A stretch of 34,045 bases of DNA, taken from NCBI GenBank assembly GCA_964623785.1, contig CAZUVK010000013.1, positions 1 to 34,045 on the forward strand, in the 5' to 3' direction. The notes beneath the pieces were generated by a model. That model did not search any database, was not told the origin of the DNA, and saw nothing but the letters and a program-made list of their open reading frames with translations. Shown piece by piece: positions 1 to 34,045 of this stretch. Each line of letters opens with the position of its first letter. Position 1 is the first letter of the stretch. The DNA comes from an uncultured Gemmatimonas sp. GTDB lineage: Bacteria > Gemmatimonadota > Gemmatimonadetes > Longimicrobiales > Longimicrobiaceae. The translations under genes and the position numbers were made by a program.

Positions 1-1330
1 GCTGGATGCTCGCGCGCGTGGCGGCATCCAGCATCTCCCGTTGCACAGCGGCCGTGGCCTCGGCGATGGTGGTCGTATCGTCGAGCACGGCGCGCAGTGG
101 GACCGCGTCCGTGAGGTGGTCGCGGATGAGGGCGCGTGTCGTGCCCGGCGCATCGTGATCGTGATACGCCACATCCACAGCCGCGCGGCCCGAGATGCGG
201 GCGATGAAGGTCGCGAACCGCGCGATGACCTCATCGGATTTGGCTGTTGTCTTCAGCGGCACGCGCGCGAAGCGGGCGGTCGCGCCGTCACGTGGCTTCA
301 GGTTCGACAGTTCCGGTGCCGCGAGCGACGTGAGACGGCTGATCCACGCCGCCTCGTGCCTGGTGGCTTTCGCGGCAACAGCGTTGGCCGCCGTGACGAG
401 GTCTTCGTCGGGTAACGGCAGGCGCTGGCCGGCCTCCACGCCGAGGTGGCGAATGGCCGACGCGGTGTCGAGGACTTCGCCGTCGGCGCCACGTGGTACC
501 TCGAAGGTCAACATGCCATCGGACACGTGCAGGCCCAGCGACCCCTGTTCCGTATGGACGACAGTGCCCGGTACAGCGTTCCCTCCCGGCGCGAACGCGA
601 CTTCTCCGGTCAAGAGGATGTGCCCCGCGAGACCAGGCAGGCGCGGCGCGATCAGAGGGTTGGCATAGTTGCCGAAATCCAGGGCCCGCACCGTGCGGGC
701 CAACTCGACACCCGGCTTACGCCAGTCGAGCATAGCCAACGCCTCGGGGCAATCGCCCGGGCCGTGATAGGTGGCGCGGTCCAGCGAATGCGGCGTGCGC
801 CGCAACGGCCCGTGCTCCATCAATTCGGCCAGCTCGGTAAACGACGAGATGCCGGCTTCGAAGCACTTCGCGTTCAGGGTGAAGGAGGTCTCGTCCTCGT
901 CCACCGGCACGACGCGCTGCAGCACAATGTCGCCGGAATCGAACGCCTCCGTCATCACGTGCCACGTAATGCCGTGCGTTGGTTCGCCGGCCATCAAGGC
1001 CCAGGCCGGGGCGAACAGCCCGCCGTACCGGGGCAGCGGCCCGTCGTGAAAATTCAGGGCCCCGCGGCGTGGCAGGCGCAGCGCCTCCGCCGGCACCCGG
1101 CGGAGGTTCGTAATGGAAAGGAGGTAGTCGAAGTCCGCGACGGCCAGCGCCGCCGGGTACGCGGCGTTCTGTGGCAGGCAGCGGATGCCGTTGACCGCTC
1201 CCCACCGGGCGATGGCGGGCTCGTCCGTGACCAGCGCGATGATGTCGTGGCCGCGCTCCCGCAGAATGTCCGCGCAGGAGATCAGGAGCGTGTCGTTGCC
1301 GATGAGAACGTGCCGAAGGGAAACCGTCAT
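1..1330 (-). CDS. 5' part of a multidomain thiotemplate-type protein: formyltransferase-like N-terminal domain followed by a condensation-domain-like segment. The 3' end runs off the left edge.
   Basis: Absent from the ORF track because it has no stop inside the window. Hand translation of the reverse strand from ATG (1330-1328) gives MTVSLRHVLIGNDTLLISCADILRERGHDIIALVTDEPAIARWGAVNGIRCLPQNAAYPAALA. Around nt 1069-1001 it reads RRGALNFHDGPLPRYGGLFAPAW (formyltransferase H-x-x-LPRY-G motif). Around nt 420-300 it reads LPLPDEDLV...EAAWISRLTSLAAPELSNLKPRDG, like the mid-region of NRPS C domains. No listed ORF interrupts this frame. Confidence 0.65.
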   Translation of the reverse strand, partial: MTVSLRHVLIGNDTLLISCADILRERGHDIIALVTDEPAIARWGAVNGIRCLPQNAAYPAALAVADFDYLLSITNLRRVPAEALRLPRRGALNFHDGPLPRYGGLFAPAWALMAGEPTHGITWHVMTEAFDSGDIVLQRVVPVDEDETSFTLNAKCFEAGISSFTELAELMEHGPLRRTPHSLDRATYHGPGDCPEALAMLDWRKPGVELARTVRALDFGNYANPLIAPRLPGLAGHILLTGEVAFAPGGNAVPGTVVHTEQGSLGLHVSDGMLTFEVPRGADGEVLDTASAIRHLGVEAGQRLPLPDEDLVTAANAVAAKATRHEAAWISRLTSLAAPELSNLKPRDGATARFARVPLKTTAKSDEVIARFATFIARISGRAAVDVAYHDHDAPGTTRALIRDHLTDAVPLRAVLDDTTTIAEATAAVQREMLDAATRASIQ

Positions 1331-2170
1331 TTCGAGACCGTTGTCGGGAGAATACCGTCAGCCATTTGGAGTGCTCGCGGCCAGCGCTTCAGGGTTGGAC
1401 CACATCCCCCCGGTCTCACAGCTTTCTCGAAGGAGGTAATAGACGATCCCGAACTGAATACGGGTGCGGGCATGGAGACTGAACCGGGGCGCCCGTCAAC
1501 GGACGCGTCGGCGAGTTCCGGCAATATCATACGGCTCCATCACCAATCGTCAGGTCGCGTTGGACGTTTGTCTTACAACCGCCCGCACCTCCAGGATCCG
1601 ATCTGCGCCGGTCCTGATGCCCCCTGCCGTCGAAACAGCCCTTTTCCGACGACAAAGGCCGCCCCGGGCCCCGGAGATTGCGTTCGGAGGTCCAGTTCAC
1701 GAAGGGGAATGTACCACGGGCCGACGCGTGATCCCAATTCGGCTGGCCATTCCTGATCCAGAGCATCGGCTCCGATCCAGGAGAAATCGAGAGCGTGCAG
1801 CGCGTCGTTCCCGGTCTTCGCCCGCCCGGCCGCTGCGTTCCATGCCGTATGCCTTCGATTACCCGATCCGGTCGCGGTCGCGGAACGGCTGTCGCCGAAG
1901 TACCTGGGGGCATCCATCCCCCGGTACGAGGAGCCTTTCCTTCCCTGCTGGAATTCTGCACGACCCCTCGCGTTTTGCCTGAGCGGATCGCGATCGGCGA
2001 GAATCGTCCGAATCCGTAACTCATTGCCTCAGAAGAATATAGGTTCTGCGTTCCGGTGTGGTCCGCGCATTGCCAGACGTCCCCCCCGAAGTCTCGCTGG
2101 AAGAAGTACTCACCAGCACGGGTCGGAGCTGACGATTCCGACTCTCATCGCCCTTCGAGGCAAGTTCGAT

Positions 2171-2260
2171 ACGCTGCTCAGAGCAAACCCGCCGAAAGAC
2201 GGGGGCGCAGAGCCACGGGGCTACCGCGGTTTCCACCGCCATGCCAGCCGGGCCGCCAGC
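2171..2260 (+). promoter_or_regulatory. GEMM-I (c-di-GMP-I class) riboswitch aptamer, copy A
   Basis: ACGCUGCUCAGAGCAAACCCGCCGAAAGACGGGGGCGCAGAGCCACGGGGCUACCGCGGUUUCCACCGCCAUGCCAGCCGGGCCGCCAGC. Matches the remembered Vc2/GEMM-I core block by block: CAGGGCAAACC, a hairpin with GAAA tetraloop, GACGCAAAGCC, CGG-CU, the P2 hairpin, then AGC-GGG. The tetraloop hairpin is CCCG/CGGG and the second hairpin is GCGGU-UUCC-ACCGC. Confidence 0.75.
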
Positions 2261-2311
2261 TAGAGACCCGACCCCATCCGGTCGAGTCCGTGCCGGCGGC
2301 CGTTTTGTTTG
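2251..2311 (+). terminator. Intrinsic terminator / expression platform of riboswitch copy A
   Basis: GGCCGCC (2251-2257, part of the conserved aptamer 3' strand) pairs with GGCGGCC (2295-2301). This encloses an inner hairpin GACCCGACC/GGUCGAGUC (2265-2288, one mismatch) and is followed directly by GUUUUGUUUGU (2302-2312). Confidence 0.6.
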
Positions 2312-2426
2312 TACCAGGCCAGACCGGCTCCGTGGAATCGCCTGGATGGTTCGGGTCTGAGGTCGAGTGCGTATCGGCATCCACGCAGTTCCATGCGTGC
2401 GGTTGGGAAACAGAAGACGGGACAGT

Positions 2427-2545
2427 GCGCTGCTCAGAGCAAAACCGCTGAAAGGCGGTGACGCAGAGCCACGGGGCTACAGCGGTCATCATCGATCGCC
2501 ACGCCAGCCGGGCCGCCAGCCACGACGATGCAGAAAAGCTGGCGG
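2427..2545 (+). promoter_or_regulatory. GEMM-I (c-di-GMP-I class) riboswitch aptamer, copy B, plus downstream alternative hairpin
   Basis: GCGCUGCUCAGAGCAAAACCGCUGAAAGGCGGUGACGCAGAGCCACGGGGCUACAGCGGUCAUCAUCGAUCGCCACGCCAGCCGGGCCGCCAGC (2427-2520). Same conserved blocks as copy A, but both hairpin stems have different, still complementary sequences (CCGC/GCGG; GCGGUC/GAUCGC). The conserved 3' strand CCGCCAGC (2513-2520) can pair perfectly with GCUGGCGG (2538-2545), 32 nt before the ATG at 2577. Confidence 0.75.
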
Positions 2546-2576
2546 AAACCGAATCAACTGGCATGGAGAATCGACG

Positions 2577-4748
2577 ATGATGAATCGACGGACGACCTTT
2601 CTGGGCAGTGCGGTGGCGGCGGTCATGATGATCGCTGGCTGTGACGCTGCCCTGCTCGACACGGAGGCGTCACGAGTCGGAGCGATCGGCCTCGCGAGCG
2701 AGTTCGCGGTAAACGATAGCGAGACCGGGCGCCTGCCCATCTCGGTCGTGGACCGGACGGGAAACCCGGTGGATGTGCCGGTGACCTGGACCACCGCGAA
2801 TGCGCGGGTCGCGACGGTTGACGAGAGCGGCGTCGTAACGGGCCAGTTTCCTGGTACGACCACGATCACCGCGACCGCGGGCGGCGTGAGCAAGGCGTCT
2901 ACGGTCACCGTGCGGCAGGTTGCCACGCGGCTCGAACGCCTGTCGTCGGAGGCTCTGGAGGGATCCGAGTTCGAACCCCTCGACGAAGAAGTCGTGGTGA
3001 GGCTCGTCGATCGACATGACAACCCGGTCCCCGGCGTCACGGTCGATTTCCAGGTCGTCGATGGTGGCGGCTCCGTCAGCCCCGACCGCGCACTCACCGA
3101 TTCAGACGGTCTTGCCAGCACGTTGTGGACGCTCGGCGCCAGCGGTGAGCAGGGCCTCGAAACCCTGGCGCGAAGGCCCACTGCCAGCCAGTCCCTCCTC
3201 AAGGATCTGATCACCCTCATCCTGGCAAGGGCCTCCAGACCGACCACGACCACGCCGGAGACCCCCCCGCCGCCGCCGGTGAAGGAGACGCCGCCGCCTG
3301 CACCGCCAGCGACGCCGCCGAGCCAGCCGGTGACGGCTCCGCACGGGGTGGCCGACCTTCGAGTCGTGCGAACCACGCAGAACTCGATTACGATCAGGTG
3401 GACCGGTGTCGACGACGGTAATGGAGGATCGGCAAAATACGCGATGCGCGCCGGCTCACCGGTCCTGCGGTGGGATCAGGCCGCGGAGACGGAACGTGCG
3501 GTTTCCGCGGGCGCGAAGGGCTCAGCGATCGAGCACACCTTTACCGATGTCCCCGCGGGTACGAGCGTCGAAATCCAGCTCATCAGCTATCGCGGTACGC
3601 TTGGGCAGCAGCCTGCGCTGGGCGGCCGTTCCAACGTCGTTGCCGCCAAGACGGCCAGTGCTGCTGGTGGTGGTGGTGGTGGTGGTGGTGCCGAACCCCC
3701 CTCAAATCTGGGGACTCTCACGATCTCTCCGACAACGGTATCGTTGACTGGAGTCGGGTCAACGGCGAATCTTAGTGCCGAAGCGCGAAGCACCAACGGT
3801 GCCCGAATCCTCACACCGGGTGTCGTCTGGACGAGTCTCAACAGCGGAGTTGCGACCGTGAACAGTTCAGGCAGGGTGACCGCCAGGGCGGTCGGAATCG
3901 CTTTTATCGTAGCGACCGCGAACTGCTGCTCGCCGGATACGGTGCGGGTGGAGGTTTCCGCGCAGCAGCAGCCGGAGAGCCCGCCGCCGCCAACGACGCC
4001 ACCGCCTCCCACGAATCCGACCCCGCCTCCTACGACCCCGTCCCCGGGCGGCGCGGCGTACGAGCAGCAGTGGAATTTCTCCAGCACGCAGGGACTGCTT
4101 GCCGCCGCGATGGGCTCGCCCAATTGTCCGGTATCGCTGGAGCAGTCGTCGGGGATTCCGACGAGCACCACGGGCAAGTTCGCGCGGACCCGCTACCCCG
4201 GAACTGGGAGCGAGGGTAGCTGCAACCTCGACCTCGCGCTGAACATCGGGAACGCGCGGGAGATCTGGCTGGAAGTTTGGTTGCGGTTTGACTCCAACTG
4301 GGGCGGGACCAGCGACGACAAGACGCTGTTCGTCTTCAGCAATGCCCAAGGGGGCCGTCGTTGGGAGATCCACTACGCCACGCCCACTCGCTCCTTCGGC
4401 GGTGCGAGTAACATGGCCTTCGAGTTCACGAGCGACCACCCCGCCTTCCCAGGTGCGCTGGACGTGGTCAACAAGGTATGGGACGGGCAATGGCATCGTC
4501 ACCGCCTGCATCTGAAGATGGGTAACGGCGACGGCATTTTCGAGTGGTGGTTCGACGATCACCCGATCATTACGCGGACTCAGGCATCTGCTGGATGGGT
4601 GAGCCGAACGGGTAGCAACCTCAACACGGGCAACCCGGCAACCGACTTCTTCCACTCCATTCGCCTCGGCGCGAACGCGGATCCGCGCGGCTCCGGGACG
4701 CGCGACTGGGGCCCGGTGCGGGTCTACACCACGAATCCGGGCTGGTAG
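2577..4748 (+). CDS. Surface lipoprotein with Ig-like (Big_2/Big_1-type) and FN3 repeats, Pro-rich and poly-Gly linkers, and a C-terminal ConA-like jelly-roll (polysaccharide-lyase-like) domain
   Basis: The 2367..4748 ORF is trimmed to the ATGATG at 2577, preceded by GGAGA at 2564-2568; the upstream part of the ORF is riboswitch sequence. N-terminus MMNRRTTFLGSAVAAVMMIAGC has a lipobox IAGC (Cys22). VTWTTANARVATVDESGVVTG...TITATAGG and VVWTSLNSGVATVNSSGRVTARAVG look like Big_2 repeats. VADLRVVRTTQNSITIRWTGV looks like FN3. The C-terminus EIWLEVWLRFDSNW...VWDGQWHRHRLHLKMGNGDGIFEWWFDDHPI resembles Polysacc_lyase/ConA-like folds. Confidence 0.8.
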   Translation: MMNRRTTFLGSAVAAVMMIAGCDAALLDTEASRVGAIGLASEFAVNDSETGRLPISVVDRTGNPVDVPVTWTTANARVATVDESGVVTGQFPGTTTITATAGGVSKASTVTVRQVATRLERLSSEALEGSEFEPLDEEVVVRLVDRHDNPVPGVTVDFQVVDGGGSVSPDRALTDSDGLASTLWTLGASGEQGLETLARRPTASQSLLKDLITLILARASRPTTTTPETPPPPPVKETPPPAPPATPPSQPVTAPHGVADLRVVRTTQNSITIRWTGVDDGNGGSAKYAMRAGSPVLRWDQAAETERAVSAGAKGSAIEHTFTDVPAGTSVEIQLISYRGTLGQQPALGGRSNVVAAKTASAAGGGGGGGGAEPPSNLGTLTISPTTVSLTGVGSTANLSAEARSTNGARILTPGVVWTSLNSGVATVNSSGRVTARAVGIAFIVATANCCSPDTVRVEVSAQQQPESPPPPTTPPPPTNPTPPPTTPSPGGAAYEQQWNFSSTQGLLAAAMGSPNCPVSLEQSSGIPTSTTGKFARTRYPGTGSEGSCNLDLALNIGNAREIWLEVWLRFDSNWGGTSDDKTLFVFSNAQGGRRWEIHYATPTRSFGGASNMAFEFTSDHPAFPGALDVVNKVWDGQWHRHRLHLKMGNGDGIFEWWFDDHPIITRTQASAGWVSRTGSNLNTGNPATDFFHSIRLGANADPRGSGTRDWGPVRVYTTNPGW
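3666..3689 (+). repeat. (GGT)8 trinucleotide tract encoding Gly8 linker
   Basis: ggtggtggtggtggtggtggtggt counted directly. It encodes the GGGGGGGG linker between the FN3 and second Big_2 domains. Confidence 0.95.
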
Positions 4749-4828
4749 CAATGGTCGGCGCCCCTGTACGAGAATAGCTAGGGAATTTCCCGGGGGGACC
4801 CCTGAAGTCGAGAATGAAATGGCGGTAG

Positions 4829-4876
4829 CATGACTAGGCCCCTGGAAGTGAATCCACTTCCAGGGGCCTAGTCATG
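4829..4876. terminator. Bidirectional hairpin terminator between convergent genes
   Basis: catgactaggcccctggaagtg / aatc / cacttccaggggcctagtcatg: a perfect 22-bp stem with a 4-nt loop, between the stop at 4748 (+) and the stop at 4933 (-). There is no clear U-tract. Confidence 0.6.
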
Positions 4877-4932
4877 CCAGCAGGTTGTCGTCGTGCCAGG
4901 ACGCTCCATTGCGCAACTTCACGCAGTGACGA

Positions 4933-6072
4933 TCAGCCTTCGCGATGGGTGGGGACCATTGATCTGATAAGTGCCCGATATCGATCCAGGTACACTTCGG
5001 TGGTATACTCTCGCAGCGCGCGCTCCCGGGCCCGTTCGCCGAGCTCGCGAGCGTACTCCGGAGACGCCATCAATCGTCGAAGAGCCAGTGCCAGGCCCTC
5101 GGAACTTCCTGTTTCGAACAAAAGCCCGTCGACGCCATCCTCGATCACGCTCGGAATGCCTCCCGCGCGACTCCCTATCCGTGGTCGGCCGACCAACGCC
5201 GCTTCGAGAAGGACCCTCCCCATTCCCTCTGATCTCGAAGGAAGAACGAGGAAGCTCGAGTCTTCGATCAGGCTTCGAATGACCTCGGCCTTCTGCGGCC
5301 CCATGATTTCGACGCGGTCGTCGACCAGGCATGTCTCGCGGGCTGCCTTCTCGATTCCGAATCCCACCAGGACGAGGCGCCATTCGGGGAACGATGGGGC
5401 AACTTCATTGAAGGCTTTCAACAGCAGGTCCACGCCCTTGAGCAGGAACGGATGCCCGACAAAAAGGATCTGCCGCCGCGGCTCCGCCCCCGTCGGAGCG
5501 AAGAGCTCCGAATTGACGATATCGGGGAAAGCGGTGACCGGTGTCGTGGCGTTCTGGAGGTCAAATCCCTCGATCTGCTCCGGATAGAGTGGCTTCAGCA
5601 TGTCGACGCGGGACATGACCGCCGATCCGACCTTGACCATTCGGTGTCGCCTGGTCTCCGCGACAGCGCGATCTGGTTCGTCGATGAACGTATCCGGATG
5701 CCAGTAGACGCCGTTCACTTCGCAAATGACCTTCGCTCCGGTAAGCCTCTTGAGGATCAGGGCCAGGACGCCACTCTGCAGAGGATCGTAAGAAAGCAGC
5801 AGGAGGGACCGCCCTCGTCCCCATCGGATCCAGAGACCCCGGGATACTACCCGCCACATGTAGGCCAGGCGTGAGAGACGCGGAAGGCCATTGAGCGAAC
5901 GAAGCGTGCGCGCCCGGAATCTTCCGGCCCGGATTTCCTGCGTTGCCCCTCCCCAAGTAATGATCTCACCGTCGAACTCAGCGCCGAAAGTTCCCGCCAG
6001 GACTCGCAGATCCTCAACGGACCAGACGGGGCCGGGGCGAATGACGTAGAGATATGGGCTACCGGACCCCAT
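4933..6072 (-). CDS. Glycosyltransferase family 4 (Glycos_transf_1)
   Basis: 379-aa ORF with ATG start. C-terminal half reads FVGHPFLLKGVDLLLKAF...VLPSRSEGMGRVLLEAALVGRPRIGSRAGGIPSVIEDGVDGLLF, the typical GT4 E-x7-E region. Confidence 0.85.
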   Translation of the reverse strand: MGSGSPYLYVIRPGPVWSVEDLRVLAGTFGAEFDGEIITWGGATQEIRAGRFRARTLRSLNGLPRLSRLAYMWRVVSRGLWIRWGRGRSLLLLSYDPLQSGVLALILKRLTGAKVICEVNGVYWHPDTFIDEPDRAVAETRRHRMVKVGSAVMSRVDMLKPLYPEQIEGFDLQNATTPVTAFPDIVNSELFAPTGAEPRRQILFVGHPFLLKGVDLLLKAFNEVAPSFPEWRLVLVGFGIEKAARETCLVDDRVEIMGPQKAEVIRSLIEDSSFLVLPSRSEGMGRVLLEAALVGRPRIGSRAGGIPSVIEDGVDGLLFETGSSEGLALALRRLMASPEYARELGERARERALREYTTEVYLDRYRALIRSMVPTHREG

Positions 6073-6689
6073 CGTGCCCCCGTAGATCCCGAGATCTCAT
6101 TGAAAATGCTCCTGGTTCGTATGGGCGGAAATTGTGACCGAGTCGAGTCGGAACAAGACGTCGACCGCAGCCCTCAGGCTTCGATGTAGTGAAAGCAGTT
6201 TTTCAGTTGGCACCCCCCCGTTTCGTCGAGCGAAGGGGGTAAGAATGGCTTCCGTTTGCCGTCGCGCCGTCTCTGTGGTCATGTCACCGAAGCGAATAGC
6301 CCCTCTCCGCCAAACGTGGGGCACTTCACCCTGGCCAATTCACGGCGGATCATGCGTGTTCGGTTGGAAGTTGGAGAATACCCAATGGTTACGATCTGAG
6401 CCGATTGCGGAAGTGTGGGCGGGCTGTGAAGACGCGAGCTTCGCAGGTTGTTTCTTGCAGGGAACCTACGCCGGGAACGCCGGTCGGAAGCACGCGCGAT
6501 GATTGCCGCAGGCCAGTCCGGCCTCAAGCGCGATCAGCATGCTTGCAACAGCCGAGTCAATGTACCAAGCCCGCTGCGCGCCCGCGCATCGCCGCTCGTT
6601 CATTCCATCCAACGGGAGCGCTTGCGGAGGAGGAAGCAGGTGCCGACTGGCCTGGTCATTCCGCCGCGAGTGAGATCCCGTCACCACCA

Positions 6690-8069
6690 CTATCCGACTT
6701 CCATCGGGGTTCTGAGAACACGAGCGGGCGCTTTTCGCGCCGTTGCCGCCCTGGCGCCAGGAAAAAGCCGGCTGGCGCACAGATCGAAGCCCGCAACCAT
6801 GGCAATCACGCTGTATATGATCGGCGCATACGCCATCGACAGAAAGAAGCCACCCACACAGTACGCGACAATGGAGAGCGAGAGGACCTCGGCAGCCAGC
6901 ACAACCTCGTCTCCCACGGGCGTGCCGCGCAGGTGTCGTCTGGCCAATCCTCGGATCCGGTAGAGTCGGAAGAGGGCGCCCAGCAGCATCATCAGGAAGA
7001 GCGTCAACCCCGGATACCCGGTCTCCGTGCCCATCTCCACGAAGGCGTTGTGCGCGGCCTTCCCGGACCAACCGGCCTGGCCCTGCCGCGCCTGAGGTGC
7101 CAGATAGAGATCGGCGACCGGGAAGTTGGTCATTCCCACGCCGGCGATCGGATTGTCGCTCAGATAGCCGAAGGCGCGCTTCCAGATCTCCACTCGCCCG
7201 TGCTCGTCGTCGACGTTGTAGTCGTCGGCCGGGGTAAACAGGGTGGAGAGGCGCTCCTTGGTAGCAGGGGGCGCAAAGGTGTAAGCGAACACGACGAGAA
7301 CTGGTGGCAACAAGCGTATCCAGAACTTGATGGCTGACGCCTTCAGCAGGATGATGATCGTGAGCAGCCCCACCGTGAGGAACGCGCCGCGCGACTGCGT
7401 CATGAGCGCGCAGACGGTCAGGAGGGCCAACAGACCCCAGAGTGACAACTTGAGCCAACCTTGCGGAGCGCGGATCGCGAAGAACAGGACAAACGGCAGG
7501 GCCATGTTCAGATGCATGGCCATGTCGTTCACGTCGTACATCGGGACGGGGCTCCCCCACAGCGCAAACCCACCCTTCGCATAGAAAGCGGCGAGAGTGG
7601 CCGCTCCGAAAATGTGGGCCGCCATCGCCTGTTTCACGGTATGGAAAGTCGTGAAGCAGGTGAGCAGAAAGAGAACCATTGTGAGGGTCTTGAAGTGCGA
7701 CCCCCACCACGACTCCCATGCGATCTCGGTACTAAGCGCAAAAGGTACTGTCACGCCGATCCAGAGCACGCTCAGAATGAGCGGGCGAACCCCCGCGCGC
7801 GGAATGATCGACTTGAGGTGATTGAGCCGGGGAGCACACACGAGGAACGCCCAGGAGCCAATCGTCGCGATCGCCGACAGACGGAGGGGCGCGATCAACC
7901 CGGAGAGATCGTGGAAGCGCCAGACATAGGTCAACAGGACCAGCCCCATCAGCGCGGTGCGCGGCTCGAGGAGCGCCCTGGCCTCCACCCGCCACCACGG
8001 CATCGGTGCCCCGGCGCGGGGGCGGGGCCGCGAGGTCCGAACCGGAGCGGGCAGCGTAGAGACGCTCAT
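6690..8069 (-). CDS. O-antigen ligase / Wzy-like polymerase family membrane protein (Wzy_C)
   Basis: 459-aa polytopic ORF. LMTQSRGAFLTVGLL and AAHNAFVEMGTETGYPGL are typical Wzy_C/O-antigen-ligase motifs. Its ATG shares one nucleotide with the upstream stop (TGATG at 8067-8071). Confidence 0.8.
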   Translation of the reverse strand: MSVSTLPAPVRTSRPRPRAGAPMPWWRVEARALLEPRTALMGLVLLTYVWRFHDLSGLIAPLRLSAIATIGSWAFLVCAPRLNHLKSIIPRAGVRPLILSVLWIGVTVPFALSTEIAWESWWGSHFKTLTMVLFLLTCFTTFHTVKQAMAAHIFGAATLAAFYAKGGFALWGSPVPMYDVNDMAMHLNMALPFVLFFAIRAPQGWLKLSLWGLLALLTVCALMTQSRGAFLTVGLLTIIILLKASAIKFWIRLLPPVLVVFAYTFAPPATKERLSTLFTPADDYNVDDEHGRVEIWKRAFGYLSDNPIAGVGMTNFPVADLYLAPQARQGQAGWSGKAAHNAFVEMGTETGYPGLTLFLMMLLGALFRLYRIRGLARRHLRGTPVGDEVVLAAEVLSLSIVAYCVGGFFLSMAYAPIIYSVIAMVAGFDLCASRLFPGARAATARKAPARVLRTPMEVG

Positions 8070-8965
8070 CAGAAGACCCCCGGATGATGGGCGTCTTCAG
8101 GGGTCACGCGAGCGCGTATCGCTCGCACCGTTTCCACGAACTCCGCCGAGGGCATCTCGAAGAAGCGCTCGGCGAACCGGCAGTCGCCGGCTCCGAAGTG
8201 AAGGGAGTGGAACATGTTCAGCCCGGTGATCCCGTGGACATAATCCTTCCCCGAGAGTTGCGACGGATACATGGAGAGGAGACGGCTCTTCTCATCCTGC
8301 ACCGTGTCAATATTGACGATCACGTTGGGGACGGTCAGGCCCCAGACTTCGTATCCATATACCCTCGGCTGAAGCGTGGTTCGAGCAAGGGCTTCCGCCA
8401 GGACGAAATTGGTCAATTGGTGGTCGTAGTTGTAGTCGAGAAAGAACGGTGTGAAAACCGCGTCAGCGCGGATTCGTTCCATTTCCTCGGTCAGCCGCGT
8501 GATGAGCCGCTCCTCGTCCTCGCCGCGGAGCTGGGCGCTCCGCAGGAAGACCGGTTCCGGGATCCCCATCGCGGCGGCGACGGCGCAGGCCTCGGCTTCC
8601 CGAATCGCGATCTGTTCCTCGCGAGTCCTGCCATCCTCGGCGTGTTCGTTGCCTCCATCCTGGGTGAACACGACGTGGACATCAAGGCCAGCCTGCTTCT
8701 GCAGCAGCATCGCCCCCCCGCATCCGATGATCTCGTCGTCCTGGTGGGGTGCCACCACGAGCATGGAACGCCCGAACGGCGCCTTGATGGGGACCGGCCG
8801 GATGAAACCGGGAAGTACATTGGTGGAACAAAGGATGGCCGCGGCCCGCCGGTCAAGGCTGACGAACGAGCGCTGCAGAAAGAGCTTGTAATTCGTGCGC
8901 CCGTAGAGCAGCGGCATCATCTCCCGGTAGAGTCTCCGGGCACCGTTGCGAAGCGTCCCGATCAT
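8069..8965 (-). CDS. PIG-L / LmbE family N-acetylglucosaminyl deacetylase
   Basis: 298 aa. VVAPHQDDEIIGCGGAML matches the PIG-L metal-binding motif (AHPDDE type), followed by a His/Asp-rich core. Confidence 0.85.
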   Translation of the reverse strand: MIGTLRNGARRLYREMMPLLYGRTNYKLFLQRSFVSLDRRAAAILCSTNVLPGFIRPVPIKAPFGRSMLVVAPHQDDEIIGCGGAMLLQKQAGLDVHVVFTQDGGNEHAEDGRTREEQIAIREAEACAVAAAMGIPEPVFLRSAQLRGEDEERLITRLTEEMERIRADAVFTPFFLDYNYDHQLTNFVLAEALARTTLQPRVYGYEVWGLTVPNVIVNIDTVQDEKSRLLSMYPSQLSGKDYVHGITGLNMFHSLHFGAGDCRFAERFFEMPSAEFVETVRAIRARVTPEDAHHPGVF

Positions 8966-9026
8966 TGATGAAATCGTGTTGCGGCCACCGTTCCGGGCCT
9001 CGCGATGGATGGGTTCGCGGCGGGCA

Positions 9027-10970
9027 TCAAGCGTTCCACTCCCGCCGCCACGCGATCAACTGGAGTATTGTCCACAGGCCGTCAGCGAGATGATGCTCAC
9101 CCTTCCGGAATGACCCCCACGCGCCGAGCACGGCCTCCCTGTTCAGGAGATCACCCGGGTCACCGCTCAAAAGATCGGACGCCCATTCCCGGAGCGGACC
9201 GTTCAACCAGGCGGCCACCGGGACCGTGAAGCCCGTCTTCGGCCGCTCCACGAGTTCTCTCGGGACGTGACGGAAAAGTATGCGGCGGAGGACGTGCTTG
9301 CCGTGACCGTCCCGGATCTTCTGGTCTCGCGGCAAACGCCACGCATACTCGATGAGCCGATGATCGAGCAGGGGCACCCGTACCTCCAGGCCGACCGCCA
9401 TGCTTGCCCGGTCGACCTTCGCCAGCAGGTCGTCCGGGAGGTAGGTGACCTGGTCCGTCGCCATCATCCGTTCGATCAACGGCAGTCCGGCGAAGCGATC
9501 GAGCGCGTGGTCGACGGGAGACGCATCGGGAGCGCCGCCATGAAGGAAGTGTCGTGGCTCCTGCCAGGCTGAAAGGAGCGAGCGATACATTTCGGCCTCG
9601 GAGGCTCCCCTCAGCAGGTTGCCGATCTTGCTGACCTTCTGCCCCGCAAGCCTGTGGCGCGCGCCACCCGGAAGGAGCGGACCAACCGCCCGATAGGTAC
9701 GATCCCACCCGCTGGACGAGACGGATCCGATGCCGGCGGCGGCGAGCCGCCTCAGTGGCGCGGGCACATGACTCATCCGCGAGATCAGGCGTTCGCCATC
9801 GAGATAGCGGTGATAGCCGGCCATGACCTCGTCACCGCCATCTCCGGAAAGCGCGACCGTCACGTTGCGCCGCGCGAGTTCGCACACCATGTACGTCGGG
9901 ATCTGCGACGCATTCGCCAGCGGTTCGTCGAACATCACCGGAAGCCGGGGAACCAGCTGGAGCGCGTCCTCTCCCGTCACCGTCAGTTCGGTGTGGGTCG
10001 TCCCGAGGTGACGGGCCACCGCGGCGGCGTGAGGGGCCTCGTTGTGCGCGGCGTCGTCGAACCCGATGCAGAACGTCTTCAACGCGAAGGGCGAAACGCG
10101 CTGCGCCAGCGCGACGACGAGCGACGAGTCGATTCCTCCCGAGAGCAGCGCTCCGAGCGGGACGTCGGCCTGCAGGCGAAGACGAATCGAATCTTCGAGC
10201 AGCCGTTCGACTTCGGCGTCGATCTCGTCATCGGAACCGGCGACCGGATTGGCGATCCCGCTCGCTATCACGTCCGCGATCGACCAGAAGGGCTCCTCGC
10301 GCCCGTTTCCCGCGTCACCTTCCCGGATCTCGAGGATGGTACCGGGCAATAACTTCTTGACATCCCGGAAGATCGATCGCGGCGCGGGTACGTAGCGATA
10401 GCGGAGATACGCCGATATCGCTTCCTCGTCGATGGCCCGGTCGAACCCCGGCACCGCCATGAGGGCCTTCAGCTCGGATCCGAAGAGGAACGTTCCGCCT
10501 TTTCGCCCAAAGTAGAGCGGTTTGATTCCGAGACGGTCCCGGACCAGCGAAAGCTTCCGTTCCTCGACATCCCACAGCGCCATCACGAACATTCCGACGA
10601 ACCTGCCGACCGCGGCTCGAACGCCCCAATGTTCGAAGGCGGCGAGGATCGTCTCCGTGTCGGAGTGTCCGCGGAACCGGAAGCCGGCTTCCTCGAGCTC
10701 GCGGCGAAGCGCGAGATGGTTGTATACCTCGCCGTTGAAGACGAGCATGAACCGCCCCGACGCGGAGCGCATCGGCTGATGCCCGTGGGCAGACAGGTCG
10801 ACGATCGCCAGCCGGCGAAACCCAAGCGCGATCCCGGTCGCGGGATCGCTCCACCGACCGGCGTCGTCGGGACCCCGGTGGACCAGGGTTTCCGTCATCC
10901 GCGCCACCGTCTGATCGAGATCCAGCCCGGACGCTCCGCCCATCAGCAGCAAGCCCGCGAAACCGCACAT
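9027..10970 (-). CDS. asnB: Asparagine synthase (glutamine-hydrolysing) family amidotransferase
   Basis: 647 aa starting MCGFAGLL (Cys2 Ntn nucleophile). SGGIDSS PP-loop motif (LLSGGIDSSLVVALA). The length and layout are typical of AsnB-type enzymes found in EPS loci. Confidence 0.9.
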   Translation of the reverse strand: MCGFAGLLLMGGASGLDLDQTVARMTETLVHRGPDDAGRWSDPATGIALGFRRLAIVDLSAHGHQPMRSASGRFMLVFNGEVYNHLALRRELEEAGFRFRGHSDTETILAAFEHWGVRAAVGRFVGMFVMALWDVEERKLSLVRDRLGIKPLYFGRKGGTFLFGSELKALMAVPGFDRAIDEEAISAYLRYRYVPAPRSIFRDVKKLLPGTILEIREGDAGNGREEPFWSIADVIASGIANPVAGSDDEIDAEVERLLEDSIRLRLQADVPLGALLSGGIDSSLVVALAQRVSPFALKTFCIGFDDAAHNEAPHAAAVARHLGTTHTELTVTGEDALQLVPRLPVMFDEPLANASQIPTYMVCELARRNVTVALSGDGGDEVMAGYHRYLDGERLISRMSHVPAPLRRLAAAGIGSVSSSGWDRTYRAVGPLLPGGARHRLAGQKVSKIGNLLRGASEAEMYRSLLSAWQEPRHFLHGGAPDASPVDHALDRFAGLPLIERMMATDQVTYLPDDLLAKVDRASMAVGLEVRVPLLDHRLIEYAWRLPRDQKIRDGHGKHVLRRILFRHVPRELVERPKTGFTVPVAAWLNGPLREWASDLLSGDPGDLLNREAVLGAWGSFRKGEHHLADGLWTILQLIAWRREWNA

Positions 10971-11053
10971 CTATGGATGCCTTCGTTCGTCGGTCATTCC
11001 TCGATGAACCCTCCCGGCGCGGATCAACGCGATCCGCGGGGCGATCGTGGAGT

Positions 11054-11355
11054 CAAGCCCGGTACAATGTATCCCCGCCGCGACACCGCGGGGTACGTCT
11101 TCGGAATGGGGTGGCGCGACCACTCGCAACCTCCGCGACCATGTCGAGTATCGGCGGAATGCCGCCAAGACTATGGTGATCATGGTGGTCCGATTGGCTG
11201 AGATCCGCGCCAAAATCTGTCGGGGGATCGAGACTCCGGATTGTGACGGTGACAGACTTGATGGGAAGCGGTTCCCGTTCGCATCGAAGCCGGCTTACGG
11301 AGCCGGCCGATTTGGCCGCCCCCAAGCCGCCCCGGTGCGTGCACTTCGCGGACCA
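11054..11355 (-). ncRNA. Unclassified block-conserved structured leader element, copy 1 (83 nt upstream of the asnB ATG)
   Basis: Shares six highly conserved blocks with 15193-15509, in the same order. The blocks are separated by unrelated spacers of equal or similar length that form copy-specific hairpins. Block 2 (11138-11177) folds on the minus strand as ACCAU-A-GUC-UUGGCGG-CAUU-CCGCCGA-UACUC-GAC-AUGGU. Strand assignment comes from G-U-compatible substitutions (see findings). Confidence 0.55.
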
Positions 11356-11360
11356 CCGGT

Positions 11361-11798
11361 TCACTCGGCGAGGAGTTCCACGAGCCCGGCGTAAGGGCTA
11401 TACATAAAACATACGAGGCGGCCGTCAAATGCGACCGCGGGTACTATCCGGCCCACGGGGAAGAGGCCGGATTCACGCAGGGTCGCCTGCGTGGCGACAA
11501 TATCCGTTACCTCGTAACATGTATGATAGGGGGATGTGCGTACTTTATTGAGAATGCCAGCAACTGGCGAGGATTGACCTACGGGGGCAACGAGTTCGAT
11601 TAGCGGATCGCCGACTCGCTGGAGGAAGCATAGCCGAACGTTCTGTATACGGTCCTCGTAAACATCCTGACCCACTCGGGAGTACCCCAGCGCTTCGTAC
11701 AACGCGGTACTCCTGGAAAGGTCGTGAGTTGCGACTCCAATATGGTGAAATCTCATTGGTTCCATTGTGGGTCGGCGTTCAGATGCAATATTCCGCAT
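11361..11798 (-). CDS. VOC (glyoxalase / methylmalonyl-CoA-epimerase-like) family protein
   Basis: 145-aa ORF. MRFHHIGVATHDL...LIELVAP...HTCYEV is the VOC beta-alpha-beta-beta-beta signature. The true start may be the internal ATG at 11765 or 11756. Confidence 0.7.
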   Translation of the reverse strand: MRNIASERRPTMEPMRFHHIGVATHDLSRSTALYEALGYSRVGQDVYEDRIQNVRLCFLQRVGDPLIELVAPVGQSSPVAGILNKVRTSPYHTCYEVTDIVATQATLRESGLFPVGRIVPAVAFDGRLVCFMYSPYAGLVELLAE

Positions 11799-11893
11799 AT
11801 CTCATCGTTGAACCGAATCAGGTGGTGACAGCTGTATCATTTGCGGTGTGTGGTTGTTCAGCAGCAGTCCGCTGAAGCTTGGGGAGCTTCCGA

Positions 11894-12991
11894 CTATTGA
11901 TCCCAAGGCTCCATTGCGAATCTTTGCCAGCGTTCCCCGTCCAGGCCGGTGAGGGCCGCATCTCCCAGGCAGACGACATTGAGAAGCTCCCGATCCCGCG
12001 AATGGACTAATGCATAGGTCTCAGGGTGTCGAAAGAAGCAGAAGTTGCGGGTCAGCGTAGTCAGCTGGTCCGGGCGGGTCGTCCCCTTCACCATCGCGCA
12101 TCCAAGCTGTTTGGCATCGGAAAGGAGTATGTGGAAGATGGGCTCGAAATCCTCCGTCCGTCTGCGACCAAGCTGCAACAGGTACGCTGCCCCCCCTGGC
12201 TGGACGAAGTATATAAGCCAACCACATGTCACACCGTCCGAGTCGGTCACCACGAGCATCCGAAGCGTTCGGTCGCTGACACGTGAGACCTGAGAAATCA
12301 ACCACGCGAAAGAAGCGCGGTCATAGTCAGGCTTCAAAGGTTCCCGCCATCCGATATCCTCGATGCAATTCATAACTTCTTCCGCGGAGGCGGGGCGCGC
12401 ACTGTAGGTTGTGCCTGGCGGCCGAAGAGGCCCAGCTCGTGTGACTATCCGGTCCGCCACTCCCGTGGCGACCCCCGCAGCAGCAAGTAGGGGCTTGTTG
12501 GCCCACCCAGAGCGGCCAAGTACGTCGCGGGCCATCGCGAACGGTTGAAGAATCCGCGTCCAGTGAAGCGCGTAAAATGGGGCTGGAGTGCTGCCGAAGG
12601 GCCGGTGCAGAAGGTACACGGGATCCGATGAACCATCCGCCCATGTCATGTCTTGCGGGCCCCGAAAGCAAGTACCGAGAAGTTTAATCGCGGCCAGGCC
12701 GTTTCTGTGCTTGGGGTCCACCATAAACTGCGTGAGCGTCGCTACCTGAATCTGCTTGTCGCGAAACAACATCGGTCGCGGAACAATCCCAAGCGCCGCC
12801 ACGACTTTTCCTCCCTCCATTGCAACGAGGGAGGGAAGGTCCTGCCGGGCCCATGGATTCTGGAGCAACGTCTCGCAAAAGTACGCCGCAAGGGCGGAAC
12901 CAGGTATATCCGGGCGCCCCCGCATTGCGCGAAAATGGAGGAGGGCGCAATCGGGAGCGTGTTCCTCGCGGAAAGGTTGAATCTCAATCAT
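11894..12991 (-). CDS. GNAT-fold acyltransferase-like protein (about 365 aa, extended C-terminal domain)
   Basis: The listed ORF starts at a TTG (13009); the first ATG at 12991 gives MIEIQPFREEHAPDCALLHFRAM...VVAALGIVPR...QFMVDPKHRNGLAAIKLL (GNAT-like acyl-CoA pocket region). Lies directly downstream of the ACP and FkbH genes. GC is lower than the flanks. Confidence 0.6.
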   Translation of the reverse strand: MIEIQPFREEHAPDCALLHFRAMRGRPDIPGSALAAYFCETLLQNPWARQDLPSLVAMEGGKVVAALGIVPRPMLFRDKQIQVATLTQFMVDPKHRNGLAAIKLLGTCFRGPQDMTWADGSSDPVYLLHRPFGSTPAPFYALHWTRILQPFAMARDVLGRSGWANKPLLAAAGVATGVADRIVTRAGPLRPPGTTYSARPASAEEVMNCIEDIGWREPLKPDYDRASFAWLISQVSRVSDRTLRMLVVTDSDGVTCGWLIYFVQPGGAAYLLQLGRRRTEDFEPIFHILLSDAKQLGCAMVKGTTRPDQLTTLTRNFCFFRHPETYALVHSRDRELLNVVCLGDAALTGLDGERWQRFAMEPWDQ

Positions 12992-13088
12992 CAACGGTTC
13001 ACGGCGCAACCGCCCTCTCGAAACGGAGCGGTTGCATACTCAATGGGCGAATGCAGTGTGAGGCCGTCCGGTAGTTTCGGGCCGGCTA

Positions 13089-13328
13089 CTACGTACTCGC
13101 ATCGCGTTCGAAGCGCGCCAGTACCAGCGGGAACGAGGTCAAGGATTCGAGGTCTTCGAGTTCCAAGGACAGGCCAAACTCCTCAGCCAAAGCGGCTAAC
13201 AGCGTGACGTGAGCAAGCGAATCCCAAGCGGAAAGGGATTCCGTGTCCGCGCCGCGAATCCCATCTTCATCAAGACCGGGGAAGACATTGGCAAAACATG
13301 CCACTACGCGTTTCTCAGTATCACTCAT
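13089..13328 (-). CDS. Acyl/peptidyl carrier protein
   Basis: 79 aa from the ATG at 13328, 4 nt after the FkbH stop: MSDTEKRVVACFANVFPGL...SLSAWDSLAHVTLLAALAEEFG, with a DSL phosphopantetheine-attachment motif. The 121-aa listed ORF extension overlaps the fkbH 3' end. Confidence 0.8.
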   Translation of the reverse strand: MSDTEKRVVACFANVFPGLDEDGIRGADTESLSAWDSLAHVTLLAALAEEFGLSLELEDLESLTSFPLVLARFERDAST

Positions 13329-13332
13329 AACA

Positions 13333-15084
13333 TTAGACCATCCCTTCGTTGTCCAGGTCGATGATAGTGTGAGGCAATACAAACTCACCGGCGGCGAACT
13401 CTTCCCGGCTGATGCCGACAGTGCCCGGGGCGTCGACCGCGATGCCAATAGCATGAAAAAACTCCCTTAGCGGGCCATTGCGTTCGGTTGCCTCGTAATC
13501 GAAGGTAACCGCCGTGGCCCCTGTCTGGCGGAAGAGCCCATCAAGCGCATGATACTCGAGGCGGCGCGAGAAAGCCCGGCAACTCATCACCCAGTGAGTC
13601 ACATGAACAGTATCGCCGTGTCTAGAGCCCTTCAAGACGGCGATCCTGCCGAGCGGACCAAACCTGTCGGCGTAGGAAAGCACCAGAATGACGCCAGCCG
13701 AGTCTTCAAGGTCCCTTCGCCATGCCCCTTCACTAATACGCCGACCATTCAGATTGAATTGATTGGTCTTGTTCACCAGTTCGAATGCACGATTGTCGTG
13801 CAGCGGCACCTGCCACGCCAGCGTGACAGACCCTTGCAGCTCGCGAAGGAACTGTGGAGACCCGGCGGGCACATTCGCCACCAACTCCCCGATCTCCGTG
13901 CTGGAGCGAATACTTGCCTGGCGGAGTTTGTCTTCATCCGAGAACGCGGGTCGACCAAAGAGGGTGCGAAGCGTTTGCAGGAGAGTCCAGACTTTTCGCG
14001 GGTCTTTGCCGTCGAAGTGCAACCCGGTGATACCGGGGTGATTGCTGCGTACCTCTTCGATCTCCATGGGGCTGTCGTCGATGAACACCACGGAATCCGC
14101 GCTGATGTTCCAGGTCTCGAGAATTCGTGCCACGCTGGCCGACTTTGGCCCCCATCCGACTTCGACCGGGAAGAACGTGTCGGGAGCGACAAATAGGTCT
14201 TCGCGCGCCAAGGCGGTCCGAACGGTATGCGGATCGTTCTTGGAAGAGATTCCCACGAGGACACCACTAGAAGCCAGGTAGCCCAACATCTGTTGATAGA
14301 GTCCGTGAGTCTGCGTGTGGGCTTCCTGGCTCCAGGTGACCGCATCAGGCCCAACCTCGCCCACAATCCCGCGCCAAAGAGTGTCGTCAAGGTCGGTTAT
14401 CAGGCCCTTCCTGGGCGACGACGGCCAGAGGACCGCAGCGATCGAACTCGCGAGTGAATCGGCGAACGGAAGGGTGTAGGGGAAACCCGCGATCAACTCC
14501 ATCCTGGAATCCAGTGCGGCATCCGTCCTGCTCGCGTCGGGCCGGCGTGCGATTCGCACTCCCGGCAGATGGGATACGCGAAGGAGGAACGAGTCAACCG
14601 AGCAGTTCAGCTCCAGTTCGAATCGGCTCTGTTGGTCGGGGGGAGTCCCACCGATTGGGGGACACGGCAGGTTGGGCGGAGCCACGGCGACAGGCATGCG
14701 GGTGCCAAGGCTACCCAAACGATCTTCAAGCAGAGCCAAACGCTTCTGGACGGTTGCGACGATGGAGTCCTTGGCGTCCTCGGCCCAGCCGCCACTGGCG
14801 CGCAACCCCAGGAGCGGATTGAGATCGGGCCACTCAATGACGACGGCCGCGGCGATCGCGTCTGACGCTACGGCCGATTCGAGATTCCCAAATATGTCAC
14901 CGTAGACACCGGATCTCAACTCGACCTGGCCCGGCAGCCTTTCCAGAAGGTGACCGCGCAGAAGGGTAGCCAGGTGTAGCGGCTCGAAACCGCACACCAG
15001 CCAATGTGGAGTGACCGGCGTTGCTGCATTTCGGGAGTTAATAAGAGCAAGCGCTTCATTCAAAGTCATGTCGACATCCAGCAC
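13333..15084 (-). CDS. FkbH-like HAD-IIIC family protein (glyceryl-ACP-forming type)
   Basis: 583 aa. LITDLDDTLWRGIVGE is the HAD DxDxT motif as in FkbH (LDLDNTLWGG). Also has the IDD motif (VVFIDDSPMEIEEV) and an FkbH-type C-terminal domain. The listed start is GTG at 15084; the first ATG is at 15069. Confidence 0.85.
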   Translation of the reverse strand: MLDVDMTLNEALALINSRNAATPVTPHWLVCGFEPLHLATLLRGHLLERLPGQVELRSGVYGDIFGNLESAVASDAIAAAVVIEWPDLNPLLGLRASGGWAEDAKDSIVATVQKRLALLEDRLGSLGTRMPVAVAPPNLPCPPIGGTPPDQQSRFELELNCSVDSFLLRVSHLPGVRIARRPDASRTDAALDSRMELIAGFPYTLPFADSLASSIAAVLWPSSPRKGLITDLDDTLWRGIVGEVGPDAVTWSQEAHTQTHGLYQQMLGYLASSGVLVGISSKNDPHTVRTALAREDLFVAPDTFFPVEVGWGPKSASVARILETWNISADSVVFIDDSPMEIEEVRSNHPGITGLHFDGKDPRKVWTLLQTLRTLFGRPAFSDEDKLRQASIRSSTEIGELVANVPAGSPQFLRELQGSVTLAWQVPLHDNRAFELVNKTNQFNLNGRRISEGAWRRDLEDSAGVILVLSYADRFGPLGRIAVLKGSRHGDTVHVTHWVMSCRAFSRRLEYHALDGLFRQTGATAVTFDYEATERNGPLREFFHAIGIAVDAPGTVGISREEFAAGEFVLPHTIIDLDNEGMV

Positions 15085-15192
15085 GTGTGTTGAACCGAAA
15101 CAGCGGGACGCATTGCCGTCGGATCAGCGTCCGTCGAAGATCGTCTCCGGAAGCCGCGGAGCCAACTGGAACTCTTCCTTCTCGGGCTTCGT

Positions 15193-15509
15193 CAAACCCG
15201 GCACCAATGTGCCCCCGCCCGCGACACCGCCAGGTGCCCGTCCAGCACGCAGCGGCGAGCCGCGCGGCAGGGCACATACCCGCGACCATATCGAGTATCG
15301 ACGGATTGCCGCCGAGACTATGGCGATCACAGGTGTTCAGGTGGCTGAGACCCACGCTGGACGTCGTCAGGAGGTCAACCCTCCGGATTGTGACGGCGGC
15401 GGACGTGGTGGAGCACGGGCCCCGATTCGCGTTCGCGGCATGAGCGGTTGTTTGAGCCAGCGAATTCGGCCGCCCCGGTGCCGCCCGGGTGGGTGCACTT
15501 CGCAGACCA
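15193..15509 (-). ncRNA. Unclassified block-conserved structured leader element, copy 2 (about 110-125 nt upstream of the fkbH-like start)
   Basis: Paralogue of 11054-11355. Block 2 (15285-15324) folds on the minus strand as GCCAU-A-GUC-UCGGCGG-CAAU-CCGUCGA-UACUC-GAU-AUGGU. Lies in the divergent 670-bp gap between fkbH (-) and a GT gene (+). Confidence 0.55.
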
Positions 15510-15754
15510 GTGACGTCCTGTACCACGTACCTGGCGGCCGTCGAGCGGTCCATCGCCCGCCACGGGGTGGTTTCATTGCCACGGCTGTGGCGCCGCGCCA
15601 ACACTCGGTCCGGAGAAGGGCGATCGATTGAGCGGCCGGCCGACACACCCACCGCGGCGGCGCTCGGTTCGCAAGTCCGTCTTCGGTATGGACGTTGCGA
15701 CCGTCGGGGCCCGTCGTCGTGGACGAAATCCGGACTTCACTCAGCGCGAGAATA

Positions 15755-16987
15755 ATGCGAATCTGCCTTGTATGGGACGCCGAGTATCCGTGGGACGTTC
15801 GCGCGGCCAAGGTGGCGAGATCCTTGACGGAGGCCGGTCACGATGTGCACATGGTCGCGCGCAACCGCGACGCAAGGCCGTTGGAGGAGCGTCTTCCGGA
15901 GTGCACGGTCCACCGGATGGCCCCGCTCGACGGGATCGGAACAGGGTTGAGCGGGGCGAGTATGTTTCCGGCGTTCTTCAATCCGCGGTGGGCGAATCTG
16001 ATTGAGCGGGTCTCGCGGCGCATCGAAGCGGATGTGATTCTCTGCCGGGACCTTCCGCTCACGCCGACATCGGTGTACGTCGGCCGGCGGTTGGGGATTC
16101 CGGTCATTCTGGACATGGCGGAGAACTACCCGGCCATGATTCGGTCGGTCTGGGAGAATGGACGGCACCGGTGGAGCGACTGGCTCGTTCGCAATCCCGC
16201 GTTCGTGACGCGCGTCGAGAACTGGTCATGCCGGAACGTGGATCACATCATCGTCGTCGTTGAAGAGTCGCGCGACCGGCTCGCCGCGATGGGCGTGGCC
16301 GCGGACCGAATGACGATCGTGAGCAACACCCCGCCGCTGGATCATCTGTCGTCGTCAACAGCCGATACCTCCGACCTGGCCGACCAGGAACCGCTTCACG
16401 TCGCGTATCTCGGCCTGCTGGAGGCGCCGCGCGGCATCTCGACGCTAATTCAGGCTGTCGGGATCGTTCGCGACCGTGGCGTGAAGGTTCGCCTCACGTT
16501 GATCGGGGATGGCCGTGAGCGCGCCGACTTCGAGGAAGAGGCGCGCCAGGTCGACCCCTCGGGGGGCATCATCGAGTTCCTGGGGTACCTGCCGAACGAC
16601 GACGCCCTGCGGCGCCTCCGAAGTGCGCACATCGGGGTGATTCCGCACCACGCGGACGAAAGCTGGAACACCACGATTCCCAACAAGCTTTTTGACTACA
16701 TGGCCGCCGGTCTGCCCGTTGTCGGCTCGGATGCCCCGCCAGTCGAGCGAGTGATTGATGAGACCGGGTGTGGCCGGGCTTTCCGCGATCGCGATCCGGG
16801 CAGTCTCGCCGACAAGCTGATCGAACTGAGGGGTGGAGATGTGCGATGGCGCGCCGCGGAGGCCGGTCGCGAGGCGGTTCGCCGAAACTACAACTGGGGT
16901 GTCGACGCAGACCGTCTGCTTGAAGTGGTGGAGCGGGTGGGAGGAAGCGGTCAAGTGTCCGCGCCACCGGTCGGGAGTCACGCGTGA
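15755..16987 (+). CDS. Glycosyltransferase family 4
   Basis: ATG at 15755 gives MRICLVWDAEYPWDVRAAKVARSLTEAGHDVHMVARN (GT4 N-domain). The C-domain reads IPNKLFDYMAAGLPVVGSDAPPVERVIDETGCGRAF. The upstream 20 codons of the listed ORF look non-coding. Confidence 0.85.
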   Translation: MRICLVWDAEYPWDVRAAKVARSLTEAGHDVHMVARNRDARPLEERLPECTVHRMAPLDGIGTGLSGASMFPAFFNPRWANLIERVSRRIEADVILCRDLPLTPTSVYVGRRLGIPVILDMAENYPAMIRSVWENGRHRWSDWLVRNPAFVTRVENWSCRNVDHIIVVVEESRDRLAAMGVAADRMTIVSNTPPLDHLSSSTADTSDLADQEPLHVAYLGLLEAPRGISTLIQAVGIVRDRGVKVRLTLIGDGRERADFEEEARQVDPSGGIIEFLGYLPNDDALRRLRSAHIGVIPHHADESWNTTIPNKLFDYMAAGLPVVGSDAPPVERVIDETGCGRAFRDRDPGSLADKLIELRGGDVRWRAAEAGREAVRRNYNWGVDADRLLEVVERVGGSGQVSAPPVGSHA

Positions 16988-17072
16988 CCCAGACTGACCG
17001 GATTTCGCCCATCGAGTTCCCGGAAGCCGGATCCGGCATCGTGTCATATCTGGTGCCGCTTGAGGTATTCTG

Positions 17073-18341
17073 GTGGACCCACTTCGAGCACCCAGAGATT
17101 TGAGCGACACAGCCCCCCTCGTCGGACACCTGCCGGATTCGCCCCGGAATCAGGTGGTTCGCGCCGCCCAAACGTCGAAACTTCGGACCACTGTGGTGGA
17201 GGCCGAGGGGATCCAGGCGCTCCGGGATGCTTGGATCGGGCTCCTGCCCGCGGAGCGATGGTCGTTCTTCCAGCACCCGGACTGGTGCCGGCTCGTATGG
17301 GAAACCTACTTCCCGTCCGCGAAGCTCCAGCTGCAGCTGGCGTTCGACGGGGAACGACTCGTGGGCATGCTCCCCACCTGCCGTCGGCGGATGAATCGCT
17401 TCGGTCTCTTTCTCCCCGTCGTGGAGGCATTCGCCGGCGGCCGGGGCGACTACTCGGCGCCGTTGACGGCGGAGGGCGCGGGGCCCGAGGTCTCGGCGGC
17501 GCTTCTGGATTCCGCGCTGGCGGCGTCGCGGCGATCCGGTGTCTTCGTTCTGGCGAATCTCCCGGACGCGAACGGACTTCCGGATGCGATTGAGGAGCAT
17601 CTGCGATCCAGGGGCCTGACGTTCGTGAGAACCGACGCAGAGTGCTTTCGCCAGGAATTCGGGCCCGGTCTCACCGATGCGGATTTGGCTCTGAACCCGA
17701 AGCGCCGCAACGATATCCGGCGTTGCCAGAAGCGAATCGAGGAGGAGCGGGGTCCTGTCGTGTTCAGGGTTGTCGATACTCCGGACGAGGCGAAGCGCCT
17801 CCTGCCGGCGTTCTTCGAGATGCACGACAGGCGATGGCTCGACGCGGGACGGCCGGGATCGTTCGGCGACGCGGCGGCTCGGGAATCGTATTACCGGCTC
17901 GTGTCCGAACTCTGGGACGAGGGAGTGCACGTGAGTGTGGTGACCTGCGGGGACACGCCCATATCGTTTCATATTGGCATGGTCCGCCACGGTCACCTGC
18001 TGTACTTCAAACCGACTTTTGATCCGGGGCTGTCGCGGTTCTCCCCCGGCCGGATCCATCTTCGGTTTCTGCTTCAGCATGCGCTGGACACCGGCCTCGC
18101 GGGTATAGACCTTCTGCAGGGCGCGGAAGGTTATAAAGCCGAATGGGCCAACACCGCGACGTCCACGTCGACGTTCATCGTGCGGACTTCGTCTCGCACC
18201 CCGTCGTACTTCTGGATCACGAAGGGTCGGGGATGGGCGGAGCGGAATCTGGGACGCGCATACACCCGGATGGCGACGCTAACGCAGCGGTTCCGGCGGT
18301 CAATGGCGAAGGGCGCCGATGCAGCAGGGAACGCAGAATGA
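17073..18341 (+). CDS. FemAB/CelD-like GNAT acyltransferase (Acetyltransf_6 type)
   Basis: 422-aa ORF with a GTG start. FFQHPDWCRLVWE...FFEMHDRRW...ISFHIGMVRHGHLLYFKPTFDPGLSRFSPGRIHLRFLLQHALDTGLAGIDLLQGAEGYKAEW is typical of CelD/BioF2-like and PEP-CTERM-locus FemAB-family proteins. The exact start is uncertain. Confidence 0.75.
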   Translation: MDPLRAPRDLSDTAPLVGHLPDSPRNQVVRAAQTSKLRTTVVEAEGIQALRDAWIGLLPAERWSFFQHPDWCRLVWETYFPSAKLQLQLAFDGERLVGMLPTCRRRMNRFGLFLPVVEAFAGGRGDYSAPLTAEGAGPEVSAALLDSALAASRRSGVFVLANLPDANGLPDAIEEHLRSRGLTFVRTDAECFRQEFGPGLTDADLALNPKRRNDIRRCQKRIEEERGPVVFRVVDTPDEAKRLLPAFFEMHDRRWLDAGRPGSFGDAAARESYYRLVSELWDEGVHVSVVTCGDTPISFHIGMVRHGHLLYFKPTFDPGLSRFSPGRIHLRFLLQHALDTGLAGIDLLQGAEGYKAEWANTATSTSTFIVRTSSRTPSYFWITKGRGWAERNLGRAYTRMATLTQRFRRSMAKGADAAGNAE

Positions 18342-18407
18342 GCGGAGTTCCCGAGCGGGACTCGCCACATCCGCGGGCGCAACGTGGTCCGCGATCAAGG
18401 ACTTTGA

Positions 18408-20177
18408 ATGGATAGGAATGCGGGACTGATCAGGTTTGTCGTGGCGAACAACCGGACCCTCACCGTGGCCGCGGTTGTTCTGCTGGGCATCGGCGGAATT
18501 CTGGAAGGTTTTGGAATCGCCGCCGCGCTTCCGGTCCTGGAGGCGATGGTCGGCGCCGAGGGATCGGAGCGTGGCGCGCTGGCGGAGGGGCTCACCACGG
18601 CGCTGGGTGCCATCGGGATCACGGCGACGGTCAACACGCTCCTGATCTTCCTGGTGGTGATGTTCCTGATCCGCGCCGTGTTCCTGTACGCCGCCTCGAT
18701 CACCGTTGGGTTCGGTGTGGCGAGGATGGTCATGGAATTCCGGCTGCGCCTGATCCGCGCGATCACCCGGGCCGAGTGGAAGCACGCGCTGTCCTACCCC
18801 ACCGGCTACATCGCGAACGCGCTGGGAAGCGAGTCCGACCGAACGGGAATGGCGTACGCGGAGTTCACCCAGATGGTCGCGGAAGGCATCCAGGTCCTCG
18901 TCTATCTGGCCCTGGTCTTCTTCATCTCGTGGCAGACGGGTCTGGCGGCCATCGCGGTCGGCGGCACCGTCCTCCTGCTCTTCCAGGGCCGCGTGGAAGC
19001 AAGCCGCCGCGCGGGACACGATCAGGTCAACGTCCGCCGATCTGTCCTCGCCCGGCTCACCGATGCCCTTCCAAGCCTCAAACCGCTCAAGGCCATGGGG
19101 AGGGAGCGCTACCTTCTTCCGCGTCTCGAGCAGGAAACGCATGCCTATTTCGAGGCGCAGAAGCGTGAGCTGGCGTCGACCGAACTCCTCAAGAAGGCTC
19201 GCGAACCACTGGTGATGACGGCTCTCGCCGCCGGGCTCTGGGGGGTGATCACCTACTCAACCATCAGTTCCACATCGGTGATGATCCTCGCGGCGCTCTT
19301 CTACAGAAGCGTCACCAGCATCACGAACATGCAGCAGCGCTGGGTGTCGGTCACCGTTGGAGACCATTCGTTCCGCTCCCTGATGGAGCACATCCAGTCC
19401 GCCGAGGATGCGCGCGAGCGATGGGTCTCGACGGGCACGCCGCCGCCCCGGTTGCGGGAATCGCTTCGACTCGACGGGGTCAGCTTTTCGTACGGCGATG
19501 CACAGATCCTTCGTGGCGTCGATGCCGAGCTCCAGGCCGGGACGTTCGTGACCCTTGCCGGACCTTCCGGGTCTGGAAAGAGCACGCTGGTCGACCTGAT
19601 CACCGGCCTTCTTCGGCCGACCGGGGGTCGGATTCTGATCGACGGGATCGATCTCAGCGAGGTGGATGTCCCCGAATGGCGCAAGCACATCGGGTATGTG
19701 CCGCAGGAGCCGATGCTCTTCAGCGATTCCGTGATGAACAACATCTCGCTGGGCGATCCGGACATTTCCGTCCAGGACGTGGAGAATGCGCTGCGGATCG
19801 CCAGTGCGTGGGAGTTCGTTCAGAACCTGCCGAACGGGCTGGATCAGCGGATCGGGGAGGGTGGGATGCAGCTGTCGGGCGGTCAGCGCCAGCGGCTTTC
19901 CATCGCGCGCGCCGTGGTGGTACGTCCGTCGTTGCTGATTCTCGATGAGCCAACGACGGCGCTCGACACCGTTTCGGAGTCAGAAGTCGGCAGGGCGATC
20001 TCGGGGCTTCGCAGCCACCTGACAATTCTTGCCATCTCGCACCAGACGGCCCTTCGGGATCTGGCAGACGTCGTCTGGGAGTTGAACGGGGGAAGGATCC
20101 AGATGACGACGACTTCGGGCGCGGAGTGGGCGCCGGAGGATAGCGCCTCTGTTGACATGTATCCCGCGCAAGGCTGA
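18408..20177 (+). CDS. ABC exporter, fused permease/ATPase (MsbA-like type I exporter)
   Basis: 589 aa with an N-terminal 6-TM region. Walker A GPSGSGKST, signature LSGGQRQRLSIARA, Walker B LLILDEPT. Confidence 0.9.
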   Translation: MDRNAGLIRFVVANNRTLTVAAVVLLGIGGILEGFGIAAALPVLEAMVGAEGSERGALAEGLTTALGAIGITATVNTLLIFLVVMFLIRAVFLYAASITVGFGVARMVMEFRLRLIRAITRAEWKHALSYPTGYIANALGSESDRTGMAYAEFTQMVAEGIQVLVYLALVFFISWQTGLAAIAVGGTVLLLFQGRVEASRRAGHDQVNVRRSVLARLTDALPSLKPLKAMGRERYLLPRLEQETHAYFEAQKRELASTELLKKAREPLVMTALAAGLWGVITYSTISSTSVMILAALFYRSVTSITNMQQRWVSVTVGDHSFRSLMEHIQSAEDARERWVSTGTPPPRLRESLRLDGVSFSYGDAQILRGVDAELQAGTFVTLAGPSGSGKSTLVDLITGLLRPTGGRILIDGIDLSEVDVPEWRKHIGYVPQEPMLFSDSVMNNISLGDPDISVQDVENALRIASAWEFVQNLPNGLDQRIGEGGMQLSGGQRQRLSIARAVVVRPSLLILDEPTTALDTVSESEVGRAISGLRSHLTILAISHQTALRDLADVVWELNGGRIQMTTTSGAEWAPEDSASVDMYPAQG

Positions 20178-20211
20178 ACCGGAACCGCGCGGTGGCCACG
20201 GAGCCGCGGCG

Positions 20212-21339
20212 CTATCCCAGGGATTCCTGGTAGATGCTCGTGTAGCCTTCGATCATGCGATCGATCGTGAATCGTTCCTCGATGGTTCGGCGTCCAGCCG
20301 CCCGGAATTTGTCCGCCATGAAGGGATCGGCGGCCAGGGTGTGGAGCGCGTTCGCGAGATCGGCGGGAGCGTGCGTGTCGACGAGCAAGCCGTTTTCTCC
20401 TTCCACAATCACTTCCTGCGGGCCTCCGCAACGAGTCGCCACGACGGGGACTCCGGTCGCCATCGCCTGAAGCATCGCGAGCGGCAGGCCCTCCTTTTCC
20501 GAACTCATCACGAAGATGTCGAGGTTGTTCAGCAGACGCGGCGTGTCGCTGCGGAACCCGGCGAATCGCACGACGTCACCGAGCCCCAGCTCCGCATGCT
20601 TCTCGACCAACTGACGATATAGTTCGGGCATGCCATCGGTGTCGCCGATGATCACGATCCTGTACGCGGGTGACAGGGACTTCAGAATGGCGGCGGCCTC
20701 GAGCAGGTTGGCGTAATCCTTGGGGACCCTGACGTTGCCGAGCGCACCGATCAGCACCCCGTCAGACGGGATACCCAACTCCCGCCGGAAGCTGGTGTCC
20801 GGCGCTGGGCGGAACTCGCTCACGTCGATTCCGTTCGGAACGACTCGCGTGATCTCGTCGCGCAGATGTCCCTGCGTCGCGATCGACTCCTTCAGCAGGC
20901 TGGAGACGAGCACGATGCGGTTTCGCTCGCTGTCCAGGAGTCGGAACTTGAAGTCCCTCTTTCGATTCGGGGGGCCCGTGTCGACGATGCCGTGAATCGT
21001 TGATACGACGGGTACACCAGAGATCCTTCCGGCGACGCTGGCATACACCGCGGTCGTGAAGAGATGAGTCTGGACCAGGTCTATACGACGCTCCCGGATC
21101 AGACGCACGATCTCGGCGAGGTATCGGAAGTCGAACGAACCCTCGGATCCGATTACCGTGGAAGGGATGCCCCTGTCGGCGAGCGCGGCGTGGAGCCAGT
21201 CTCGAACCGGGACAACCACGTGGTGGTCCCACCCGGCAGGGTCGAGGCCGGTGATGAGGTTGAGGCAGACCGTCTCGGCTCCCCCCGGGCCGCCGGAGTC
21301 GATCAGATGCAGGATGCGCGGGCGGTCCCGTCGAGGCAT
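20212..21339 (-). CDS. Glycosyltransferase family 4
   Basis: The ATG at 21339 shares one nucleotide with the stop of the upstream gene (TGATG) and gives MPRRDRPRILHLIDSGGPGGAETV, a typical GT4 start. The C-domain reads MSSEKEGLPLAMLQAMATGVPVVATRCGGPQEVIVEGENGLLV. The listed ORF extends to 21432 inside the upstream gene. Confidence 0.85.
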   Translation of the reverse strand: MPRRDRPRILHLIDSGGPGGAETVCLNLITGLDPAGWDHHVVVPVRDWLHAALADRGIPSTVIGSEGSFDFRYLAEIVRLIRERRIDLVQTHLFTTAVYASVAGRISGVPVVSTIHGIVDTGPPNRKRDFKFRLLDSERNRIVLVSSLLKESIATQGHLRDEITRVVPNGIDVSEFRPAPDTSFRRELGIPSDGVLIGALGNVRVPKDYANLLEAAAILKSLSPAYRIVIIGDTDGMPELYRQLVEKHAELGLGDVVRFAGFRSDTPRLLNNLDIFVMSSEKEGLPLAMLQAMATGVPVVATRCGGPQEVIVEGENGLLVDTHAPADLANALHTLAADPFMADKFRAAGRRTIEERFTIDRMIEGYTSIYQESLG

Positions 21340-22562
21340 CACGAGACGGGCTGTGGGATCCCGGCTTGCGTACGAGTGGTCCCAGCCGCGCGCAGGAGCA
21401 GGTCCGAGAGCGGTCGCGCGACCGCTGCCCAACTTCGCTCGCGCGCGAGATCGTAGACCGCGTCACCCAATCGTTCGCGAGAATCGTTGTCGCGCAGCAA
21501 TGAAACCGTGAGCGTCGCGAGATCGCCCGGTTGCCTCCGGGTCAGTTCGCGAATGACCGGGGAATCCCCGAGCCCGTTCGCGGCCATGGGGGTCAGAATG
21601 ACGGGCGTGCCGACGGCCCAGGCCTCGAGCACCTTGTTCTTGATGCCCGTACCCGATTGCATGGGCGCGACCGCGAGCCAGGAGCGCCGCAGAACATCCG
21701 GCATATCGGGAACTGAGCCAAGTATCTCGACTCCCGGGACGGCCTGGAGCGCGGTGATCTCAGGTGTCGGATCTCGGCCGGCCACCAGAAACACCGCGTC
21801 CGGCACCTGACGCTTTACCGCTGGCCACACCTCACGAGCGAAGAAGAGTACCGCCTCGAAATTCGGCGGGTACCCCATGACTCCCGTGAAGCACACCGTT
21901 GGTCGCGGATCGCGCGCTGTACTGTCCCGCACGCCAAGGTGGATTCCGTTCGGAACAACGTGCACGCAATCCCGCCCGATCACCCGGCGAAGTACCCGCG
22001 CATCATCCTCGCCCACGGCGACGGTCGCGAACGAGTCGCGACCCAGACGCCGCTCGTTGCGAGCGGCGTCGAAGCAATCTCGCCCCAGTCGCAAGGCGTC
22101 CAGAGGCTGACGCGCCAGACGCATCGCTCGCCAGGTCTCCAGAGTATGGCAGTCCACGAAATCGATGACGACGTTGCCGGAGCGAGTGCCAGCGAACGCG
22201 GATGCGCCGATCCTCGCCCATAACAACACCGCATCGGGCCTCTCGGAGTCGGCAACGCGCATTACCGTTTCGTTCAGCGCCGTCCGCTCTTCAATCGTGA
22301 GGCGAAAGGCATCCTGAGCCCTGGGTATCGACACGAACCGAATCTTATCCGGTAGTGCGGACTTGTCGGCATCACGGCACGGGCTGACGAGGGTCACATC
22401 CCACTCGCGCGCGAGCTCGTGCAGGAGCCCGGCGACCCGCAAGGTGTGGCCCTCCCGAATCGGCCACGAAAAAATAGGTGTGACGGCAAGCAGACGTGGT
22501 TGCGGCACGGTTGTATCTTGGTTGTTGAAGCGTCTCACGGGGCATGGCATCACCCGGCCCAT
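21339..22562 (-). CDS. Glycosyltransferase resembling the PEP-CTERM/EpsH1-system-associated sugar transferase type
   Basis: 407 aa. FTGVMGYPPNFEAVLFFAREVWPAVKRQVPDAVFLVAGRDPTPEITALQAVPGVEILGSVPDMPDVLRRSWLAVAPMQSGTGIKNKVLEAWAVGTPVILTP closely follows the remembered consensus of that family (FtGaMdYwPN...VAPLR.arGiQNKVLEAmA). Confidence 0.8.
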   Translation of the reverse strand: MGRVMPCPVRRFNNQDTTVPQPRLLAVTPIFSWPIREGHTLRVAGLLHELAREWDVTLVSPCRDADKSALPDKIRFVSIPRAQDAFRLTIEERTALNETVMRVADSERPDAVLLWARIGASAFAGTRSGNVVIDFVDCHTLETWRAMRLARQPLDALRLGRDCFDAARNERRLGRDSFATVAVGEDDARVLRRVIGRDCVHVVPNGIHLGVRDSTARDPRPTVCFTGVMGYPPNFEAVLFFAREVWPAVKRQVPDAVFLVAGRDPTPEITALQAVPGVEILGSVPDMPDVLRRSWLAVAPMQSGTGIKNKVLEAWAVGTPVILTPMAANGLGDSPVIRELTRRQPGDLATLTVSLLRDNDSRERLGDAVYDLARERSWAAVARPLSDLLLRAAGTTRTQAGIPQPVS

Positions 22563-22574
22563 TGCCCGTTCGCG

Positions 22575-23086
22575 CTACGTGGACCCCATCCGTTCGATGG
22601 TGAGCCAGGCGCCAGGGAGCCGGTCCAGCGTCCGTTGTAGCCGATAGGCCGAAGCGCGATCCCTCGCGCGCGTCGGCTCACCCGGTCGGGCATCAGGATG
22701 ATGCCGTGCAGGAAGCGCCGGAACTCCATGCCCCCGCGCACGCAGATCCGCTCCGCGTGCGGCTCCAGTTGCTCGATCGCGCGGTCGATCCAAAAGGGCG
22801 CGTCGCCGTGACTGGCCACATTCCCCGGCAGGTTCACCATGTAGAGCGCTTCCTTCGTGTTCGCCAGCGACACGATCAGCGGCGCGTACCTCCCGATGCC
22901 CTTGTACGACAGGCTCATGCCCTGCTTCTTCTCCCCCGAGGTCGGAGCAATCGTCCAGGTCCAGATAGGCGACCGGACCCTGCAGCTCCTTGCACCGGCC
23001 TCGCCACAGCTTCGGCCGCACCGCGTTGCCTCCATCAGTCCGGTCACGCCCTCTTCGGAAAAACGCCGGCAGAAATCCCTCGCCAT
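22575..23086 (-). pseudogene. Decayed DDE transposase (IS1380/IS4-like) remnant
   Basis: Two overlapping minus-strand frames carry pieces of one transposase. One frame has VAYLDLDDCSDLGG. The other has KKQGMSLSYKGIGRYAPLIVSLANTKEALYMVNLPGNVASHGDAPFWIDRAIEQLEPHAERICVRG, followed abruptly by a C-terminal-like FRRFLHGIILMPDRVSRRARGIAL. This implies a frameshift plus an internal deletion. No intact DDE triad can be read. Confidence 0.6.
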
Positions 23087-23157
23087 CGTCTCCGGTACTT
23101 CCTAACAGGACTCCCTACACCCGGCACGCCTATTCAAGGGCTAGGCTGCACTGAGGA

Positions 23158-24315
23158 TCACCGGAATACATGTCTGAACCAATCAACGGATTCGCGAAAA
23201 TACGGAACGGGATCGGAAACTCTAAAGATCTCGCTGCGGGCAGCGGGTGGGAAGGCGGCAACCCATTCGACGAGAGCACGCATACGGTTTCCATGCGACG
23301 TATCGTTGTCCTTCAAGCGGGCGATGACATGGTCCACATGCCCCCACTCCCAACGCAACCGGGTGTTCCGGTACTTGGTGACTGGATCGAAGTCGCCACC
23401 GAGTGCGGCTTCGACGACCAGCTTCGGGAAGTCGACTCCAGCATCAATCGCAAGTTGAAGAGAACCCCAGAACCTTCCGTTGATCTCCATCAGAACGGGC
23501 TCACCCGTCATTGAATCACGCTTGTACTCCACCATCGCCACCCCGGTCCATCCAAGTTCGTCGAGGAGGCGGAGAGACAGCGTCTGGAGGGTCTCATCCA
23601 TCGGTTCACTCCGGCTCAGGACGCTGACACCTCCGGACGGCGGTTTCTCCAGGATGCGCTGATGGGCAAACCGCGCCAAAACCTTTCCGTCACGCACGAA
23701 GAGAAAGATTCCGATTCCTGGTCCATTAACCACCTCCTGGGCCAGAATCGGGAACGCATTGTCCGGATAGGCGCGTAGCGCGCGCTGCATCTCACCTGGT
23801 CTCCGAATCCACGTTACGCCCGTCTTGTGCTGGCTTCCATCTGCCTCGGAGAATACCGAACGTGTCGGCTTGAGGACAATGGGGAGTTCGCTCGCGGGCG
23901 GTTCTTCGTCGCGGGAACGGATCTCATACTGCTTCGGAACGCGAATGCCAATGGATTTCGCGACTTGCAGAACGTGCTTCTTGTCACAGACTGATCGAAA
24001 GCGTTCCAGATCAGGGAACGGGACCGTTGCGCCGATCTCATCCCGGTGTGCGAGGATTGCGAGGATCGCCTCCTCTGTGACCGGAATCACCAGTCGCGAA
24101 TCCTCTTCCAAGGCGAGACTGGCAACCGCCCGGGCAAACACAGCGGGTGATTCGTCCGGAGCGGGCAGCACAACTTCGCGGGCGGCATGACGTGATGCGC
24201 CAGCGAGGCTCTTTCCACGGCTCACAACGACGCACCGGTGCCCGACTCGACCAAGAGATCGGACGATGGCGAGTGCGCTGCGCTGCTCGCCGTCCGTGAC
24301 GACTATGTTGGCCAT
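23158..24315 (-). CDS. ATP-grasp domain ligase
   Basis: 385 aa. IVLKPTRS..., GVAMVEYKRDSMTGEPVLMEINGRFWGSLQLAIDAGVDFP is the ATP-grasp MEINPRFWGS-type motif. The ATG shares one nucleotide with the stop of the upstream remnant (TGATG). Confidence 0.8.
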   Translation of the reverse strand: MANIVVTDGEQRSALAIVRSLGRVGHRCVVVSRGKSLAGASRHAAREVVLPAPDESPAVFARAVASLALEEDSRLVIPVTEEAILAILAHRDEIGATVPFPDLERFRSVCDKKHVLQVAKSIGIRVPKQYEIRSRDEEPPASELPIVLKPTRSVFSEADGSQHKTGVTWIRRPGEMQRALRAYPDNAFPILAQEVVNGPGIGIFLFVRDGKVLARFAHQRILEKPPSGGVSVLSRSEPMDETLQTLSLRLLDELGWTGVAMVEYKRDSMTGEPVLMEINGRFWGSLQLAIDAGVDFPKLVVEAALGGDFDPVTKYRNTRLRWEWGHVDHVIARLKDNDTSHGNRMRALVEWVAAFPPAARSEIFRVSDPVPYFRESVDWFRHVFR

Positions 24316-24734
24316 CAGCGCAGACCGGGCGCCTGGACCGCACGGTGCCCAGCGAGTGCTTCGTCGTACCGCTTTACTCTGCGTTCCAAAGGGTAATACC
24401 GCTCGACGGTTCGCCGTTCGGCCATGCCAATGGCGGAAGCACGCGCCGGGTCATCGGGTATTGTCTCCACCGCTTCGGCTAGAGCGGCGGGCGACCGTAT
24501 CAGGACCAGCGCGCCGTTCGATCTATTCTTGATCAAGTCTTGGGGTCCTCCTGACCGCGTTGAGACAACCGAGCATGCGGTAGCCAGTGTCTGAAGCCTT
24601 GCCAGCGCCAATCCTTCGTTGTTGAAACCCACGTCAATACGGCACCAAACCTTTCCCGCGGGCGTAGGTGCGTTCCGAATTCCGATTCCTCGCGTCGGTT
24701 CACGCGATGGCTCAGGGGCTGAGGCCCCAGTCAC
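24315..24734 (-). pseudogene. 5'-truncated GT4 glycosyltransferase remnant (C-terminal ~100 aa only)
   Basis: Only FNNEGLALARLQTLATACSVVSTRSGGPQDLIKNRSNGALV...AIGMAERRTVERYY (the GT4 E-x7-E end) is present. The N-terminal ~250 aa of a GT4 are missing, and the epimerase gene ends immediately upstream (24731). Confidence 0.6.
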
Positions 24735-25858
24735 CCGATCCCGACAGGATTCTCCTCAAGCAACGCATCCACAATTCGTTGCGCCGTACGCCCATCCCAT
24801 CCCGCTGGAGCACGCACACCAACAGATTCCCGCGGAGTACTGACGGCGTCGCGCATGTCGCTCAGAACGCCATCGATGGATGGAGGCCAGGACATCATGC
24901 GGTTTGTACCAACGGATACAGTTATGGGGCGCTCGGTCTGAGCCCTTACCGTGACGCAAGGAACGCCCAACACGGTGGACTCCTCCTGAACGCCGCCGCT
25001 ATCCGTTGCGACCGCCAATGATGCATCAAGCAGCCCAACCATTTCCGCGTAGCCAACCGGCTCCACCACCCGAAGATTGTCGAGCAATGACGAGAATCCG
25101 TACTCGTCGACCTGTCGCCGTGTTCTGGGGTGGATTGGGAACAATACCGGGTGGTCCAGTGACAATTGCGCGAACGCTTTGAGCAGGAGCTTCAATCGTT
25201 CGGGATCGTCTACATTCGAAGGCCGATGGAGGGTCAGGAGAACAAACTTGCCTCGTGACACTCCAAACCGCCCGGGCATATCGAGCGAACGCGCTCTAGG
25301 GAGCGTCGCATAGAGTGAATCGATCATGACGTTGCCGACGAACCGTGTTGTGGTTCCGGTCAAGCCTTCTCGTTGAAGGTTCGCGATAGCGTCATCAGAC
25401 GGAGTGAGCAGTAGATCACTCAATCGGTCAGTCAAGACGCGGTTCACTTCCTCAGGCATCGCCCAATCTCCTGATCGAAGCCCCGCCTCGACGTGGGCTA
25501 TCCCGCACCCAAGTTCTTCGCGCAACTTGGCCGCGACCAATGCACACGCGAGCGTGCTATTGACGTCACCGACAACGACCACCCAACGCGGGGACCATTT
25601 CTGGAGCACTGGCTCAAATCGCTCCATGATCCGTGCGGTTTGTATCGCATGCGTTCCTGATCCAACACCAAGGAAGTCATCCGGCGGGGGCGCATCGAGA
25701 TCGGCCAGCAATGCATCCGACATTCGGACGTCATAGTGCTGTCCGGTGTGCAGAAAGACACGAGGGATCCCCCTGCCGTCGAGCTCATGGAGGATAGGGA
25801 CGACCTTAATGAAGTTGGGTCGCGCGCCGGCGACCACGAGAATCGGTCGACTCTTCAT
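24731..25858 (-). CDS. wecB: UDP-N-acetylglucosamine 2-epimerase (non-hydrolysing)
   Basis: From the ATG at 25858: MKSRPILVVAGARPNFIKVVPILHEL...LHTGQHYD...HVEAGLRS...DSGGVQEE are canonical WecB/MnaA motifs. The listed ORF starts 24 codons earlier at 25930, which forms an ATGA overlap with the upstream gene, so the start is ambiguous. Confidence 0.9.
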   Translation of the reverse strand: MKSRPILVVAGARPNFIKVVPILHELDGRGIPRVFLHTGQHYDVRMSDALLADLDAPPPDDFLGVGSGTHAIQTARIMERFEPVLQKWSPRWVVVVGDVNSTLACALVAAKLREELGCGIAHVEAGLRSGDWAMPEEVNRVLTDRLSDLLLTPSDDAIANLQREGLTGTTTRFVGNVMIDSLYATLPRARSLDMPGRFGVSRGKFVLLTLHRPSNVDDPERLKLLLKAFAQLSLDHPVLFPIHPRTRRQVDEYGFSSLLDNLRVVEPVGYAEMVGLLDASLAVATDSGGVQEESTVLGVPCVTVRAQTERPITVSVGTNRMMSWPPSIDGVLSDMRDAVSTPRESVGVRAPAGWDGRTAQRIVDALLEENPVGIG

Positions 25859-25926
25859 CTCAGACGGAGAAATTATAGAGCGAAGTCCCGGCGGTGGCGA
25901 ACGTCCGCCGCCGGGGAACAATGACC

Positions 25927-27309
25927 TCATTGGGCCGATCTAGGATCCACCACGGTACCCCGGATGATTCCATCAACCTGCCTCGCCAACTCAGCATGTG
26001 TAATCGGTTGGGTACGCGTGGGAAGCGCCCAACCACCGGACTTTGCGTGGCGAAGCAGCGAGGCCAATCGGGGAATATCTCGCGGATCACAACTGACAGC
26101 GCCAATTCGGTGCGCAACTTCCGCCGAGGCACTGCCTTCCTCCGAGATCACGAGTGTTGGAACATCCAAAGCGACCGACTCGTAGATCTTCGCGGGTATT
26201 GCCTGCGGCTGCGATTGGGCCAGCACGATGGCGACATCCGCCGTGGCCAGGAATCCCAGAGCCTCCTCTCGCGATACCGCAGGTGTGACTCGGATATGCG
26301 GACCCAGGAAAGGGTCGGCGCGCCCTTCATCGAGTACGGATTGATGCATCGGTTCAGCGGAGCCAATGAAATGAAGCTCGGATGAACCGGCCAACTCAGG
26401 GGCCAACTGCATCATCATACGAAATGCTTCGATTAGAGGGCGAGGGTCCCGGGACAGGTAGAGTGTGCCGGTATGTACGATCCTGATACCATTTCCGCTG
26501 ATGGGCGAACGAACGGGAAGGGATTCGGTGTCCATACCATTCGGGACCCAATGAACGGGGCGGTCCGGGTACCGATCTCGGAGCCGAGCAGCGAACTCCG
26601 GGGTCGTGGCGAGAAGGCCGGTGGCACGTTTGGCGAGACGTTCTTCAAACAGCTGGTGCGCTATCTCGGCCGGCCGCGTAGTCTTCCGGTTCAATGTCCA
26701 TGGGTCTCGATAGTCGACGAAATGCTTCGTGTTCCCACCAGCACCAAGCATGCTCGCGATGAAGTGCGCGCTATGCGGCGGGCCAGAGCTGATGATGACA
26801 TCCGGGCGGTGGGCCCGAACCATCTGCACGCCATTCGCCCAGGCACGAGTGACCCAGCCTCGCGCCTCGTCGGGGAAGCCCATCAGATCACTGAAATCCC
26901 TACGCAGTCTCCTGTTCCAAGTGAGCCGGTCTACATTGTCCGCACGCGGTTCACCGGACTGTCCCGTCGTAGCCCCGGACTTGCTACCAGGAGGGTCTGC
27001 TCTTCCGACCTTGACAGCTTGAGAAGTTCGTATCGCGCGATAAACATCCTGAACGGTTCGGCGACGCGGTACCCGCACAACGCGTACACCACGCGCACTG
27101 TCGGCCTCTACACCATGCGGACCACCTTCAACGAGCATATCGACCGACCAGCCCGCGCGCACCAAGTATTTCGCGAATCCCCACCAGCGAAATCCTCCGA
27201 CCGCAGTGCTCGGCGGACAATGGTACGTTACAATCAGCAGTCTCCCTTTCTCTGGCACTTGCAACAGGCCAGTCGCCGGACTAGTCATTTGTTCTCGATG
27301 TACTGACAT
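25927..27309 (-). CDS. Glycosyltransferase (GT4-like, Glyco_trans_4_4 N-domain)
   Basis: 460 aa. LLIVTYHCPPSTAVGGFRWWGFAKYL...IISSGPPHSAHF...YRDPW then IVHTGTLYLSRDPRPLIEAF...AIPAKIYESVALDVPTLVI. Confidence 0.75.
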   Translation of the reverse strand: MSVHREQMTSPATGLLQVPEKGRLLIVTYHCPPSTAVGGFRWWGFAKYLVRAGWSVDMLVEGGPHGVEADSARGVRVVRVPRRRTVQDVYRAIRTSQAVKVGRADPPGSKSGATTGQSGEPRADNVDRLTWNRRLRRDFSDLMGFPDEARGWVTRAWANGVQMVRAHRPDVIISSGPPHSAHFIASMLGAGGNTKHFVDYRDPWTLNRKTTRPAEIAHQLFEERLAKRATGLLATTPEFAARLRDRYPDRPVHWVPNGMDTESLPVRSPISGNGIRIVHTGTLYLSRDPRPLIEAFRMMMQLAPELAGSSELHFIGSAEPMHQSVLDEGRADPFLGPHIRVTPAVSREEALGFLATADVAIVLAQSQPQAIPAKIYESVALDVPTLVISEEGSASAEVAHRIGAVSCDPRDIPRLASLLRHAKSGGWALPTRTQPITHAELARQVDGIIRGTVVDPRSAQ

Positions 27310-27498
27310 ACCCCTCTATTTGAGTTGACTCATTGCCAAGCCAGTGAATCGTTGAAGCGATTGGCTTGACGAGGTTTCGCCGACGATTCAAACGCTCCTG
27401 GAAGACCTTGTCTTATGCTAAGCAAGCAAACGCGGTCGCGGAATCGCTCGCACTTGTTGACGCGCGAGCGCAATCGCGGCTGTCGCCGAATGATCTCA

Positions 27499-28482
27499 CT
27501 ACGCGATGGCCGTTGATTGCGATGCAACCTCGGAGACCGTGCAAAACGTCAGATCGACATACCGGGAGATGCTATCCACATATTCATCGATACGATCGAG
27601 CAAGGCATCCACCTCAATCTGATCACGAGCGAACGGCCCCATCCCCGGCTCCAAACTATTGCTATGCACGAACATATGAAGGTGATCCACGCCACCCGCG
27701 ACGAGTCTGCGGCTCGCGTTAACCATTTCTACCGCACTATTCGTCTCCGGGCTCATGATGACCCACCTCAGGAGGTGAAGGCGGCTCGCGATTCCATTCA
27801 GATGGAGCGCCTGCGCCACGCGAGATTGTCGTAGCCGCGCAAGGCGCGGCCAAAGGCTCGGCGAGAATCGCGTAGCACCAACGGAGATCGGGATCTCCAG
27901 CATGGGAGCATCTGCATCGCCACGGCGATACGGATCGTCGGCGTCGAACCGATAGGCCCCAAGCGGTGCGTCGACGAAGTTCGGGCCGTCGTCGTACGCT
28001 TCCCAAGTGAGCAAGGGCGTGACGCTGCTGTCGACGTACAGACCGTTTCGCGCCAGGGCGGGTACCGTGGATGCGCCGAAGCCGAAACGCCCCGCGCGAA
28101 ACGTTGTCGGCCGAGCTCCGACGTTCGACTCGATCGCGTCCATCAGGACGCGAAGCTTTTCCTCCTGAAGCTCCGGCGGGTAGTTCATCAGCATCGTCAC
28201 ATGGTCTTCCAGCCCAGAGTCTGGGGGAGTATTCCATGGATGCAGATGCGCTCCGACCTCCGAACCTCCACGCGCGTATACGGCGCGTACGTGCCCGGCT
28301 GCTTCGGGAGAGGCGGCGACCTGGTAGGAGACGAAGTAGGTGGCGCGAATGCCGAGGCGCTGGAGCCGATCGTCGAACGCCGGCAGCTGACGCACGTTGG
28401 TCGTGGTGATCCCGTGGCGCGCGGGGATCCAGTTGTCCTCTTCCGTATCGATCGACAGGACAAAGCGGACAGCGGGGCGCAT
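27499..28482 (-). CDS. Polysaccharide deacetylase family protein (WalW-like)
   Basis: The ATG at 28482 is preceded by AGGGGA, 7 nt after the upstream stop: MRPAVRFVLSIDTEEDNW...IRATYFVSYQVA...GSEVGAHLHPWNTPP. The listed GTG start at 28512 would overlap the upstream gene by 23 nt. Confidence 0.75.
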   Translation of the reverse strand: MRPAVRFVLSIDTEEDNWIPARHGITTTNVRQLPAFDDRLQRLGIRATYFVSYQVAASPEAAGHVRAVYARGGSEVGAHLHPWNTPPDSGLEDHVTMLMNYPPELQEEKLRVLMDAIESNVGARPTTFRAGRFGFGASTVPALARNGLYVDSSVTPLLTWEAYDDGPNFVDAPLGAYRFDADDPYRRGDADAPMLEIPISVGATRFSPSLWPRLARLRQSRVAQALHLNGIASRLHLLRWVIMSPETNSAVEMVNASRRLVAGGVDHLHMFVHSNSLEPGMGPFARDQIEVDALLDRIDEYVDSISRYVDLTFCTVSEVASQSTAIA

Positions 28483-28489
28483 GGTTCCC

Positions 28490-29389
28490 CTAGCGGGAGA
28501 CGAAGACGTCACGGGACGGAGCGTCCACGCCTTGCGCCACGCGCTCCAGCCACTCGGCGAGCCGCTTCTCGAGAAAGAGGCGGTCGGACTCGCGGGAGAA
28601 GGTATGGTCCGCGCCGGGGCGGATCTCGACCCGAAGGATACGCGAGAGCTCGGCGATCTCGGGGAACGCGTCGGCGATCTGGCGGCGGTAGCTGATGGCC
28701 TCGCGACTATGTCCGGTCAGGATGAAGAAAAGCTGAGTCCGCCTACTCACCAAGTCTTTGAGGGTCGCGACAGCTTGCTTCCGAGCTTCGACGAATATCT
28801 CCGGCGCTGGGGCGTGAGGTATCCCGCGGTTGCTTGCCTCGGCCACGGTCACCTGGCCAACCAGATCCAGCTTCTTCCGCCCGGAAAGGATACGCCAGGC
28901 GACCGATGGACGCAGTCCGCGTCCGAATCGACGGACTACCCGGATGACCTGGTGGAGGCGGGTCGAGAAGACGACGGTGGGATCGATCAACATCGCCGCG
29001 ACGACGCGCGGATCCGCTGCGGCGATAGCAAAGCTGTGATCGGCGCCCGAGCATAGACCGACCATGACGAACCGGTTCGCAATTCCCATGGCCTGCAGGC
29101 GATCGAAGGCTGCCCGAGTCCCGGCAAGCATTTGGTCACCTGGGGTCCCGGTGCCAACGGGGTCGCTGTCGCCGAGCCCCGGCAGGTCATAGCGCAGGCT
29201 GGTACGCCCATGTCTGGCGAGATGGCGCGCCAACCGCACGTGCAATCTGTTCGCACCCACACGGTGGATGATGCCAGTGTTCGTAAACACGACGGCAACG
29301 TCGCCGGGGGTGGAGTCCGGCGACATGGGGCCTGTTAGAATCCCCAGCAGTCGGTTCCCCGGTCCGAACTCGAATATGCATTCGTTCAT
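28490..29389 (-). CDS. Alpha/beta-fold protein resembling 'hydrolase 1, exosortase A system-associated'; GxCxG elbow
   Basis: 299 aa. VAVVFTNTGIIHRVGANRLHVRLARHLARHGRTSLRYDLPGLGDS and VMVGLCSGAD follow the remembered hydr1_PEP pattern (...YRvGshRqFv.lAR.LA..G...LRFD.RGmGDS...GLCDAA). ATGA overlap with the upstream gene. Confidence 0.65.
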   Translation of the reverse strand: MNECIFEFGPGNRLLGILTGPMSPDSTPGDVAVVFTNTGIIHRVGANRLHVRLARHLARHGRTSLRYDLPGLGDSDPVGTGTPGDQMLAGTRAAFDRLQAMGIANRFVMVGLCSGADHSFAIAAADPRVVAAMLIDPTVVFSTRLHQVIRVVRRFGRGLRPSVAWRILSGRKKLDLVGQVTVAEASNRGIPHAPAPEIFVEARKQAVATLKDLVSRRTQLFFILTGHSREAISYRRQIADAFPEIAELSRILRVEIRPGADHTFSRESDRLFLEKRLAEWLERVAQGVDAPSRDVFVSR

Positions 29390-30135
29390 GTCGCGCGCAG
29401 CCAGGCCATCAGGGAGCCTATTGCCCTGGATGGAACCATTCCGTTCCAGATAGAGTCATCTTCTTCCCATGCATGGGCGTCTTCCACTACCTGATGCTCG
29501 ATGCGGGTTAGGGCGTCGCTGAGGCGTGCGAAGTTGCGGCCGCCGTCAGCGTGAGTCTCCAACAGCAGCGCGCGATCCGCGGTAGAACCACGGTAATCCG
29601 CTGCGTCCACCGCTTCCATCTGCGCCACAAGCGATGCCGAGACAAGCCGTTGCCCAAACTCAACCGTCCCGTCGCGTCCCGTGAGCAACCCGGCGGAACT
29701 CGCTAATACCGCCCGAACCCATTCCTTTCCATCCACCACCGGATCCCAGAGAACCAACCTTCGGACATCGCGCCTTCCCGTCGCTGTTGCGGCGGCGACG
29801 CTCGCCCCGAGGCGGAGGCCCACCAGGTCGACCCGGGATCTGCCGCTCATCGCCTTTAGTTCGTCAATCGCCATCGCCGTATCGCCAATCCAGCGTGACA
29901 TGTCCGCGTCCGTTTCACTGCCCCAGGAATCGCCAGTTCCCGAGTAGTCGAAGCGCATGGCGTGAAAGCCTAGTTCGGCGAGGCGCCGGGATGCAACCCG
30001 CAGCGATCTGTGCGCATACTGATACTCCGATCCCCACGATGGGCAGAACAGAACGGCACCCGACCCGACACCGCGCGGCGAATGATAGTACCCGAAAAGT
30101 TGCTCCTCCGCCGTCCCAAAAAAGAATGCCGTCAT
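29386..30135 (-). CDS. Alpha/beta-fold protein resembling 'hydrolase 2, exosortase A system-associated'; GLRLG elbow
   Basis: 249 aa. LFGYYHSP...AVLFCPSWGSEYQYAHRSLRVASRRLAELGFHAMRFDYSGTGDS...VDLVGLRLGASVA...LVLWDPVVDGKEW follows the remembered hydr2_PEP pattern (GLRLGA, LWqPV.sGk). ATGA overlap with the NRPS stop. Confidence 0.65.
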   Translation of the reverse strand: MTAFFFGTAEEQLFGYYHSPRGVGSGAVLFCPSWGSEYQYAHRSLRVASRRLAELGFHAMRFDYSGTGDSWGSETDADMSRWIGDTAMAIDELKAMSGRSRVDLVGLRLGASVAAATATGRRDVRRLVLWDPVVDGKEWVRAVLASSAGLLTGRDGTVEFGQRLVSASLVAQMEAVDAADYRGSTADRALLLETHADGGRNFARLSDALTRIEHQVVEDAHAWEEDDSIWNGMVPSRAIGSLMAWLRAT

Positions 30136-33100
30136 GCGATCTGCGCGTGGCCGGGAATCGAGGCGGCAATCTCGGCGATTGTCATGAAAAAAAATGATCG
30201 CGGTTCAGGACGATGTCCGGTTCGCTCCGCGATGAGATCCGCGGCCCGCAGGGCGAGGAGCGAGTGCCCGCCAATCTCGAAGAAGTTATCACCTGGGTTG
30301 ACCTCCTCACTACCCAGGAGGCTAGCAAAGATTTCTGAAATCATACGTTCTGCCGGCGTCAGGTCGGCAGCGGAGATGGCCGGCTTGACGCCAGTGGCCA
30401 GCGGGTCCGGCAGTGCCTTGCGGTCGACCTTCCCGTTCGGCGTGAGCGGGAAACTCTCGAGTGGCCAAACGAGCCCCGGCACCATGTACCGCGGGAGCGT
30501 CGACCCCAGGCGTTTCCGGATCTCCGACGCAAGCAGCTCCCCGTCTTCCTCGAAGACCACATACGCCACCAGCCGCCGGTCCTCCGCCTCTCCCCGCGCC
30601 ATCACCACCGCCTGCCTCACCTCCAAAAAGCCCTCCAGCGCGCTCTCAATCTCTCCCAGCTCGATCCGGTACCCGTGCACCTTCACCTGGAAGTCCATGC
30701 GACCCAGATGCTCCAGGCGCCCGTCGGCGCGCCAACGGCCCAGGTCCCCCGTGCGGTACATCCGCCCGCCGGGCACGAACGGGTCCGGCCGGAACCGCTC
30801 GGCGGTCAGCTCCGGACGGTTCCGGTACCCGCACGCCACCCCGTCACCGGCGATCCAGATCTCCCCGTGGACGCCGTCGGGAACGAGCTGGTCATGCCGG
30901 TCCAGCACGTACACTCGCGTGTTCGCGACCGGACAGCCTACCAGGACCGGACCCTCTCCGTCCACACGCTCGAGAGTCGACCAGATTGTCGTCTCTGTCG
31001 GACCGTACAGGTTCCACACCTCGTCCGCTCGCTCGACCAGAGACCGCGCCAGTTCCTCGGGCAGCGACTCGCCCCCGCAGAGGGCTTTCTTCAATCGGCC
31101 CTTCCAGCCCGCGTCCAGCAGCATGCGCCAGGTCGCCGGCGTCGCCTGCATTACCGTCGCCTCGCCCTCCTCCAGCCGCTCGAGTAGGGCGTTTCCGTCA
31201 CCTGCGACCTCGCGCGAGGCGATCCGCACCCGCGCGCCCACACACAGCGGCAGGAACAGCTCCAGCCCCGAGATGTCGAACGACAGCGTGGTCACCGCCA
31301 GCAGCGAGTCTTCCGCCGCCAGCCCCGGCGCCTGCCGCATCGAGCCCAGGAAGTTGCGCAAGGCACTGTGCGGGATTTCCACCCCCTTCGGTTTGCCTGT
31401 CGAACCCGAGGTGTAGATCACGTACGCGAGATCGTCGCTCCCCGGGAGCCGCCGCGGCGCATGTGCCGTGGCCGGACTCGCGCCACCGCTCGCGAGCAGC
31501 GCCTCGGGCGTGAGCAGTTCCGCCCCGCCCAGCGGCTCGTCCGTGTCGCTGAGCACCAGCGAGACCTGCCCGTCCTCGACCATGTAGCTGAGCCGGTCCA
31601 CCGGAAAATCCGGATCCAGCGGTAGATACGCCGCCCCGCTGCGCAGGATGCCCAGCACCACGCCCAGCATCGGTGCCCCACGGCTCAGACGCACTCCGAT
31701 CAGATCCCCCGGGCCCAGCCCCTTGCCTTCCAGCGCCGCCGCGACACGCCCCGCGTACTCCCACAGCTCCCCGTAGCTCCAGACGTGACCCGCATCGTCG
31801 TCGACCGCGATCCGCTCCGGCGCCATCTCTACCCGCTCCTCGACCCACTCCAGAAAACTCCCCGAGGCAAGACCCGGCTCCACCGGTCCCGCTCGCTCTG
31901 TTACCAGATTCCTACGGACCGTTTCCGGGAGTAGGGGGATCCCGGCAATCGGCCGGTCCGGCTCAGCGAGGATTCCGTCCAGAAATACCGAGAACCCGGC
32001 GAAGAGCCGCTCGATATCCGCCGGTTCAAACAGGTCGGCGTTGAAGGAGCATCTGAATACCAGACCCTCCGGGCTCTCCACGGCATTGACGTTCAACTCG
32101 AAGGCCTCATAGCGCCGCGGCAGATGCAGAGCGCGCGCTCGGATCCCGCCAAAGCTCCCGGATGCACCCTGCCGATCCAGGTTGAAGAGGATCGGGACCA
32201 GCGGGATTCGGCTGGGGTCGCGCGGCGGATTGAGCTGCGCGAGCACTGATCCGAAGGTGCAATGGTGATGTTCATGCGCACCCAGAAGTTCGTTGCGCAC
32301 GGCCCGGAGCACCGAGGTGAACGGTGCATCCAGAGATATCCCGGCCCGCAGGGGCAGAAGGTTCACGCAGTGCCCAACGAGGCCAGGATCGCCATGGAAC
32401 GCCTGGCCTGCCGCCGTGACGCCGATCACCAGGTCTTCCTCCCCGGTGATTCGCGCAACGTACGCCTCGAAGGACGCGAGGATCGAGATGAGGAAGGTCG
32501 CGCCGTTCCTCGCCCCGAGTGCGCGCAGCCTGGAAACCGACTCCCGTTCAAACGAATGGTCGACATGACCGCCATTGTAGGTACGGATCGGCGGTCGAGG
32601 GCGGGAATGCGGCAGTTCGATCGTGGGTGGAAGCGCGCTGTACCGTTCGAGCCAGTGGCGCATGGAAACCGCATACTCCGGCGACTCAAGCTCGTTCGAC
32701 CTGTCGCGTGCGTAGTCGGCGAAGCTGGGTGCCGCAGGTAGATCGACTGGCCTGCCTTCGACGGCCGCCGCATAGAGCGCGGGGATCTCGCCGACGAGGA
32801 TCGCCATCGACCAGCCGTCGCAGACGATGTGGTGCGTGGTGAACAGCAGGAGGTGGGATTCCCTGCCCATTCGGAAGAGCTGTACTCGGACGAGGGGCCC
32901 ACGCACGAGATCGAATGGCTGCGCCGCCGCCCTCTCGGCCGCCACGAGAGCGGCCTCGAGCGTCACGTCATCGCCCAGGTCATGCTCTTCGAAATGCATC
33001 GTCGGCTCGCCGGCGATCACGAAGCTGAGACCGTCCTGAGTGAACGATGCCCGGAGGGCGTCGTGCCTCATGACCAGTCCCGCGAACGCGCGGTTCAACG

Positions 33101-33305
33101 CACCGACGTCCAGCGGCCCCTCGATATGGATGGGAAGGGAGATGCTGTATGCGCCGGAGGCGTCGGCACCCATCAGGGCAACGGCGAAGATCTCCCGCTG
33201 AGCCTCTGTCGAGGGTGCCTGATCGACTAGCTCGTCCCCGGCGAAAGGATCGAAGTCAACAGACTCATAACCCGCCTGACCATCGTACTGGGACATTGCC
33301 TTCAT
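30132..33305 (-). CDS. Single-module NRPS: condensation - adenylation - thiolation (C-A-T), no TE/R domain
   Basis: 1057 aa. C domain HHIVCDGWS (aa 158-166). A domain motifs LAYVIYTSGSTGKPKGV, NLYGPTETT, YRTGDLGRWRADGRLEHLGRMDFQVKVHGYRIELGEIE, PLTPNGKVDRKAL. T domain FFEIGGHSLLALR. The protein ends 37 aa after the T-domain serine. Confidence 0.92.
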   Translation of the reverse strand: MKAMSQYDGQAGYESVDFDPFAGDELVDQAPSTEAQREIFAVALMGADASGAYSISLPIHIEGPLDVGALNRAFAGLVMRHDALRASFTQDGLSFVIAGEPTMHFEEHDLGDDVTLEAALVAAERAAAQPFDLVRGPLVRVQLFRMGRESHLLLFTTHHIVCDGWSMAILVGEIPALYAAAVEGRPVDLPAAPSFADYARDRSNELESPEYAVSMRHWLERYSALPPTIELPHSRPRPPIRTYNGGHVDHSFERESVSRLRALGARNGATFLISILASFEAYVARITGEEDLVIGVTAAGQAFHGDPGLVGHCVNLLPLRAGISLDAPFTSVLRAVRNELLGAHEHHHCTFGSVLAQLNPPRDPSRIPLVPILFNLDRQGASGSFGGIRARALHLPRRYEAFELNVNAVESPEGLVFRCSFNADLFEPADIERLFAGFSVFLDGILAEPDRPIAGIPLLPETVRRNLVTERAGPVEPGLASGSFLEWVEERVEMAPERIAVDDDAGHVWSYGELWEYAGRVAAALEGKGLGPGDLIGVRLSRGAPMLGVVLGILRSGAAYLPLDPDFPVDRLSYMVEDGQVSLVLSDTDEPLGGAELLTPEALLASGGASPATAHAPRRLPGSDDLAYVIYTSGSTGKPKGVEIPHSALRNFLGSMRQAPGLAAEDSLLAVTTLSFDISGLELFLPLCVGARVRIASREVAGDGNALLERLEEGEATVMQATPATWRMLLDAGWKGRLKKALCGGESLPEELARSLVERADEVWNLYGPTETTIWSTLERVDGEGPVLVGCPVANTRVYVLDRHDQLVPDGVHGEIWIAGDGVACGYRNRPELTAERFRPDPFVPGGRMYRTGDLGRWRADGRLEHLGRMDFQVKVHGYRIELGEIESALEGFLEVRQAVVMARGEAEDRRLVAYVVFEEDGELLASEIRKRLGSTLPRYMVPGLVWPLESFPLTPNGKVDRKALPDPLATGVKPAISAADLTPAERMISEIFASLLGSEEVNPGDNFFEIGGHSLLALRAADLIAERTGHRPEPRSFFFMTIAEIAASIPGHAQIA

Positions 33306-34045
33306 CCTTCCACACGAACGTATTTACCCGGTCGATCCGGGTCGGGTCGGAACCAGCCGGGGTTGCCATCGGGGCCACGGCCCAGTCGCGCGTCGGGGTA
33401 GGGAGGGGCGCCAAGCCCACCGCGCAGCACGGCCGCGCCCGGACGATCCCCGTTTCCGCCCGGCCTCGAGCCGTTGCCGCCCTGCTCACGGGGGAGCAAT
33501 CCCACATCGAGAAGCTCGGTAAGTGCGCCCCGGAATGCGTCCACCACGAAGTCAACGTCCGCGCTCGTATGGGCGGCCGTGAAGAACCAGGTGCGGCCCT
33601 CGAAGATGTGGATACCGCGTTCTCGAAGGAGCGCGAGAAAAACGCCGCCGACGGGCACCGGTACGGTGAAGTGGACCCGGAAGGCCGAGCTGAAACGCTG
33701 GAAGCCGATCGGTGCACCGAGTTCCCGGCAGACCGCCTGAAGCCGTTCCACGCACTGTTCAGCAAGAGCGGTCACCCGGGTCGGGAGCGCATCGCCTTCA
33801 TCCCGCAGGTGGGTCAGCGTAGCCTTCACGGCGGCAAGCGCCAGCGGGTGACGTACGAAGGTCCCCGCGAAATAGGTCATCCCCACGGCGGGAAAGGAGT
33901 CGTCGCCGTAGACCCAGGGGCCCCCGTCGAGGGCATCGAGGAATCTGGGTGAGCCGGAGACAAGGCCGATCGGGAGCCCGCCGCCCACGACCTTGCCGTA
34001 GGTGGCGATGTCGGCCTCGACACCGAAGTATCCCTGCGCGCCGCG
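33302..34045 (-). CDS. Class-III PLP aminotransferase (glutamate-1-semialdehyde-aminomutase-like), C-terminal part; 5' end off the right edge
   Basis: Hand translation from nt 34045 gives RGAQGYFGVEADIATYGKVVGGGLPIGLVSGSPRFLDAL... (GK-x-x-GGG-x-P-x-G, the PLP-lysine region of GSA-AM-like enzymes). The frame is open to the window edge. Its stop overlaps the NRPS ATG (ATGA at 33302-33305). It may be the terminal AMT domain of a larger synthase. Confidence 0.8.
   Translation of the reverse strand, partial: RGAQGYFGVEADIATYGKVVGGGLPIGLVSGSPRFLDALDGGPWVYGDDSFPAVGMTYFAGTFVRHPLALAAVKATLTHLRDEGDALPTRVTALAEQCVERLQAVCRELGAPIGFQRFSSAFRVHFTVPVPVGGVFLALLRERGIHIFEGRTWFFTAAHTSADVDFVVDAFRGALTELLDVGLLPREQGGNGSRPGGNGDRPGAAVLRGGLGAPPYPDARLGRGPDGNPGWFRPDPDRPGKYVRVEG

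Follow-up and report, generated by a model that had tools for sequence, protein, structure and literature searches.

Tandem GEMM-I-fold riboswitch candidates with an A at the G20 position in the leader of a Gemmatimonas surface lipoprotein gene

Background

The Vc2 aptamer of Vibrio cholerae (RF01051) itself discriminates against cGAMP (10 uM, as compared with pM; PMC6140456). The G20A exchange gives Vc2 cGAMP binding, and the reverse change, A20G, converts a Geobacter cGAMP aptamer into one for c-di-GMP (PMC6140456; PMC6456294). A20 is required for cGAMP recognition and is insufficient for selectivity: Vc2 G20A has similar affinities for the two ligands (c-di-GMP, 53 nM; cGAMP, 120 nM), bispecificity also occurs among natural A20 aptamers, and A20 variants bind c-di-GMP at nanomolar affinity via a protonated A20 (PMC6140456).

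Several described systems resemble the locus presented here. The GEMM-Ib riboswitches of Geobacter (Gs1761/pgcA, Gmet_0970) share with it A20 and the construction of an ON switch on an overlapping intrinsic terminator, and the tandem copies upstream of omcAHG share the position before extracellular or surface protein genes (PMC6456294; PMC6140456). Tandem GEMM-I/Ib riboswitches in Geobacter are serial ON switches (PMC6456294). Serial complete c-di-GMP-I riboswitches, Bc1-Bc2(-Bc3), also precede a collagen-adhesion protein gene in Bacillus thuringiensis, according to Zhou et al. 2016 as related in PMC12452182. Tandem c-di-GMP riboswitches are statistically enriched (phyla Thermodesulfobacteriota, Deinococcota), Gemmatimonadota not being among them (PMC12452182). 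There are thus precedents both for GEMM-I riboswitches in tandem and for A20 variants, and the Gemmatimonadota pair is a further example. It offers a clean case of a known design, serial GEMM-I elements before a surface-protein gene, in a phylum for which we found no riboswitch literature.

Two GEMM-I aptamers in one leader

Within the window, i.e. the whole stretch of 34,045 nucleotides that was analysed, Rfam cmscan gave exactly two matches at or above the gathering threshold, both to RF01051 (c-di-GMP-I/GEMM-I), whose gathering score is 35 bits. Copy A matches at 2172-2260 (59.4 bits, E 2.3e-9) and copy B at 2428-2520 (61.1 bits, E 8.7e-10), both on the + strand, over model positions 1-87 of 87 and well above the gathering score. 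These significant matches bear out the original prediction of two GEMM-I aptamers in series, the sequence blocks quoted in it all being found as written; its starts at 2171 and 2427 were one base too early, and the copies lie 256 nt, not 257 nt, apart from start to start, with a 166-nt spacer. With R1, our own model of the aptamer class, aptamer A scored 97.5 bits and aptamer B 96.5 bits. The parts of the two aptamers are as follows (A1 is our own alignment of 38 relatives).

2172-2261, + strand: aptamer A, GEMM-I fold (RF01051, R1, covariation in A1)
2173-2176/2257-2260, + strand: P1 of aptamer A; P1b/P3 form its 3' part
2194-2197, + strand: GAAA loop of P1a, aptamer A
2428-2521, + strand: aptamer B, GEMM-I fold (RF01051, R1)
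2429-2432/2517-2520, + strand: P1 of aptamer B; P3 is formed by 2482-2487/2494-2499
2450-2453, + strand: GAAA loop of aptamer B

Both aptamers lie on the same strand of one leader, each with a platform of its own, ahead of a single CDS starting at 2577; co-transcription is assumed, and no sigma-70-like promoter was identified upstream by a scan. The leader from 2172 to 2582 very probably constitutes two complete and functional GEMM-I-fold cyclic-dinucleotide riboswitches in series. The whole chain of tandem ON riboswitches, with both control steps and the ligand preference discussed below, is probable to a lesser degree.

The GEMM-I fold, with P1 and two hairpins, is strongly upheld by compensatory changes across the 38 relatives. 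In A1, 91.6% of the cells are paired and 17 of the 27 pairs changed on both sides, a result equalled by none of 500 shuffles, with slid controls at 26-46%. Maintained pairing had been claimed from a comparison of the two copies, which alone is thin, as only the outer P1a pair, C-G becoming A-U, has truly changed on both sides between copies A and B; the claim is strong across the 38-sequence alignment.

Like Vc2, both aptamers possess P1, a GAAA-tetraloop hairpin and another hairpin, in which a receptor-like motif CUA(A/C)...(U/C)A(U/C)G is present here as CUAC...CAUG and CUAC...CACG, as well as the equivalents of A47, C92, C44 and G83, the latter two being C2206/G2247 in copy A and C2462/G2507 in copy B. 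We take GAAA to be a GNRA tetraloop and the CUAC motifs to be its receptor, as in the Vc2 structures, in which the C44-G83 equivalents presumably form an inter-helix pair. The window aptamers differ from Vc2 in having A for G20, G for A48, C where Vc2 has the U partner of A49 (giving an A.C non-pair), and CUCAGA in J1/2 in place of the A-rich consensus.

The ligand pocket and an aptamer sub-class

By our own mapping of the Vc2 numbering, Vc2 G20 corresponds to model position 11, with which the consensus GGCAAA begins. The pocket nucleotides were read in the cmscan alignment.

2182 (aptamer A) and 2438 (aptamer B), + strand: A in the G20 column
2209 (A) and 2465 (B), + strand: A47 (model position 38), kept as A
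2210 (A) and 2466 (B), + strand: G in place of A48 (model position 39), giving ACGCAGAGCC
2256 (A) and 2516 (B), + strand: C92 (model position 83), kept as C

The A that had been predicted in the G20 column of both copies is therefore present. Both copies contain the A20, A47 and C92 of a cGAMP-type pocket; of the c-di-GMP set G20/A47/C92, A47 and C92 are kept and position 20 is A. Since C92 is the Watson-Crick partner for a ligand G, its presence together with A47 and A20 points to a G-containing 3',3' cyclic dinucleotide as the ligand.

Model position 81 is C, not U, in both copies, and cmscan flags it with its partner A40 as an A.C non-pair. This non-pair at positions 40/81 was rejected as a marker of the class, as C81 was also seen in 19 sampled aptamers of the canonical G20/A48 type. 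Assignment of copy A to the c-di-GMP-I-GGC variant RF03167 was likewise rejected; the score of 54.2 bits is below the gathering score of 59, and the defining G47 (ACGCGAAGCC) and G20 are absent, the window having A20, ACGCAGAGCC and A at position 47. The E-value of RF03167 for copy A was better than that of RF01051 in a local scan.

Both window aptamers are members of a discrete sub-class of GEMM-I aptamers, recognizable by A20, which is invariant, by a G replacing A48, and by CUCAGA in J1/2 and AGA in J2/3. The sub-class accounts for ~9% of the GEMM-I aptamers in a metagenome sample, is common in Gemmatimonadota, and is found also in Nitrospirota, Acidobacteriota and Ca. Eisenbacteria; A20 was present in each of the 59 members that were examined, which came from at least five phyla. 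The junction of Gs1761, which we take to read AAAGCC, lacks the CUCAGA/AGA signature, and the B. thuringiensis Bc1-Bc2(-Bc3) aptamers are presumably G20 aptamers. Clostridium beijerinckii Cbe 1-2 and Vc2 G20A share the A20 pocket and demonstrate that A20 by itself can be enough for binding of both c-di-GMP and cGAMP (PMC6140456); they are without the G48/CUCAGA signature, as judged from A20+A48 sequences in the sample. A search of paper texts for the signature (CUCAGAGCAAA, ACGCAGAGCC; CUCAGA/AGA junction) matched only unrelated primers, and no published description of this GEMM-I sub-class was found.

Expression platforms of the two riboswitches

Copy A is followed by an intrinsic terminator, identified by its energetics and by its mutual exclusion with the aptamer.

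2251-2312, + strand: intrinsic terminator of riboswitch A
2251-2257/2295-2301, + strand: terminator stem, GGCCGCC/GGCGGCC, with an inner hairpin at 2265-2289
2302-2312, + strand: U-tract tail, GUUUUGUUUGU

The GC stem followed by GUUUUGUUUGU that had been predicted after copy A is indeed found, the hairpin 2251-2301 having a free energy of -33.9 kcal/mol (z -4.3; 0/200 shuffles equally stable). Owing to the length of its loop it escaped a simple terminator scan, the only output of which was antisense artefacts within P1a. The 5' arm of the terminator is the 3' strand of the aptamer P2/P1, and the base of the terminator stem is unable to form when the aptamer A fold is enforced; an ON switch acting by antitermination is therefore predicted. 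Upon ligand binding, the 3' strand GGCCGCCAGC would be held in P2/P1, the terminator 2251-2312 would be blocked and RNA polymerase would read through, whereas in the ligand-free aptamer the terminator would fold and transcription would end at ~2312. The structure thus predicts a first control step at aptamer A, the function of which we infer from the overlap. In a crude count of motifs, the same combination of aptamer 3' strand and terminator recurred in 46 of the 59 members of the class.

The region of copy B contains a different arrangement, which extends over the start of the regulated gene.

2513-2545, + strand: alternative hairpin CCGCCAGC/GCUGGCGG, 8 bp with a 17-nt loop, present in the MFE structures
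2485-2582, + strand: predicted long-range OFF-state helix, 2485-2511 pairing with 2549-2581 over the Shine-Dalgarno sequence and both AUGs
2565-2568, + strand: Shine-Dalgarno sequence GGAG
2577-2579, + strand: start AUG, with a second AUG at 2580

A perfect 8-bp helix (2513-2520/2538-2545) had been put forward as the platform of copy B. The helix exists and competes with P1/P2 of aptamer B; as a description of the platform it was incomplete, as the helix sits within a larger predicted structure sequestering the Shine-Dalgarno sequence and AUG and has no terminator tail, the 2513-2545 hairpin of copy B being followed by no U-tract. Its CUGGCGGC arm corresponds to the 3' half of the terminator in relatives. 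In the P3 loop, CAUCAUCG (2487-2494) exactly complements CGAUGAUG (2575-2582). The minimum free energy of the copy B region is -66.0 kcal/mol unconstrained and -48.8 kcal/mol with the aptamer enforced, and enforcing aptamer B raises the probability that the Shine-Dalgarno sequence and AUG are unpaired. The pairing of copy B with the ribosome-binding site was equalled by 0/1000 shuffles but by 24/600 (4%) same-length genomic windows of this GC-rich sequence.

These folding predictions lend moderate support to copy B as a translational ON switch whose 3' half would sequester the Shine-Dalgarno sequence and AUG. In the ligand-bound aptamer B, 2485-2520 would stay folded, leaving the Shine-Dalgarno sequence (2565-2568) and AUG (2577) exposed; without ligand, the same strand would pair with 2538-2582 and hide the ribosome-binding site. 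Full expression would then need ligand at both steps, which would make the response sharper and AND-like. The aptamer folds lie ~17 kcal/mol above the predicted OFF states in free energy, so that control by these riboswitches must be kinetic, and because the pairing core 2488-2493 sits in the P3 loop, pairing with the AUG region might persist in the bound state. The proposal of a separate expression platform for each aptamer is upheld, in the form of a terminator for A and a predicted RBS-masking structure for B; in this the leader differs from the Geobacter GEMM-Ib tandems, its second riboswitch being predicted to be translational rather than a terminator.

Ligand preference and alternative explanations

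The pocket makes 3',3'-cGAMP, bound selectively or alongside c-di-GMP, a reasonably probable ligand, favoured over c-di-GMP alone. A20 can permit cGAMP sensing, and the choice of dinucleotide is not readable from sequence; hence, of the designation 'cGAMP-type' initially given to both copies, A20 stands, whereas selectivity is unsupported by A20 alone, as the examples of Vc2 G20A and the bispecific natural aptamers illustrate. No GGDEF, EAL or CD-NTase gene was found among the ORFs of the 34 kb window, and a low-power regex search detected the Hypr-type (Ser/Thr) form in 0/7 GGDEF ORFs of the loci examined, all seven being canonical. The host also differs from Geobacter in its phylum, Gemmatimonadota, and in being without a known Hypr GGDEF.

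A possible, though rather unlikely, alternative is that both elements are ordinary c-di-GMP riboswitches, in which A20 tunes the affinity to the physiological range and the tandem sharpens the c-di-GMP response. Rfam places both copies in c-di-GMP-I, A20 variants bind c-di-GMP at nanomolar affinity through the protonated A20 (PMC6140456), homotypic c-di-GMP riboswitch tandems are common (PMC12452182), and EPS and adhesin genes are classic targets of c-di-GMP regulons. It also agrees with this explanation that no literature tying cGAMP signalling to Gemmatimonadota was found and that the Hypr GGDEF cGAMP synthases are regarded as deltaproteobacterial in origin. However, no reversion of A20 to G occurred in the 59 class members, even though G20 binds c-di-GMP far more tightly. 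Moreover, separate G20/A48 aptamers are kept in the same genomes and sometimes in the same leaders, and the neighbouring junction is altered as well (J1/2 CUCAGA, G48), so that the pocket looks retuned rather than drifted.

The coexistence of the sub-class with canonical G20 aptamers argues, short of proof, for a distinct specificity and favours cGAMP. We tentatively propose that in Gemmatimonadota, Nitrospirota, Acidobacteriota and Ca. Eisenbacteria the sub-class may recognize a ligand of its own, either 3',3'-cGAMP or a different G-containing dinucleotide, and that many of its leaders, where it is accompanied in tandem by a canonical G20 c-di-GMP aptamer, may be two-input AND gates responding to two different dinucleotides. 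If so, housekeeping cGAMP-type signalling would extend well beyond the Deltaproteobacteria/Desulfuromonadales. Should the type prefer cGAMP, the role of this dinucleotide as a second messenger would be a general one, reaching beyond the Geobacter lineage, and the heterotypic tandems would act as natural logic gates for two signals.

That only riboswitch A works, copy B being a duplicated aptamer that lost regulation when its terminator decayed, is improbable. The CUGGCGG arm of copy B does match the 3' arm of the terminators of its relatives, yet is followed by AAACCGAAUC and no U-tract, and the RBS pairing is moderately above background. Nevertheless, the conserved core nucleotides and helices of copy B are all intact, its scores with RF01051 and R1 are like those of class members, 8 nt in its P3 loop are exactly complementary to the region of the start codon, and the second riboswitch is also translational in four related leaders.

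Still more doubtful is a ligand other than cGAMP or c-di-GMP, i.e. another G-containing dinucleotide for which A20, G48 and the CUCAGA junction would form a new specificity. Several junction nucleotides do differ at once from canonical GEMM-I, and the junction is also unlike the AAAGCC of the Geobacter Gs1761 cGAMP aptamer. The GGC (RF03167) and UAU variants of GEMM-I in Rfam provide a precedent, and we know of no ligand determined for either. Against this, A20, A47 and C92 are exactly the cGAMP-type pocket, and an independent hint of another ligand is absent. Least likely of all are OFF switches through which the ligand represses the gene: both polarities occur among GEMM-I riboswitches (PMC9262584), but the terminator of A and the RBS-masking strand of copy B are both built from aptamer strands, so that aptamer and terminator are mutually exclusive, and a separate anti-terminator element is neither needed nor seen. 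Tandem ON switches thus remain the preferred reading.

The regulated gene and its neighbourhood

The leader precedes a single gene.

2577-4748, + strand: regulated lipoprotein gene, with a 723-aa product matching database entry P0001

This monocistronic gene converges with EPS genes of the - strand; an EPS-type locus makes up the remainder of the window, as had been predicted. The anticipated surface lipoprotein is equally well recognizable from its translation, the N-terminus of which (MMNRRTTFLGSAVAAVMMIAGC...) includes the lipobox IAGC. It is followed by the Ig-like repeat Big_1, an fn3-like region and a further Ig-like repeat, Big_2 (Pfam), and by a C-terminal beta-jelly-roll (residues 481-723). 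The product has no close homologue, the best match showing 43% identity over 29% of the query, and a sequence search of the C-terminal domain against the PDB gave no matches; homologue P0099 carries PF14099. In Foldseek, the C-terminal domain of the AF2 model (pLDDT 76.5, pTM 0.81) matched Cip1 and the PL14 and PL7 alginate lyases. The modelled domain thus has a predicted fold resembling those of polysaccharide lyases, consistent with the lyase-like C-terminus proposed earlier, and also those of lectins. A two-step control over the remodelling of the matrix, as initially proposed, may reasonably be envisaged for this gene. Aptamers of the A20/G48/CUCAGA type occur frequently in soil phyla and control a family of Ig-repeat lipoproteins.

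Identification of two GEMM-I aptamers

The whole window was scanned against Rfam 15 at gathering thresholds. Exactly two matches were obtained, both full length and both to RF01051 (c-di-GMP-I, GEMM-I; gathering score 35):

2172-2260, plus strand: copy A, 59.4 bits, E 2.3e-9
2428-2520, plus strand: copy B, 61.1 bits, E 8.7e-10

Both elements are already recognised by standard annotation. The tandem described in the original prediction is genuine and had been read correctly: every sequence block quoted there is present in the window, and the coordinates designate the right elements, although they start one base early. In our mapping of Vc2 numbering (the V. cholerae c-di-GMP-I aptamer) onto the model, G20 was taken as the first G of GGCAAA, directly 5' of the G21-C46 pair. 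The cmscan alignment places the model consensus AAaGGCAAA opposite CAGAGCAAA in both copies, and the G20 column holds the A that had been claimed, at 2182 (copy A) and 2438 (copy B). An RF01051 match was thus present for each copy and a G in the G20 column for neither, two of the points on which the prediction had been staked. The A47 column holds A (2209 and 2465) and the C92 column C (2256 and 2516), while the next junction base, the A48 column, holds G (2210 and 2466). The partner of A49 is C, not U, and is marked by cmscan as a non-pair in both copies; this A40.C81 non-pair (covariance-model columns) lies at the base of the second hairpin, at 2211/2254 in copy A and 2467/2514 in copy B.

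Covariation support for the fold

Only one clean double compensation distinguishes copies A and B, and relatives were therefore gathered for a test of the fold. The pattern GCAAA..GAAA..CGCAGAGCC, scanned over one genome per species, gave at least 120 loci, with about 45 true aptamers among the matches listed. Thirty-eight of these were aligned with the two window copies and tested against the GEMM-I structure with a 5-bp P1. In this alignment 91.6% of cells were paired, against 26-46% when the partners were slid by 1-3 columns, and 17 of the 27 pairs showed changes on both sides; none of 500 shuffles matched the observed pairing values. Positions 40/81 (A.C) formed a standard pair in 0/38 aligned aptamers.

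Predicted expression platforms

Copy A is followed by a long hairpin (2251-2301, -33.9 kcal/mol, z -4.3) and then GUUUUGUUUGU. The 5' arm of this terminator, GGCCGCC(AGC), is the 3' strand of P2 and P1 of the aptamer. Folded without constraints, 2172-2313 adopts the terminator (-65.4 kcal/mol), whereas enforcing the aptamer pairs (-48.5 kcal/mol) leaves only an inner hairpin, which ends 13 nt short of the U-tract. Ligand-stabilised aptamer and terminator would therefore be mutually exclusive, and copy A is predicted to be an ON switch. A terminator of this design, GGGCCGCCAGCG ... CGCUGGCGGCC(C) plus a U-run, follows 46/59 related aptamers in a rough motif count, and stands behind both aptamers in every homotypic tandem examined.

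For copy B, the 8-bp helix proposed as alternative structure (2513-2520 with 2538-2545) is real, but it is not a terminator, since AAACCGAAUC comes next. This 8-bp helix seeds a longer one in the minimum free energy fold of 2428-2600 (-66.0 kcal/mol): 2485-2511 are paired with 2549-2581, a stretch that includes GGAG (2565-2568) and both AUGs (2577 and 2580). The P3 loop carries CAUCAUCG (2487-2494), which is perfectly complementary to CGAUGAUG (2575-2582). When the aptamer is enforced (-48.8 kcal/mol), the SD and the second AUG are mostly unpaired. Copy B is thus predicted by folding to be a translational ON switch, with the caveat that part of the anti-AUG sequence lies in a loop that remains unpaired when the aptamer is bound. 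Given how far apart the two folds are in energy, such control would need to be kinetic. The pairing with the ribosome-binding site beats 1000 shuffles, yet is equalled in 24 of 600 windows taken from this GC-rich DNA.

A discrete sub-class of GEMM-I aptamers

All but four of the AGAGCC-pattern aptamers listed, the four being from other lineages, share J1/2 CUCAGA, J2/3 AGA and the 3' strand GCCGCCAG, with CCCAGA, CCAAGA and AUCAGA as rare J1/2 variants. As this pattern is biased, metagenome contigs were scanned with a pattern open to A or G at position 48, and then with a covariance model built on the class. The class-model scores were bimodal, with members at 87 bits or more and all other loci at 74 bits or less.

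Metagenome aptamers (114) by positions 20 and 48
A20, G48: 10, all with C81
A20, A48: 7
G20, A48: 79
G20, G48: 0
C20, A48: 2
Gap at position 20 in the alignment: the remaining 16

Every class member has A40.C81, but so do 19 canonical aptamers of this sample, which rules out C81 as a class-specific mark and leaves A20, G48 and the J1/2 sequence. Judged by these sequence marks, the window aptamers are members of a discrete GEMM-I sub-class.

Among the matches listed in the genome scan, hosts of the class were 31 Gemmatimonadota MAGs, 5 Nitrospirota, 2 Acidobacteriota, 2 Ca. Eisenbacteria, 1 Desulfuromonadales and 2 possibly mis-binned MAGs. A Nitrospirae MAG (locus L044, 4127-4225, minus strand) and a Planctomycetota MAG (L058, 3946-4044, minus strand) carry the same aptamer sequence with very similar flanks, which may be due to mis-binning or recent transfer. 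Nitrospirota-type members (L006, L007, L026, L047 and L105) have P3 hairpin insertions of 40-60 nt and nevertheless keep the junction sequences and terminator design.

Homotypic and heterotypic tandems

Tandem arrays of c-di-GMP riboswitches show statistical enrichment across prokaryotes (PMC12452182), and tandem GEMM-I/Ib riboswitches have been described in Geobacter (PMC6456294). Neither the tandem arrangement nor A20 is without precedent. A20-A20 tandems like that of the window were found at L005, L019, L022 and L047. At four other loci an A20-class riboswitch with its terminator is followed about 90 nt on by a canonical G20/A48 aptamer, whose tail GCCGAACCUC can pair with either the SD or a GAGGGGA lying upstream; at two more, the canonical aptamer comes first.

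Heterotypic tandems, A20 class first
L140, 5285-5554
L216, 1516-1789
L191, 5691-5951
L178, 6710-6985, minus strand
Heterotypic tandems, reverse order
L043, 6755-7017
L197, 680-937, minus strand

All these tandem aptamers are Rfam clan CL00126 matches above gathering. The heterotypic tandems may act as two-input gates, and we regard the sub-class, together with the way it is combined with canonical aptamers, as a more interesting lead than the window tandem itself. The canonical aptamers L140 5464-5554 and L191 5860-5951 are scored by RF03167 (c-di-GMP-I-GGC; gathering 59) at 61.5 and 60.1. Both read ACGCAAAGCC, with A, not G, at position 47, and automated annotation would mislabel them as the GGC variant.

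Ligand specificity

Of the two ligand guanines, one is paired through its Hoogsteen edge with G20 and the other is paired with C92; in cGAMP aptamers, an A at position 20 pairs with the ligand adenine. The 'cGAMP-type' label of the original prediction is treated here as a hypothesis. A20 occurs in 59/59 class members, neighbouring junction bases have changed along with it, and the genomes and leaders that carry the class also retain G20 aptamers, observations counted for a distinct specificity of the class. Counted against it were the lack of a cGAMP synthase known from the literature in the class-bearing phyla and the failure of a weak search to find such a gene in the DNA searched here.

Among natural A20 aptamers, Gs1761 and Gmet_0970 stand at the highly cGAMP-selective end and Cbe 1-2 at the bispecific end (PMC6140456); with the change A20G, Gmet_0970 becomes a c-di-GMP sensor (PMC6456294). 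From their sequence, the window aptamers might be cGAMP-selective, a reading to which we give somewhat less than an even chance. That they bind c-di-GMP only would fit the lack of a known synthase and sits poorly with the invariant A20, and is rather unlikely. [quoted passage not shown] Another ligand is very improbable.

The regulated gene and its surroundings

The protein encoded at 2577-4748 opens with a lipoprotein signal (…MMIAGC) and also has Big_1 and Big_2 domains and a stretch resembling fn3. For its C-terminal 243 residues there are just six database homologs, one carrying Pfam Polysacc_lyase (PF14099). The AlphaFold model of this C-terminal region is a beta-jelly roll (pLDDT 76.5, pTM 0.81), with Cip1 (3zyp, TM 0.60/0.66), the PL14 alginate lyase vAL-1 and PL7 alginate lyases as closest folds and lectins lower in the list, so that the term 'lyase-like' would hold at the fold level only. 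Convergent with this gene lies a long, mainly minus-strand cluster, in agreement with the EPS locus proposed earlier:

4933-33988, mainly minus strand: EPS-type locus with several GT4 glycosyltransferases, Wzy_C polymerase/ligase, PIG-L deacetylase, AsnB-type amidotransferase (asparagine synthase), GNAT/FemAB-like acetyltransferases, ATP-grasp, UDP-GlcNAc 2-epimerase and two alpha/beta hydrolases
18408-20177, plus strand: ABC exporter
30132-33305: NRPS-like C-A-T protein

An NRPS module is unusual within an EPS cluster. The long ORFs 446-1756 (plus), 4874-5587 (plus), 22550-23086 (minus) and 33302-33988 (minus) gave no Pfam match; the first (436 aa) lies directly upstream of the riboswitch leader. 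The organisms named among the best homologs of window proteins are all Gemmatimonadota: Gemmatimonadaceae (71% identity), Gemmatimonadales (66%) and Longimicrobiaceae (65%) for the epimerase, and Gemmatimonadota, Longimicrobiaceae and Gemmatimonas for the lipoprotein Ig region.

Genes behind class aptamers mostly encode lipoproteins or secreted proteins with Big_2/Big_1/fn3 repeats, and the C-terminal domain of the L005 protein is related to that of the window protein. In Gemmatimonadota, such proteins often start with the conserved motif M[PT][FY]x[HYF]KL[SA]xRLA ahead of the lipoprotein signal (L002, L005, L020, L022, L030, L043, L052, L065, L074, L087, L094, L116 and L197). This motif, which may act either as a peptide signal or as a conserved element of the mRNA, is absent from the window lipoprotein.

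What the first reader, a model, noticed from the sequence alone, without database searches (positions are those of the whole stretch)
11054..15509. Unclassified ~310-nt structured leader present twice, with substitutions that preserve pairing only on the minus strand
11054-11355 and 15193-15509 share six near-identical blocks in the same order. Read on the + strand these are: CAARCCCGGYAC-AATGTRYCCCCGCC-GCGACACCGC; CCGCGACCATRTCGAGTATCGRCGGAWTGCCGCCRAGACTATGGYGATCA; GGCTGAGAYCC; CTCCGGATTGTGACGG; GGCCGCCCC; GCCGCCCSGGTGSGTGCACTTCGCRGACCA. The spacers between blocks are unrelated in sequence but equal or similar in length (43/49, 13/13, 27/27, 64/71, 3/3 nt), and they form copy-specific hairpins. 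The 64/71 spacer breaks any common reading frame, so this is not a conserved small ORF. The 50-nt second block has 5 differences between copies. On the minus-strand transcript it folds into a 15-bp interrupted hairpin. In that fold 4 of the 5 differences sit in stems and each switches Watson-Crick to G-U (A-U/G-U, U-G/C-G, G-C/G-U, C-G/U-G), while the fifth lies in the loop (CAUU/CAAU). On the plus strand the same four sites would be A-C mismatches. A second helix shows a full compensatory change: GAUCC 11202-11206 with GGAUC 11225-11229 in copy 1, versus GACC 15349-15352 with GGUC 15373-15376 in copy 2. Both copies sit at similar distances (83 nt and about 110-125 nt) upstream of the first gene of a minus-strand gene block, asnB and fkbH-like. 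I could not match the element to any riboswitch or RNA family I know. It may be a processive-antitermination or riboswitch-type leader specific to this glycan locus. One small hairpin in the first block (GGUAC/GUAUC versus GGCAC/GUGCC) covaries but has a G-U that fits the plus strand better, so strand assignment is not airtight.
Basis: seen in the sequence. Interest (0 to 1): 0.8.

Follow-up and report, generated by a model that had tools for sequence, protein, structure and literature searches.

The report
Repeated structured leader in polysaccharide locus
A roughly 310-base non-coding element occurs twice in a sugar-coat (exopolysaccharide) gene cluster, each time just upstream of a gene block; it most likely acts as a folded RNA leader on the gene-sense strand, matches no known RNA family, and has so far been found in only two or three uncultured bacteria.

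Summary
Window 11040-11358 and 15178-15512 are two copies of one non-coding element. Conserved blocks are 90% identical and spacers 53%. I found two more full copies and one decayed fragment in two contigs of a related organism, always upstream of asnB or fkbH and in the gene's orientation. There is no Rfam hit, no protein-coding signal, no DNA-level terminal inverted repeat, and no promoter match above chance.

A four-sequence consensus fold on the minus strand closes the element with a long-range helix (P1). P1 pairs the 5' block with the 3' block and encloses several hairpins. Substitutions that keep pairing through G-U are enriched on the minus strand only (30, against 18.5+-3.4 in shuffled and refolded alignments; the plus strand gives 21). 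Fold energy and full compensatory changes are not significant with four sequences.

Pattern scans of 185,579 species genomes and of the JGI metagenomes found no further members, so the family is very narrow.

Best reading: a cis-acting leader or intercistronic RNA shared by two sub-operons of an exopolysaccharide locus. The mechanism is unproven. Loading of an antitermination-type factor or ligand sensing are the leading guesses. It is a new, unclassified candidate of a known kind and of moderate interest.

The parts
11040..11358 (-). Element copy 1. It lies between the glyoxalase-family gene (stop at 11361) and asnB.
   Evidence: CM R1 335 bits; nhmmer E 7.5e-100; alignments.
15178..15512 (-). 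Element copy 2. It lies in the divergent intergenic region between fkbH-like (-) and a GT4 gene (+).
   Evidence: CM R1 322 bits; nhmmer E 1.3e-95.
11334..11358 (-). Copy 1, block B6': 5' strand of the proposed closing helix P1.
   Evidence: Consensus fold; duplex with 11065-11087 is -21.5 kcal/mol on the minus sense against -15.6 on the plus sense.
11065..11087 (-). Copy 1, block B1': 3' strand of P1.
   Evidence: P1 has 18 pairs, 2 double-sided changes, 6 one-sided wobble-compatible changes and 2 broken cells across four copies.
15488..15512 (-). Copy 2, block B6': 5' strand of P1.
15205..15228 (-). Copy 2, block B1': 3' strand of P1.
11133..11182 (-). Copy 1, 50-nt block B2'. The inner hairpin is 11147-11172 (AGU/ACU plus UYGGCGG/CCGYCGA, loop CAWY).
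   Evidence: z = -3.1 on the minus strand and -1.5 on the plus strand. The inner stem is paired in 100% of cells in four copies, with two positions switching between C-G/G-C and G-U.
15280..15329 (-). Copy 2, block B2'. The inner hairpin is 15294-15319.
   Evidence: z = -4.3 on the minus strand and -0.8 on the plus strand.
11202..11229 (-). Copy 1, hairpin P6, formed by the 27-nt spacer between B4' and B3'.
   Evidence: 9 pairs, 2 with double-sided changes (U-A/C-G and C-G/U-A), 94% of cells paired.
15349..15376 (-). Copy 2, hairpin P6.
11234..11249 (-). Copy 1, block B4' (CCGTCACAATCCGGAG). It is identical in both window copies; in the relative it reads CACGATCCWGAG.
15381..15396 (-). Copy 2, block B4'.
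15516..15633 (-). Extension of about 115 nt upstream of copy 2. It is conserved upstream of the L012 and L013 copies and absent from copy 1. It may be a promoter region or a further part of the transcript.
   Evidence: alignment; blastn of L013 665-1089 against window 15633-15205 gives 75%.
10971..11039 (-). Leader between copy 1 and asnB. It holds an 8-bp hairpin (11018-11038) and an 8-codon upstream ORF (10971-10997) whose UAG stop abuts the asnB AUG.
   Evidence: Read. The hairpin is kept in L013 with a C-to-U change that gives G-U. The upstream ORF length and stop position are kept in L013.
15070..15177 (-). Leader between copy 2 and fkbH-like.
   Evidence: It is orthologous in L012 but has no conserved terminator.
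9027..10970 (-). asnB-type amidotransferase, first gene downstream of copy 1. PIG-L deacetylase and a Wzy_C polymerase/ligase follow.
   Evidence: Pfam Asn_synthase 8.5e-106.
13333..15069 (-). FkbH-like HAD-IIIC protein, first gene downstream of copy 2. A carrier-protein-like ORF, a GNAT-like gene and a glyoxalase-family gene follow.
15056..15652 (-). 198-aa ORF laid over copy 2 that the source record carries as a protein. I judge it spurious.
   Evidence: The exact sequence is in the protein collection from the NCBI record. It has no homologue in 5.8 billion proteins, no Pfam family, and no codon periodicity in its substitutions.

Best explanation
The element is a cis-acting structured RNA domain of about 310 nt. 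It is transcribed on the minus strand as part of the exopolysaccharide mRNA. Copy 2 is the 5' leader of the fkbH sub-operon. Copy 1 is the leader of the asnB/PIG-L/Wzy sub-operon and sits 5 nt after the stop of the preceding gene, so it can also be reached by read-through.

The domain is closed by a long-range helix (P1) between its first and last conserved blocks. P1 encloses a multi-helix core that includes a strongly conserved 50-nt hairpin with fixed internal-loop and bulge nucleotides. Because the same blocks are kept in both leaders while the spacers have drifted to saturation, both copies probably bind the same partner, either a protein or a small molecule. That would put the two sub-operons under one signal.

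My committed guess for the output step is control of transcription elongation or read-through into the long downstream gene block. This would be antitermination-type factor loading, as with EAR, ops/RfaH, UpxY leaders or the twice-used boxA of rrn operons. The guess rests on three points: no local terminator or ribosome-binding-site sequestering hairpin is conserved, one copy is internal to a co-directional gene run, and long polysaccharide operons commonly use such systems.

Shown here: repetition, non-coding nature, block-versus-spacer constraint, orientation, and structure-compatible variation on the minus strand. Inferred: that it is transcribed, that it binds a factor, and the output mechanism.

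Rough odds: cis-acting minus-strand RNA about 0.5. Within that, antitermination or elongation control about 0.2, ligand-sensing riboswitch about 0.15, and translation, stability or processing control about 0.15.
For: - Two copies share 90%-identical blocks and 53%-identical spacers.
- Ortholog comparisons agree: blocks 86-90% against spacers 66-73%.
- Four full copies all lie upstream of asnB or fkbH in the gene's orientation.
- In L013 the element travels with asnB even though a transposase fragment lies upstream.
- The 13-, 27- and 3-nt spacers keep their length with no sequence conservation, whereas the B2'-B1' spacer ranges from about 14 to 50 nt. That fits variable hairpins rather than phased DNA sites.
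- The consensus fold has 89 pairs with 93.4% of cells paired.
- P1 has 18 pairs, two double-sided changes and six wobble-compatible changes.
- P6 has two double-sided changes.
- One-sided pair-preserving changes number 30, against 18.5+-3.4 in refolded column shuffles (0 of 120 shuffles reach it). Variable pairs that stay fully paired number 25, against 16.4+-3.1 (1 of 120). The plus strand gives 21 and 17, within the null.
- P1 duplex energies are -16 to -21.5 kcal/mol on the minus sense and -9 to -19 on the plus sense.
- The B2' hairpin has z = -3.1 and -4.3 on the minus strand.
- The leader hairpin 11018-11038 is kept in L013 through a G-U change.
Against: - Only four sequences from two or three closely related genomes are available.
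- Consensus fold energy is not better than shuffles (z = -0.94 with four sequences, -1.45 with three).
- Single-sequence whole-element z is only about -1.1 to -1.2.
- Double-sided covariation is not significant against a refolded null (8 against 5.8+-2.2).
- The predicted global fold changed when the alignment changed. GC-rich repeats such as GCGG/CCGC offer many alternative helices.
- B1' is not the uniquely best partner of B6' (rank 6 to 32 among sliding windows).
- The hairpin's strand asymmetry is weak or absent in L012 and L013.
- No conserved terminator, anti-terminator or RBS-sequestering hairpin was found.
- No NusG-type paralog is in the 34-kb window.
- There are no expression data.
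Confidence: 0.5

Rival explanations
1. It is a DNA-level control region. The blocks would be a promoter plus binding sites for transcription factors, for example a sigma-54 promoter in block B6' (CTGGTCYGCGAAGTGCA has GG-N10-GC) and a 7-4-7 palindromic operator in B2' (TYGGCGG-N4-CCGYCGA). The same module would be used in front of two sub-operons.
For: - Copy 2 lies in a divergent intergenic region that must hold promoters.
- L013 has a transposase fragment upstream, so a promoter must lie close to or inside the unit.
- B6' is the best-conserved block in four copies.
- The B2' core is an imperfect inverted repeat.
- An extension of about 115 nt is conserved upstream of three copies.
Against: - The sigma-54 consensus match in B6' has 3 mismatches in copy 1 and more in copy 2. 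At that stringency the window has 35 sites, against 48+-7 expected by chance.
- No sigma-70-like site was found.
- About 150 conserved bases spread over 310 nt is far more than a promoter plus operator needs.
- The spacer between B2' and B1' ranges from about 14 to 50 nt, which breaks helical phasing.
- Variable positions in the blocks are pyrimidines opposite G on the minus strand, which DNA sites do not predict.
- The positions that a sigma-54 promoter leaves free (the N4 between the two promoter elements) are invariant.
Confidence: 0.17
2. It is an independent, trans-acting or processed small RNA gene that merely sits in these intergenic regions. Alternatively it is an RNA processing or stability module without a sensing function.
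For: The domain is closed (P1) and could exist as a discrete, stable RNA. No expression platform is conserved.
Against: There are two copies within 4 kb, each fixed 73-125 nt upstream of a first gene in the same orientation. No own terminator follows either copy. The element travels with asnB in L013.
Confidence: 0.1
3. It is a repeat with no regulatory role. It would be a decayed mobile element or dispersed intergenic repeat (MITE- or BOX-like), an invertible promoter flanked by inverted repeats, or a relic of a segmental duplication that now serves only as a recombination substrate.
For: - The L012 copy is a recombinant: its 5' part is copy-2-like, while its 3' block, leader and the first roughly 85 nt of asnB are copy-1-like.
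- A decayed B2' fragment is fused to an asnB fragment.
- A transposase fragment lies next to the L013 copy.
- The first and last blocks are partly complementary.
Against: - No Watson-Crick terminal inverted repeat is detected at DNA level. P1 depends on G-U pairs in 7 columns and has no A-C pair.
- All four copies have the same orientation relative to the downstream gene.
- Divergence is mosaic (blocks 90%, spacers 53%), not uniform as in decaying repeats.
- Spacers as short as 3, 13 and 27 nt are fully diverged between near-identical blocks. Gene conversion tracts cannot produce that pattern.
- There are no matches in plasmid, phage or viral collections.
Confidence: 0.1
4. It encodes a small protein. 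One candidate is the 198-aa ORF 15056-15652 (-) that the source record annotates. Another is the open plus-strand frame that reads RDH[VI]EYRR..AA.TM through blocks B2-B4 in all copies.
For: - An ORF over copy 2 is annotated in the source.
- One plus-strand frame is free of stops in three copies, and B2-B4 stay in frame in all four.
- Two indels are multiples of three (6 and 33 nt).
Against: - Substitutions are spread evenly over codon positions (for example 9/11/8, 7/10/6 and 8/4/6), so no frame on either strand shows third-position excess.
- A 7-nt indel shifts the frame between orthologs w1 and L013.
- The annotated ORF has no homologue among 5.8 billion proteins and no Pfam family.
- Gene callers placed no ORF over the L012 and L013 copies.
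- Stop-free frames of about 105 codons are expected at 65-68% G+C. My own estimate is about 2.5 stops expected, so P(0) is about 0.08 per frame.
Confidence: 0.03

Closest known systems
EAR / epsC motif (eps-associated RNA of Bacillales; Rfam epsC family)
   Same: It is a structured RNA inside or at the head of an exopolysaccharide operon and is found in 5' UTRs of EPS genes (PMC2864571). From my own knowledge, EAR lies between the second and third eps genes and promotes read-through of distal terminators. That matches copy 1 being internal to a co-directional gene run.
   Different: There is no match to any Rfam model, including epsC, even at E<=10. The element is about 2.5 times longer, comes from a different phylum and occurs twice in one locus. 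Its activity is untested.
Leaders served by specialised NusG paralogs: ops/JUMPstart with RfaH, UpxY leaders of Bacteroides capsule loci, LoaP leaders
   Same: These are conserved leader elements just upstream of several polysaccharide gene blocks in one genome. They prevent premature termination in long operons (PMC7819879).
   Different: No ops sequence GGCGGTAG occurs in or near either copy; the two window matches are elsewhere and at chance level. No NusG/KOW protein is encoded in the window. ops acts as an 8-12-nt DNA element, not as a 310-nt folded RNA.
boxA/boxB (nut) sites of rrn operons and lambdoid phages
   Same: The same element is used twice in one transcription unit, in the leader and at an internal spacer, to load or reload an elongation complex modifier (established knowledge).
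   Different: Those sites are 10-30 nt long. No sequence similarity was seen, and there is no evidence that the two copies here lie on one transcript.
Large riboswitch or leader classes (T-box, cobalamin, glmS); the c-di-GMP-I riboswitches present in the same window
   Same: It is a cis-located leader with conserved unpaired nucleotides embedded in covarying helices. The domain is closed by a P1-type helix next to the regulated gene. The same locus already uses riboswitch control.
   Different: There is no Rfam match. No conserved expression platform was found. There is no ligand hint other than the gene functions. Distribution is very narrow, whereas riboswitch classes are usually widespread.
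Modular intergenic repeats (pneumococcal BOX, Correia/NEMIS, ERIC)
   Same: It is a repeated intergenic element built of modules, able to fold as RNA, and prone to recombination.
   Different: Only EPS-gene-proximal copies are known, always in one orientation. Divergence is mosaic rather than uniform. There are no DNA-level terminal inverted repeats.

Membership tests
Any Rfam 15 family (4227 models, including epsC/EAR, T-box, Acido-1, Acido-Lenti-1, c-di-GMP-I/II) | Score at or above the family's gathering threshold with its covariance model | tested here: not met
   The whole window at gathering score gave only two c-di-GMP-I hits, at 2172-2260 and 2428-2520. Window 10900-15800 at E<=10 gave only a 20-bit chance snoRNA hit inside fkbH. 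L012 and L013 at E<=5 gave nothing.
EAR / epsC processive-antitermination RNA | Located within or at the head of an EPS biosynthesis operon | tested here: met
   Both copies lie inside a glycosyltransferase, Wzy, deacetylase, asnB and fkbH cluster.
EAR / epsC processive-antitermination RNA | Promotes read-through of downstream terminators | not testable with these tools
   This needs reporter or Term-seq experiments.
RfaH/ops (JUMPstart) leader | ops element GGCGGTAG on the non-template strand of the leader | tested here: not met
   The only two exact matches in the window are at 4821 and 28684 (+), not in the leaders. 24 of 100 shuffles give 2 or more matches.
Leader served by a locus-encoded NusG paralog (UpxY/LoaP type) | A NusG-like gene adjacent to the target operon | tested here: not met
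   No NusG_N/KOW hit in any plausible ORF of the 34-kb window. A stand-alone gene elsewhere in the genome cannot be excluded.
Riboswitch (generic) | Conserved aptamer supported by covariation across many lineages | tested here: inconclusive
   Four copies are available. Wobble-compatible changes are enriched (30 against 18.5+-3.4), but double-sided changes are not significant (8 against 5.8+-2.2) and neither is fold energy (z = -0.94).
Riboswitch (generic) | Expression platform (terminator/antiterminator or RBS sequestering) overlapping the aptamer's 3' strand | tested here: not met
   No terminator-like site follows either copy on the minus strand. The hairpins in the copy-2 leader are not kept in L012 (my reading).
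Sigma-54 promoter | TGGCACG-N4-TTGCW match above background | tested here: not met
   Copy 1 matches with 3 mismatches and copy 2 with more. There are 35 such sites in the window against 47.8+-7.2 expected.
Invertible promoter (inverton) or MITE | Watson-Crick terminal inverted repeats flanking the segment | tested here: not met
   The repeat finder (seed 6, minimum length 10) finds no terminal inverted repeat in either copy. All four copies share one orientation relative to the gene.
Protein-coding gene | Substitutions concentrated at third codon positions; homologous proteins exist | tested here: not met
   Differences per codon position are flat. The annotated 198-aa ORF is an orphan among 5.8 billion proteins and has no Pfam family.

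The most novel reading that the evidence does not exclude
The element founds a new class of large (about 310 nt) cis-regulatory RNA for exopolysaccharide-modification operons in an uncultured Acidobacteriota- or Gemmatimonadota-like lineage. It is a closed, multi-helix domain that binds a dedicated factor or metabolite. It is reused at the head of, and inside, one long gene run to couple two sub-operons. This would be an EAR- or nut-like elongation switch, or a new riboswitch, with no sequence or structural relative in Rfam.
Probability: 0.3. Interest if true: 0.6.

Novelty: new member of a known kind. Interest (0 to 1): 0.42.

Why it matters
Long polysaccharide operons in many phyla depend on special leader elements to be transcribed in full. 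The known ones (ops/RfaH, UpxY leaders, EAR, LoaP leaders) come from a few well-studied groups. Nothing comparable is known for Acidobacteriota- or Gemmatimonadota-type soil bacteria, whose exopolysaccharides matter for soil aggregation and survival.

A conserved folded leader used twice in one such locus would give a concrete handle on how these organisms switch sugar-modification modules (amidation by AsnB, acyl decoration via FkbH/ACP). It would also add a sizeable new RNA family. A practical point: the source record annotates one copy as a 198-aa hypothetical protein, which is almost certainly wrong. The value is limited by the very narrow distribution seen so far and by the lack of expression data.

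Tried and rejected
Searches for more copies that found none:
- Genome-contig scan with CCATAGTCN{12,24}ATACTCGANATGG gave 8 hits, all chance. None carries any other block. In hindsight this pattern would have missed the L012 copy (GTAT instead of GTCT).
- Metagenome-contig scans with CCGTCACAATCCGGAGN{18,42}TCTCAGCC and with a purine/pyrimidine-relaxed B2' hairpin pattern both gave 0 hits. The first pattern was also too strict for the L012 and L013 variants.
- Two viral-contig scans, and blastn against plasmids and phages, gave nothing.
- Loci of more distant FkbH homologues (L009-L011, 57-59% identity) and AsnB homologues (L014 68%, L015 64%, L016 63%, L017 61%) gave no nhmmer or CM hit.
- The annotated ORF over copy 2, used as bait for mis-called ORFs over other copies, had no homologue.

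Explanations tested and rejected:
- Sigma-54 promoter idea for B6': not above chance.
- ops/RfaH site: absent.
- T-box resemblance (GGUACCG-like string in B1'): not conserved among copies and no Rfam hit.
- Inverton or MITE: no DNA-level terminal inverted repeats.
- Coding: no codon periodicity.
- 'Concerted evolution' of blocks within a genome: seen for the window pair (90%) and for B4', but the L012/L013 pair is only 81% in blocks, so I do not claim it.

Structure alternatives left unresolved:
- Enumerating all helices compatible with four sequences gave 89 candidates on the minus sense and 58 on the plus sense. That is too many to single out alternatives such as B6'/B2'-tail (UCYGCGA/UCGCGGR, 7 bp).

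Full report
**1. The observation**

The two stretches exist as described. Reading the sequence and aligning the minus-strand versions gives six shared blocks in the same order, separated by spacers that do not align. A repeat search recovers the same pairs. In a four-sequence alignment made later, the two window copies are 90% identical in the blocks (138/153) and 53% in the spacers (79/150). Spacers of 3, 13 and 27 nt have identical lengths but unrelated sequence. An nhmmer profile and a covariance model find exactly two copies in the 34-kb window and no diverged third copy.

**2. Context**

The window is one large exopolysaccharide-type locus. It encodes many GT4 glycosyltransferases, a Wzy_C protein, PIG-L and polysaccharide deacetylases, UDP-GlcNAc 2-epimerase, an ABC exporter, an NRPS module, ATP-grasp enzymes and FemAB-like acetyltransferases.

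- Copy 1 (11040-11358) lies 5 nt after the stop of a glyoxalase-family gene and 83 nt before asnB, all on the minus strand.
- Copy 2 (15178-15512) lies in a divergent intergenic region, about 123 nt before the fkbH-like gene (start at 15069, confirmed by the identical protein call in a relative).

The closest protein relatives point to uncultured Bryobacteraceae (FkbH, 53-61% identity) or Longimicrobiales/Gemmatimonadales (AsnB, 57-64%), so the phylum is not settled.

**3. Known families**

Rfam 15 gives nothing for either copy at gathering score or at E<=10, and nothing for the copies in the related contigs. The only Rfam hits in the window are two tandem c-di-GMP-I aptamers far from the finding.

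**4. Homologues**

- Exact-pattern scans of one genome per species (185,579 species) and of the JGI metagenomes found no real match. Neither did scans of viral contigs, plasmids or phages. Two of my patterns were, in hindsight, too strict for the variants found later, so these scans bound the family loosely.
- The protein route worked. A 90%-cluster mate of FkbH and an 88%-identical AsnB led to two Logan contigs from run SRR31724220.
- L013 carries a full copy (781-1112) 73 nt upstream of asnB. Here a transposase fragment on the other strand lies upstream instead of the glyoxalase gene.
- L012 carries a full but recombinant copy upstream of fkbH. Its 5' part is orthologous to copy 2. Its last block, the leader and the first roughly 85 nt of asnB resemble copy 1.
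- L012 also carries a decayed fragment of the 50-nt block fused to an asnB fragment.
- More distant FkbH and AsnB homologues (57-68% identity, seven loci) have no trace of the element by nhmmer or covariance model.

The family therefore has four full members in two or three closely related genomes. All four lie upstream of asnB or fkbH and share the gene's orientation.

About 115 nt upstream of the element are also conserved in copy 2, L012 and L013, but not in copy 1. The ancestral unit was probably longer. Copy 1 either uses read-through from the fkbH block or has a start site I cannot see.

**5. Not coding**

The source record annotates a 198-aa protein over copy 2. One plus-strand frame also stays open through blocks B2-B4 in all copies. 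However:

- Differences between copies fall evenly on the three codon positions (9/11/8, 7/10/6, 8/4/6 and so on), which excludes selection on any frame of either strand.
- A 7-nt indel separates orthologs w1 and L013.
- The annotated ORF has no homologue among 5.8 billion proteins and no Pfam family.

**6. RNA structure and strand**

The 50-nt block folds into a hairpin that is clearly better than shuffles on the minus strand in the window copies (z = -3.1 and -4.3; plus strand -1.5 and -0.8). In L012 and L013 the difference between strands is small.

With four sequences, RNAalifold closes the element by a helix P1 between the first block (B6') and the last block (B1'). P1 has 18 pairs. Two pairs changed on both sides, both in L012 (C-G to U-A). 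Six changed on one side through G-U. Two cells are broken. Inside P1 are:

- a helix between the tail of B6' and the spacer after B2';
- hairpin P6, made from the 27-nt spacer, with two double changes;
- the B2' inner hairpin, paired in 100% of cells;
- several weaker helices.

I built an honest null by shuffling alignment columns within conservation classes and refolding each shuffle:

| Measure | Observed (minus) | Refolded null | Plus strand |
|---|---|---|---|
| Consensus fold energy | z = -0.94 | not significant | - |
| Double-sided changes | 8 | 5.8+-2.2 | - |
| One-sided pair-preserving changes | 30 | 18.5+-3.4 (0 of 120 reach it) | 21 |
| Variable pairs that stay fully paired | 25 | 16.4+-3.1 (1 of 120) | 17 |

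The plus-strand values lie within the null. P1 duplexes are 2-7 kcal/mol more stable on the minus sense.

Caveats: the global fold changed with the alignment, and the GC-rich sequence allows many alternative helices. I regard P1, P6 and the B2' inner hairpin as reasonably supported and the rest as provisional. That block is better explained as the 3' strand of P1.

**7. DNA-level rivals**

- The sigma-54-like string in B6' is no better than 35 other sites in the window, against 48 expected.
- No sigma-70-like promoter or intrinsic terminator is found at either copy or in L013.
- No ops site is present.
- No Watson-Crick terminal inverted repeats exist. Together with the constant orientation, this argues against an inverton or MITE.
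- The mosaic divergence, with fully diverged spacers as short as 3-27 nt between near-identical blocks, cannot come from gene conversion or uniform decay.
- Recombination between copies has nonetheless happened (L012). I take that as a consequence of repetition, not as the function.

**8. Mechanism**

What is shown:
- a repeated, constrained, non-coding element;
- fixed position and orientation before two gene blocks;
- variation that preserves minus-strand pairing.

What is inferred:
- It is transcribed with the genes and folds into a closed domain.
- It binds a common partner.

No local expression platform is conserved, one copy is internal to a co-directional run of genes, and long polysaccharide operons typically need elongation-level control (PMC7819879; PMC2864571 for the epsC/EAR motif). 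I therefore favour antitermination-type factor loading. I put this specific step at only about 0.2, a ligand-sensing riboswitch at about 0.15, and other post-transcriptional roles at about 0.15, within an overall 0.5 for a cis-acting minus-strand RNA.

**9. Comparison and novelty**

The element works most like EAR, ops or UpxY-type polysaccharide leaders, or like a large riboswitch. It fails every membership test I could run for named families (Rfam models, ops, adjacent NusG paralog, terminator-type platform). It is best filed as a new, unclassified candidate within the known kind 'cis-regulatory leader RNA of polysaccharide operons'. Its narrow distribution, the small number of sequences and the absence of expression data keep the interest moderate.

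Noticed in passing
window 2172-2260 and 2428-2520 (+); also L015 449-533 and 622-709: There are two tandem c-di-GMP-I riboswitch aptamers (61 and 59 bits) upstream of a large Big_1/Big_2 Ig-domain protein. The listed ORF start (GTG at 2367) overlaps the second aptamer, so the real start is probably after 2520. The same tandem arrangement precedes a Big_2 protein in the distantly related EPS locus L015.
   Followed up: partly
window 15056-15652 (-): The source record carries a 198-aa 'protein' laid over element copy 2. It is an orphan among 5.8 billion proteins and shows no coding signal, so it is probably a mis-annotation.
   Followed up: yes
L012 5563-5811 and 9221-9608: In the related contig, the copy upstream of fkbH is a recombinant that carries a copy-1-type last block, the leader and the first roughly 85 nt of asnB. 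A second asnB 5' fragment is fused to a decayed 50-nt block after the GNAT-like gene. The glyoxalase gene is missing, and GDSL-lipase, carbamoyltransferase and SxtJ-like genes follow instead. The repeated elements appear to act as recombination points in locus remodelling.
   Followed up: partly
L012 13668-13692 and L013 1-25: The last 25 nt of L012 equal the first 25 nt of L013 (same sequencing run). The two contigs may therefore be neighbours in one genome, separated by an rve_3 transposase fragment (L013 9-488). However, asnB-side identity to the window is 81% and fkbH-side identity is 92%, which suggests a mosaic locus.
   Followed up: no
window 10971-10997 (-); L013 1157-1183: An 8-codon upstream ORF (MTDERRHP in the window, MTDNRRRP in L013) ends in a UAG stop that directly abuts the asnB AUG. 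It is preceded by GGGAGGG (GGGAUGG in L013). This may indicate translational coupling.
   Followed up: no
window 6073-6689: A 617-nt gap lies between Wzy_C (6690-8069, -) and the next GT4 gene (4933-6072, -). It has no Pfam-recognisable ORF and no Rfam hit. In L013 the corresponding GT4 gene is inverted relative to asnB/Wzy.
   Followed up: no
window 10828-10849 (-): A terminator-like hairpin with a 9-bp stem and a weak U-tail lies about 120 nt inside the asnB coding sequence. The number of such sites in the region equals the shuffle expectation.
   Followed up: partly
L016 1-330 and L017 1-298: Two Logan contigs with AsnB homologues (63% and 61% identity) both end 170-300 nt upstream of asnB. 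The covariance model finds no element there. The shared break point might still reflect a repeat of another kind.
   Followed up: partly
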